The notes beneath the pieces are model-generated. The model was not told the origin of the DNA, did no database searches, and worked only from the letters and a program-made list of their open reading frames with translations. Below, piece by piece: positions 1-64,000 of a stretch of DNA of 64,000 nucleotides. Position 1 is the first letter of the stretch. Each line of letters starts with the position of its first letter. The position numbers were made by a program, and so were the translations under genes. The DNA is from Mayamaea pseudoterrestris (lineage: Eukaryota). Location of the stretch: assembly GCA_027923505.1 (NCBI GenBank), contig BROI01000014.1:744001-808000 (forward strand), written 5' to 3'.

Positions 1-558
1 TACCATATCAATATCTTGGAATTTGTCGCCATTGTTATCAATGTCGTCTTGGCGCTGGGAACCCTTGCCCATGATGATACCATGCGGCACAGCCAACACA
101 TTTTCAACGTCTTGGCCGACAACACCTCGGCTCTCTCCTGGATGCGGCATGCGGCGAGTTGCAAAGCTACAGAAATCAGGCGACTGGCACGCTTCTTTCA
201 CGCAATTACAACTTACCAACCTCTTGCTCTCCGCATTCAGGCAAACCACATTCCAGGAAAGGACAATGTGGAGGCAGACCGCCTCTCTCGCTTCACGCCG
301 TCGACTCTCTCGTGGGCATCCGTTATCTGTCCGGACACGCAGGCATTGGCAGCTTGCAAAGTTTACCTAGTGGAGCGCGAGCTGCTTTCCACAATCTCGT
401 CCGTGATCAATGGGAGCGCGAGCGAGGCGACATACGGTCCAGAAACGATCGCGCGTTTGATCAAAGAGCCTCGCATTTTGGCAGATGGAGCCTCCAGGCA
501 GGATTCACAGACCAGTCTTTTGCGGAAATCGCATCGGGGCAAGAAATCGCGGTCTTAG
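1..558 (+). CDS. Retrotransposon pol C-terminus: DIRS-type RNase H (5'-truncated by the window)
   Basis: Frame +1 reads YHINILEFVA...ADNTSALSW...HIPGKDNVEADRLSR, matching the HINxLE, DN and HIPGxxNxxADxLSR motifs of DIRS RNase H. Confidence 0.88.
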   Translation, partial: YHINILEFVAIVINVVLALGTLAHDDTMRHSQHIFNVLADNTSALSWMRHAASCKATEIRRLARFFHAITTYQPLALRIQANHIPGKDNVEADRLSRFTPSTLSWASVICPDTQALAACKVYLVERELLSTISSVINGSASEATYGPETIARLIKEPRILADGASRQDSQTSLLRKSHRGKKSRS

Positions 559-1613
559 CAGGCTACTTGTTTGCAGTTGCCTCTGGCGAGACGTCCTTGG
601 AGATTGACAAAAACAAGCTAAAAGGAAAGGCAAACGCACAACAAGATCCATTGATGGTGAAGACATTAGTGGGTTACCTAAACGCCGCGCACTCTCTCCT
701 CGAGTTGTTCCTCAATCGCAAGTTTTCCATTCACAACCCCAACAGAGAGGGTTATCACCCCATGCTAGCAGACATCCTTGCTAGTAGGCGCAAGTGGCAG
801 AAGGCACGAGAAAAGCGCGAGCCTTTCACCAACAAAATGTTTGAGCATTTATATGCCTCTTTGAAACAGGCAACAGCTCAAAACGTCACTGTGAATCTCG
901 ATCTACAGGCCGCAGTTTTTGATTGGACTTGCCTTGGCGCCTTTACTGGTTCACGTGCCAATGAATACGCTCAAACTACAGCACGAAGAGGTTGCTTCAG
1001 CAAGGTTCCTGCCAATAAGGACGCCGGCGAGTGGGCACACCAGCCATTGGCTTTCATTGACTTGGACTTCATGTTCTACACAGCCGACAGTGTACTACTC
1101 CCACATGACAAGCTGCTAAAACATCCAGCCGCAGCCGCCAAATTGCACTTGCGTTTTCGCTACGACAAAAGTCAAAACAACTTTTCCATTCGAAAGTTTA
1201 AACGGTCTGGGCATCCCTTCATTTGCCCTATAGCAGCTAGCGTCTCCATCATCGGACGCGCGCGCTGCCTCCATAACAAATCGTCAAAAGAACCTTTGGG
1301 CGTCTTTCGCACTTCTGGCACGGGAAGCTACGACTATCTACAGTCACGCGATATTATCAAGGTGATGCGCGAAGCAGTGGTTGGAGCATACCCCGACCCA
1401 CAGCATTTCCTTCGCCAGAATGTGACTCGCATTGTGGCTCACTCTAACAGAGTCACAGCTGCCGTTGCCTTGCAGAATGCAGGTCTTGATATTCAAGAGA
1501 TTGCATTCAGGTTGCGCTGGTCTGCACCATCAGTTCAACATTACCTTCGAGAAAGCTCCCAGGAAGTCGGGCGCCTGACGCTCAAGGCTATCCAGGGAGC
1601 AGTTTTAATTTGA
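159..1613 (+). CDS. Tyrosine recombinase/integrase of the retrotransposon (true start uncertain; first in-frame ATG at about 654)
   Basis: Catalytic R-H-R-W-Y pattern: GSRANEY, HSNRVTAA, LRWS, VQHY. Uninterrupted frame overlapping the RNase H ORF. Confidence 0.87.
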   Translation: MQSYRNQATGTLLSRNYNLPTSCSPHSGKPHSRKGQCGGRPPLSLHAVDSLVGIRYLSGHAGIGSLQSLPSGARAAFHNLVRDQWERERGDIRSRNDRAFDQRASHFGRWSLQAGFTDQSFAEIASGQEIAVLAGYLFAVASGETSLEIDKNKLKGKANAQQDPLMVKTLVGYLNAAHSLLELFLNRKFSIHNPNREGYHPMLADILASRRKWQKAREKREPFTNKMFEHLYASLKQATAQNVTVNLDLQAAVFDWTCLGAFTGSRANEYAQTTARRGCFSKVPANKDAGEWAHQPLAFIDLDFMFYTADSVLLPHDKLLKHPAAAAKLHLRFRYDKSQNNFSIRKFKRSGHPFICPIAASVSIIGRARCLHNKSSKEPLGVFRTSGTGSYDYLQSRDIIKVMREAVVGAYPDPQHFLRQNVTRIVAHSNRVTAAVALQNAGLDIQEIAFRLRWSAPSVQHYLRESSQEVGRLTLKAIQGAVLI

Positions 1614-1908
1614 GTGTCGCTCACGACCTCGTCTACTAGCAGACGTTACAATCTTCTGCAACTTTGAGATTACTAGGTTACGAGACTGTAGCTAAAGGTT
1701 TGCATCCGAGTCGCCGGCCTTTGGTCTGGCTGCTTGTGCGCTCCTCGTCTTTAGCTAGCTCCTCCTTATCAGGGGCAATCTCCAGGGTCTTTCCACAGAT
1801 CCAGAGTCTTCTCGTTCTCCTTCTCTTTCCTTCTTCCGCGGTTCTCGCCACACGGCCTCTTTGTTTGTTTGTGTGGCGTGACTGCCCCCAGCAAGCTGTT
1901 GTTCGTGT

Positions 1909-2119
1909 GGGTTGTGGCGAATCCTCCTCACAGGATTCGCTCCAGTCATCATTGATGACGTGGTTGTTGCTCCAGGGACCCGGAGTTTGCACTCCGAGTC
2001 CACATAGCAAATGCAACCACAGGACATCGCTGCCGACTTTGGGCAGCTGGCCGGGCGCAGCCTAGCACGCGGAAGGAAACAGCCGAGCGACGGAGGGCAA
2101 TCTGCACTTGTGCTGATTG
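1909..2119 (+). repeat. Split direct repeat B1 (211 bp)
   Basis: gggttgtggcgaatcc...gtgctgattg, same as 2361-2571 except one mismatch I could see (ggaagg/ggaaag). Confidence 0.95.
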
Positions 2120-2360
2120 TCCGGCTCAGGGCGGATGCTTCGAGGAGACTGCCTTGGGGACACTCATAAGATACCCTTATGAGTACACTGTGATCGATAG
2201 TCACGTCATCAGTGGTGCGGGAGAGAAGAATGGGAACAGCTACCGACAACGGGCAGACCACATGCCAATGTTGATCGGGTTGCCTCCCATTCCTTTGGTT
2301 AGCTTGCCGACCTTGTTGTTGTCTAGCAAGCTCTCTGTTGTTTGTCCCACCCACCCACCC
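2120..2360 (+). repeat. Putative A2 segment between B1 and B2 (expected to copy the element's 5' terminus)
   Basis: Position between two direct repeats at the element's 3' end fits the A1...B1-A2-B2 layout; A1 is outside the window, so unverified. Confidence 0.6.
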
Positions 2361-2571
2361 GGGTTGTGGCGAATCCTCCTCACAGGATTCGCTCCAGTCA
2401 TCATTGATGACGTGGTTGTTGCTCCAGGGACCCGGAGTTTGCACTCCGAGTCCACATAGCAAATGCAACCACAGGACATCGCTGCCGACTTTGGGCAGCT
2501 GGCCGGGCGCAGCCTAGCACGCGGAAAGAAACAGCCGAGCGACGGAGGGCAATCTGCACTTGTGCTGATTG
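2361..2571 (+). repeat. Split direct repeat B2 (211 bp), right terminus of the element
   Basis: Copy of 1909-2119 at offset 452; immediately followed by satellite sequence ccaaaaatacaccag. Confidence 0.95.
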
Positions 2572-5500
2572 CCAAAAATACACCAGAATGGTGCCAGCAT
2601 CATTATTCAGGCTGCGCTACAAGATGGTAGGCTTGGCTGGTGTCTCAGGGGATGGCAATGTATTTGGTGACAACTTGTCACCAGTCTCAGCCCGCAGATG
2701 CCGTGACATTCAAACGCCCCTACAGCAAGCCCTGTGGGTGCCCAAAATACACCAGAATGGTGCCAACATCATTATTCAGGCTGCGCTACAAGATGGTAGG
2801 CTTGGCTGGTGTCTCAGGGGATGGCAATGTATTTGGTGACAACTTGTGACCAGTCTCAGCCCACAGATGCCATGACATTCAAACGCCCCTACAGCAAGCC
2901 CTGTAGGTGCTCAAAATACACCAGAATGGTGCCAACATCATTATTCAGGCTGCGCTACAAGATGTTAAGCTTGGCTGGTGTCTCAGGGGATGGCAATGTA
3001 TTTGGTGACAACTTGTCACCAGTCTCAGCCCGCAGATGCCATGACATTCAGACACACCTACAGTAGGCCCTGTAGGTGCCCGAATGGTGGCAACATCATT
3101 GGTCAGGCTGCGCTACAAGATGGTAGGCTTGGCTGGTGTCTCAGGGGATGGCAATGTATTTGGTGACAACTTGTCACCAGTCTCAGCCCACAGATGCTGT
3201 GACATTCAAATGCCCCTACAGCAAGCCCTGTGGGCGCCCAAAATACACCAGAATGGTGCCAACATCATTATGCAGGCTGCGCTACAAGTTGGTAGGCTTG
3301 GCTGGTGTCTCAGGGGATGGCAATGTATTTGGTGACAACTTGTCACCAGTCTCAGCCCACAGATGCCGGGATATTCAAACGCCCCTACAGCAAGCCCTGT
3401 GGGTGCCCAAAATACACCAGAATGGTGCCAACATCATTATTCAGGCTGCGCTACAAGATGGTAGGCTTGGCTGGTGTCTCAGGGGATGGCAATGTATTTG
3501 GTGACAACTTGTCACCAGTCTCAGCCCGCAGTGCCATGACATTCAAACGCCCCTACAGCAAGACCTGTAGGTGCCCAAAATACACCAGAATGGTGCCAAC
3601 ATCATTATTCAGGCTGCTCTACAAGATGGTAGGCTTGGCTGGTGTCTCAGGGGATGGCAATGTATTTGGTGACAACTTGTCACCAGTCTCAGCCCGCAGA
3701 TGCCGTGACATTCAAACACCCCTACAGCAAGCTCCGTAGGTGCCCAAAATACACCAGAATGGTGCCAACATCATTATTCTGGCTGCGCTACAAAATGGTA
3801 GGCTTGGCTGGTGTCTCAGGGGATGGCAATGTATTTGGTGACAACTTGTCACCAGTCTCTGCCCGCAGATGCCGTGACATTCAAATGCCCCTACAGCAAG
3901 CCTTGTGGGTGCCCAAAATACACCAGAATGGTGCCAACATCATTATTCAGGCTGCGCTACAAGATGGTAGGCTTGGCTGGTGTCTCAGGGGATGGCAATG
4001 TATTTGGTGACAACTTGTCACCAGTCTCAGCCTGCAGTTGCCGTGACATTCAAACGCCCCTACAGCAAGCCTTGTGGGTGCCCAAAATACACCAGAATGG
4101 TGCCAACATCATTATTCAGGCTGCGCTACAAGATGGTAGGCTTGGCTGGTGTCTCAGGGGATGTCAATGTATTTGGTGACAACTTGTCACCAGTCTCAGC
4201 CTGCAGTTGCCGTGACATTCAAACGCCCCTACAGCAAGCCTTGTGGGTGCCCAAAATACACCAGAATGGTGCCAACATCATTATTCAGGCTGCGCTACAA
4301 GATGGTAGGCTCGGCTGGTGTCTCAGGGGATGGCAATGTATTTGGTGACAACTTGTCACCAGTCTCAGCCCGCAGATGCCATGACATTCAAACGCCCCTA
4401 CAGCAAGCCCTGTAGGTGCCCAAAATACACCAGAATGGTGCCAACATCATTATGCAGGCTGAGCTACAAGATGGTAGGCTTGGCTGGTGTCTCAGGGGAT
4501 GGCAATGTATTTGGTGACAACTTGTCACCAGTCTCAGCCCACAGATGCCGTGACATTCAAACGCCCCTACAGCAAGCCCTGTGGGTGCCCAAAATACACC
4601 AGAATGGTGCCAACATCATTATTCAGGCTGCGCTACAAGATGGTAGGCTTGGCTGGTGTCTCAGGGGATGGCAATGTATTTGGTGACAACTTGTCACCAG
4701 TCTCAGCCCACAGATGCCGTGACATTCAAACGCCCCTACAGCAAGCCCTGTGGGTGCCCAAAAATACACCAGAATGGTGCCAGCATCATTATTCAGGCTG
4801 CGCTACAAGATGGTAGGCTTGGCTGGTGTCTCAGGGGATGGCAATGTATTTGGTGACAACTTGTCACCAGTCTCAGCCCTCAGATGCTGTGACATTCAAA
4901 CAGCCCTACAGCAAGCCCTGTGGGTGCCCAAAATACACCAGAATGGTGACAACATCATTATTCAGGCTGCTCTACAAGTTGGTAGGCTTGGCTGGTGTCT
5001 CAGGGGATGGCAATGTATTTGGTGACAACTTGTCACCAGTCTCAGCCCACAGATGCTGTGACATTCAAATGCCCCTACAGCAAGCCCTGTGGGCGCCCAA
5101 AATACACCAGAATGGTGCCAACATCATTATTCAGGCTGCGCTACAAGTTGGTAGGCTTGGCTGGTGTCTCAGGGGATGGCAATGTATTTGGTGACAACTT
5201 GTCACCAGTCTCAGCCCGCAGATGCCGTGATATTCAAACGCCCCTACAGCAAGCCTTGTGGGTGCCCAAAATACACCAGAATGGTGCCAACATCATTATT
5301 CAGGCTGCGCTACAAGATGGTAGGCTTGGCTGGTGTCTCAGGGGATGGCAATGTATTTGGTGACAACTTGTCACCAGTCTCAGCCCGCAGTGCCATGACA
5401 TTCAAACGCCCCTACAGCAAGCCCTGTAGGTGCCCAAAATACACCAGAATGGTGCCAACATCATTATTCAGGCTGCGCTACAAGATGGTAGGCTTGGCTG

Positions 5501-8500
5501 GTGTCTCAGGGGATGGCAATGTATTTGGTGACAACTTGTCACCAGTCTCAGCCCGCAGATGCCGTGACATTCAAACGCCCCTACAGCAAGCTCCGTAGGT
5601 GCCCAAAATACACCAGAATGGTGCCAACATCATTATTCTGGCTGCGCTACAAAATGGTAGGCTTGGCTGGTGTCTCAGGGGATGGCAATGTATTTGGTGA
5701 CAACTTGTCACCAGTCTCTGCCCGCAGATGCCGTGACATTCAAACGCCCCTACAGCAAGCCCTGTGGGTGCCCAAAATACACCAGAATGGTGCCAACATC
5801 ATTATTCAGGCTGCGCTACAAGATGGTAGGCTTGGCTGGTGTCTCAGGGGATGGCAATGTATTTGGTGACAACTTGTCACCAGTCTCAGCCCGCAGATGC
5901 CGTGACATTCAAACGCCCCTACAGCAAGCCCTGTGGGTGCCCAAAATACACCAGAATGGTGCCAACATCATTATTCAGGCTGCGCTACAAGATGGTAGGC
6001 TTGGCTGGTGTCTCAGGGGATGGCAATGTATTTGGTGACAACTTGTCACCAGTCTCAGCCTGCAGATGCCGTGACATTCAAACGCCCCTACAGCAAGCCT
6101 TGTGGGTGCCCAAAATACACCAGAATGGTGCCAACATCATTATTCAGGCTGCGCTACAAGATGGTAGGCTCGGCTGGTGTCTCAGGGGATGGCAATGTAT
6201 TTGGTGACAACTTGTCACCAGTCTCAGCCCGCAGATGCCATGACATTCAAACGCCCCTACAGCAAGCCCTGTAGGTGCCCAAAATACACCAGAATGGTGC
6301 CAACATCATTATTCAGGCTGCGCTACAAGATGGTAGGCTTGGCTGGTGTCTCAGGGGATGGCAATGTATTTGGTGACAACTTGTCACCAGTCTCAGCCCA
6401 CAGATGCCGTGACATTCAAACGCCCCTACAGCAAAGCCCTGTAGGTGCCCAAAATACACCAGAATGGTGCCAACATCATTATTCAGGCTGCGCTACAAGA
6501 TGGTAGGCTTGGCTGGTGTCTCAGGGGATGGCAATGTATTTGGTGACAACTTGTCACCAGTCTCTGCCCGCAGATGCCGTGACATTCAAACACCCCTACA
6601 GCAAGCCCTGTGGGTGCCCAAAAATACACCAGAATGGTGCCAGCATCATTATTCAGGCTGCGCTACAAGATGGTAGGCTTGGCTGGTGTCTCAGGGGATG
6701 GCAATGTATTTGGTGACAACTTGTCACCAGTCTCAGCCCACAGATGCTGTGACATTCAAACGCCCCTACAGCAAGCCCTGTGGGTGCCCAAAATACACCA
6801 GAATGGTGCCAACATCATTATTCAGGCTGCGCTACAAGATGGTAGGCTTGGCTGGTGTCTCAGGGGATGGCAATGTATTTGGTGACAACTTGTCACCAGT
6901 CTCAGCCCGCAGATGCCGTGACATTCCAACGCCCCTACAGCAAGCCCTGTGGGTGCCCAAAATACACCAGAATGGTGCCAACATCATTATTCAGGCTGCG
7001 CTACAAGATGGTAGGCTTGGCGGGTGTCTCAGGGGATAACAATGTATTTGGTGACAACTTGTCACCAGTCTCAGCCCACAGATGCCGTGACATTCAAAGG
7101 GCCCTACAGCAAGCCCTGTGGGTGCCCAAAATACACCAGAATGGTGCCAACATCATTATTCAGGCTGCGCTACAAGATGGTAGGCTTGGCTGGTGTCTCA
7201 GGGGATGTCAATGTATTTGGTGACAACTTGTCACCAGTCTCAGCCCGCAGATGCCGTGACATTCAAACGCCCCTACAGCAAGCCTTGTGGGTGCCCAAAA
7301 TACACCAGAATGGTGCCAACATCATTATGCAGGCTGCGCTACAAGATGGTAGGCTCGGCTGGTGTCTCAGGGGATGGCAATGTATTTGGTGACAACTTGT
7401 CACCAGTCTCAGCCCGCAGATGCCATGACATTCAAACGCCCCTACAGCAAGCCCTGTGGGTGCCCAAAATACACCAGAATGGTGCCAACATCATTATTCA
7501 GGCTGCGCTACAAGATGGTAGGCTTGGCTGGTGTCTCAGGGGATGGCAATGTATTTGGTGACAACTTGTCACCAGTCTCAGCCCACAGATGCCGTGACAT
7601 TCAAACGCCCCTACAGCAAAGCCCTGTAGGTGCCCAAAATACACCAGAATGGTGCCAACATCATTATTCAGGCTGCGCTACAAGATGGTAGGCTTGGCAG
7701 GTGTCTCAGGGGATGGCAATGTATTTGGTGACAACTTGTCACCAGTCTCAGCCCGCAGATGCCGTGACATTCAAACACCCCTACAGCAAGCCCTGTGGGT
7801 GCCCAAAAATACACCAGAATGGTGCCAGCATCATTATTCAGGCTGCGCTACAAGATGGTAGGCTTGGCTGGTGTCTCAGGGGATGGCAATGTATTTGGTG
7901 ACAACTTGTCACCAGTCTCAGCCCACAGATGCTGTGACATTCAAACGCCCCTACAGCAAGCCCTGTGGGTGCCCAAAATACACCAGAATGGTTCCAACAT
8001 CATTATTCAGGCTGCGCTACAAGATGGTAGGCTTGGCTGGTGTCTCAGGGGATGGCAATGTATTTGGTGACAACTTGTCACCAGTCTCAGCCCGCAGATG
8101 CCGTGACATTCAAACGCCCCTACAGCAAGCCCTGTGGGTGCCCAAAATACACCAGAATGGTGCCAACATCATTATTCAGGCTGCGCTACAAGATGGTAGG
8201 CTTGGCGGGTGTCTCAGGGGATGGCAATGTATTTGGTGACAACTTGTCACCAGTCTCAGCCCGCAGATGCCGTGACATTCAAAGGCCCCTACAGCAAGCC
8301 CTGTGGGTGCCCAAAATACACCAGAATGGTGCCAACATCATTATTCAGGCTGCGCTACAAGATGGTAGGCTTGGCTGGTGTCTCAGGGGATGGCAATGTA
8401 TTTGGTGACAACTTGTCACCAGTCTCAGCCCACAGATGCCGTGACATTCAAACGCCCCTACAGCAAGCCCTGTGGGTGCCCAAAATACACCAGAATGGTG

Positions 8501-10085
8501 CCAACATCATTATGCAGGCTGCGCTACAAGATGGTAGGCTTGGCTGGTGTCTCAGGGGATGGCAATGTATTTGGTGACAACTTGTCACCAGTCTCAGCCC
8601 GCAGATGCCGTGACATTCAAACGCCCCTACAGCAAGCCCTGTGGGTGCCCAAAATACACCAGAATGGTGCCAACATCATTATTCAGGCTGCGCTACAAGA
8701 TGGTAGGCTTGGCTGGTGTCTCAGGGGATGGCAATGTATTTGGTGACAACTTGTCACCAGTCTCAGCCCGCAGATGTCGTGACATTCAAACGCCCCTACA
8801 GCAAGCCCTGTGGGTGCCCAAAATACACCAGAATGGTGCCAACATCATTGTTCAGGCTGCGCTACAAGATGGTAGGCTTGGCTGGTGTCTCAGGGGATGG
8901 CAATGTATTTGGTGACAACTTGTCACCAGTCTCAGCCCGCAGATGCCGTGACATTCAAACGCCCCTACAGCAAGCTCCGTAGGTGCCCAAAATACACCAG
9001 AATGGTGCCAACATCATTATTCTGGCTGCGCTACAAAATGGTAGGCTTGGCTGGTGTCTCAGGGGATGGCAATGTATTTGGTGACAATTTGTCACCAGTC
9101 TCTGCCCGCAGATGCCGTGACATTCAAATGCCCCTACAGCAAGCCCTGTGGGTGCCCAAAATACACCAGAATGGTGCCAACATCATTATTCAGGCTGCGC
9201 TACAAGATGGTAGGCTTGGCTGGTGTCTCAGGGGATGGCAATGTATTTGGTGACAACTTGTCACCAGTCTCAGCCTGCAGTTGCCGTGACATTCAAACGC
9301 CCCTACAGCAAACTTTGTGGGTGCCCAAAATACACCAGAATGGTGCCAACATCATTATTCAGGCTGCGCTACAAGATGGTAGGCTTGGCTGGTGTCTCAG
9401 GGGATGTCAATGTATTTGGTGACAACTTGTCACCAGTCTCAGCCTGCAGTTGCCGTGACATTCAAACGCCCCTACAGCAAGCCTTGTGGGTGCCCAAAAT
9501 ACACCAGAATGGTGCCAACATCATTCTTCAGGCTGCGCTACAAGATGGTAGGCTCGGCTGGTGTCTCAGGGGATGGCAATGTATTTGGTGACAACTTGTC
9601 ACCAGTCTCAGCCCACAGATGCCGTGACATTCAAACGCCCCTACAGCAAGCCCTGTGGGTGCCCAAAATACACCAGAATGGTGACAACATCATTATTCAG
9701 GCTGCTCTACAAGATAGCTTGGCTGATGGAAGACCAGTTGCAAGCCAACCTGCAAACCAAATGGTAACAATCAAGTACAGCAAGCCTTGTGGGTGCCCAA
9801 AATACACCAGAATGGTGCCAACATCATTATTCAGGCTGCGCTACAAGATGGTAGGCTTGGCTGGTGTCTCAGGGGATAAATAACCAGTGCAACGTCAACC
9901 TGCACCAGATGCTGTGACATTCAAACGCCCCTACAGCAAGCCCTGTGGGTGCCCAAAATACACCAGAATGGTGCCAACATCATTATTCAGGCTGCGCTAC
10001 AAGATGGTAGGCTTGGCTGGTGTCTCAGGGGATGGCAAGGTATTTGGTGACAACTTGTCACCAGTCTCTGCCCGCAGATGCTGTC
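2572..10085 (+). repeat. 169-bp tandem satellite, array 1 (about 44 monomers)
   Basis: Unit cccaaaatacaccagaatggtgccaacatc...tggtgacaacttgtcacca...cctacagcaagccctgtgggtg recurs every 169 bp; mixed with minisatellite sequence at about 9715-9905. Confidence 0.97.
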
Positions 10086-10740
10086 GTGACTAATCTGCAA
10101 ACCATTGTACCGATAAACCAGTCGCAAGCCAACCTGCAAACCAATCATACCAATTATCTAACCTGCAAACCAATCATACCAATTACCCAGCCTGCAAACC
10201 AACTGTACCGATGAACCAGCCACAAGCTAGCCTGCAAATTTTGTACTGATAAACCAGTTGCAAGCCAACCTGCAAACCATATGTACCAATTACCAACCTG
10301 CAACCAACTGTACCAATTACCCAGCCTGCAAACCAACTGTACCAATTAACCAGTCGCAAGCCAACCTGCAAACCAAATGTACCAATTACACAGCCTGCAA
10401 AACAACTGTACCAATTAACAAGCCACAAGCTAGCCTGCAAACCATTGTACCGATAAACCAGTTGCAAGCCAACCTGCAAACCAATCATACCAATTACCCA
10501 ACCTGCAAACCAATCGCACCAATTACCCAACCTGCAAACCTATCGCACCAATTACCCAACCTGCAACCCAATCATACCAATTACCCAACCTGCAAACCAA
10601 TTGTACCATTTACCCAGTCGTAAACCAATCATACTGAATAACCAGTGCAAGCCAACCTGCAAACCAATCGCACCAATTACCCAGCCTGCAAACCAACTGT
10701 ACCAATTAACCAGCCGCATGCTAGCCCTGCAAATCATTGT
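10086..10740 (+). repeat. Degenerate CCAA-rich minisatellite with ~30-bp and ~39-bp units
   Basis: Recurrent ccaattacccaacctgcaaaccaa and ccagtcgcaagccaacctgcaaacc units. Confidence 0.9.
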
Positions 10741-11060
10741 ATCTGTCTGCCATCTGATAATCCCAGCACCAAGCATAGTGTGTCACCTAGTGCAGGACTG
10801 TCTCCTCCTCAGTGCAGCACCAAGCTTGCCCCCTATGTGGCTCCCAGGTTGTCTCCTAGCACTCATCCCAGCAACTTGCCATCAAGTGTGCCATCAAATG
10901 ACCCAGACACCATGGACATGCGTCAGCAAGCTTATCCCGTCTGTGGCTCCCAGTTTGTAAACTCATCCCAGCAACTTGCCATCAAGTGTGCCATCAAGTG
11001 ACTCAGGCGCCAAGCCCAGCATCAAGTTATCACCCTCTGTGGCTCCCAGCTTGTCTTCAA
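10741..11060 (+). pseudogene. Decayed Pro/Ser-repeat (PSxxPS) coding remnant
   Basis: Translates as PSDNPSTKHSVSPS...PSTHPSNLPSSVPS; 37-bp direct repeat at 10861-10897 and 10961-10997; stops present and CpG-poor. Confidence 0.4.
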
Positions 11061-11495
11061 GCACATATTCTATGTGATCCAATCCAAAAGCCCTCATCAA
11101 TGGGGTTCCCATCTGCTCCATGCTATTGCCACGGACGCAATTTCCCTCCGTTGAGCTGAGAGTCACATAGTGCTACGGTAACATCAGGTGCGATGTTAGT
11201 TCCATTGGATCTGCCACGCAGTCAGGTCAGACCCGGTCCCTCGGTGCAATCTTTCAATCTGCTCGTTCGACTTGCAGCCTTTGTCGCACGTCGTACCGAT
11301 ACCCCTTAGTACCGGAGCGAATTGAGCAACAACAAGCAACAAAAGAATGAGCGTCACACGACCTACGACGAGCGACAAAAAGATGATGGCTTTCACATTC
11401 AAACTATGAGCATACACAAAGAATCATTCGTTGATACATTAGACGACTCATTAATCCAGTAGCTTTTGTCGTCGCGACAATTCAACATTTAGAAA

Positions 11496-12950
11496 ATGCG
11501 AGCACTAAAGCTTTGGGAGATCACAGACAAAAGAATGAATCGGATGATTGTCGGCACGACAACATTTTGCCTGTTGTGCATGCTCATAGTGGCGGATGTT
11601 GCGAAAGGGAGTCAGGATCGAAAGGTTTTGCCACTCACGCCTCAACCTGTTCATGTGGAGAATTTTCAAAGATCAATGATCGATGCGTCTGCGTCCAGCG
11701 TCACGCAGTCTTCCTATGGAGCGTATGACGACTTTAGTTGGGCAATCATGAACGATGACTCCGTCAGCACCCCAACCTACCAAACGTTTATGAAGAGTTG
11801 CGCTCGCGTGGCAAGCCAGCAATACTGCGCCTCTCAGGAGAGATGGCGCATGCAAATGAACATGTACCAGACGCAATCAGTCTACAACTATACAGAGACA
11901 GGTTTTACGAAGACGAGGGCTCCCAACGATTTATTTCAGCTTGTCCGTTCCTTCTTTGATAGAAACAAACACGAGTCGTCCGTCGAGTGGTCCGAGCTTA
12001 CTACGTTTCATAACAATTGGGAGGTTCCGACTCGCATGGTGCGCGTCGACAATGAGACACTCATTGGCGGCGGTCAAGCCTTGTATGCGACCATTGCCGA
12101 CGCTATCCGACCGCTGGTCGAAGAATGGATTGGAATGCGAGTTGCCGTCACGTCCGTGTATGGCGTCCGGATATATGGCAACCAGTCGATCCTTGCTCCA
12201 CATGTCGATAGGTTACCGCTCGTCAGCTCTGTCATTATGAACATTGATCAAGACGTTGATGAGGACTGGCCATTGGAAGTTTTCGACCACGATGGGATCG
12301 CTCACAACATTACTATGCAGCCAGGCGACATTGTCTATTATGAATCAGCTACTGTTATTCATGGTCGTCCGTTTCCGCTGAATGGCAAAGTAAGTGCTGG
12401 CGGTAGTGGAAATGCTTGCTTGTGCACACTCGTATCGCCACCCCTCACGCTGTCGCCTTAGTTTTACGCAAACATTTTTATGCATTTTGAGCCTATTGCG
12501 CCTTTGAACGCTACAGAGCCAGCGGGCAGCTCTGGGCTACCGCCGTATCTGGTACCTGGCTCGTCGTGGGAACCAGAATGGAGAGAAATGTACCCAAAAG
12601 GTTGGGAGCTATTAAACGATCCATGGACTTTGGCAGATCGCGGCGACTTATATACGTTACAGTATATCGCGTCTTTTGATCCGATGCAGCTTCATAGAGG
12701 GGATCGAGAAGGCTGGACTCCGCTTTTTAGTGCCATTCGCAAGGGTCATCTTAATGTCGTAAAGTTTCTCTTGCAGCAAGGAGTCGACGTTAATGCGCTG
12801 ACTGGCATTGAGTCTCATCGTACACCGCTGGATGCGGCTGTAAAACACCATGGGACGGAGGCCCCAGTGAGCAAGTACTTGCGGATGAAAGGGGCAGTGC
12901 TAGCTCCGATTGTTGAAAACTGTATATCATTGGAGCATTCCGAGCTATAG
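11496..12950 (+). CDS. Secreted 2OG-Fe(II) oxygenase (prolyl-hydroxylase-like) with C-terminal ankyrin repeats; 2 exons
   Basis: Hydrophobic N-terminus; YGVRIY, HVD...HGRP metal ligands; intron 12390-12461 (GTAAGT..TAG, phase 0); ankyrin GWTPLFSAIRKGHLNVVKFLL. Confidence 0.8.
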
Positions 12951-13014
12951 TGCATACTGCCACGCTACTTTGCCAAAACGTATCGCATCTAAGTTTAATA
13001 CTAAACTTATTACA

Positions 13015-14549
13015 TTATTGGAAGGCATCTTCGTCCTCGTAAAACGACGTCTTGGCATCCGGTACCGACGGAGGTTTTATCATGAGCTCTTCAGGAGGTA
13101 TTTTGCTCAGGTCAGTTGGTCCACCTTTGTTCGAAAATAAGTTTTGCAGAGTTCTTTTCGTATTTAGTCGTTTCGTCTCGGTTTCGATCAGCCAGCGAAG
13201 TAGCTCGAGTCTGGATGTATGGGTTGACTTTTCCAAAATCATCTGCATGCTTAACATGGATTCAAGCGTCAGTGGTTGCAGCTCAATGGCCATGCGCTTC
13301 TGTAGCTCTTGCACTTCTTTTTGGAGCTCTGCTGATAGATCTTGAAAACCAATAACACTGGGTACCAATAAGGGTGAGTGAAAGATGACCAGACATTGCA
13401 CTAACAGGCACCAAAATAATAAACACACCTAGGCATTTCTTCGTCCTTGAGGCCTTTCTGCTTCTTCAAAAACAATTGCAACTTCTCCTGAAAGTCTCTT
13501 TGTAGCTCATTTTGCCTGGCCATGAGGCGCTGCTCGGCAAAGCTATGCCACAGGCGAATAGTCTGCCACAGGCTGGAGGCACCTGCACCAGGCTTGGTGG
13601 CAAGAGAAGCCACCGACTCACGGGTGAAGCGCACGTCCTCTTCCAACGCATGCTGCAAATCAACCAGCTCCGCAAACGAGTCTCGCAGAGCCTTTTCTTC
13701 CTTCACGTTATCTTCGCTTATTGAATCACTTGTGACAGTTTTTCCGCTGTCGTCGTAAACGGTTGCCTCCACTCGAAGATACGTGTCGCGCGATGCCCAG
13801 ACGTCGGGGTTGACAATCCGATGTATCTTTACACGGCCAGTCACCTTATGGGAACAAATGTACTTGATCTTATCTCCAGTCTGTTCCGACACTTCTTTCA
13901 GCTAACGGTAGCAATGCACGATTAACAAGCATGTCAGGCGAGTCAACAAAATACGTGACTTGTTTAACAACATTGGTTCAACTTACATCTTCAAGCTCAA
14001 AAAGAACCCCCATTTCAGCAAATCGTCCCTCTTCTGTTGGATGAGACATGCTAACCGCAAACTTTTTGCTGCCATTCATCAAAATATCCGAGTACATTGC
14101 TCGATACCTCGGCTCAAAAATGTTCAAAATCTGTTCTGAATTCGGTATGTACACTATCCCTCCAAGAGGAAACTAAAATCAAACATGAGATATAACAATT
14201 ACGTCGACGCAGCATGGTATTTGCATCGAAAACTCACCAGAGGTATAATTTCGACATCCTCTTTGGTCACAGAATCAGAACCACTGGCCCGAGATTTCAC
14301 GACCGACGGCAGCCATGACACCGACTCGATGCCCTTGGAAAGCGGTCCCTCAGAATCAATCATGTCGTAATCGTCTTCGTCATCTTCAAGATCCTCTTCC
14401 GCCAATCTTCTCGTCGTAGTTGATGGTTTTGGAGCCCAACTACTTGCGATGTGTGACACAGCGAATGGCCTTCTTGACTTTGAGGGCGCGACAAAGCCAT
14501 TCGTCACGGCCAAGGATGCAGCAACAATCAGTTCAGTAGTGAACTTCAT
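13015..14549 (-). CDS. Plastid-targeted Lon N-terminal (substrate-binding) domain protein; multi-exon
   Basis: Signal peptide ending TNG-FVAP; internal exon FPLGGIVYTPNSEQILNIFEPRYRAMY typical of Lon-N domains; ORF pieces separated by short introns. Confidence 0.75.
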
Positions 14550-14931
14550 TCTGCTACGTTAAACACCGGAGCTAAAACTCAGCTTCAATGGCTAAACTCT
14601 TTTTTCGTGGACTGTTCGTCTTGGTCGTCGTTTTGATGGAGCTGAGTCGGTCGCCGGGAAGTGACGCTGTAAGTCGCACCGTTTAAGATGCTATGCTACT
14701 CGCACAGTGGACTTTCGTCAGTTGCTCACTGTCAATGCGGCCATTGAACGCATCAATCAAAGTAAGCTATCGAGACTACATTGGAAAAGTTAAACCTTAG
14801 CACAATGACATTATAATTATTCGGGCAAAACGGGCAACGATAGGTCGCCCATTCGCAAATGCTCGTGTCGCACATCGTTCTTGCCACGTTCTCGCCTACG
14901 AAGCAACGGATGCCAGCATTATGCAGCCAGT

Positions 14932-16130
14932 CTACAGCTGTCCCTTCAAAGACAGTCGCGATACAAGCCCAAGCAGCTGCAACTGCGAATTAACGCCGTC
15001 AGCGATGCGCATATGCGTGAATCCGACCTCTTTCAAGTACTCCAACTTGAGCGCCTCTGGCAAATCATAGGCTTTGACCACCTTGAACACAGTTCCAATA
15101 ATATCAGAAGCCGAATAGCCGCTTTCCCAAAGAGCCTTCATGTGCTGGACTGCGTCCTTTGTATTGTGCTTTTCGCATGCGTCAATGATGCTCGCAACAG
15201 TTTTTGGATGAGGCTGATCGCAAACTTTGAATACTGCAGTTTGGTTCACTATTCCCCCAAGCGACGAGCACGCTTGTAAGCTGTTCAGCGCATGACGCAT
15301 GTCGCCTTCCGCTGTAAACAGAATGGCTTCCAAACCGTCGTTCGTGTAGCTAATCTTTTCGGCTTGACATACCTTGAGTAAGCAATTCAAAATTTGCTCA
15401 TTCTCCAAGCGACTGTAACGAAGAATTGCAGCTCGACTTTGAATTGGTTCAATAATTTTAGTGGACGTGTTGCAAGCCAAGCAGAAGCGAGTTGTATTAC
15501 TGTAGAGTTCCATTGTTCGACGGAGAGCTTGCTGCGCCGCCGATGTCATGGAATCGGCCTCGTCAAGAATGATAATCTTATGTCTGTGTGATAAAGTAGA
15601 GAATGAGAAGACGAACACGAGAAGTTCACAGTGCAAGTTACTGTTTGCTGTACTCACCGACCAGGTGGAAGAGTCACCTTGTTCATGGCAAAGCTCTTGA
15701 TCCGGTTACGAACAACGTCAATACCACGAGCATCCGAAGCGTTAAGCTCAAGGACTCCTTGCTTGTAGGCAGAGCCAAGCAAGTGACGAGCCAGAGCATG
15801 TACGCTTGTTGTTTCTAAAAAAGAAAATAGATTGAGCTTGAAGCAAAATAATTTTCCGACGTGCACCTCCTTAATTTAGCCACTCTTACTATCTACAAAA
15901 CGCTATCATTTCCACTCACTCCCAGTACCAGGTGGTCCAGCCAGAATCAGATTGGGCATGTTTCCATCTTTGCCAATCGCTCGCAGTCGCAGAATCGTTT
16001 CTTCATTGCCTTCCACATCCTCCAAAACTCTTGGCCGATATTTCTCGACGAATGGCTGTTGATAGGAGCCGACTCGCTTGACAACTGTCTCAGCGGCAGT
16101 GTCATCCTTGTCCCCGGCATCTTCGGTCAT
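14932..16130 (-). CDS. RFC2: Replication factor C small subunit; 3 exons
   Basis: PFVEKYRP, Walker A GPPGTG|KTTS split by an intron, [34 protein letters not shown]. Confidence 0.92.
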
Positions 16131-16347
16131 GGTGCTTTGCCGAAGCTTGATTGTTAATGAAACGGATAGCGGCCCACCAAAAGTGCAAGGCCAATGGCTC
16201 ATCCACTCGTCGTCATTGTCGCGGGCGCCGCGCTGCGGAACGTCGGAGCGGGACTCAATCAAGATCTGATCGCGCCACGAGCGCGGCCATGAGCATTGCC
16301 GGAGCTGCCACGGGCGATCCATCAACATCCTCGAGCTCCTTCTCTTC

Positions 16348-18114
16348 ATGAAGAAAGAACATCCAGAACCGAAGCTACGAAAGCTTCAAAGTGTCCTGTT
16401 ATGGCCGCAGTCTTGCAGCTCGGGCGACGCAGGTTTCGTGCTCGGCTGGACGCAACAGATAGGTTGCTGCGAACAAGTACTCGTCGCTGGTATTATCAAA
16501 GCAGAAGCAGATGTATCTTACCGAGAACAAATTGAAACACTTGAAGCGCGAGTACAACAGCTATTGCCGTGTCACTGCTGCTCCTGCGATCGAAACGATG
16601 CAGTAGCCGACGTTTGCGCAGGATGCATTCGACGACAGCTACAAGGACTCAAAGTTATCGCCTTGTACGAGTCTTCAGTGTCCAAGTCAGCCGAAAGGAG
16701 CGATTCAAGTCTGCCAATAATTAAAAATAGTAAGGAATTTCCATTTTGGAAGTCGAATGTTGATTACGCAGCGCAGCAAGTCATTATGTACCAAGATGTT
16801 GGACGCGACGGAGGATTTCCAATGTTTCAGCTGACAAAGTTTGGCCGAGATTCGTCATTATATCTACGGTTTTTACGGATGGAATATGCTTTTACAATCA
16901 TGAGTGAACTGCGACAATGCACTGACAAGAAGGAGCGCAAGGGCGATTCTTTATACGAGCCACTGACTTTGCACACGATCCTGGCTGTCCCTAAATTGCT
17001 GCAAAATCATTCTCTCTTGTGTCGACACTTGGCGGACCCCGGGTCATGCATTCCTATACTAGCGCTGCCGGGAGCGTTTCGTACGTACTCAATGCCCAGC
17101 GAACGGGTTTCAGGACAATGTCTGAAGTGTGGCGCAGCAACTGTCATTGGCGTCACTCACAACGAGATTGCTCGAAGAAGAATCAAACAAGTAAATCATA
17201 TTCTTCGTTTGACTGTTGATCTTGCATTTGGATACCTTCTCGGTCAACTGATTTTGTATTACGCGACGGACAAAGGAAGCATTCAACTGGCAGTTCACTC
17301 ATATTTTGACGTTCTCCGTCGAGCAATGCAGTGGCTTAATAGCTTTCCTGTTGGCTTTAAACTGAACGAGCAACTGACCGCAATGCTCAGCCAGCAAGTA
17401 TGCTCGTGGCTTGATATATATGAAGGTATCATTGGTGGTATAATAAGGCAGATATCGTTGATTGCGGACCCAAGAATGGTCCAAGCAGCTGGAGTTTGCC
17501 TGGGCGGATCGACAACCTTGGCCCTGCTGTTCGATGCACTGCATGCTGGCATGTCTCATGTGCTCATACTAACAAGTATCTTTGGCAGGATCTTTCAAGC
17601 GGAACTCAACCTTCTGTATGCGCTTTGGTGTTTGTTCCGAGGCAAAAAGCGGAACCTTCTTCGACGTCGCACAGATACAATGGAGTACGACTCGACGCAG
17701 CTCTTGTTTGGGACTGTCATGTTCGTGGCTGCTCTTTTTCTCTTTACTACCGCACTGGTCTATCACGTTTTCTTTGCGACAATCTACTTGGTCATTCTTC
17801 TGTGCCTGTCGACGATACAACTGGTGTATGCACTGGTAAAGTGCTTTCCTTACGGCAAATTAACGCAACGAGCATTGACTGATTGGTTTATCATCGAGGT
17901 GTACCTTGAGCATGACGAGACCCTTTCGAATGAAGCAATTGACGTCACCAGCTTGAGACCACGTACCAAGAAATATTCATCTGTTATCCGGGATGGACTG
18001 TCGACGCCTATGCGGTCGATTGCTCGGCACATGTTCGCGACAGCCTCGTGTCTACTTACTGGGCCACCGAGAGGACCGATGATTATCAATCTTTTCGATA
18101 CTAACGAATCCTAA
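16348..18114 (+). CDS. PIGQ: GPI-GlcNAc transferase subunit Q / Gpi1
   Basis: WLNSFPVGFKLNEQL, LWCLFRGKKRNLLRRRTDTMEYDSTQLLFGT and multiple hydrophobic segments. Confidence 0.88.
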   Translation: MKKEHPEPKLRKLQSVLLWPQSCSSGDAGFVLGWTQQIGCCEQVLVAGIIKAEADVSYREQIETLEARVQQLLPCHCCSCDRNDAVADVCAGCIRRQLQGLKVIALYESSVSKSAERSDSSLPIIKNSKEFPFWKSNVDYAAQQVIMYQDVGRDGGFPMFQLTKFGRDSSLYLRFLRMEYAFTIMSELRQCTDKKERKGDSLYEPLTLHTILAVPKLLQNHSLLCRHLADPGSCIPILALPGAFRTYSMPSERVSGQCLKCGAATVIGVTHNEIARRRIKQVNHILRLTVDLAFGYLLGQLILYYATDKGSIQLAVHSYFDVLRRAMQWLNSFPVGFKLNEQLTAMLSQQVCSWLDIYEGIIGGIIRQISLIADPRMVQAAGVCLGGSTTLALLFDALHAGMSHVLILTSIFGRIFQAELNLLYALWCLFRGKKRNLLRRRTDTMEYDSTQLLFGTVMFVAALFLFTTALVYHVFFATIYLVILLCLSTIQLVYALVKCFPYGKLTQRALTDWFIIEVYLEHDETLSNEAIDVTSLRPRTKKYSSVIRDGLSTPMRSIARHMFATASCLLTGPPRGPMIINLFDTNES

Positions 18115-18702
18115 TATATGCATGACGAAGAGTGAGATTGAATCCGATTATAACATTACAGGCGCAATGGCTGTTTCATGTCTGCTTTAAATAGTTTTAC
18201 GGCCTATCACTGCACCGTCGCGGCCAGGGAAACGGATTAAAATTTGCTTGCTTGAATGAATAATATAATATCTCAACATAAATGAAGCTAAAGAGCACAA
18301 TTAACTTCTGCATTGTGATGCTTCTAGCTAAGTCCACCATGTTTTCGTGTGTACATTTGCATATGAGCATACTAGTAGTGATTGACAGCATCGCAATTCA
18401 TCGCGACAAGCCCCTCCTTCGTCTCCACGTCAGTGGAAGGATATACTATATGATAGTGAGGAGGTAGGCGAACTTTAACGGCAGCGGCTCATGTTGGCAA
18501 GGCTACATAGACAAATCGGCGGCTAACATGAGCAGCTCGTCAGCAGCCCCGGGACAGTTGTTGCGCTTCGACGGAAAGGAACTCGAATCATTGGCTTGTT
18601 CGTGGATGACGGACGATAGCATCACGCACCGGACGATAGTATGTCATGTAAAAAGAAATCGTCGACCATATTGCCCTTGCCGCGGCGATTGACGACGTAG
18701 CC

Positions 18703-18814
18703 CGACGCGTGATGCGTCACTGTTTGGATCACAACTGAGTGGCTCGATTCTCTCAACGACGCGTGATGCGTCACCATTTGGAACACTACTGAGTGGCTTA
18801 ATTCTCTCAACGAC
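18703..18814 (+). repeat. Two-copy 54-bp tandem repeat
   Basis: cgacgcgtgatgcgtcac...ctgagtggct..attctctcaa at 18703 and 18757. Confidence 0.85.
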
Positions 18815-19180
18815 TGGCCAATGATATCACTCAGCTGTCTCTCTGTTCCTTTCTTTGGTATCCCACGCCAGATGCGGCAAATCACGAGCCTGTCTCCGAC
18901 CTCGTGGAAGGAGATGAAGATCCAACCAGCCATCCAACCGATGTCTTAGCTAACAACGCTTACTGAATAGTAAATAAAAGTTGCACCATGAGCAGAGATT
19001 AATAGTTAACGTCTATCTTGCCATGTGTGCCCTGCGTATGTTAGTTGGAACAAGACAGCACGTGTTGCTGAATTTCCAAAGGAGTCGACGGCAGAGTGAT
19101 CTTGAATGTCTATACTTGGTGGACGAGGAGTGCTTGGTCGATTATGTAGTGAGCGAAAGAGTGTCGTGTGTGATGTATGA

Positions 19181-20311
19181 TTAGGGAAAACTGGAGCGCT
19201 GCTGCTGCGCTCGGCGGTAGGTATCGTCATTCTCTGGACACCGGCGCTTGCGCGGCGACCTTGGGCTTGCGTCATGCTCGCGAGTGTCAACCACGCAGAC
19301 TGGAGAGTCCCTGTCGTCAAAGGATCCACTGCGTCTTTCGTATCTGCTGGACTCGTCACTCTCGTCACCCATATCGTCGCAAAGAATGTCTTCGCAGACA
19401 AACATGCTTGGACAGAGAGACTTGAGCATGCCGACTGCCCTGGCGACCTCTGGATCGGAGGGAAGTAGGCAAGTGGTGGAGGCAATGGTTTGAATAAATC
19501 CAATTCTTGCTTCCGCTGGAACCGCAATCGGCAGCTTGATTGTTTCGAATGCGCAAAGAATCGCCGCAAAGGAAATCACCGAAGTCTTGCAGGAAAAGGA
19601 GACGGCCGAGGTGCAAATGGCAAGCTCCGTGAGGTAGCGAGCGATATCGTAGATACCACCCAGCACGTGCGAGGATGAGCCTTGATGCTCCGTCGACTCC
19701 CACTTGGGGCATACGCGGAGCATTGTAGACATGAATCGAAGCGAGGTCGGTGGGTTGACCCGCCACTGGAGTGCTTCGAGGATCTGGCGCTCGGATTCCT
19801 CAATCACATCAATGGCAAAAAAGCCACGTGAGAGCTCCACAAACGCACCGATGCGGAGCTTGCGGCGAGGACCTTCCTTCTCATCCGTCTCGCCATGCAA
19901 CTTGATTGCAGTGTAGAGGGAAGTAACAGCCATGAGCTGAAAGTCTCGCTTCGGGAGAGCAATCTTGGTGGCCTCTGTTTTAATGGCAACCGCACGGTCC
20001 AAGAAATCCAATGCGTACGAAACAACCTCTCGATCAAAACTGAAATGATCAACGACTTCAAAGCACCACTCACACAGTTTTCTCCTCCATGCTTCACTAA
20101 CACAATCAGAAGCTTTTACTCCAGTGTCTCCCAAGGTCGATAAGTAATCCTTGCAGAGTGGATAGTTCGCGGCCTCCATGCGAAGTAGAACCTGAAGGTG
20201 CGCCAAAGCGGAATCGACTCCAAAGTCCAGACGCTCGTCCATTTTGGCGACGACTCGCTCAGGCTCCATACCAGATGGAGTCAGAGTATCATCCCCATGG
20301 TTGCTCATCAT
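19181..20311 (-). CDS. Cyclin, diatom-specific (dsCYC-like)
   Basis: Cyclin box WRRKLCEWCFEVVDHF...ALDFLDR...FQLMAVTSLYTAIKL, ERQILEALQWRVNPPT, ARYLTEL. Confidence 0.88.
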   Translation of the reverse strand: MMSNHGDDTLTPSGMEPERVVAKMDERLDFGVDSALAHLQVLLRMEAANYPLCKDYLSTLGDTGVKASDCVSEAWRRKLCEWCFEVVDHFSFDREVVSYALDFLDRAVAIKTEATKIALPKRDFQLMAVTSLYTAIKLHGETDEKEGPRRKLRIGAFVELSRGFFAIDVIEESERQILEALQWRVNPPTSLRFMSTMLRVCPKWESTEHQGSSSHVLGGIYDIARYLTELAICTSAVSFSCKTSVISFAAILCAFETIKLPIAVPAEARIGFIQTIASTTCLLPSDPEVARAVGMLKSLCPSMFVCEDILCDDMGDESDESSRYERRSGSFDDRDSPVCVVDTREHDASPRSPRKRRCPENDDTYRRAQQQRSSFP

Positions 20312-21154
20312 AATCTACCGGTAGCACCTGAGGGAGTCGTCTCTTCACAATCGGTTTGAGAGATTGTGGGTGTGCCCTCGATCCAAGCAGCAGCAGGGAT
20401 ATCACGTGTGATTGCGTGCGTCGCCAAGCCTGTAGGATTTGTACCAGTTCCTAAACGACCCGGAGACTGAGTATTCACTATTTTTGATTTGCTACCGTTA
20501 AACACACTGAAATGTCAACCAAGACGAAGGAACGATCGAAAGCATGCATCTTCAATGAGGCATTACTACTGCTGGCGTGGAATGAGTGATGCTGCTTGAT
20601 GATGACTCATGAATCAAGTTCCGATCAAGAGATCCGCCTCGCACCATTGGCTCATCAATGGCTCATCTGCCAGCTTTTGGGGAGGAAGCGACAGCAGAAT
20701 AGATTGGCCAATGGATCCAGTTCCTTTCATTGTCGCGTGCGTATGATAGACTGCAGATGTTCGACGTATCCCAAATAATAAATATCGCGCCAGCAATTCC
20801 TCTTCAATTCAACAAAGGACCAGCTCTACCGGTAGCTGCAAACTTTTAAGCCAGTCAGTTGACGATGTGAAGCTGAGGGACGCAGCATAGTCCGGAGTGA
20901 CAGCGACGCGTGTGTTCCTCCAGTTCCTCACCGTATGGGAGTAGCCTTCGCTAGGTGAAAGGATCGGAAAGTAATATTTCCGCGGGCTAGTGGTTAGAAA
21001 TGTAGGTAGCTACCAACAGATCGTCCATGTTGTCATAGCCTATCCACTACTTGCTTCAAAGCCTATTGCTGCAGACAGACGGGCAGGTTGGCCAGTGCAA
21101 CTGAATCAGACTATCTATAATTAGTTATCATACATAAACCGCTGTCCGTCAGTC

Positions 21155-22724
<1,570 letters not shown>

Positions 22725-22737
22725 TTATTTACGAAGC

Positions 22738-23918
22738 ATGCAACGTATGCTATCTTGGAGACCTAACAAGTGCGCTCTATTGGCCTTTTCCTGCGTATCT
22801 GCATCTAGTTCTAGCTTTGGATTCCTATTAGCGACCCCGCTCGAGCCATCCGTTACATCCTGCAGTGCTTCTCGCCCTTATTCTTCCTCATTGACTCGTC
22901 GCAACTACAGCAGCAGCAGCAGCATGACGGCGACTATGAAAACAAACGACTACCAGGACTTTACAGTGGCCATGTTTCCATGTCTGAGTGACAATTACGG
23001 CTTGTTGCTGCATTCGAAGCGTACTGGTGAAACGGCAGCCATTGACACACCCGAGGCTGGACCATATCACAAGGCTCTCAAGGAGCATGGTTGGAAACTG
23101 TGAGTCAGGATGATAATCGAATAGAATTCAAGTACTTTTGCCTGCACACGAGTTGTTTGTCCTAGCTGACTTTTTCACTTGCATTATTCCAATTTCCAAT
23201 TCTTTAGGACGCACATTTTGAACACGCACCACCATCATGATCATACAGGCGGCAATTTGGAACTCAAGAAACATCACGGAGCCACGATTTACGGACCACT
23301 GGAGGAAAAGGACAAGATTCCAGGCATTGACGAAACACTCAGTGGCGGAGACCAATTTACCTTTGCCGAATCTCCATGTCAAGTGATCAACGTTGGCGGA
23401 CATACCATGGGTCACATTGCCTACTACTTTCCGAACGAAAAGATTGTGTTTGTAGGCGACAGTCTCTTTTCGTTGGGATGTGGACGCATGTTCGAAGGGA
23501 CGCCTCCGCAGTTTTGGGCGTCGCTCCAGCGATTGCGCGACCTGCCGGATGATACGACCGTCTATTGGTACGATTTAAAAGTATAGCAGCAAAAACGATT
23601 GCGATTTGTATACAGCTGTCGTCTCAATTTTGCAATTTCATTTATCACAGTGCGCACGAATACACGGAGAGCAACGGTAGGTTCGCAATGAGCGTGGATG
23701 CAAACAACGCCGACTTGCAAGCTCGCGTGCAAGAGGTGAAGGAGCTTCGCGCCAAGGGCGAGCCGACGGTTCCTACTCTGTTGGGACAAGAGAAAAAGAC
23801 GAACCCGTTCCTACGAGTAGATTTGAGTGATGATGTTCGTTCCAGCTGTGGAGTTACAGAAAGTGACTCGCATGCGGACGCCTTTGCGAAGGTTCGAAAA
23901 GCGAAGGATAAGTTCTAG
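22738..23918 (+). CDS. gloB: Hydroxyacylglutathione hydrolase (glyoxalase II) with organelle-type presequence; 3 exons
   Basis: PCLSDNY, THHHHDHTGG, GHTMGH, GDSLFSLGCGR, CAHEY, EKKTNPFLR; introns 23100-23207 and 23568-23650. Confidence 0.93.
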
Positions 23919-24006
23919 AGTAGCTGGGAATTTAGACTGTCTATCAACTTGAGTTTATTACAAAAGAAGCGTGACCACTGTTTTACTCCATATCTATTGT
24001 ACATGT

Positions 24007-25185
24007 TTAACCAGAAGTAAAAAACCGAGGAGTCTTTGGTTTCACGCCCTGCTTAAAGTATGCATGCTCTAGCGCATCCTTGGCAGACACTCTTTGGTTC
24101 GGGTCCAGAGCCAAAAGCTTGCTCAATAAACCATATCCCTGGCTATCCAGGAAGCAATGGTTCGACTTGACTGCCACTCCTACTGGAAAGCGCTTTGGTA
24201 AGGTAGCATCCTCCGGCTTGCGAGGCTTCCAACGCAGCAACCCTGCATTTGGTAGCTTATCAAAATCAGGCCACGAGCTGGAATCAGGTGTTCCAACCAG
24301 CTCAAAAATTTGGTCAATCTGGTCGAGCTCGCTTTGTCCTTCAAACAATGGCGCCTTGGCAATGAGTTCGGCAAAGACGCAACCAACGCTCCAAACATCC
24401 ACCTTGGCGGAATACTTATCCTCGCCAAATAACAATTCGGGAGCGCGATACCAAAGAGTGCATACCAAAGCAGTTAACTCGCGCGTCTGTGGTGTTTCAT
24501 ACCGCCTCGCTGATCCAAAGTCGGCCAGGGCTATCCGTCCAGAACCATGCACCAAAATGTTGGATGTTTTTATGTCACGGTGCAAGTACCAGTGTTCATG
24601 GGTGTATGCCACAGCAGCGAGTATCTGCTGCAATATGCTTTTAAGCTCCGACTGAAAAAGTGCGCCTTCAAATCGGTCGAGTCCGTCCTTGAGGTCAAAC
24701 TCAAAGTAATCCATTACCATGTACACTTGGTCGACTCCATCTCCAACGACCATTTCTCGAACTGAAACAATGTTTTCATGCGCTAAATCCAATAGACAAG
24801 TAATTTCGCGTAGAGCTGCAACTGGAAAGCCTTCCGTGAGCTTTTCATTGTGAAACTTGATTTGCTTCAAAGCGACAATTGCTTCTTCATTATTGGTCTC
24901 ATTGTTTGACACCGACGTGCAGGAAAGGTCGCGCGCCTTCCAAACAATGCCAAAGGTCCCTTCCGAAACTCGCGAAATTTGCTCGTAGCTAGAGTAGACG
25001 GAGCGACAGCCATGCAAGAGGGGATTGTGAAGCGTGACATTGTGAGTAGCAGTGGAGGTATGTGGTTCCTGCTTCTCAGTGATGGTCGCCACTGGTTTGC
25101 TGCTGGCAGGAGAGCGTTTTATTGGAACTTTTGGCTTTTGAGAATCTTCGTCTGAACTCGAATCCCATCGGTCGCGCTTTCCCAT
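24007..25185 (-). CDS. Cyclin-dependent kinase, CDK11/CDKG-like
   Basis: EGTFGIVW, VALKQIK, GFPVAALREI, HRDIKTSN, DFG, TLWYRAPE. Confidence 0.9.
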   Translation of the reverse strand: MGKRDRWDSSSDEDSQKPKVPIKRSPASSKPVATITEKQEPHTSTATHNVTLHNPLLHGCRSVYSSYEQISRVSEGTFGIVWKARDLSCTSVSNNETNNEEAIVALKQIKFHNEKLTEGFPVAALREITCLLDLAHENIVSVREMVVGDGVDQVYMVMDYFEFDLKDGLDRFEGALFQSELKSILQQILAAVAYTHEHWYLHRDIKTSNILVHGSGRIALADFGSARRYETPQTRELTALVCTLWYRAPELLFGEDKYSAKVDVWSVGCVFAELIAKAPLFEGQSELDQIDQIFELVGTPDSSSWPDFDKLPNAGLLRWKPRKPEDATLPKRFPVGVAVKSNHCFLDSQGYGLLSKLLALDPNQRVSAKDALEHAYFKQGVKPKTPRFFTSG

Positions 25186-25413
25186 CGTGTATGGCAAAGG
25201 CGTTGGTTAATGTCGTCCACCGTCCTATGCTTGTTCGGTCCGTGATGTTGTGACGGATGCATTTTCTCTGTCGCAACGAGTTTCGCTACGACAAAAAACT
25301 CTGAGTCACGCTTCGCAATCGCCAAATGAGGCCGACGGGCCGACGGAACATTCACTCGTTGATCGATTCCACGCGCACTTCATTAAACACGTATAGCTTC
25401 ACATACACAAAAC

Positions 25414-26487
25414 ATGTCGACCATTTACAACAGAATGCGGATAAGGCTTGTTTCAACAGGTTCGCTACTTCTCTTGGTATGGTGCTCCCAAAATCTGCTT
25501 TCGTTCCGGTTGGACAGGCTGCTCATGAACGCATCCAAGAACGCAGTCGCGACCTCGCGAACGACAAGCGCAACTGGTGCAGTTTACTCGAAGACAAACA
25601 CGGAAGAAGCTCTAGCATTCGTTCCGGTCTTTTACAATCTATTCGCTGCCAATAAAAGCGATAGTAGGCGCGTAAAGAGACTTGTGAATCGTCAACTTTC
25701 CATTCGATTACCGGAGCATCAAGTTTTCCTGCATTCGATTGGGTACCCAATACATATTGCAAACACGACATTGCTACAGCATCATAACGAAGGAAATGAA
25801 GTCCTAACGCTTCACTCACTCTGGGAGTACTGCAAAATCCAACCAGACGCCAGGGTGGTGTACCTGCACTCGAAGGGTTCCTTTCACCCAAAGGTGGAGA
25901 ATGACTTGTTGCGAGGTTTTTTGACTGCCGGTGCCCTGTCTAAGGAATGTTTGCACTTGCCAGATGCCTGCAACGTTTGTTCCTCCCGCATGTCACCAAT
26001 TCCGCATCCCCATACTCCCGGTAACATGTGGCTAGCAAGATGCCGATACGTTCGTCAGCTCATTGATCCACTCTTGTTTGAAGCCAAGATGCGGACCGTC
26101 TCTAGCATTCCCAAGCACACCAAGACTGAAGCATCGTATGGACTTGGTCGATATTCAGCCGAGCACTGGGTGCATTCGCATCCCTCCTGCAAGCCCTGCG
26201 ACTTGAGCGACGATTCAAAATACAGGTGGGCCTATCACAATGTTCCATCAAGCAAGTTTACCAAGAAGCTGAGCATGGCGCCACGTTTCAATCGAAGCGT
26301 GTTTGCGCCACAGCGTCCTCCCAGACGGTGGATAAAGAATGGGAAGAATAGAACGTCGTTGCCCGTTGTACAAATTGGGCTGTCGGTCAATGATCGCATA
26401 GTTGAGTATCAGGAACTATATAATGAGAGCCCAGCAAAGGATTGGTGGGGTTGGCAGTTTTATAGCCTTGAAGAGGCAGTGTTATGA
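25414..26487 (+). CDS. Hypothetical type II membrane protein, possibly glycosyltransferase-like
   Basis: 357-aa ORF with N-terminal hydrophobic segment; motifs VYLHSKGS, GNMWLARC, GRYSAEHW. Confidence 0.6.
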   Translation: MSTIYNRMRIRLVSTGSLLLLVWCSQNLLSFRLDRLLMNASKNAVATSRTTSATGAVYSKTNTEEALAFVPVFYNLFAANKSDSRRVKRLVNRQLSIRLPEHQVFLHSIGYPIHIANTTLLQHHNEGNEVLTLHSLWEYCKIQPDARVVYLHSKGSFHPKVENDLLRGFLTAGALSKECLHLPDACNVCSSRMSPIPHPHTPGNMWLARCRYVRQLIDPLLFEAKMRTVSSIPKHTKTEASYGLGRYSAEHWVHSHPSCKPCDLSDDSKYRWAYHNVPSSKFTKKLSMAPRFNRSVFAPQRPPRRWIKNGKNRTSLPVVQIGLSVNDRIVEYQELYNESPAKDWWGWQFYSLEEAVL

Positions 26488-26960
26488 ATGGTTGTACATA
26501 GCGGCAGCTGACTGACGAAGAATTTGACTTTGCTATGATTTTTTCGGGCCAAGCAGACACAGAATTTACTCCTTGCTCTGTAACCTATGAGCCTCCATTG
26601 ACGCAATATAAAAGATGTTCGTTCGCTGTACTCTACTGATTGTAGATATATCGCCTTGTCGCAGATACGGCACAGTCCTACCTAACTACCTATGGTCCAA
26701 GTACACTTTGTACCAAGAGGACGTTGTCGTGCGTCGTACCGATACTGAACAAAACCAGTGTGACAAGCATGAATTTTCAAATTGCCGTCAACCACTCCGG
26801 AAGCGTGACCACACGATTGCGCGTCGATCACTTCTTTCCTTCTGACCAGGACCGATCCGCCAGAACTTGCTGTTGGTTCGGTAGTCGATTCTACAAGGAG
26901 TAAGACGTTAAGCGCTCTCTGTAAGCATACAGTTGCATTGATCGATACAAGTCTTGCACT

Positions 26961-29900
26961 ATGATTTCATCGGCTCGCGTCGGTCTGCGCCGCACCTTGT
27001 TCGCTCGCGTCACTCGCCGCGGAATAGTCGTCGCCTCGTCGTCGCGCAGCAAACTTCTTTCGCGCGTTGCATTCAAAGATCAGCAGTGCCTGGCCTACAG
27101 CACGGAAAAGATTTTGGAGCTTCGTGGAGCAGCGCAAGGAACAAAGACACTTTACAACTCGAACGATGAAAAGGAGAATTGTGGTGTCGGTTTGATCGCC
27201 TCCTTGAAGTCAGTTCCAAGCCGGAAGATTGTCGAGCGAGCGGATGAAATGCTTGTTCGCATGGCTCATCGCGGCGGATGTGGCTGCGATCCTGCCTCTG
27301 GAGATGGTTCCGGTGAGTTGACAGTTGACGATTAACTCATATGGCTTTTGTTCTGGTCATGTTTCTGCGTAAAGTGACATGCGATAACGTGTCATTCGTC
27401 ACTCACTCACCTTGCTTCAACCTCAGGCATGCTGTTTGGAATGCCTGATTCTTTCATGCGCTCCAAGGCCAATGAACTTTTTGGTGAGGAACTTCCTCCT
27501 TTTGGAGAATACGCCGTCGCAAATGTTTTCTTTCCGCCCGGTTCAGAGACGAACGGTGTCATGGCTGACTGCAAGAAATTTGTTGATCGCTTGGTGAAGA
27601 ACTCTCGTCACAAAGTGCTTGGCTGGAGACCAGTACCGGTCGACAATTCCATGCTTGGAAAAGATCCGCTCGACTCGGAGCCAATCACGCAGCAGCTCTT
27701 TGTCGTCAACAAGCGCAAGATTCCAAAACGTGCGTTTGAGCAAGACTTGTTCAAAATTCGCAAAATGGCGGAAGAGGAAGTTACAAACATGCTTGGCGCC
27801 GAGTCTGGTTTCTACGTTAACTCACTCACGTCGCAGCACATTACCTACAAGGGACAATTGACACCGGAACAAGTCTCGCAGTACTACTTGGATCTGCAGG
27901 ACCCCGCCTTTATATCGCACTTGGCGCTTGTTCATTCGCGATTTTCAACCAACACGTTTCCGTCGTGGGAGCGCGCGCAGCCGATTCGCATGATGTGTCA
28001 CAATGGAGAAATTAACACACTGCGCGGAAACAAGAATTGGATGTACAGTCGAGGTGGAATCATGGAGTCGCCCATTTACAAGGATGACACGACGCATCTA
28101 TTGCCCGTGACGAGCGATAATATGAGTGACTCGGGTAACTTTGACAGTGTCTTGGAGTTGCTGACCAAGGCATCGGATCGTCCTTTGCCGGAAGCCGTCA
28201 TGATGATGATTCCTGAGGCATGGCAAGATAATGATAATCTAAGTGATACAAAGAAGGCGTTTTACGAATATAATTCATGCGTGATGGAGCCTTGGGATGG
28301 CCCGGCCATGGTGGCTTTTACCGATGGACGATACATTGGTGCAACTCTGGATCGAAATGGACTGCGACCGTCACGATATTACGTGACTAAGGACGATCAC
28401 GTGTTGGTGTCGTCTGAAATTGGAGTATGCCCCGACTTGCCCGACTCGGAGGTCAAAATTAAACATCGTTTGGAGCCTGGAAAGATGTTCTTGGTTGATT
28501 TTGAGACGCAGCGTATTGTACCAGATGATGAAATTAAGGAGCAGATTGCGTCCATGTATCCGTATGCTGACTGGGTGAAGAGCGGTTTGCTCGACATTAC
28601 CAAATGGACAAAGGCTGCTGGAACTAAACCCGATCCTATGGATTACTCTACGACCAATCGCCGTTTGAACATGTTTGGATTCAGCACTGAGAAACTCGAG
28701 ATGCTGCTTGTACCAATGGGTGTCGGAGGAAAGGAGGCTCTGGGTTCCATGGGCAACGATGCCGCACTGGCGGTGTTATCAGAAAAGCCACGCCAAGTAG
28801 TCGATTATTTTAAACAGTTATTTGCGCAGGTAACCAATCCTCCTATTGATCCTATTCGCGAAGAAATTGTCATGAGCCTTGTCTGTCCGGTAGGGCCGGA
28901 AGGAAATTTATTGTCGACGCCAAGTGAGGACCACTGCAAGCGCCTGGTGCTTCGCGATCCTATTCTGTCGCTGGAGGAGATGAAAACATTAAAGAACAAT
29001 ACATTTAAGCGACTTGATGGTTCTATCGCTTTTGAAACGGCCGTGATTGACACGACATTTCCTGTTGGGTCTGGTGTCGAAGGTATGCTTCAGGCACTCG
29101 AGCGAATTTGCGATGAGGCGGCCGAGGCGATTCAGGGCGGTGTTGGTTCCAAGGGTGTGGAAGGTATCATTTTATCTGACCGGTTCGCTGGACCTGATCG
29201 TTTGAGTTTACCTACCCTTATGGCTGTTGGTGCTGTGCATCAGCACTTAATCAAAACGAAGCAGCGCCCTAAGGCTGCTATCTTTGCAGAGGCTGGTGAT
29301 GTGAAGGAAGTGGCTGATTTCGCCACAATTTTCGGTTTTGGTGGTGATGGTGTCTGTCCATACATGGCGTATGAAGCGCTTTGTAAATTGAACGAAGAAG
29401 GCATCGTGGAGGCGAAGGCTAAGGAAGAATTTTCTGACGCTCAAGTCATGAAGAATTACCGCAAGGCTGTCGCTAAGGGACTGCTGAAGGTCATGAGTAA
29501 GATGGGCATATCGACGCTGCAAAGCTACAAGGGAGCGCAAGTATTTGAAGCTGTAGGATTAGCTGATGAAGTTGTCGATCGATGCTTCACTGGAACGACA
29601 ACCCGCATTCAAGGTGCTGATTTTGAAGCAATATATCGTGATCTTGAACGATTCCATGAATCTGGATATCCGCAGCATAGGTCAGAGCTGGATGACCTTG
29701 TAAGGAGCGATGGTCAGCTCCATTACCGAGACGGAGGCGAAGCGCATCTGAATACTCCCTCGACCATGGTTAACTTGCAAATTGCGGCACGAACCAACTC
29801 TCGCGAGGCGTACAAGGAATTTGCTCGCGTTACAAACGAACAGAATAAGAAAGTTACACTCAGAGGACAACTTAAGTTCAAGTTTAATCCTTCCAATGCA

Positions 29901-31826
29901 GTCCCACTCGACGAAGTCGAACCAGTTAGTGAGATCGTCAAGAGGTTTGCAACTGGTGCCATGTCGCTTGGGTCGATCAGCCGAGAGGCGCACGAGACAT
30001 TGGCCATCGCCATGAATTCCATTGGCGGTCGCTCGAATACAGGTGAAGGAGGCGAAGACCCTATGCGGTTTCTCGACAACCGACGGTCTAGTATCAAGCA
30101 AGTTGCGTCGGGACGATTTGGCGTGACGTCGCATTATCTTGCCAACAGCGACCAAATTCAGATCAAAATGGCGCAGGGCGCAAAGCCAGGAGAAGGCGGC
30201 GAGCTTCCTGGTTTTAAGGTTTCGGACTACATCGCCGAGAATCGCCACACCACTCCCGGAGTTGGTCTCATTTCTCCTCCGCCACATCACGATATCTACT
30301 CCATTGAGGACCTTGCTCAACTAATTCATGATTTAAAAAATGCACAGCCACATGGCGAGGTTTCAGTTAAACTTGTTTCAGAGGTTGGAGTTGGTGTCGT
30401 GGCGGCTGGTGTCGCTAAGGCGTTGGCTGATCATATCACTATTAGTGGCCATGATGGAGGAACAGGCGCTGCCGTCTGGACGGCAATTAAGGGTGCTGGG
30501 CTTCCATGGGAGCTTGGTCTTGCTGAAACGCAACAGACTCTTGTGCTTAACGGTCTTCGCGATCGCGTCAAGGTGCAAACCGACGGACAGCTTAAGACCG
30601 GCCGAGATGTTGTAATCGCATGTCTGCTTGGCGCCGAAGAGTTTGGTTTTGCGACAGCTCCGTTGGTTGCCATGGGGTGCATTATGATGCGCAAATGCCA
30701 TTTGAATACCTGCCCTGTCGGTATCGCAACGCAGGACGAAGAGTTGCGTCGCAAATTTGCTGGTCAGCCAGAGCATGTTGTAAATTACTTCTTTTTACTT
30801 GCCGAGGAGGTTCGCGAAATAATGGCGAATCTTGGCTACCGCACCATGGAGGAAATGATTGGACAAACCCAAAATTTAGAGATGAACAGGAAGGGTCTGC
30901 ATTACAAGAGTCGGGGACTTGACCTGAGTCCATTGTTGACGCCTGCCTCTGAACTAAATCCATCAGCCGGCATTCGCAATTTGACAACCCAGTATCATGG
31001 ACTCGATATTGCGAAGGACAATGCTTTTATCGCTGCCGCGAAGGATGCACTTGAGAACAAGACCCCGGTTGTCATCGAGGACGAGTGCACAAACATAAAC
31101 CGAACAATGGGCACAATGTTGTCGTATGAAATATCTAAGCGATATGGGTCCGAGGGCCTACCTGACGACACAATCAAAATCAAGTTAAAGGGTCACGGCG
31201 GCCAATCCATGGCCTTTACTCTAGCCAAGGGAGTCACAATGACAGTCGAAGGTGATGCCAATGATTATGCCGGCAAGGGTCTGTCGGGCGGAAAGATTGC
31301 AGTCTACCCAGCGTCAAGTGTAATCGAAGACGGTTTCGTTCCAGAACACAACGTTGTCGTTGGGAATGTTTGCTTATACGGCGCGACAAGTGGAAAGGCC
31401 TTTTTTCGAGGTAAAGCTGGAGAACGATTTTGCGTCCGCAACTCTGGTGCGCTAGCAGTCGTTGAAGGTGTCGGTGACCACGGCTGCGAGTACATGACTG
31501 GAGGAGCCATGGTCTGTCTCGGGGAGACTGGCCGAAACTTTGCGGCAGGAATGAGCGGTGGTATCGCATACATTTACGATCCAGAAGGCAAATTCCCTGC
31601 CCGATGCAACATGGGACTTGTAGGCTTGGAAACAATTGAATCATCAGACGAGTCCGAGGAACTATTGAGCTACATCAAGGAGCACGTGGAAGTCACAGGA
31701 AGCACAGTTGGGCAAGAAATGGTTGAAAATTGGGATGTTCGTGTTGGTCACTTTATTAAGGTGATGCCGCATGATTTCAAGCGAGTGCTCATGGAGAAGC
31801 AAGCCTCAATCGCGGAGGCAGCTTAA
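26961..31826 (+). CDS. gltB: Glutamate synthase large (alpha) subunit, probably mitochondrial; 2 exons
   Basis: Arg/Ser-rich presequence, ENCGVG amidotransferase Cys, HSRFSTNT, QIKMAQGAKPGEGG, 3Fe-4S motif CIMMRKCHLNTC, GXGXG domain; intron 27313-27426. Confidence 0.95.
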
Positions 31827-32373
31827 ACGGCCGTTGTATAAATCTTGTAATAATCATTTCTTGTTACCATGGTCATTTCAGCTATTAATTACTCAAGCGA
31901 CTGGCATGCTTTAATGAATGACGAGCTATCCTGACTGTCTGTGTTTTAGTGCCCCATCCCTTGCTTGTCACTTCCGGTTGTTTCGGCTAGTAATTCCCTT
32001 GCGACTGGCATGCATGAATGACAAGGTGACTTGACGGTCTGTGGCACTGCCCCGCCCCTTGCTTGTCACTGCTGTAAAGTGTACCAGTAGGACATGTGAC
32101 AATGCTGCTTCTCCAGATGCAACTTTTATAGGCAGTAGGGCTGTGCAGTATAAAAACGAGCAGATCTACATTAATTTGTGTTGCCAAGATTGGCCATGTG
32201 AACTGCATGCACATTCCTTGCTTGGTAGGCTAAACTGGGCTCCTTGTAGATAAATGCAAGCTCAGTTTCACTTAAGAGCCTTTCTCTTAGGCACAGGGCA
32301 AGGTGCTGTGAGTTTGACTTTGACTTGGAGGAGTGGTTTCAGAGCTAAACACAATGGAGAGGAAAATTGATGG

Positions 32374-35300
32374 GTCAGGCTGTGCTACAAAATGGTATGC
32401 CTGGCTGGTGTCTCAGGAGATGGCAATGTGACTGGTGAGAAAAAGCCATGGATACACCCAGATTACACAAAAATTCTGCCAACATTGTTATTCAGGCTGC
32501 GCTACAAGATTGTTTGCCTGGTTGGTCTCTCTAGGGATGGCAATGTGACTGGTGAGAACATCTCACCAGTCTCAGCCCACAGATGCCTTGACTTTCAAAT
32601 GCCCCTACATCAAGCCATGGATAAACCCAAAGTCTTCAAGAATGGTGCCAACATCATATTTCAGGTGCGCTACAAGATGTTATGCCTGGCAGGTGTCTCA
32701 GGGGACGCAATGTGATTGGTGACAACTTGTCACCAGTCTCAGCCCGCAGATGCCACGACATTCAGACACACCTACAGCAGGCCCTGTAGGTGCCCAAATT
32801 ACACCAGAATGGTGCCAACATCATTTTTGAGGCTCCGCTACAAGATGGTATGCCTGGCTGGTGTCTCAGGGGTTGGCAATGTGACTGGTGAGAAGTTCTC
32901 ACCAGTCTTGGCCCGCAGATGCCGTGACATTCAAACGCCCCTACAGCAGGCCCTGTAGGTGCCCAAAATACACCAAAATGGTGCTAACATCATTTTTGAG
33001 GCTGCGCTACAAGATGGTAGTCTTGGCTGGTGTCTCAGGGGATGGCAATGCATTTGGTGACAACTTGTCACCAGTCTCAGCCCGCAGATGCCATGACATT
33101 CAGACACACCTACAGCAGGCCCTGTAGGTGCCCAAATTACACCAGAATGGTGCCAACATCATTGGTCAGGCTGCGCTACAAGATGGTAAGCTTGGCTGGT
33201 GTCTCAGGGGTTGGCAATGTATTTGGTGAGAAGTTCTCACCAGTCTTGGCCCGCAGATGCCGTGACATTCAAACGCCCCTACAGCAAGCCCTGTAGGTGC
33301 CCAAAATACACCAGAATGGTGCTAACATCATTTTTGAGGCTGCGCTACAAAATGGTAGGCTTGGCTGGTGTCTCAGGGGATGACAATGTATTTGGTGACA
33401 ACTTGTCACCAGTCTCAGCCCGCAGATGCTGTGACATTCAGATGCCCCTACAGCAGGCCCTGTAGGTGCCCAAAATACACCAGAATGGTGCCAACATCAT
33501 TATTCAGGCTGCGCTACAAGATGGTAGGCTTGGCTGGTGTCTCAGGGGATGGTAATGCATTTGGTGACAACTTGTCACCAGTCTCAGCCCGTAGATGCCA
33601 TGACATTCAGACACACCTACAGCAGGCCCTGTAGGTGCCCAAATTACACCAGAATGGTGCCAACATCATTATTCCTGCTGCGCTACAAGATGGTAGGCTT
33701 GGATGGTGTCTCAGGGGTTGGCAATGTGACTGGTGAGAAGTTCTCACCAGTCTCAGCCCGCAGATGCCGTGACATTCAAACGCCCCTACAGCAGGCCCTG
33801 TAGGTGCCCAAATTACACCAGAATGGTGCCAACATCATTATTCAGGCTGCGCTACAAGATGGTAGGCTTGGCTGGTGTCTCAGGGGATGGTAATGTATTT
33901 GGTGACAACTTGTCACCAGTCTCAGCCCGTAGATGCCATGACATTCAGACACACCTACAGCAGGCCCTGTAGGTGCCCAAATAACACCAGAATGGTGCCA
34001 ACATCATTATTCCTGCTGCGCTACAAGATGGTAGGCTTGGCTGGTGTCTCAGGGGATGGCAATGTATTTGGTGACAACTTGTCACCAGTCGCAGCCCGCA
34101 GATGCCATGACATTCAGATGCCCCTACAGCAAGCCCCATAGGTGCCCAAAATACACCAGAATGGTGCCAACATCATTATTCAGGCTGCGCTACAAGATGG
34201 TAGGCTTGGCTGGTGTCTTGGGGGATGGCAATGTATTTGGTGACAACTTGTCACCAGTCTCAGCCCGCAGATGCCATGACATTCAGACACACCTACAGCA
34301 GGCCCTGTAGGTGCCCAAAATACACCAGAATGGTGCCAACATCATCATTCAGGCTGCGCTACAAGATGGTAGGCTTGGCTGGTGTCTCAGGGGATGACAA
34401 TGTATTTGGTGACAACTTGTCACCAGTCTCAGCCCGCAGATGCCATGACATTCAGACACACCTACAGCAGGCCCTGTAGGTGCCCAAATTACACCAGAAT
34501 GGTGCCAACATCATTATTTGGGCTGCGCTACAAGATGGTAAGATTGGCTGGTGTCTCAGGGGATGGCAATGTATTTGGTGACAACTTGTCACCAGTCTCA
34601 GCCCGCAGATGCCATGACTTTCAAACGCCCCTACAGCAAGCCCTGTAGGTGCCCAAAATACACCAGAATGGTGCCAACATCATTTTTGAAGTTGAGCTAC
34701 AAGATGGTAAGCTTGGCTGGTGTCTCAGGGGATGGCAATGTATTTGGTGACAACTTGTCACCAGTCTCAGCCCGCAGATGCCATGACATTCAAATGCCCC
34801 TACAGCAAGCCCTGTAGGTGCCCAAAATACACCAGAATGGTGCCAACATCATTTTGGAAGTTGCGCTACAAGATGGTAAGCTTGGCTGTTGTCTCAGGGG
34901 ATGGCAAAGTATTTGGTGACAACTTGTCACCAGTCTCAGCCCGCAGATGCCATGACATTCAAATGCCCCTACAGCAAGCCCTGTAGGTGCCCAAATTACA
35001 CCAGAATGGTGCCAACATCATTATTCAGGCTGCGCTACAAGATGGTAGGCTTGGCTGGTGTCTCAGGGGATGGCAATGTATTTGGTGACAACTTGTCACC
35101 AGTCTCAGTCCGCAGATGCCATGACATTCAGACACACCTACAGCAAGCCCTGTAGGTGCCCGAATGGTGGCAACATCATTGGTCAGGCTGCGCTACAAGA
35201 TGGTAGGCTTGGCTGGTGTCTCAGGGGATGGCAATGTATTTGGTGACAACTTGTCACCAGTCTCAGCCCGCAGATGCCATGACATTCAGACACACCTACA

Positions 35301-38300
35301 GCAAGCCCTGTAGGTGCCCAAATTACACAAGAATGGTGCCAACATCATTTTGGAAGTTGCGCTACAAGATGGTAAGCTTGGCTGTTGTCTCAGGGGATGG
35401 CAATGTATTTGGTGACAACTTGTCACCAGTCTCAGCCCGCAGATGCCATGACATTCAAATGCCCCTACAGCAAGCCCTGTAGGTGCCCAAATTACACCAG
35501 AATGGTGCCAACATCATCATTCAGGCTGCGCTACAAGATGGTAGGCTTGGCTGGTGTCTCAGGGGATGACAATTTATTTGGTGACAACTTGTCACCAGTC
35601 TCAGCCTGCAGATGCCATGACATTCAGACACACCTACAGCAGGCCCTGTAGGTGCCCAAAATACACCAGAATGGTGCCAACATCATTATTCAGGCTGCGC
35701 TACAAAATGGTAAGCTTGGCTGGTGTCTCATGGGATGGCAATGTATTTGGTGACAACTTGTCACCAGACTCAGCCCGTTGAGGCCATGACATTCAGACAC
35801 ACCTACAGCAGGCCCTGTAGGTGCCCAAATTATACCAGAATGGTGACAACATCATTTTTGAAGTTGAGCTACAAGATGGTAAGCTTGGCTGGTGTCTCAG
35901 GGGATGGCAATGTATTTGGTGACAACTTGTCACCAGTCTCAGCCTGCAGATGCCATGACATTCAGACACACCTATAGCAGGCCCTGTAGGTGCCCAAAAT
36001 ACACCAGAATGGTGCCAACATCATTATGCAGGCTGCGCTACAAAATGGTAAGCTTGGCTGGTGTCTCAGGGGATGGCAATGTATTTGGTGACAACTTGTC
36101 ACCAGTCTCAGCCCGCAGATGCCATGACATTCAGACACACCTACAGCAAGCCCTGTAGGTGCCCAAATTACACAAGAATGGTGCCAACATCATTTTGGAA
36201 GTTGCGCTACAAGATGGTAAGCTTGGCTGTTGTCTCAGGGGATGGCAATGTATTTGGTGACAACTTGTCACCAGTCTCAGCCCGCAGATGCCATGACATT
36301 CAAACGCCCCTACAGCAAGCCCTGTAGGTGCCCAAATTACACCAGAATGGTGCCAACATCATTATTCAGGCTGCGCTACAAGATGGTAGGCTTGGCTGGT
36401 GTCTCAGGGGATGGCAATGTATTTGGTGACAACTTGTCACCAGTCTCAGCCCGTAGATGCCATGACATTCAGACACACCTACAGCAGGCCCTGTAGGTGC
36501 CCAAATTACACCAGTATGGTGCCAACATCATTATTCCTGCTGCGCTACAAGATGGTAGGCTTGGCTGGTGTCTCAGGGGATGGCAATGTATTTGGTGACA
36601 ACTTGTCACCAGTCGCAGCCCGCAGATGCCATGACATTCAAACGCCCCTACAGCAAGCCCTGTAGGTGCCCAAATTACACCAGAATGGTGCCAACATCAT
36701 TATTCAGGCTGCGCTACAAGATGGTAGGCTTGGCTGGTGTCTCAGGGGATGGCAATGTATTTGGTGACAACTTGTCACCAGTCTCAGCCCGTAGATGCCA
36801 TGACATTCAGACACACCTACAGCAGGCCCTGTAGGTGCCCAAATTACACCAGTATGGTGCCAACATCATTATTCCTGCTGCGCTACAAGATGGTAGGCTT
36901 GGCTGGTGTCTCAGGGGATGGCAATGTATTTGGTGACAACTTGTCACCAGTCGCAGCCCGCAGATGCCATGACATTCAGATGCCCCTACAGCAAGCCCCA
37001 TAGGTGCCCAAAATACACCAGAATGGTGCCAACATCATTATTCAGGCTGCGCTACAAGATGGTAGGCTTGGCTGGTGTCTTGGGGGATGGCAATGTATTT
37101 GGTGACAACTTGTCACCAGTCTCAGCCCGCAGATGCCATGACATTCAGACACACCTACAGCAGGCCCTGTAGGTGCCCAAAATACACCAGAATGGTGCCA
37201 ACATCATCATTCAGGCTGCGCTACAAGATGGTAGGCTTGGCTGGTGTCTCAGGGGATGACAATGTATTTGGTGACAACTTGTCACCAGTCTCAGCCCGCA
37301 GATGCCATGACATTCAGACACACCTACAGCAGGCCCTGTAGGTGCCCAAATTACACCAGAATGGTGCCAACATCATTATTTGGGCTGCGCTACAAGATGG
37401 TAAGATTGGCTGGTGTCTCAGGGGATGGCAATGTATTTGGTGACAACTTGTCACCAGTCTCAGCCCGCAGATGCCATGACTTTCAAACGCCCCTACAGCA
37501 AGCCCTGTAGGTGCCCAAAATACACCAGAATGGTGCCAACATCATTTTTGAAGTTGAGCTACAAGATGGTAAGCTTGGCTGGTGTCTCAGGGGATGGCAA
37601 TGTATTTGGTGACAACTTGTCACCAGTCTCAGCCCGCAGATGCCATGACATTCAAATGCCCCTACAGCAAGCAGCTCGTGGCTCGTAACTGGTGGCTCGT
37701 AGCTCACAGCTCTCACGCATGTGAATTCTCTCATTGTTTGCAGTTCCGGTCCTAGATGCTTCCATGGCTTGGCTTTCTCGGGGATGGCAATGTATTTGGT
37801 GACAACTTGTCACCGTCTCCCGTCAAACCTAGCAGGCCCTGTAGGTGCCCAAGTTACACCAGAATGGTGCCGACATCCTTATTAGGCTGCGCTACATTGG
37901 TAGGCTTGCGTTCTCGGGGGTGGCATGTGTTTGGTGACAACTTGTTCGCCGGTGCCGTGACTTCAAGCCTCGCGTGTGCCCAAATCCCCGCCCCCCTTTT
38001 GGCTGCGCTACAAGTGGTTGGCCTGGCTGGTGTCTCGGGGATGGCAATGTTTTGGTGCACTTTACCGTCTCCCCCGGATGCCGTGACTTCTAACCCCTCC
38101 GCCCTCCAAGTAGCATCATTATTCAGGCTGCGCTGCAAGATGGTGGCTTGGCTGGTGTCTCGGGTGGTGGAAATGGTTTTTGGTCAACGTTTGCTGCATT
38201 GCTTTGCCTGTAATCAGAGTCTGTTTGTGTGTCCTGTATACGACAGACCACTGTTTCCTTGCCGGCACAATGTTGTGTTGGAACCCGGACAGTTTTTGGG

Positions 38301-41300
38301 GCATTACTTTGCGGGGAACGACGACATTTTTCAAAACAAGAAGCTCGTTGTATTGGATGGTCCCTGTGGTGTTGGCAAATCTAGCTTCGTGCGTGAGTAC
38401 GAAGTGCGAGAATCTACGCGCCTCGCGGCGATGGACCGAACGCACAATGTCTTGGTGATTTCCGACCGAAGAGTAAGTGATCACTCGCAGCTGGTAGCTG
38501 GTGACTCGCAGCTGGTGACTCGCAGCTGGTGACTCGCAGCTGGTGACTCGCAGCTGGTGACTCGCAGCTGGTGACTCGCAGCTGGTGACTCGCAGCTGGT
38601 GACTCGCAGCTGGTGACTCGCAGCTGGTGACTCGCAGCTGGTGACTCGCAGCTGGTGACTCGCAGCTGGTAGTTGTTGACTCGCAAACACCTCACTGGTG
38701 CCCAAAATACACCAGAATGGTGCCAACATCATCATTCAGGCTGCGCTACAAAATGGTAAGCTTGGCTGGTGTCTCATGGGATGGCAATGTATTTGGTGAC
38801 AACTTGTCACCAGACTCATTCCGTTGAGGCCATGACATTCAGACACACCTACAGCAGGCCCTGTAGGTGCCCAAATTATACCAGAATGGTGACAACATCA
38901 TTTTTGAAGTTGAGCTACAAGATGGTAAGCTTGGCTGGTGTCTCAGGGGATGGCAATGTATTTGGTGACAACTTGTCACCAGTCTCAGCCTGCAGATGCC
39001 ATGACATTCAGACACACCTATAGCAGGCCCTGTAGGTGCCCAAAATACACCAGAATGGTGCCAACATCATTATGCAGGCTGCGCTACAAAATGGTAAGCT
39101 TGGCTGGTGTCTCAGGGGATGGCAATGTATTTGGTGACAACTTGTCACCAGTCTCAGCCCGCAGATGCCATGACATTCAGACACACCTACAGCAAGCCCT
39201 GTAGGTGCCCAAATTACACCAGAATGGTGCCAACATCATTATTCAGGCTGCGCTACAAAATGGTAAGCTTGGCTGGTGTCTCATGGGATGGCAATGTATT
39301 TGGTGACAACTTGTCACCAGACTCATTCCGTTGAGGCCATGACATTCAGACACACCTACAGCAGGCCCTGTAGGTGCCCAAATTATACCAGAATGGTGAC
39401 AACATCATTTTTGAAGTTGAGCTACAAGATGGTAAGCTTGGCTGGTGTCTCAGGGGATGGCAATGTATTTGGTGACAACTTGTCACCAGTCTCAGCCTGC
39501 AGATGCCATGACATTCAGACACACCTATAGCAGGCCCTGTAGGTGCCCAAAATACACCAGAATGGTGCCAACATCATTATGCAGGCTGCGCTACAAAATG
39601 GTAAGCTTGGCTGGTGTCTCAGGGGATGGCAATGTATTTGGTGACAACTTGTCACCAGTCTCAGCCCGCAGATGCCATGACATTCAGACACACCTACAGC
39701 AAGCCCTGTAGGTGCCCAAATTACACAAGAATGGTGCCAACATCATTTTGGAAGTTGCGCTACAAGATGGTAAGCTTGGCTGTTGTCTCAGGGGATGGCA
39801 ATGTATTTGGTGACAACTTGTCACCAGTCTCAGCCCGCAGATGCCATGACATTCAAATGCCCCTACAGCAAGCCCTGTAGGTGCCCAAATTACACCAAAA
39901 TGGTGCCAACATCATTTTTGAAGTTGCACTACAAGATGGTAAGCTTGGCTGGTGTCTCAGGGGATGGCAATGTATTTGGTGACAACTTGTCACCAGTCTC
40001 AGCCTGCAAATGCCATGACATTCAGATGCCCCTACAGCAAGCCCTGTAGGTGCCCAAAATACACCAGAATGGTGCCAACATCATTATTCAGGCTGCGCTA
40101 CAAGATGGTAGGCTTGGCTGGTGTCTCAGGGGATGGCAATGTATTTGGTGACAACTTGTCACCAGTCTCAGCCCGCAGATGCCATGACATTCAGACACAA
40201 CTACAGCAGGCACTGTAGGTGCCCAAATTACACCAGAATGGTGCCAACATCACTTTTGAGGCTGCGCTACAAGATGGTAGGCTTGGCTGGTGTCTCAGGG
40301 GATGGCAATGTATTTGGTGACAACTTGTCACCAGTCTCAGCCCGCAGATGCCATGACATTCAGACACACCTACAGCAGGCCCTGTAGGTGCCCAAATTAC
40401 ACCAGAATGGTGCCAACATCATCATTCAGGCTGCGCTACAAGATGGTAGGCTTGGCTGGTGTCTCAGGGGATGGCAATGTATTTGGTGACAACTTGTCAC
40501 CAGTCTCAGCCCGCAGATGCCATGACATTCAGACACACCTACAGCAGGCTCTGTAGGTGCCCAAATTACACCAGGATGGTGCCAACATCATCATTCAGGC
40601 TGCGCTACAAGATGGTAAGCTTGGCTGGTGTCTCAGGGGATGGCAATGTATTTGGTGACAACTTGTCACCAGTCTCAGCCCACAGATGCCATGACATTCA
40701 GACACACCTACAGCAGGCCCTGTAGGTGCCCAAATTACACCAGAATGGTGTTAACATCATCATTCAGGCTGCGCTACGAGATGGTAGGCTTGGCTGGTGT
40801 CTCAGGGGATGGCAATGTATTTGGTGACAACTTGTCACCAGTCTCAGCCCGCAGATGCCATGACATTCAAATGCCCCTACAGCAAGCCCTGTAGGTGCCC
40901 AAATTACACCAGAATGGTGCCAACATCATTAATCAGGCTGCGCTACAAGATGGTAGGCTTGGCTGGTGTCTCAGGGGATGGCAATGTATTTGGTGACAAC
41001 TTGTCACCAGTCTCAGCCCGCAGATGCCATGACATTCAGACACACCTACAGCAGGCCCTGTAGGTGCCCAAAATACACCAGAATGGTGCCAACATCATCA
41101 TTCAGGCTGCGCTACAAGATGGTGGGCTTGGCTGGTGTCTCAGGGGATGACAATGTATTTGGTGACAACTTGTCACCAGTCTCAGCCTGCAGATGCCTTG
41201 ACATTCAGATGCCCCTACAGCAGGCCCTGTAGGTGCCCAAATTACACCAGAATGGTGCCAACATCATCATTCAGGCTGCGCTACAAGATGGTAGGCTTGG

Positions 41301-42089
41301 CTGGTGTCTCAGGGGATGGCAATGTATTTGGTGACAACTTGTCACCAGTCTCAGTCCGCAGATGCCATGACATTCAGACACACCTACAGCAAGCCCTGTA
41401 GGTGCCCGAATGGTGGCAACATCATTGGTCAGGCTGCGCTACAAGATGGTAGGCTTGGCTGGTGTCTCAGGGGATGGCAATGTATTTGGTGACAACTTGT
41501 CACCAGTCTCAGCCCGCAGATGCCATGACATTCAGACACACCTACAGCAGGCCCTGTAGGTGCCCAAAATACACCAGTATGGTGCCAACATCATCATTCA
41601 GGCTGCGCTATAAGATGGTAGGCTTGGCTGGTGTCTCAGGGGATGGCAATGTATTTGGTGACAACTTGTCACCAGTCTCAGCCCACAGATGCTGTCACAT
41701 TCAAACACCCCTACAGCAAGCCCTGTAGGTGCCCAAATTACACCAGAATGGTGCCAACATCATCATTCAGGCTGCGCTACAAGATGTTAAGCTTGGCTGG
41801 TGTCTCAGGGGATGGCAATGTATTTGGTGACAACTTGTCACCAGTCTCAGCCCGCAGATGCCATGACATTCAGACACACCTACAGCAGGCCCTGTAGGTG
41901 CCCAAAATACACCAGAATGGTGCCATCATCACTTTTGAGGCTGCGCTACAAGATGTTAAGCTTGGCTGGTGTCTCAGGGAATGGCAATGTATTTGGTGAC
42001 AACTTGTCACCAGTCTCAGCCCGCAGATGCCATGACATTCAAACGCCCCTACAGCAAGCCAAGGATACACCCAAGTTATACAAGATGGT
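32374..42089 (+). repeat. 169-bp tandem satellite, array 2 (about 50 monomers), interrupted at about 37671-38695
   Basis: Same monomer and orientation as array 1, with its own dominant variants (gccatgac, cagacacacc, ctgtaggtg); diverged monomers at both edges. Confidence 0.97.
38497..38670 (+). repeat. Perfect 14-bp tandem repeat (AGCTGGTGACTCGC), about 12 copies
   Basis: Read directly; degenerate copies flank it and similar sequence occurs at 37671-37712. Confidence 0.95.
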
Positions 42090-42320
42090 TTGAAAGACAG
42101 ACACAAGGAACTTTGTACTCACTGGACCTGTATGGTTCACTAGAAGGTATTGAGCAGCCAATGTGTCGGTTGTCATTTTTTTTTCTTGCCCCGCAAATTT
42201 AGGAAACGGACTCGCAGTGGCACTCAACGCGACACGGCGACAAACTCGCGTCGAGGACTCATCCGCCTTGGTGGCGATCTGATTTCTTATTGACAGTAAA
42301 GAAACCTCTTCCTGTCACTT

Positions 42321-42959
42321 ATGAAGCATTCTCCGAATTTGGCTAGCGTTCTATTTATTTGCATAATTATCGCGCCTCACGCGCGAGGGTTCGTTCATTC
42401 ATCAGCAGGGTTGTCCTCACGGCAGTGGCAAGCCGATTCATACTGTCACAATACGCAAACTATCTCATCTACTGCTCTGTTCAAGGGCAATCGAACCGAA
42501 ACAAACACTGAAAAATTTTATTCAGATAATTTGGTTCCAAATGGTGATCTTTTGCTTGTCGACGTCGGCGCGGTGGTTCTCGCATGTCAATTGCTCGGGT
42601 TGCAGGATGTTTTGAACGATCCAAACTTTTGGCAGAATGGAGGCTGGTTTCAAGCGCCTGCACTTCCTTCGACGCTACCAACGCTGGCATTACGAATTTC
42701 GCAAAACTCGCTGTCTTGGATTGTTGCAAGTGTAATTGTGAAAGGCTTTTCCTTTGAAACACAAAGCTCGACTGCTGCTGTCATGACTGCGTGCAAGATT
42801 GCAGCAGGATTCACCGTTCTACGTCTGCTCATATCTCTTACTGCCACGGGTATGCATCTGGACGATTGGGATGGAGTAGATGTTTTGCAAGAATGTTATA
42901 ATGTTTCGCTAGTGGGCATTGCAACGCGATACTTGTTCAACAGAATCACGGAAAGGTAA
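42321..42959 (+). CDS. Hypothetical membrane protein, probably plastid-targeted
   Basis: Signal peptide ending ARG-FVH, Ser/Thr-rich transit region, several hydrophobic helices. Confidence 0.65.
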   Translation: MKHSPNLASVLFICIIIAPHARGFVHSSAGLSSRQWQADSYCHNTQTISSTALFKGNRTETNTEKFYSDNLVPNGDLLLVDVGAVVLACQLLGLQDVLNDPNFWQNGGWFQAPALPSTLPTLALRISQNSLSWIVASVIVKGFSFETQSSTAAVMTACKIAAGFTVLRLLISLTATGMHLDDWDGVDVLQECYNVSLVGIATRYLFNRITER

Positions 42960-43016
42960 CTTAACATACTCAGTTTAAAGGCTTCTCAATTCTAAAACAT
43001 ATGCATGTCGAAAAAG

Positions 43017-45311
43017 TTACGTTTCTTCTGCTATGCGGATACTTATCAACTCGTTTGCCCTGACGCTGTCTGCATACACGGCATTCAGCCCGTAGATGCC
43101 AATCTTCTCGTGCGTCTTGCTGTAATGAACCAGCGACTTGGGTCGATCGTCAGAGTCTGGTAGATCCGTAGAAGCCACAACAAGATTATTCTTGTCATCC
43201 GTAAAACGGTGAGCACCCATGTCGTCCTTGTTTTGTTTCAGCAAGAGTGATCGGCCGCGAATTTGCAAGCGCGGATCGTTGGCCTGCAGCACTATCATTC
43301 CCTCCTGCTCCTTCTTTTCTGTTTCGAACAAGTCAACATCGCCAAATTCAAACGAGGTTTGGCGATGGCGCTTCAAAACATCGTTAATGCTTGCTCCAAG
43401 AATGCATGGACCGCAAGTAAAGAGCATGTCCGTTGAATGCGACACTGACAAGATTGGATTTGGACACAGCATGTCATCGTAATCGACCGACGTGAAGCGA
43501 TTGCGTATATTATTGACGACATTCTCAATGGTGCGAATCAAGAATGGATGGCCTGGCGTTGATGCCATAAGACCGTTCCACAGGCAGCTGCGATGCCCTG
43601 CTTGCAAGCCAGGTTCGTCCTGCGCCGTCATGAACCCAATATCGTTCGTCAAGACGATGTCCAAGTTACCTTCCAACAAAATGTCCATGTCCGCATAAAG
43701 GCCGCCTCGTATCAATAAAACACAATATCGGAACAAATCGGCGCGAAACGCACCCGGTAAGATTGCTGTTGGAGCAATGCAACATATATATGAGAAGACA
43801 GCGCGGGTCCACAATTCACAAACTCCTGCATACTCACCATCATAGGCTTCACGAACTTGCGGCGGAAAGTGGGTCGAGAGAAATTGGCCAGCAGTGTCAT
43901 CGTCATAAAAGTTATACTCCCATCCAGACTGACGAAACGATTCGATCAAGCGGCTCATGTTTGGATACTTTATCTTGTCGACTGGCTCATACCACGTTTG
44001 ATGGATGATGCGTGGAATGAGGCGATTGCCCTTTCGATAAAGTGGTGGACGAACAATCCATTCAGCCGCCACTTGCTTAGGCGGTGGTCGAATCTTGCAA
44101 AGCGCCCGACAAAAGCAGGGGCACTCTTTTTGACAGCGAATGCAGTCGGGCTCGGCATTTTCTTTGTATGTTTTCAAGCATTTGAAGCAGTCTCGGTGCT
44201 CGGGTAGACAAGAGTTTTCAATGAGAATGTCGAAAAAGTTTGGTGTCACCGCATTGGGAACGGCTGAAACCTCCGCTTTGCGTATCTCTTGTATTGTTGA
44301 TATGAATGGCAAGTCTTCGACTGGAAGCACCAACTTTGCTGGATCATCCGTCATGACGAATGGAATTGGCAGATGCAAAAGATCCGTCGCAACCAACGAT
44401 GATGCCGCCGTCAAGTATGGATGCTTCAGTAGCATACTCGGGGTCCAAACGTCGACATCCTCTGACCAGACCTGACAGCAAGGCTTGTTCAAGGAGGGAC
44501 ACTGGGGTGCCAAGGTCGTGCGTCCATGATGCCCTTGCACATAGGCAGCTTCCTTGACAAAGTCATGCTGCTCGTCACCTACCCATGTGCACTTTGCATC
44601 CAACAGTGTCCATTCCTGTTGCTTGTCATTCGTCACATACATTGCCAGCAAGTCGCTGTAGCGAAAGGGATCCAGCACCCTTGACTCGACGAGAATGCGC
44701 ATCATGTTTTGACAAAGGCGCGACTTTGGCCTGTCAACTTGCAGAAATGAATAACTCAATTTATCTTCCTGTATTTGAATGGCAGTGTTTCTTGGTTTGA
44801 GTAGATCTACCCATGGAACGAGCAGCTGCAGATTGTCGGCTTGCCAGTAAACGTTACCGACGCCAGTGTATAGGACACAATGTTGAAAGAGCTGCGTCGC
44901 ATATTCCGCCGGTAGCTCATCGAACCGACGTAAAAGTAAATTGTCATTCGAACTAATAAAACCAAGTTGGCAGAATCGTCCAAATGATTCAATGAATGCA
45001 CGCTGCTGACCATGTGTGTAAACATCAATGCTCGTGGTTGTCGAGTCGAACGTTACAGCTTCCTTACCAAAAAACTTCTCTGTACTCGTAGAAACAATGA
45101 TTCGAAACTGTTTAGAATTTAAAGATCGAGCTTGTTTTAACAGTTCCAGTGTCGGATCGCGAGGATGATAGTAGAACCACCAAGCGACTACGCCACAAAT
45201 CGCAACGAGTGTGATCAAGGACGAAGGAATGAAGGATGTGTTACTATTCTTAACGTCCCTTCTGCGGCGTCTTTCCTTGACATCGTTGGAAGCATGCTGA
45301 TCAGGAGCCAT
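43017..45311 (-). CDS. Glycosyltransferase family 32 (Och1-like, DxD)
   Basis: N-terminal membrane anchor; IPRIIHQTW, RADLFRY, GGLYADMD; probable in-frame 72-bp intron at 43766-43837 (GTGAGT..CAG). Confidence 0.85.
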   Translation of the reverse strand: MAPDQHASNDVKERRRRRDVKNSNTSFIPSSLITLVAICGVVAWWFYYHPRDPTLELLKQARSLNSKQFRIIVSTSTEKFFGKEAVTFDSTTTSIDVYTHGQQRAFIESFGRFCQLGFISSNDNLLLRRFDELPAEYATQLFQHCVLYTGVGNVYWQADNLQLLVPWVDLLKPRNTAIQIQEDKLSYSFLQVDRPKSRLCQNMMRILVESRVLDPFRYSDLLAMYVTNDKQQEWTLLDAKCTWVGDEQHDFVKEAAYVQGHHGRTTLAPQCPSLNKPCCQVWSEDVDVWTPSMLLKHPYLTAASSLVATDLLHLPIPFVMTDDPAKLVLPVEDLPFISTIQEIRKAEVSAVPNAVTPNFFDILIENSCLPEHRDCFKCLKTYKENAEPDCIRCQKECPCFCRALCKIRPPPKQVAAEWIVRPPLYRKGNRLIPRIIHQTWYEPVDKIKYPNMSRLIESFRQSGWEYNFYDDDTAGQFLSTHFPPQVREAYDGEYAGVCELWTRAVFSYICCIAPTAILPGAFRADLFRYCVLLIRGGLYADMDILLEGNLDIVLTNDIGFMTAQDEPGLQAGHRSCLWNGLMASTPGHPFLIRTIENVVNNIRNRFTSVDYDDMLCPNPILSVSHSTDMLFTCGPCILGASINDVLKRHRQTSFEFGDVDLFETEKKEQEGMIVLQANDPRLQIRGRSLLLKQNKDDMGAHRFTDDKNNLVVASTDLPDSDDRPKSLVHYSKTHEKIGIYGLNAVYADSVRANELISIRIAEET

Positions 45312-45589
45312 TCTATGTTCCTAGTATATTCATGGAAAAGAGAAAATGATGGTTGTTTGATTGCTTTATGCGGAGGATATGCCAACGGATGAACTCGCCA
45401 TGGTGGATCGGAACCTCTTCCGATCGCGCCACATGGCTAGTGTGCTCTGACATGTCGTACCGGTACTAAATGAGTTACCGCGCTTACTAAACCGTCCAGC
45501 ACAAGGGCGCAGGGAAGCCGACCAGTGTGATCTCTTGTGCTCGTCGTTGCTTGCGCCGTTTCAAGAGTCCAAGCTAATCATACATCTAA

Positions 45590-46057
<468 letters not shown>

Positions 46058-46343
46058 ATAATCTAATCATTAACCTCGTGCTTTTACAAAATATCAAAAG
46101 CATGATATGAGCGTCTTATGTAGCGAATGATTTGATAGTTATGGTGTTGCGTTTGAATCGATAGTTAAGCCAACGTAATCTTGGTCTGAAGTGTTAAGTT
46201 GCTTCCAACTCGCATCGTAAACTATCAATGGCACTGTAACCATTATAGCTCATAAGACATTGCTAGAGTAGGCAAAACAAACATAAATCGATCCCTAATC
46301 TAGTAAGGGAATGCAGCAATGCTGCAAGCATCTAAAACAGACT

Positions 46344-47012
46344 CTACTTTTGATTTGGATGCCGCTCAAACGGATACACGTCCTGAAAGCACCGAAACAT
46401 GGCGGCATCAACATACTCCTCCGCTCTGGCAGCGCAGTTTGGATTGCCTCGGACACTGAGTATTGCTCGTCTCTTGACGCACTCCTTGCCATGGCCGGCA
46501 AACTTGGTCATGCGAGGCAATTCTTTGAAGAAAGAACACTCACCCGACAAATTTTCAGCTCGAATCTCGGTGCAAGCAATGTGAATGCAATTGTTCAGTG
46601 GGTCCATTTTCGTTCGACATTGATCAATCGCATGAATGAGCTCGTGGACCATGGTCTTGTGAGTCATAAGCTCATTCTCCATGTATTGCTGGCAAATGTA
46701 GATTTCGGGAAGAATTTTCGGTGAAGTCCCAATGAGTTTCTGTAGATCAGGATTGCATTTCCTACCGGTCTCATCGTCTTCTGTTTGCACCATTCCAAAA
46801 AAGCCTGCTCCTGGCTTGTCGCATTGGAGACATTGAATGAACCGATCGGGTGGCGTGCATCCGAGGTCGACGAGATGCTGAATCAGAAACTGGACGGCCT
46901 TGTTACTTGTCAATCCATTTTCGACCCATTTGCTGCATAGTTTTATTGCTTCTGCTTCTTCGTGGACTGGTTTGGCTTCTGAGAGCGATGGCTCGGGTAT
47001 AAAAGGAGCCAT
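46344..47012 (-). CDS. ATP23: Mitochondrial inner membrane protease ATP23
   Basis: HELIHAID metalloprotease motif, HIACTEIRAENLSGEC, CVKRRAILSV, CFQDVYPF. Confidence 0.9.
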   Translation of the reverse strand: MAPFIPEPSLSEAKPVHEEAEAIKLCSKWVENGLTSNKAVQFLIQHLVDLGCTPPDRFIQCLQCDKPGAGFFGMVQTEDDETGRKCNPDLQKLIGTSPKILPEIYICQQYMENELMTHKTMVHELIHAIDQCRTKMDPLNNCIHIACTEIRAENLSGECSFFKELPRMTKFAGHGKECVKRRAILSVRGNPNCAARAEEYVDAAMFRCFQDVYPFERHPNQK

Positions 47013-47622
47013 GGTAATAATAGGGATGTATGGCTGATCGGTTGGTCGTTGCAATCGTTTCAAATTTGGCCAAACGTGAGAACGTGAGAACGCGAACGCG
47101 GAGTTTCCGTCGCTTCAGAGCCAGTACGACATATGCTAAGGTACCGATAGAAGATTATGACATGATGTGCTTGAAGAGAAGTTGACTCCAAGCCCAGCTG
47201 GCAGAGCCAGATATTCTTAATTCCATACATTGGCTCTTGACCATCACCATCAGATACTAGAAAGCTGCATTATGATTGAGGGTGCTCAACAAGTTGAAAC
47301 CCTGGCTGGTGCCTCAGAGTACTGCAATGCTTGAAGGGTGTCGGCTTGAATCGGAGACAAACTTGCTTTAAATTTCATTTCTTCCAGCCAACAGCCTACC
47401 GTACACACTGTGCTAAGCATATTCATGAGTGCTTTATCGTACAAGGTGTTACTGTAGGATCAGGGATCGGATGGAAGCTCACTCTGGTGGGATTAGGTAA
47501 TGTTAGCTGCGATAAGAAGCCAGCAACATTGGCTCCATGCTTCTATAGACTCGTATCTCAAGCTACTGCAGTTATAGTCAAAGTTGATGCTATCATGGTA
47601 CTATCTACGGTAGTCAATTTGT

Positions 47623-48110
47623 TTAGAAATCCTTGAGGTTGACTTCAAACTTCTTTGCCGCCTTGTCAATGTTTCCAATCTTTTGGACTGTTTTAATGCC
47701 TTTGGTGCTAATTCGTAAACGCACCGTGCGGTTTAAGTCTTCCGAAAAATATCGCTTCCACTGGAGATTGACATGTTGGACCTTCTTGTTACGAATGTGT
47801 GAAAATGTCACAACACGGGCTTGTCGGTTGGGTCTTTTGCCAAGCAAGTCGCACACTCGCGCTCGCATAGTCATGGTGTTGCTTGACTGTGGAATCTGTT
47901 TGATTGAAAGCGATAAGTAATTAGACCAATTGATCGATCGGCAACGATTTATTGCAAAAGTAGTGCAACCGCCGCCGACGAAGAAAGGGCCGAAGTGCAT
48001 CATGATGCAGCACTTACCGGAGTTGATCGCGCTCCAAAGACTGGCGCATGCGCCCCGAATCCGGAGACGGTGCTCACAAGAGCCAAGAGTAGCAACACAA
48101 CGCGGTTCAT
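47623..48110 (-). CDS. rpl28: Plastid ribosomal protein bL28; 2 exons
   Basis: Exon 1 (48110-48018) MNRVVLLLLALVSTVSG-FGAHAP is a bipartite presequence followed by a GTAAGT donor; exon 2 RVCDLLGK...FSHIRNKKVQHVNLQ...LRISTKGIKT. Confidence 0.88.
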
Positions 48111-48341
48111 GATCGACATTCCCATGGTCTTTGGGTGATGGGTAAGCGGGAGAAGGTCGAGAGGTGCAGCTGCGTCGCGCCGACAGTGGGTTGATGCATC
48201 GGGTCATGAGGCATCCCGTGCGTCAGCGTTTTTATGTCGGATGCGACAGGATGACGTTTTGCTAAGAAATTCTTCATCTCGACGACGAATCCACTTCCAT
48301 CTTTGTTGTTATTTATACGAGTATTAGCTACTGTTGACAAC

Positions 48342-49346
48342 ATGCCATCCGAAATTGCAAGAAAGGATGACTCTAAGGCAATAGAGCTTTTGAAGAAGCG
48401 GCTATCAGGCTTTGAAACGGAGGAGGGTCGGCTCAAGGGCTTCTCGTACCAACCGCGAGTGAATGACGTGATCATCACAACGACTCCCAAGGTAGGAATT
48501 TGAGCTTGAAACGTTAAGCGTTCGAGTCCTTGCATCAATCTCATTACATACGTGGCTATGCAGGCCGGGACTACTTGGATGCAGCAAATCTGCCACCAAC
48601 TCCGATCCGATGGTGACATGACATTTGACGAAATAAGCGAAGTCGTTCCATATATTGAGCTGGCCTTTGACCAAGGTCAAGATCTTGAATCGGCTCAGTT
48701 TGGACATGACGATGAACTGCCGCGCCTATTCAAGACGCATGTCTGGGAGCCACATTGTCCGAAGGCGCCCAAGACGATTGTTGTCCTGCGACATCCAAAC
48801 GATGTTTTAGTCAGCTTCTACCACTTCTTTGAAGACTGGTTCTTTGAGCCTGGGACTCTTAGTTTGGAATCATTTGCGGAGGAGTTTTGGCTGGCACGGG
48901 GAATCCCGCAGTGTCGAATGGAGAATGCATCATACTTTTACCATTTAACGTCATGGTACGCTCGCCGCGCCGACGAAACAGTCTTGTTTGTCTTTTACGA
49001 AGACTTGAAGGAAGACCTGGAAGAACAAGTCACTCGCATAGCTCGCTTCTTGTCGACGAGCCGTCACGATTTGTCTAAATCCGTGCCAAAATGTGTCGAG
49101 CTGTCTTCCTTTGAGGTTATGAAAGCAAACGAAGTAAAGTTCAACGAGAAGCTGTCCAAGCTGACAAGGAACGAGGCATGCGGACTCCCCAAAACCGCTG
49201 GCATGAGCAAGACCAAAATTCGTCGAGGCAATTGTGGTGTAGAGCTTTCGATTGAACTGCGAGCGCGTATCGATGCGAAATGGCACGACATTGTCAAACC
49301 AGTCACCGGGTGCGATGACTACAATCAATTGCGCGAGCAATTTTAA
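48342..49346 (+). CDS. Sulfotransferase (PAPS-dependent); 2 exons
   Basis: PK|AGTTW 5'-PSB loop across intron 48492-48563; KTH; LRHPNDVLVSFY; FYEDLKEDL. Confidence 0.9.
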
Positions 49347-50008
49347 TGTAATAGACGGAGTTAACATTCTATTATATGTTACTCCTAGAGTCCCTGTCGC
49401 TTCTTTTCCGCCAAGACTGTTTGGAGGCGCGCATTCTCCTTTCTGTTGTGCAGGCATTCGAAATAATCTTCGTGCTGATCCTTGCAACTTCTGATGAGTT
49501 CGCCATCCTTCTTTCCGGTGTAAATTTGCTTTCTAAAATTGGTCTGATTTAGCGGAATCAAAAGTCATTCAAAGTACCGTGAGTACATATGATGAAAATG
49601 TGAAAGAGGATTGTCGCTGTTTGCCAATCGCAAAATCTCAGTCGACGTACCTCACATGCCAAAAAATCCTGAAAGAATCCATAGCAGCGGCCAGTTGTGC
49701 CACTAACACTTAATCCACTCGACATGTTGTATCAATGAAATGTAAACGTATAGCGCTAGAGCAATTGTGCAGAACAGGCGTTCGAACTTATCGAACGTGA
49801 AGTCGTCGTCATCATGGTGAAGCGCGACGAAAGGACGACCTTAAACGTCGTACCGGTACATGGTACACTTTCGACCAGACTCGGGCTAGCCGGGACTTGC
49901 CCGTCGAGCGACGAAGCGATCGCCCAAACTTTTGAAACCGTCTGCCTTTGTTATACTTGTATCATAGTTCAATTGTCTCGCTTGTCGTTCCATCAACATT
50001 GCACCTAT

Positions 50009-50554
50009 ATGACAGCTAGCAAAAAGCGATCTATTTTGATGGAGGATGAAGAGAAGGCGCTGATGGCTGCTGATCACCCAACCGTGCTATCCGATCATCC
50101 CGACGAGGACGCTTTGGCTGTCGGCCTTGAAATTCTTGACATTGCAAGCTTGACAGGACTTGAACGTTGCAATACACCTCCAACTGACTTTAAGACTGTG
50201 AATTACCTCCCAGACTCTCCTATTAGTCGCTTTCGACGCGACAACGATCCTTCCCCAACGACAAGCTCATCGGAAGATGATGGCGAATGCTACGAGGAAA
50301 AGAAGACAGATACATGCCATGACGATTTATCGCTCGATGCGGTGCTAGCGAGAGAGATTCGTGCATCACGTCGTCGAGCCAACTCGTGTAGTAGCAGCAC
50401 TGGTGAAATGGCTGCAAGGGAAGATCGGGTCCAACACTTGGTTCAGAAGGCCCTCTGCAGTCCAAGAACTAATTCCTATGTGCGACCAGTCGGCAAGGAG
50501 TCTTGCTACAGTCCAGTTCAGAAACCCTGTGTATATATACCAATTGCGGCTGCT

Positions 50555-50585
<31 letters not shown>

Positions 50586-53500
50586 ATGATGATGACGCCA
50601 TCGACTCGGCTTATGCTTCGCTTGGTGAAGCCATGAAACCTCGTCATCGTCCACTCTCTGTTACAGAGCAGGGACGGAGAGCATCGACTTCTGATTTGTA
50701 TCCAAACAAGTTACAGCAGTTCAGCAAGGAGCCAAGAGTTGGTAGATTTGTTCGTCGTAGCTTTAATGAAGGCGATTTGAAACATGATTGGTCGAGTTTG
50801 CTTGATGAGGAATCTAGCAATTTGCATGGAATCAGAAGTGATGAGGATGACGCCGACGAGGAGGAGCAAGCTTTTGTCAAGAATGCTTCTTCCAATCAGA
50901 AACTACGTGATACGGAAGAGGAATTGGTACAAAGGCCTGCAGTGTTGCGCGTCGGTATTTCTGACCAGATCAAGCCTGAAACTTGTGGTGCTATCGACCA
51001 AGGTTTACGAATACCTGACCTGGACGACATTGTACGACACACGAGGAGTCCCGAGGCAATGGAAGTGGAGGAAGATGAAGAGCAGGCCCGAAAGACTGCT
51101 CGCTTTGCCGAGAGTGTGAGATATAGTTCGAACCAATTTACTAAAATAGAGCGATCGTACAGCAATGGAACCGAATTGAGCATGACAGAGTCGGAGGTTG
51201 GCTCGCTAGATGGGCTACCCTTGAAACTTCAGCAACGATGGATGCAAGAAGACTCGAGGCGAGAGAACATTATGCAAAATTTAGATGGTATTCCACGCAA
51301 GCAAATGACAAAAGGTGCGCAGCTTCATCTTCGTCCCAGTCGAAGTGACCTGTCAAGGGCGAGCTCAGTGACGGGAGAGAAGCGAAGGAATAAAAAGAAG
51401 CTGCGGGAAAATTCCTCGTCACTTTTTGAAGGCTGGTTCTCCAATTTGTTCGGCGGCATAAACGACATTCCTGAAGAAGATGAAGGGAAAGGCGACGACA
51501 GTGCTGATGGAGGTAATCAGCCTCGACCACGCGCAAGCCGATGGAGCGATGACGATACCTTTGCTATTTTAGGCTGCGCCAATATTATTCATACACAGCG
51601 CGATGAGACACGACCGCCCCCTATCATTCCCTCTTCGTTAATTCGGGTCGCTTGCCAGGTACCGCTAGCCATGTATACGGAAACGATTCATGCAGCAAAA
51701 GCCGATCCTCGGATGCAGTCCTGGGTGCATAATCACTTTTCCGTGCGTGATCGACCCGCTGAAGATGGAGCCTACCACCTTGGAAGGAGTCGAACGGTGA
51801 TCGTGCATGAAATTGCGAGAGGAAATTGGACATGGTGTACTGCTTGGTCACCAGACGGTAATTTACTAGCCGTTGCGACTGAGAACCATCACCTTGCTGT
51901 TATCGACACGACGAACTCGGCTGTTTGGCGGGTAAGGCATGATCGAAAATTATCTGGACCGGCGAGGAATGGCACTACTCACTCAATTCGCTCAATCGCT
52001 TGGGGCGAGCACTATATTGCTATTGGTGGAACAGGGAATGCTGTCAGCATTTTGGCGCCTCATGAGCCCTATGAAATCCTACATACAATTCCAGATACTG
52101 GCTTTGTCGGATCGCTATCATGGAAGCCTGAATCGACAGACTTGGCCATTGCTAGTAGAGCGGGAAGAGGACTTGTTGTGAGAATAAGGCGACCAGCTGA
52201 TGCGTTCAAGGAAGGGAAATGCATGGTTGAAAGTCAAATCCTTCATGAAATTCACCGGAAGGGGTGGGTGAACAGTATTGCCTTCAGCCCCGGCGGTCGA
52301 TGCTTAGCGGTGGGTGATGCCGGAGGGCATTTATTGGTTTACAACTACTACGATGACGGAAATGTTCCGCTCGAAGTCGCCTTAATTAAATCATTCGTGC
52401 TTGATGATTCCATCATCGCTGTTCAATGGTCTGCCGATGGCCAATGGTTGTATGCTGGTGGCGAAGACTTTCGAGTAACTGTTGTTGAAACGCGGCACTG
52501 GGAAATTGTTCACCGAGTAAAGCGCGACCGATGGGTACAGTGCATAGCATCTTCGCATAGTGGGACGCATGTCGCCGTTGGTGGTGTCTCGTCTGAAATT
52601 TCTCTTCTTGACGTTGAGAATGGTTGGGACTCTGTCATGGGGATTGAATTGAATGGGCTGGTGCCGCTGTCTGCGAGTTGGCACCCTAAAGATCAGTATC
52701 TCTCTCTCACTGGTCAAAGTAACAGCATATTGGTTGTCGAAACGACGAATGCGCGTCATGTGCTTGGGCATCATCTCCTTTCTGTATCAAAAATCTTAGC
52801 TACGGAGTTCTCTCCCGACGGCCGCACGGCTATCATAGGAAATGATTACGGGTTGGTTACATTCTTTTCACTATCGGGTTCAACATTTGAGACTGCATAC
52901 GAGCTTGTGGTTCTGATGAACGACCGCTTATCGATTCAATGGAGTTCGAATGGAGTTTATGTTGCGATTGCATCCCAAGCAGGGGTGATCATTGTTGGCA
53001 GAGCTTCCGCAGAACAGCACAATGCGAGTTCTGTTCCACCTAAGATATCAGGCTTCTCTGTTCGCAAAGTCATTCGGGAGATAAAGCATTTGAACGCTGT
53101 GTCGATTGATTTCGAAAGTCAATACGTTGCCGTAAGTGGAAATGGCACTTGGATCTTAGATGCGGCTGCGGACTTCGCTGTCGTTCGAGATTGGTCGAGC
53201 GGCACCATTCATGCCAATGCATGGTCTCCTGACGGACGATGGTTGGCCACTATTGGCCATGATAAAGTGCTGACCATATATGATACCAGCGATATGCGCG
53301 TTGACCGATGGCGAGCAGTTTTCTCGGTTGCTTGCGACGATATTGGTCGTGCACTTGCGTGGGGACCTCTGATAGTAGGCGGCTTACTCTATCTTGCGTA
53401 TGGTGGCGACGCCCAAAAAGTGACGTAAGTATAGAGTTGTCTGTCTGAAATTTCGATTCTCTATCCTCGCTAATCCATCACTTTTGTAGCATTATGGAAG

Positions 53501-53937
53501 TCCGCACGCAGGAAGGAACATGGGAGACTGTTCTTCGAATTCCGCGAGCTGCAACGATTAACGCCTTAGACTGGAGCACAGACGGACTGCTTGCTGCAGC
53601 CATCGGAAACGGGACCGTTTCTATCATAGATTTGGCGTATCTGCAACTGGGATGCCCTGTGAATGAAATGGATTACAGCTGGCAGCGCCAGGCTCTTACG
53701 TGCTTTACAGAGATACGACGCAACCGCGGACATAACTCAATGCGCACTGTGCGTTGGATCCCCTCTGCGCCAGGTTCTGATAGTCTCCTTGCCGTCGGTG
53801 GCACGGACGGAGAAATTGAAATCGTCGATTTGACTGAGAAAGGCAGATGTAGAGGATATACCCGCGACAGCGTGCTTCGGGACCACAGTAGTCGGCACAA
53901 GGACATGCACTTGCAGCACAGCAAAGGATATGTCTAA
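50009..53937 (+). CDS. Large WD40-repeat protein with long acidic low-complexity N-terminus; start approximate
   Basis: Many repeats such as AWSPDGNLLAV, AFSPGGRCLAV, WSADGQWL; intron 53425-53489; (GCT)n(GAT)n tract near 50548-50596. Confidence 0.82.
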
Positions 53938-54284
53938 GCATTGACATCCAATGCATGGGTAAATGCAGGTATTTAACAAACACTGACATTTTATCAGTCA
54001 TTTTCTTAGCCACACAACGTCCATTAGTTATCGAAGAATGTTCAAGCGTAGTTAGGTTAAACGGAGGCTATCAGCATATTGTAATAAGCGCATTCCTTGG
54101 AGACATTATGTTGTGGAACTATTGGTCATGCAAACCGCGCCGGAGCAATTCGGCGGGAGCATTTGGTTCACCTCATGACCTGTTCGCTTCGACCAAGCAA
54201 ATTTGCGATTTCACTTGCTCGATTTGTTCTTCGGGCGATCATTGCTCAGCTCGACTTACCCATCATCCATTTAATCACTGCATC

Positions 54285-55081
54285 ATGCCCAAGTCTAAGA
54301 GATCTCGTCCAGGTACGTGAACAACTCCGAGGTTGCATGCTTGCATGATTCGCCATGGTAGGTCATGGTGCTTTTTCTCACACAGTTTTATCGCTGCAAT
54401 GCTGATTTGCTTGGAACGATAGTCGCCTTGACACAGACGGAAAAGAAGGGCACTCGCGAGCACAAAACTCAATATATCCAGCAAGTCCGGGATGCCATTG
54501 ATGCACACAAGGGTCTCTACTTATTTCATTTCGAGAACATGCGCAGCAGCAAATTCAAGGACGTTCGCCTTTACTTTCGAGACGATGAGTCTCGTATCTT
54601 TTTGGGCAAGAATAAGTTGCTGCAGATTGCGTTGGGGCGTACGGAAGAGGAAGAGTACCAGGAGAATCTCCATCATGTCGGAAAGCGCATAAAGGGAGGA
54701 AGCGTTGGTTTGTTGCTGACTTCGTTGCCGCGGCAGCAGGTTGAGTCATACTTTGAGCAATGGGAAGAGCCGGATTTTGCTCGATCTGGCAGCGAGTCTC
54801 CGGAACAGGTGATGGTGACGAATGAGATGCTTGCTGCTTTCCCAGTGAGTATGATGGAGCAATTTCGTAAGCTGGGCATGCCTGTCGAGATCAAGAATGG
54901 CAAACTGTTGCTGACTGATCGCGAGGAATGGAGGCTCTGCAAACAAGGAGAGAATCTCAGTGCTGAGAAGTGCAAGTTGCTGGTTCATTTTGAAAAGAAA
55001 TTGTCAAAGTTTAAGGTCCAATTGGCGGCATATTGGTCGAAGGGAGCGTTTGAGCTGCTTGACGATGTTGCGATGGAATGA
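54285..55081 (+). CDS. MRT4: Ribosome assembly factor Mrt4 (uL10-like); 2 exons
   Basis: MPKSKRSRP|VALTQT, NMRSSKFKDVR, FLGKNKLLQIALGR, DFARSG; intron 54313-54422. Confidence 0.92.
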
Positions 55082-55656
55082 TGTTTGCTGCGACATCTTC
55101 CATTCAAGTATTTAGTCGCTTCTTAATGATAATATACTTGCTCTCTGGTAGCAGTGAATCATGTTGGTAATGCTGGTTGCTCTGGCGGGACCAGTGGGGC
55201 CCAATTTCCTAGCTCTAGCGTAGTACGTCGGACGTGCAGTAGCTACTTTGACTTTGACATTTAAAACCGGTGCGACTGCGACAAGCAACACAATGTTCCG
55301 TTTCTCGTCTGGGCGTCATCCGTGCAACCCGAAACCGCAACCACGTGTCGTGACCTCGGCTGGCAGTCAACGAGTAGACTACTCTTAACGACAGTGAGAA
55401 GAGCACCGGGCGCCGGCATACCCTGGCCTCTCTCCATGCTTGCCATTGATTGTCATAAAGCTCTTTGTACTTGCACTGCTATCGAGGAGTCGTTAAGGAA
55501 GTGAAAGATAAAGGAGATATAGCCTTGAAGAAAGAGGTCAGCTTGGTAGATTGCACCTCGCCTGCTGCCATTACTTGATTCGGCAGTGCTGCCTTCGCGC
55601 GTTTTGGACCATTTTCTCGCTTCCACAAAACAAAATTAAATTCTTTTGCTTTAACA

Positions 55657-58216
55657 ATGTCCGACCCTCCATCAGATGACAATACGAGACTACCGTCGAT
55701 GCCGTCTCGAATGAGTCTGACGAGCGATGAGGTGAACTATCTCATATTCAGGTATGCAACAGCTGTTTTCGGAAGGAGGGCGTACGAGAGGTGGCTGTTT
55801 GTTGATGTATTAGGGATCTCTCGTTATGCTTTCGTTCGCTATAATTTCGACTCCTACTGATTCGGACGTTTTTTGTTTATGTAGGTATCTGCAAGAGTCC
55901 GGATTTGTACATTCTGCATTTTCCTTCGCACATGAGAGCATGTTATCTCGCACCAGTCTTCGAGCAGTGGATAGGAGCTTGCCACCAGGAGCTCTGATAG
56001 CATTTTTACAAAAGGGTTTGCAGTATATTGGTATTGAGGAAACTTTGTTGCAGCAAGAGCAGCTGCAGGAAGAGAGGATATCGGCCGATACTGCTCTTTC
56101 GGAGCTTGCAGACTTTACCTTACTTTCTCCAGCGACTCTTTCGGCGTTGTCGCGACCCAATCCGCCGATACAGCTAAATGTATCACCTGCCGCTGCAGCA
56201 GCTGTCATACGAGCAAGGCTCGAAAATGAGATGATGCTGCAACCGAATTCACTCACTCTGGCGCAGCAGCAAGAAACGGCGAACTTTACACGTCAAGCGA
56301 TTGCGGCACAGGCAGCGGCCCAAATGGTTTCTTTACAGCAGCAATTATTATTAGGAAGCGCCCATCACAATCACAGTTATGATAATGGTCAAAGTTCGGG
56401 GCTTGGTGCGGATCAGCAGCAAAACTCATTGTCAGCGCAACAACAACGTGCGCTGGAAATTTTGTCGTTGCAACAGTCCTCACAGCTGCCTCAACAGCCG
56501 CTGGCGGAAGCAGCAAACTTGCAGCTAATAGGCGCAGCTGCGACGTCGCTCGCGAATAACCTGAATAATAAGCGTGCGACCTCAGGCGCCAAGCGAGGCC
56601 CAAAACGACAAAAGAAGACAAAGTCTGACCCTGGTGCCGATGGCAATAGTTCGTCGCTTGTACCTGCTCGACGCACAAGTTTAGAGAGCTCATCTGCAAG
56701 GAGTGAAGGTGAGGACGGAGAAGACGAAGTTGAAGATATTGGTGAAGAGAGCGAGGCATTGCAAAGAATAGAAGCTGCACCGCCCTTGTCGCCCCGGCAA
56801 GCGAACGATTCGACTGCTACGTTGTCAGTGCCAACAGCGATGGAAATCGACGATGACAACGATGAGCAGCAAGACGCCAACAAAAGTATGTCAACCAATT
56901 CTCGACACGGAGTTTTACAGCCATCGTTAAGTAGTAGTGGAATGCCAGGGCTTGTGAATGGAGAAAGCGAGAATTATCAGCAGCACAACCACCACAGTGT
57001 CGACAATACTGGCAACGGCAGTGTCGTTATTGAGGTCGATTCGCAAATTGGATCAGCTATGACTAGGTCAGGACCGTCTGAGGCTGATCCAGAGGATCAG
57101 GTGACTGCTGCGAATAATGATGAGATTCTTCTTTTGCAAATGCACGAATCGGAAGTGTTCATGTGCGCCTGGAACCCTGTTTTTACAAGCCTAATTGCCA
57201 CTGGAAGCGGTGACGCCTCTGCACGGATATGGGAAATGTCAGGAGGCAAGGCCAAAGCAGGTCTGAAAACCGTTAAATTACTTCCTCACGGCACCGATGC
57301 AAGCGACAAGAAGAACAAGGATGTGACGACATTGGAGTGGTCAATGAATGGAGAATACCTAGCGACTGGTAGCTATGATGGAATTGCTCGAGTCTGGTCG
57401 CGTAATGGCGCTCTCCTGCACACTCTGCGCAAGCATACTGGGCCTATCTTTTCATTGAAATGGAATAAAGCTGGTAACTATCTTCTGTCTGGTAGCTACG
57501 ACACGACGGCGATTGTTTGGGATGTGTCGGAAGAGAAGCAAGATCCTGTTATTCAGCAGTTTACTGATCACGAAGCACCAGCGCTTGATGTCGACTGGAG
57601 GGACAATGATACGTTTGCTACGTGCTCAACCGACAAGACTGTTCACATTCATCGAGTTGGTTCCTCGACGCCGTTAAAGATATACAGGGGACATAACGAC
57701 GAAGTCAATGCTGTCAAATGGGACCCGTCTGGCGTTTACTTGGCGAGCTGCTCGGATGATTGTACGGCGAAAGTGTGGGAGGTCAGCTCCGACCGAGCTG
57801 AACCTCTTTACGATTTCACCAGCCACCGACAAGAGATTTACACTGTTAAATGGAGTCCGACTGGGCCAGGCTCCACCAATCCAAGCAAGCGACCGTTACT
57901 GGCTACCGCATCTTTCGATGGGACGGTTCGATTGTGGAATATTTCGGACGGGTCATGCTTTGCAGTGTTCAGCCGACATCGAGACTCTGTGTACTCGGTA
58001 GCCTTTTCTCCCTCGGGCGATTACTTGTCAAGCGGTTCATTAGCTGGTCAAATGTACATTTGGGACATTGCAATTGGACAGCCAGTGAAGAGCTTCAAGG
58101 GCAAGGGTGACATTTTCGAAGTGGCATGGAACAAGGAAGAGACCCGCGTCGCTGCTTGCTTCTCGTCGAATGCCGTAGCAGTTATTGACTTTGATAAGTC
58201 ATTACTACCATCGTAA
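55657..58216 (+). CDS. TBL1: TBL1/Ebi/Sif2-like LisH plus WD40 corepressor subunit; 2 exons
   Basis: SLTSDEVNYLIFR|YLQESGFVHSAF LisH domain; HESEVFMCAWNP, KDVTTLEW, IFEVAWN; intron 55752-55884. Confidence 0.92.
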
Positions 58217-58442
58217 TCCTTTTGTTAACTTGTATACTCTGCCTTCTACTTGGAGTGACAATCAATAAAATTGGTAGCAGTTTTCCTCGGCGATGCTCAG
58301 TGAGAACCTTTGCGACACCAAGATTCTCGACTATTTCCTCATGGCCATGGAGGAAATGCTGCTCGCGTGATGGACCATATAGATCGAATAGATCGAAGGC
58401 TACCGGCAGTCTTTCATCACTCTATTACGAACGTCATTGATC

Positions 58443-59300
58443 ATGTCAACAACAAATACCGCAGTAACCTCGGTCGCCGACCCAGCAGTGCCAAGCGTAC
58501 CACTCACACCGCGGATGGAGAATGTCACCGTGTGTCTTCCTCTGATTCGTGGCAGCGTAGCTTTCTATCTAGGAAAGAAGGCAGATGAATTCCAAACTCA
58601 TCGATGGACATTGTACTTGCGGGGTCCTAACAATGAGGACTTGTCTCAAGTCATTTCCAAGGTTGTTTTTCAGTTGCATCCATCCTTCGCCGAGCCGACG
58701 AGAGAGCAAACAGCGCCTCCGTACGAAGTGACGGAAACGGGATGGGGAGAGTTTGAGGCGCAGATCAAAGTGCATTGGAAGGATCCATCAGAGAATCCAG
58801 TCATGGTGGGTTGTCTTGAAGATGTATAAAACATATAAAACAACGCATCTCGTCACACTCACATCATCATCCTTTCGCTTTCGATTCAGTTCTCTCACGC
58901 CATCAAGCTGTATCCTCCTGGAACAGTGGCTACCACAATTCCCGTTGAGACTGATACACCCGTCGTATGGGAATCGTACGATGAAGTCGTGTTCACCGAC
59001 CCGACGGAATCATTTTACAAACAACTCGAGCGACTAGCATCGCTCCCCTCGGTGGAATACTCGCAACAAGCTCACTTTCAGCAATTTAGTGATACAGAGG
59101 ATGCGCAAGCATTGCTGGAGGCTCAAAAGTTTCTGCAAAAGGAACTGGGAACAGTTAAGGAGCGACTTGGGCTACTCGACACTGATATGGGAGCAGTGGA
59201 GGAAGCGATGCGAGCCATCCACGAAAAGCGAGCCTCCAAGGCGCGCGCTGCTGCGACTGCGGCAAGTCCTAGTGCGGCGAGTAAGAAGCAAAAGACCTGA
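58443..59300 (+). CDS. YAF9: YEATS-domain protein (Yaf9/GAS41-like); 2 exons
   Basis: THRWTLYLRG, KVVFQLHPSF, PPYEVTETGWGEF, C-terminal coiled coil; intron 58806-58889. Confidence 0.9.
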
Positions 59301-59414
59301 TAACAACTGTTCACATTCTATATACATTCAAAGTATCGCTATTTACTCCGTCGCGACTCTCAACTGTTTGCGCTGTTCAGTCCTTGCGGTATACAGTACT
59401 ACAAGCGTGCTCAC

Positions 59415-59876
59415 TCAGCGATACCACGTTTGCTGCGCCAAGTATGCGTCCAATTTTGCTTCAAAGTTAGTCTCCTCCACGTTTGGTGTCTTGGGTCGAT
59501 AGAGGGGTGATCGCGTCACGTATGAAATGTATAAATCATTGTAAATGTAGTCGAGCGCCGCTCGAATGCTTGCGGCATGCGTCGTACTAGCCGCGTCTCC
59601 CGTCACGTACATGGCAAACCTCAAACCACTACTTGTTTCGTAGTTGTATAAGGTACTTGCGCCCGTCTTGACGGAATGCAAATCCTTGATTTGGTGATTG
59701 CCTTGTTGGGGTGTCAATGCTGCAGCAATTTCGCGAAGCGAATAGAGCATTCCAAAGACTAGCTTTCGTTGCTCCGAGAGTGTTTCGGCATCTTGAGGTT
59801 CCTTGACCTTGACATAGGTTTTAGTAAAGAGCGTTTTTCCCTTTCGGTCGAAGATATGGAGTGAATGGACTGGCAT
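59415..59876 (-). CDS. TRAPPC1: TRAPP complex subunit 1 (Bet5, sybindin family)
   Basis: LHIFDRKG, KLVFGMLYSLR, YETSSGLRF, LYISYVTRSPL. Confidence 0.88.
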   Translation of the reverse strand: MPVHSLHIFDRKGKTLFTKTYVKVKEPQDAETLSEQRKLVFGMLYSLREIAAALTPQQGNHQIKDLHSVKTGASTLYNYETSSGLRFAMYVTGDAASTTHAASIRAALDYIYNDLYISYVTRSPLYRPKTPNVEETNFEAKLDAYLAQQTWYR

Positions 59877-60228
59877 GTTGTTGTTGGTGATGCTCGTGTC
59901 GAATTCTGACAATGGAAGCGGCCGGAGAATCGGAAAACGACAATGCTGATACCAGACTAGCAAGATAGGTCTACAGCTAGCTTTTTACGATTATGGTGAT
60001 TTGGTACAAGTAGTTTTGGTGAGACGACGTAGTGAAAGTGGATGACAATGCCATGGGCCAACCTGTCGGCTGAGATCCAAAACGCGCGCGACGTCGCGGC
60101 GGGGCAGAATGTCGCACCACTAATGATCCTTCGCGGCAGCGTTTCGTCACAGCCACAAACCCAAACTTCTTCTTGCTTCCTATCCCATACTTGATCCCGC
60201 TATCTACATACACTTCCGTATACATACC

Positions 60229-62406
60229 ATGCCTGCTACAAGACGTTCGAAACGTAAAGCTCCTCAAGATGATGATGAAAATGAAGATCCGCCGACTAAA
60301 AAGGAAAAGCAGGAACTAGAAGACGATGACGAACTGACTCCAACTCCAACGAATGAACCAGGAACAACGCCCTTTGATGCTGCGGAGATTGATCCTACCG
60401 TTATTCTAGAATCCACCGAGGAAAAGGAGACTACGGAAGAGAAGGATGACCCGCCTGTGGAGGCTTCGTCGCCAGAAAATTCAACATCGGTGAATGCCAC
60501 TACCAACGAGGAGCATGCTGCTGCGACGAATCCCCAGACTTCTGAAAATCTCGAATCCAACAATGGACAAGAGGATGATCCTCCTACTCTACCATCCGAG
60601 GACACATCTGCTAGCGACAATGCTGGAAACGGAGACTCTGTTGGCTTTGTCATTGATCGCGCTGGAAGTGATCCTGTTGTAGCTGAAGCCGAGGATGTTT
60701 ACGCGGACCTTCCTTCCGCTCCTTTGGATGATGTCGCTGCTGACGATCCACCCTCTGATCCTACTACCGCCAGTGATCCGCCGAGCAGTGGCAGCAATGA
60801 TGACGCGCCGGCGCCTTCCATGGTAGAGCCGACGACAGTGCCAGTGGTGCAGCCGGCGCCAACAGAAGTGCATGCGCCAGCGGCTACAGCAGCAGCATCT
60901 ATCGGCCAAACTGCTTATAGTCAGCCTGCAGCTGCAGCCACGCAGCAGCAGCAAGCTCATCCGGTTGCGCATTCGGAGGAAATGGTGGAGGAAAAGATGG
61001 AAATCCCAGCGTCCGTGGTTGGAAAAGTGATTGGCAAGGGTGGGGAGCAGATTCGAGACTTGCAGGCCAGAAGTGGCGCACGCATTGACCTTGATCAATC
61101 GGCTCCTCCTGGCGTCAATGGTGGGAAGATTATCACCTACAAGGGAACGAAAAGTACCGTCGAGTATGCCAAGTATCTCGTGTCCATGCTGGCGCAGGAA
61201 GGTGTTACGGAGAATGACTTGCCGTTGGGACTCGCCAAGCGCGAGGTTCTCATTGTGCCTGGTCAATCTGTTGGCAAAATTATTGGGCAGCGTGGCATGT
61301 GCATTCGAGACCTTCAAGTCAAGTCGGAAGCCAAGATTCAGATTGATCATTCGGGGAATAGTGGAGTACCGGCGGATAAGAAACAGATTACGATTATTGG
61401 CACAGAACATGCCGTCGTCAAGGCAAAGGAATTGATCATGTTCATTGTATCAAATCCTATGATTGATGCCCTGCAGTCGATTGCTATGCTGATTGATGAA
61501 AAGGTGAGTGGTCGCTCAGTCTGGGGGTCTGGACCACCGTATCAGAGCATGCCAAGTGAGGGTTATAACATGACGTTGGAAATGTTGAATCCTTCAGCGG
61601 CTGGTGGTGCTCCTAGCGGCATGTACGGTGGAGGCTATGCTGCAGGTTATCAGCAGCCCGCGCCAGCTTTTTATGGGCAACAAGCTCAAGCGCCGTATCA
61701 CGTACCAGCGGCGGCTATGCCACCTGTTCAAGCATTCGCACCTGGTGGTGGCGGCGGCGCGGTGGAAGTTGATGTGATTTACGAGCCTAAACCATACATG
61801 GGTCGAGTTATTGGACAGAGAGGCGTCACGGTGAATGATTTGCAACGACGCTCGGGTTGTGATATTCAGATTAATCAACAGAATGCAACAGGACCAAACT
61901 GTGAGATCACTATTCGTGGTCCTAGAGCAGGCATTGAAGAGGCCAAGCGGATGATTCGGGAAATTATTGAAGTCGGTCCCGCCCATCCGTATGCTGGCGG
62001 CGCCGAAGCCGGTTATGGCAGTCAAGGCGGTGCTCCAGGTGGCGGTGGCGGATATTATCAGCAGCAGCAGGGTGGATACAGCCAGCCGTATGGGGCCCAG
62101 CAAGCTTACGCTGCCCAGGGATATGGCCAGCAGATGTCTGCCCAGCCACGTTATGGGCAGCAGCAAGCAGGATACGGACAACAAGCTGGTTACGGACAAC
62201 CTCAAGCGCCTGGGTACGGACAACCCCAGCCACAAGGCCAGCCGCAGTTTTATAGCGGCGCTCCGCCGCCCTATCAGGCACCGCCAGCACCTGTTGCTCC
62301 GGTACCATCGGCTTGGAAGGCGGCAGCGAGCGCGGATGGCCAAGTATACTACTACAATGAGCAGACAGGGGCGACTCAGTGGGAGAAGCCTCCTGGTTTC
62401 GCGTAA
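60229..62406 (+). CDS. RNA-binding protein with three KH domains and a C-terminal WW domain (FUBP-like)
   Basis: VGKVIGKGGEQI, VGKIIGQRGMCI, MGRVIGQRGVTV; WW domain WKAAASADGQVYYYNEQTGATQWEKP. Confidence 0.9.
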   Translation: MPATRRSKRKAPQDDDENEDPPTKKEKQELEDDDELTPTPTNEPGTTPFDAAEIDPTVILESTEEKETTEEKDDPPVEASSPENSTSVNATTNEEHAAATNPQTSENLESNNGQEDDPPTLPSEDTSASDNAGNGDSVGFVIDRAGSDPVVAEAEDVYADLPSAPLDDVAADDPPSDPTTASDPPSSGSNDDAPAPSMVEPTTVPVVQPAPTEVHAPAATAAASIGQTAYSQPAAAATQQQQAHPVAHSEEMVEEKMEIPASVVGKVIGKGGEQIRDLQARSGARIDLDQSAPPGVNGGKIITYKGTKSTVEYAKYLVSMLAQEGVTENDLPLGLAKREVLIVPGQSVGKIIGQRGMCIRDLQVKSEAKIQIDHSGNSGVPADKKQITIIGTEHAVVKAKELIMFIVSNPMIDALQSIAMLIDEKVSGRSVWGSGPPYQSMPSEGYNMTLEMLNPSAAGGAPSGMYGGGYAAGYQQPAPAFYGQQAQAPYHVPAAAMPPVQAFAPGGGGGAVEVDVIYEPKPYMGRVIGQRGVTVNDLQRRSGCDIQINQQNATGPNCEITIRGPRAGIEEAKRMIREIIEVGPAHPYAGGAEAGYGSQGGAPGGGGGYYQQQQGGYSQPYGAQQAYAAQGYGQQMSAQPRYGQQQAGYGQQAGYGQPQAPGYGQPQPQGQPQFYSGAPPPYQAPPAPVAPVPSAWKAAASADGQVYYYNEQTGATQWEKPPGFA

Positions 62407-62767
62407 GAAACGTGCATTGTGATTTGCCGAGAAGGAGAGTTTGTCTTGTCACGTTGATTCTTGTTCGAGCCGATGCTTTGGTTGTTGTTGTCGTTGTTAA
62501 TTGTGTACATGTTGAAGCGTTTTTGAGTGGCTGCACGAGTGGTTGGACTAGTGTCGCATTTGTTACAATCGCGGTTGCTGTTCACTTGAACCTGAAAATA
62601 TGTTTTATTATTCGATGTGGCGGCATGGTCAATCAAGCGTTAATGTCTGACTTTACTTTTAATTATTTGCTAACGAAATTTTATTGTTGTGTGGATATTG
62701 TATTTTTCGTTAAGCGATATTTTACGAATTTATTCATGCATACTTAAGTCACTAACTTCAGACTTTT

Positions 62768-64000
62768 TCATCGCTTGCGCATCTTTGGCATTTTCTTGGA
62801 CTTTGCATCCTCTACATCGGATTCTTGGTAGTAATGTGGAGCAATGTCAGTCAACCAAGATGGCTGGATTGGGGAGACCTGACGCATAAACTCTTTAGTC
62901 GTAAAGGCGAGCTCAAAAAAGACGACCCACGCAGGAGGCTCCTCGTCTTTAGCGAGAACAGAGCTGGGATGAATGTAAACAGTCTTGCGCTGCTTCACAG
63001 TCTGATACTCTCCGCTTCTCCCCAGCTTTGCAACGTTGTAAAAGAAGCCAGACGTCATGGCTTTTAATATGGCATCAATGTCGTCTGGGGCAGACATAGT
63101 TTGATCCAGCTCTACGCGCTCACACAACCCTTCCAGCTGGTCTCGAATATCTCTTGCTTTCTTCATGCTTTTCACTTGTGCATAATTTTCGAAACACCAG
63201 TTGGTACTATAGTCTGCCGCAGCCCAGTCTCGATAACAACGATACAAAGACAAAAAGTCGCCGCCGCCACCACGAGCAAAATTTAACCGCGCCGTGTCCG
63301 CATGAACGGCCTTTTCTTTGGGTCTGAAGAAGACAGAAGCGCCAAGCGACAGCATCGCCACTGTCGATAATATCTCGCTGACACACTTATACTTCTCAGA
63401 TGCAATTATAGCCTTGCTCATTGTTGGGTCAACAGGAAATTCTGCCATGCGACGACCCAGCTTTGTCAATTCTCCGCGATCGTTCAAAGCACCGAGCGCG
63501 TACAGCTGCTCGAGAGCACGCATAAGTGCATCGGCAGGTGGCGCATCCATGAAATCAAATGACATGAGGTCATTAATGCCAAGCGTTTTCAAAAGAAGAA
63601 CAACATTCCCCATGTTCGTACGGAGAATTTCTGGGATGGTATTTGGCTCCAATTCATTCTGAAACGACCAGGCTGTAAACAACCTGAAACACTTGCCAGG
63701 CTGTGTGCGACCAGCGCGACCTGCGCGCTGATTGGCAGCAGCTTGTGAAATAGGCGTCACGACCAGCGACTCCATACCCGACCGAGCATTGTATGTCTTT
63801 TGCTTGCTAAAGCCCGAGTCAATCACGTAGCAAATCCCATCAATTGTTAAACTCGTCTCGGCAATGTTTGTCGCTAGTACAACTTTACGCGCTCCTTTAG
63901 GAGTCTTTTCAAAAATTTTGGCCTGCTGATCAGATGGCAAATTCGCATAAATAGGACAAATGATAAGTTCAGGAATCCGAGAACCAAGAGCGCGACTCCG
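62768..64000 (-). CDS. DHX16: DEAH-box splicing helicase, Prp2/DHX16-like (C-terminal part; continues beyond the window)
   Basis: [25 protein letters not shown]2 region [16 protein letters not shown]. Confidence 0.9.

What the first reader, a model, noticed from the sequence alone, without database searches (positions are those of the whole stretch)
1..2760. Intact-looking Ngaro-like YR retrotransposon whose right end lands inside the 169-bp satellite: candidate satellite-targeting element
Seen: B2 ends at ...gtgctgattg (2571) and the next base starts satellite sequence mid-motif (ccaaaaatacaccagaatggtgccagcatc). That is the rare 5-A/gccagc monomer variant also present near 4757, 6617 and 7802. 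B1 and B2 differ at one visible base and both ORFs are open, suggesting a young copy. Known: DIRS-order elements integrate a circular intermediate with a tyrosine recombinase, usually without target-site duplication, and some prefer particular targets. Inference: the element may use the satellite as a repeated landing pad, with the B1/A2 junction (gattg|tcc) recombining with satellite (ggtgc|cc). One junction alone cannot establish targeting.
Basis: partly seen in the sequence, partly recalled or inferred. Interest (0 to 1): 0.72.

Follow-up and report, generated by a model that had tools for sequence, protein, structure and literature searches.

The report
Diatom retrotransposon favouring satellite-rich silent DNA
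A recently inserted but now broken jumping gene of a known rare kind sits cleanly inside a satellite repeat of a diatom-like alga, and its relatives are found far more often than chance in several different, apparently silenced tandem repeats, but they do not aim at one satellite sequence.

Summary
The element is 8,795 bp with an A1-ORFs-B1A2B2 (Ngaro) layout, inserted without duplication or loss in a 169-bp satellite. It is not intact: outside the window its RT-RNase H frame has a stop that short-read contigs confirm. Sequence-specific targeting is not supported: 9 of 24 family insertions lie in this satellite, at 7 monomer positions and in both orientations; 5 lie in other tandem repeats and 10 elsewhere. 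Yet 14 of 24 abut a CpG-depleted tandem repeat, against 3 of 40 random points. A sister lineage (0 of 5) and a copia family with no visible chromodomain (0 of 5) do not; three chromodomain-like copia families do (15 of 53). Left junctions have T at -3 in 19 of 19, echoing the element's circle junction. Best reading: a lineage-level preference for heterochromatic repeats plus micro-homology (0.5); passive survival remains open (0.33). No reader domain was found. The scan had already noted Ngaro elements, this satellite and chromo-copia elements elsewhere in this genome.

The parts
1..558 (+). 3' end of the pol (RT-RNase H) frame: RNase H part. The rest of the element (A1, ORF1, RT) lies left of the window at G000:C14:737777-744000 (L031:3777-10000)
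   Evidence: ORF list; 57-93% identity to the single pol ORFs of other copies; RNase H-type motifs seen in the C15 copy; no Pfam hit
78..1613 (+). Tyrosine recombinase ORF (511 aa stop to stop), overlapping the end of pol in another frame
   Evidence: R (GSRANE), H-x-x-R (HSNR) and Y (VQHY) motifs (motif roles recalled); Pfam PF00589 only 15.9 bits, below the 27.1 cut-off; 30 matches in the genome
1614..1908 (+). 3' non-coding spacer
   Evidence: conserved in related copies; no ORF from ATG longer than 90 aa after the YR stop
1909..2119 (+). Repeat B1
   Evidence: 210 of 211 nt identical to B2
2120..2360 (+). Repeat A2 (2120-2345 equal to A1) plus a 15-nt spacer; B1/A2 is the predicted circle junction
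   Evidence: 226 of 226 nt identical to A1 at C14:737777-738002
2361..2571 (+). Repeat B2, right end of the element
2550..2571 (.). Terminal palindrome (9-bp arms, 4-nt loop) closing B
   Evidence: present in 7 of 7 complete B ends folded, from three lineages
2572..9715 (+). 169-bp satellite array, right half of the array the element interrupts (monomers continue to about 10060)
   Evidence: TRF 42.3 copies, 96% matches; CpG o/e 0.28 against 1.05 in nearby genic DNA; continuity with the left array

Best explanation
An Ngaro-type tyrosine-recombinase retrotransposon of a pennate diatom-like genome. Shown: the layout, the clean insertion, and a two-level pattern of sites. Locally, targets read R-T-N-N^Y, like the element's own circle junction (ATTG^T). 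Regionally, this lineage is enriched in several unrelated CpG-depleted tandem repeats, of which the 169-bp satellite is the commonest. Inferred: the RNA is copied to a circle through the split repeats. The recombinase joins the circle junction to a site sharing a 2-3 base micro-homology, the left end keeping the target's core and the right end the element's. The integration complex favours methylated, heterochromatic repeat DNA rather than a satellite sequence, probably through the long ORF1 protein, by analogy with Cafeteria Ngaros. Pol is probably made by read-through of the UGA-C stop after ORF1. This copy then acquired a CGA-to-TGA stop in pol, as expected in methylated DNA.
For: 14 of 24 insertions abut a tandem repeat (13 by the strict rule) vs 3 of 40 random points, p 1.5e-5 (strict 5e-5). 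Four repeat families are hit, all with flank CpG o/e 0.06-0.38 (bar the C1:607k left flank, 0.72). Lineage contrast in one genome: sister lineage C 0 of 5 (p 0.04-0.05); copia family with no visible chromodomain 0 of 5; three copia families with a chromodomain-like segment 15 of 53. Copies with near-identical repeats are in arrays too: 3 of 4 in this lineage vs 0 of 3 in lineage C. T at -3 in 19 of 19 left flanks, A/G at -4 in 18 of 19, pyrimidine at +1 in 11 of 13 right flanks. Precedent for type-specific Ngaro targeting tied to ORF1 (PMC8547959 section 11) and for DIRS-1 confined to heterochromatic centromeres without a target sequence (PMC2665215 passages).
Against: Numbers are small and the grouping by lineage was made after seeing the data. 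10 of 24 insertions are outside tandem repeats. The excess over copia is modest (p 0.01-0.07 by counting rule) and absent for the 169-bp satellite alone (p 0.28) and for low-CpG flanks (15 of 24 vs 28 of 58, p 0.33). If tandem repeats make up 40% of tolerated space, passive survival explains the counts (p 0.05-0.12, assumed shares). Many array-embedded copies are truncated or solo. Methylation and chromatin were not measured.
Confidence: 0.5

Rival explanations
1. Passive safe haven: the element inserts at R-T-N-N^Y sites almost anywhere, and copies survive mainly in gene-free, silenced tandem repeats because insertions elsewhere in a gene-dense genome are purged.
For: Copia elements are enriched in the same satellite. 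By eye most of the 40 random draws look genic (long ORFs, CpG o/e near 1). Many satellite-embedded copies are decayed. With tandem repeats at 40% of tolerated space the excess is not significant.
Against: Two families in the same genome show 0 of 5 each in tandem repeats or low-CpG DNA. The enriched copia families carry a chromodomain-like segment, so they are not a neutral control. With tandem repeats at 25-33% of tolerated space the excess stays (p 0.0005-0.03).
Confidence: 0.33
2. Sequence-specific satellite targeting: the recombinase recognises a site in the 169-bp monomer and uses the satellite as a landing pad.
For: 9 of 24 insertions are in this satellite; two share one monomer site (C25, C3) and two more may (C41, C30).
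Against: 7 positions, both orientations, three other repeat families hit, 10 of 24 outside repeats. The R-T-N-N^Y motif is only about 1.5 times denser in the satellite than in genic DNA (15-17 vs 10.9 per 169 nt per strand).
Confidence: 0.05
3. Indirect physical bias: arrays are favoured because of a general property (regular nucleosome spacing with exposed linkers, breaks during replication or repair, or nuclear clustering with donor copies), not because an element protein reads a mark.
For: No reader domain found in ORF1 by profile or fold search. Copies cluster near each other at C15:94-112 kb and C9:9-25 kb.
Against: Lineage C, with homologous proteins (about 57-59% in pol and YR, about 32% in ORF1), shows no such bias.
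Confidence: 0.1
4. Assembly artefact: the junction is a mis-join between two repeats.
For: The left junction was not shown among the contig rows; the assembly has locally poor stretches (window 37670-38700; L031:5878-6057).
Against: Both ends are exact element termini, the rejoined flanks match intact dimers of the rare variant, and the junction obeys the family's motif.
Confidence: 0.02

Closest known systems
Ngaro retrotransposons of Cafeteria burkhardae (PMC8547959; section 11 and passages read)
   Same: A1-ORFs-B1A2B2 layout, ORF1 / RT-RH / YR order, solo AB repeats, stramenopile host, and insertion preference that differs between types in one genome, with ORF1 implicated.
   Different: The preferred target there is endogenous virophage DNA; here it is CpG-depleted tandem repeats. 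Sequence relationship to the Cafeteria elements was not tested.
DIRS-1 of Dictyostelium discoideum (PMC2665215, PMC7192593, PMC3266345; passages read)
   Same: YR retrotransposon, no target-site duplication, short likeness between circle junction and target, accumulation in heterochromatin without a defined target sequence.
   Different: DIRS-1 has inverted terminal repeats, an internal complementary region and a methylase domain, inserts into itself and ends up flanked by the same trinucleotide at both ends. Here the repeats are split direct repeats, the shared bases are 2-3 and asymmetric, and the arrays are many per contig.
CoDi-A copia elements of diatoms with a putative integrase chromodomain (PMC2774666; passages read)
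   Same: Three such-looking families in this genome are enriched in the same satellite.
   Different: They use a DDE integrase with a chromodomain-like module; the Ngaro element has a YR and no recognisable chromodomain.
Ngaro and PAT-like DIRS families of Ectocarpus (PMC12477816; passages read)
   Same: Ngaro elements are diverse and abundant in a photosynthetic stramenopile.
   Different: The passages read report no satellite preference for them; the centromere-specific element there is a Gypsy.

Membership tests
Ngaro (DIRS order) | Split direct repeats A1 ... B1 A2 B2 | tested here: met
   A1 = A2 over 226 nt, B1/B2 210 of 211
Ngaro (DIRS order) | Tyrosine recombinase ORF overlapping pol, no DDE integrase | tested here: met
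   R, HxxR, Y motifs; weak PF00589 hit below cut-off, no rve hit
Ngaro (DIRS order) | RT-RNase H pol ORF | tested here: inconclusive
   Four of seven recalled RT/RNase H motif patterns matched in the C15 copy; no Pfam RT hit
Ngaro (DIRS order) | No methyltransferase domain | tested here: met
   No Dam hit in pol of three copies; no extra ORF after YR; a very divergent domain is not excluded
Ngaro (DIRS order) | No target-site duplication | tested here: met
   Rejoined flanks match intact dimers; C25, C3 and C15:104k junctions also rejoin satellite sequence
Ngaro (DIRS order) | RT/YR phylogeny groups with described Ngaro elements | not tested
   Only a tree of 8 YRs from this genome was built
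Ngaro (DIRS order) | Circular DNA intermediate | not testable with these tools
   Needs PCR or reads across a free circle
DIRS1-like | Inverted terminal repeats and internal complementary region | tested here: not met
   Only direct repeats; inverted repeats are at most 24 nt in window 1-2900; A1 is a direct repeat
PAT-like | Methyltransferase domain beside split direct repeats | tested here: not met
Sequence-specific (site-specific) satellite-targeting element | One fixed site and orientation in the monomer | tested here: not met
   7 positions, 2 of 9 reversed
Sequence-specific (site-specific) satellite-targeting element | Most copies in that one repeat | tested here: not met
   9 of 24
Chromatin-targeted retrotransposon (chromovirus / CoDi-A type) | Chromodomain or other known reader domain | tested here: inconclusive
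   None found by Pfam, atlas or fold search of ORF1 models; pol and YR were not folded
Chromatin-targeted retrotransposon (chromovirus / CoDi-A type) | New insertions directed to heterochromatin | not testable with these tools
   Only standing insertions were counted
Centromeric retrotransposon | Target arrays are centromeres (CENH3-bound) | not testable with these tools
   Arrays occur at several places on one contig, e.g. at least 4 multi-monomer arrays on C1 among the first 100 of 4,481 matches listed, which argues against all being centromeres

The most novel reading that the evidence does not exclude
One Ngaro lineage actively homes to methylated tandem-repeat heterochromatin through an ORF1 domain of undescribed fold (N-terminal half modelled at pTM 0.88, no PDB match), converging on the same niche as chromodomain-bearing copia elements while its sister lineage does not. 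That would give a natural pair of elements for finding how YR retrotransposons such as DIRS-1 reach heterochromatin without a target sequence.
Probability: 0.35. Interest if true: 0.7.

Novelty: new variant of a known kind. Interest (0 to 1): 0.42.

Why it matters
How tyrosine-recombinase retrotransposons choose where to insert is called unresolved for DIRS-1 (PMC2665215, 2009, passage). This genome offers sister lineages with opposite distributions, a clear junction rule (T at -3 in 19 of 19) and an independent class of elements in the same arrays, so target choice could be tested by an ORF1 swap or in a methylation mutant. If the pattern is only survival in safe DNA, the element is an ordinary Ngaro member and the value is descriptive: tandem repeats cover about 10% of the random sample here and are a sink for several retroelements.

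Tried and rejected
1) Satellite derived from a copia RNase H: one frame resembles it by eye, but the match was reached by 21 of 200 shuffles, 78 of 500 (other copia families) and 4 of 500 (profile of one sequence); left as an unproven lead. 2) Reader domain in ORF1: no Pfam hit in 2 intact ORF1s and 21 homologues; no usable atlas hit; fold searches of the whole model and of residues 1-510 gave no Foldseek match at E<=0.001 and best VIA Z 3.9 and 2.8. This shows neither absence nor a new fold. 3) YR against PDB sequences: 0 matches. 4) Expression: no RNA holder listed. 5) Junction support from reads: the runs are contigs and the left junction was not among the rows shown. 6) Pfam did not detect the copia chromodomain-like segments in the two enriched-family stretches scanned, of which only one covered the segment; they were called by eye from a recalled motif. 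7) Rows left out before counting: copies without a true end (C10:424k, C8:774k, C18:259k, C2:2678k, C11:839k, C15:724k; all but C15:724k have 169-bp satellite nearby), the C26 solo (lineage-C start, ambiguous), the C5:87k motif hit, and 2 of 60 copia regions with no clear end. C33 and C10:470k share a flank and count once. 8) The random sample was cut to 40 x 1.8 kb, so the background is rough. 9) Literature: 7 searches listed no paper on a satellite-associated Ngaro in diatoms; most subscription papers are not covered.
Full report
Setting. The window is G000:C14:744001-808000, in a genome of 30.6 Mb and 41 contigs. Three of the four proteins matching the element's ORF1 (up to 98% identical) are named by NCBI as hypothetical proteins of Mayamaea pseudoterrestris, so the host is probably that pennate diatom or a close relative.

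Observation. B1 (1909-2119) and B2 (2361-2571) differ at 1 of 211 bases, and satellite begins at 2572 in the rare 5-A monomer variant also seen at 4757, 6617 and 7802. The 5' end is at C14:737777: A1 equals window 2120-2345 at 226 of 226 bases, and about 5 kb of the same satellite precedes it. The element is 8,795 bp. Rejoined, the flanks differ at only 4 of 338 bases from intact dimers at window 6618 and 7803, the best of 62 boundaries, so the insertion neither duplicated nor deleted target bases.

Anatomy. The layout is A1-ORF1-pol-YR-B1-A2-B2, the arrangement given for Ngaro elements in PMC8547959 (section 11) and PMC3783388 (passages). In the best-preserved copies ORF1 is one frame of 1,159-1,222 aa (C15:94k, C2:247k, C9:819k), pol one frame of 955-1,038 aa, and YR overlaps the end of pol. 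ORF1 ends in a Cys/His-rich motif. In 8 of 8 copies where that boundary is present, ORF1 ends in TGA-C, in frame with pol in 7; C9:819k is shifted. This suggests stop read-through; an earlier scan note reports the same. The window copy is damaged outside the window. Pol has an in-frame TGA at L031:9287-9289, covered without other letters by short-read contigs of runs X1 and X2. The aligned residue is Arg in 8 of 10 other copies, coded CGA in two of them, which fits a CpG transition (inference). ORF1 is split in two frames, but the contigs replace L031:5878-6057 with a stretch I estimate at 204 rather than 178 bases, so this break may be an assembly error.

Other copies. Searches with A, B, YR and two end motifs gave 24 insertions of the window's lineage with at least one true end; 'lineage' here means A repeats starting like the window's, covering two YR subgroups. 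Of 24, 9 abut the 169-bp satellite, 5 abut other tandem repeats (a 352/172-182-bp family twice, a 371-bp repeat, a 345-348-bp repeat twice), and 10 abut none. One of the 14 (C41) counts on its junction letters and fails the strict 60-base rule used for controls, giving 13 of 24. Repeat flanks have CpG o/e of 0.06-0.38, bar one at 0.72, against about 1.05 in genic DNA. In Phaeodactylum, CG methylation by DNMT5 marks TE-rich, H3K9/H3K27-methylated regions (PMC9998398 passages), so I read the depletion as a methylation scar (inference).

Background and controls. A 24-mer of the satellite has 4,481 exact matches genome-wide and is present in 75 of about 101 window monomers, giving roughly 1 Mb or 3.3%. 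Of 40 random points, 3 abut a tandem repeat and 5 have low-CpG flanks; tandem repeats cover 10% of the sample. The lineage is therefore clearly enriched (14 of 24 vs 3 of 40, p 1.5e-5). But copia elements are too: of 58 resolved 3' ends (60 fetched, from 150 RT matches scored), 15 abut a tandem repeat, 12 of them the 169-mer, and two more begin with satellite letters. For the 169-mer alone the two classes do not differ (9 of 24 vs 14 of 58, p 0.28). For any tandem repeat the Ngaro lineage is higher (p 0.01-0.07 depending on the rule). Prompted by earlier scan notes, I looked between integrase and RT. One copy of each of the three enriched copia families shows a chromodomain-like segment by eye; one copy of the fourth family (0 of 5 in repeats) shows none. 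Such a domain is reported for CoDi-A elements (PMC2774666 passages). The sister Ngaro lineage C has 0 of 5 insertions in repeats, with normal CpG flanks (p 0.04-0.05). These contrasts favour real preference, but they rest on five copies each and on grouping after the fact. Passive survival is not excluded: if repeats are 25-33% of tolerated space the excess stays (p 0.0005-0.03), at 40% it does not (p 0.05-0.12); these shares are assumptions.

Local rule. All 19 left flanks have T at -3, 18 have a purine at -4, and 11 of 13 right flanks start with a pyrimidine. The circle junction reads ATTG^T, so target and donor share 2-3 bases. DIRS1 elements are described as recombining a 3-base junction with an identical genomic sequence (PMC3266345, PMC7192593 passages). 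Here the two bases next to the joint vary, the left end keeps them, and right ends keep the element's ATTG; right ends were found with that motif at up to 2 mismatches, which may bias this. The motif is only about 1.5 times denser in the satellite than in genes, too little to explain the enrichment. In lineage C only 2 of 4 left flanks have T at -3.

Candidate targeting protein. ORF1 is the most divergent frame between lineages (about 32% identity, against 57-59% for pol and YR) and has 146 profile matches in public data, mostly to its C-terminal half. Models are confident (whole, pLDDT 83; residues 1-510, pTM 0.88) but match nothing known. In Cafeteria, Ngaro types differ in target and loss of ORF1 goes with loss of preference. 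A role for ORF1 here is inference by analogy only.

What is known. Ngaro elements are described in stramenopiles. A genome paper on M. pseudoterrestris mentions neither satellites nor DIRS in its main text; its repeat table lists 0 satellites and 51 Gypsy/DIRS1 elements (PMC9724779, passages and a search of 2 supplementary files). Seven searches listed no report of a satellite-associated Ngaro in diatoms. Earlier scan notes cover Ngaro copies, the satellite and chromo-copia elements on other pieces of this genome; none held all the words of a search for satellite-targeting Ngaro.

Verdict. A real, young but broken Ngaro-type element, cleanly inserted in a satellite. Targeting of the satellite sequence is not supported (0.05). 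A lineage-level bias to CpG-depleted tandem repeats is shown; whether it is active preference (0.5), survival (0.33) or an indirect physical bias (0.1) needs new insertions. New variant of a known kind; interest 0.42.

Noticed in passing
L137-L196, L079:3140-9010, L237, L238, L121: Three copia families with a chromodomain-like segment have 15 of 53 3' ends at tandem repeats and 28 of 53 in low-CpG DNA; a family without it has 0 of 5. A first count bearing on whether CoDi chromodomains steer insertion.
   Followed up: partly
window 2550-2571: B ends in a palindrome with 9-bp arms kept in 7 of 7 complete ends, with different inner bases in lineage C; possible recombinase or priming site.
   Followed up: partly
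L012:1663-2622 (G000:C3, about 1581.8-1582.7 kb): A solo AB copy carries a 960-bp insert with long terminal inverted repeats and an 8-bp target duplication, like a non-autonomous DNA transposon.
   Followed up: no
L067 and L068 (G000:C15:94503-112213): Two copies lie head to head around about 1 kb of 169-bp satellite; one has 169-bp satellite on its left and the 352-bp family on its right, hinting at recombination between copies.
   Followed up: no
L104, L072, L073 (G000:C9:1-25133): A 352-bp array at the contig end, followed by a 5'-truncated copy with a tandem duplication of its 3' part and a detached right end.
   Followed up: no
window 2665-2683 and every monomer: The 169-bp monomer holds a 19-bp near-perfect palindrome, a possible protein-binding site.
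   Followed up: no
window 3408-3576, one reading frame: The monomer translates to a peptide resembling copia RNase H; not significant in two of three shuffle tests.
   Followed up: partly
window 37670-38700: The second array is broken by scrambled satellite, a short unrelated stretch with a P-loop-like motif and a 14-bp unit repeated 12.5 times; looks like poorly polished assembly plus a fragment.
   Followed up: no
window 10105-10715: A C/A-rich 29-bp-based tandem repeat follows the first array.
   Followed up: no
L083:592, L086:3119: Two truncated copies (C10:424k, C8:774k) share nearly the same break into satellite, suggesting duplication of one event.
   Followed up: no
L199, L098: Very CpG-poor stretches without the known satellites occur (one with an open frame across 1.8 kb), so low CpG is not confined to these arrays.
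   Followed up: no
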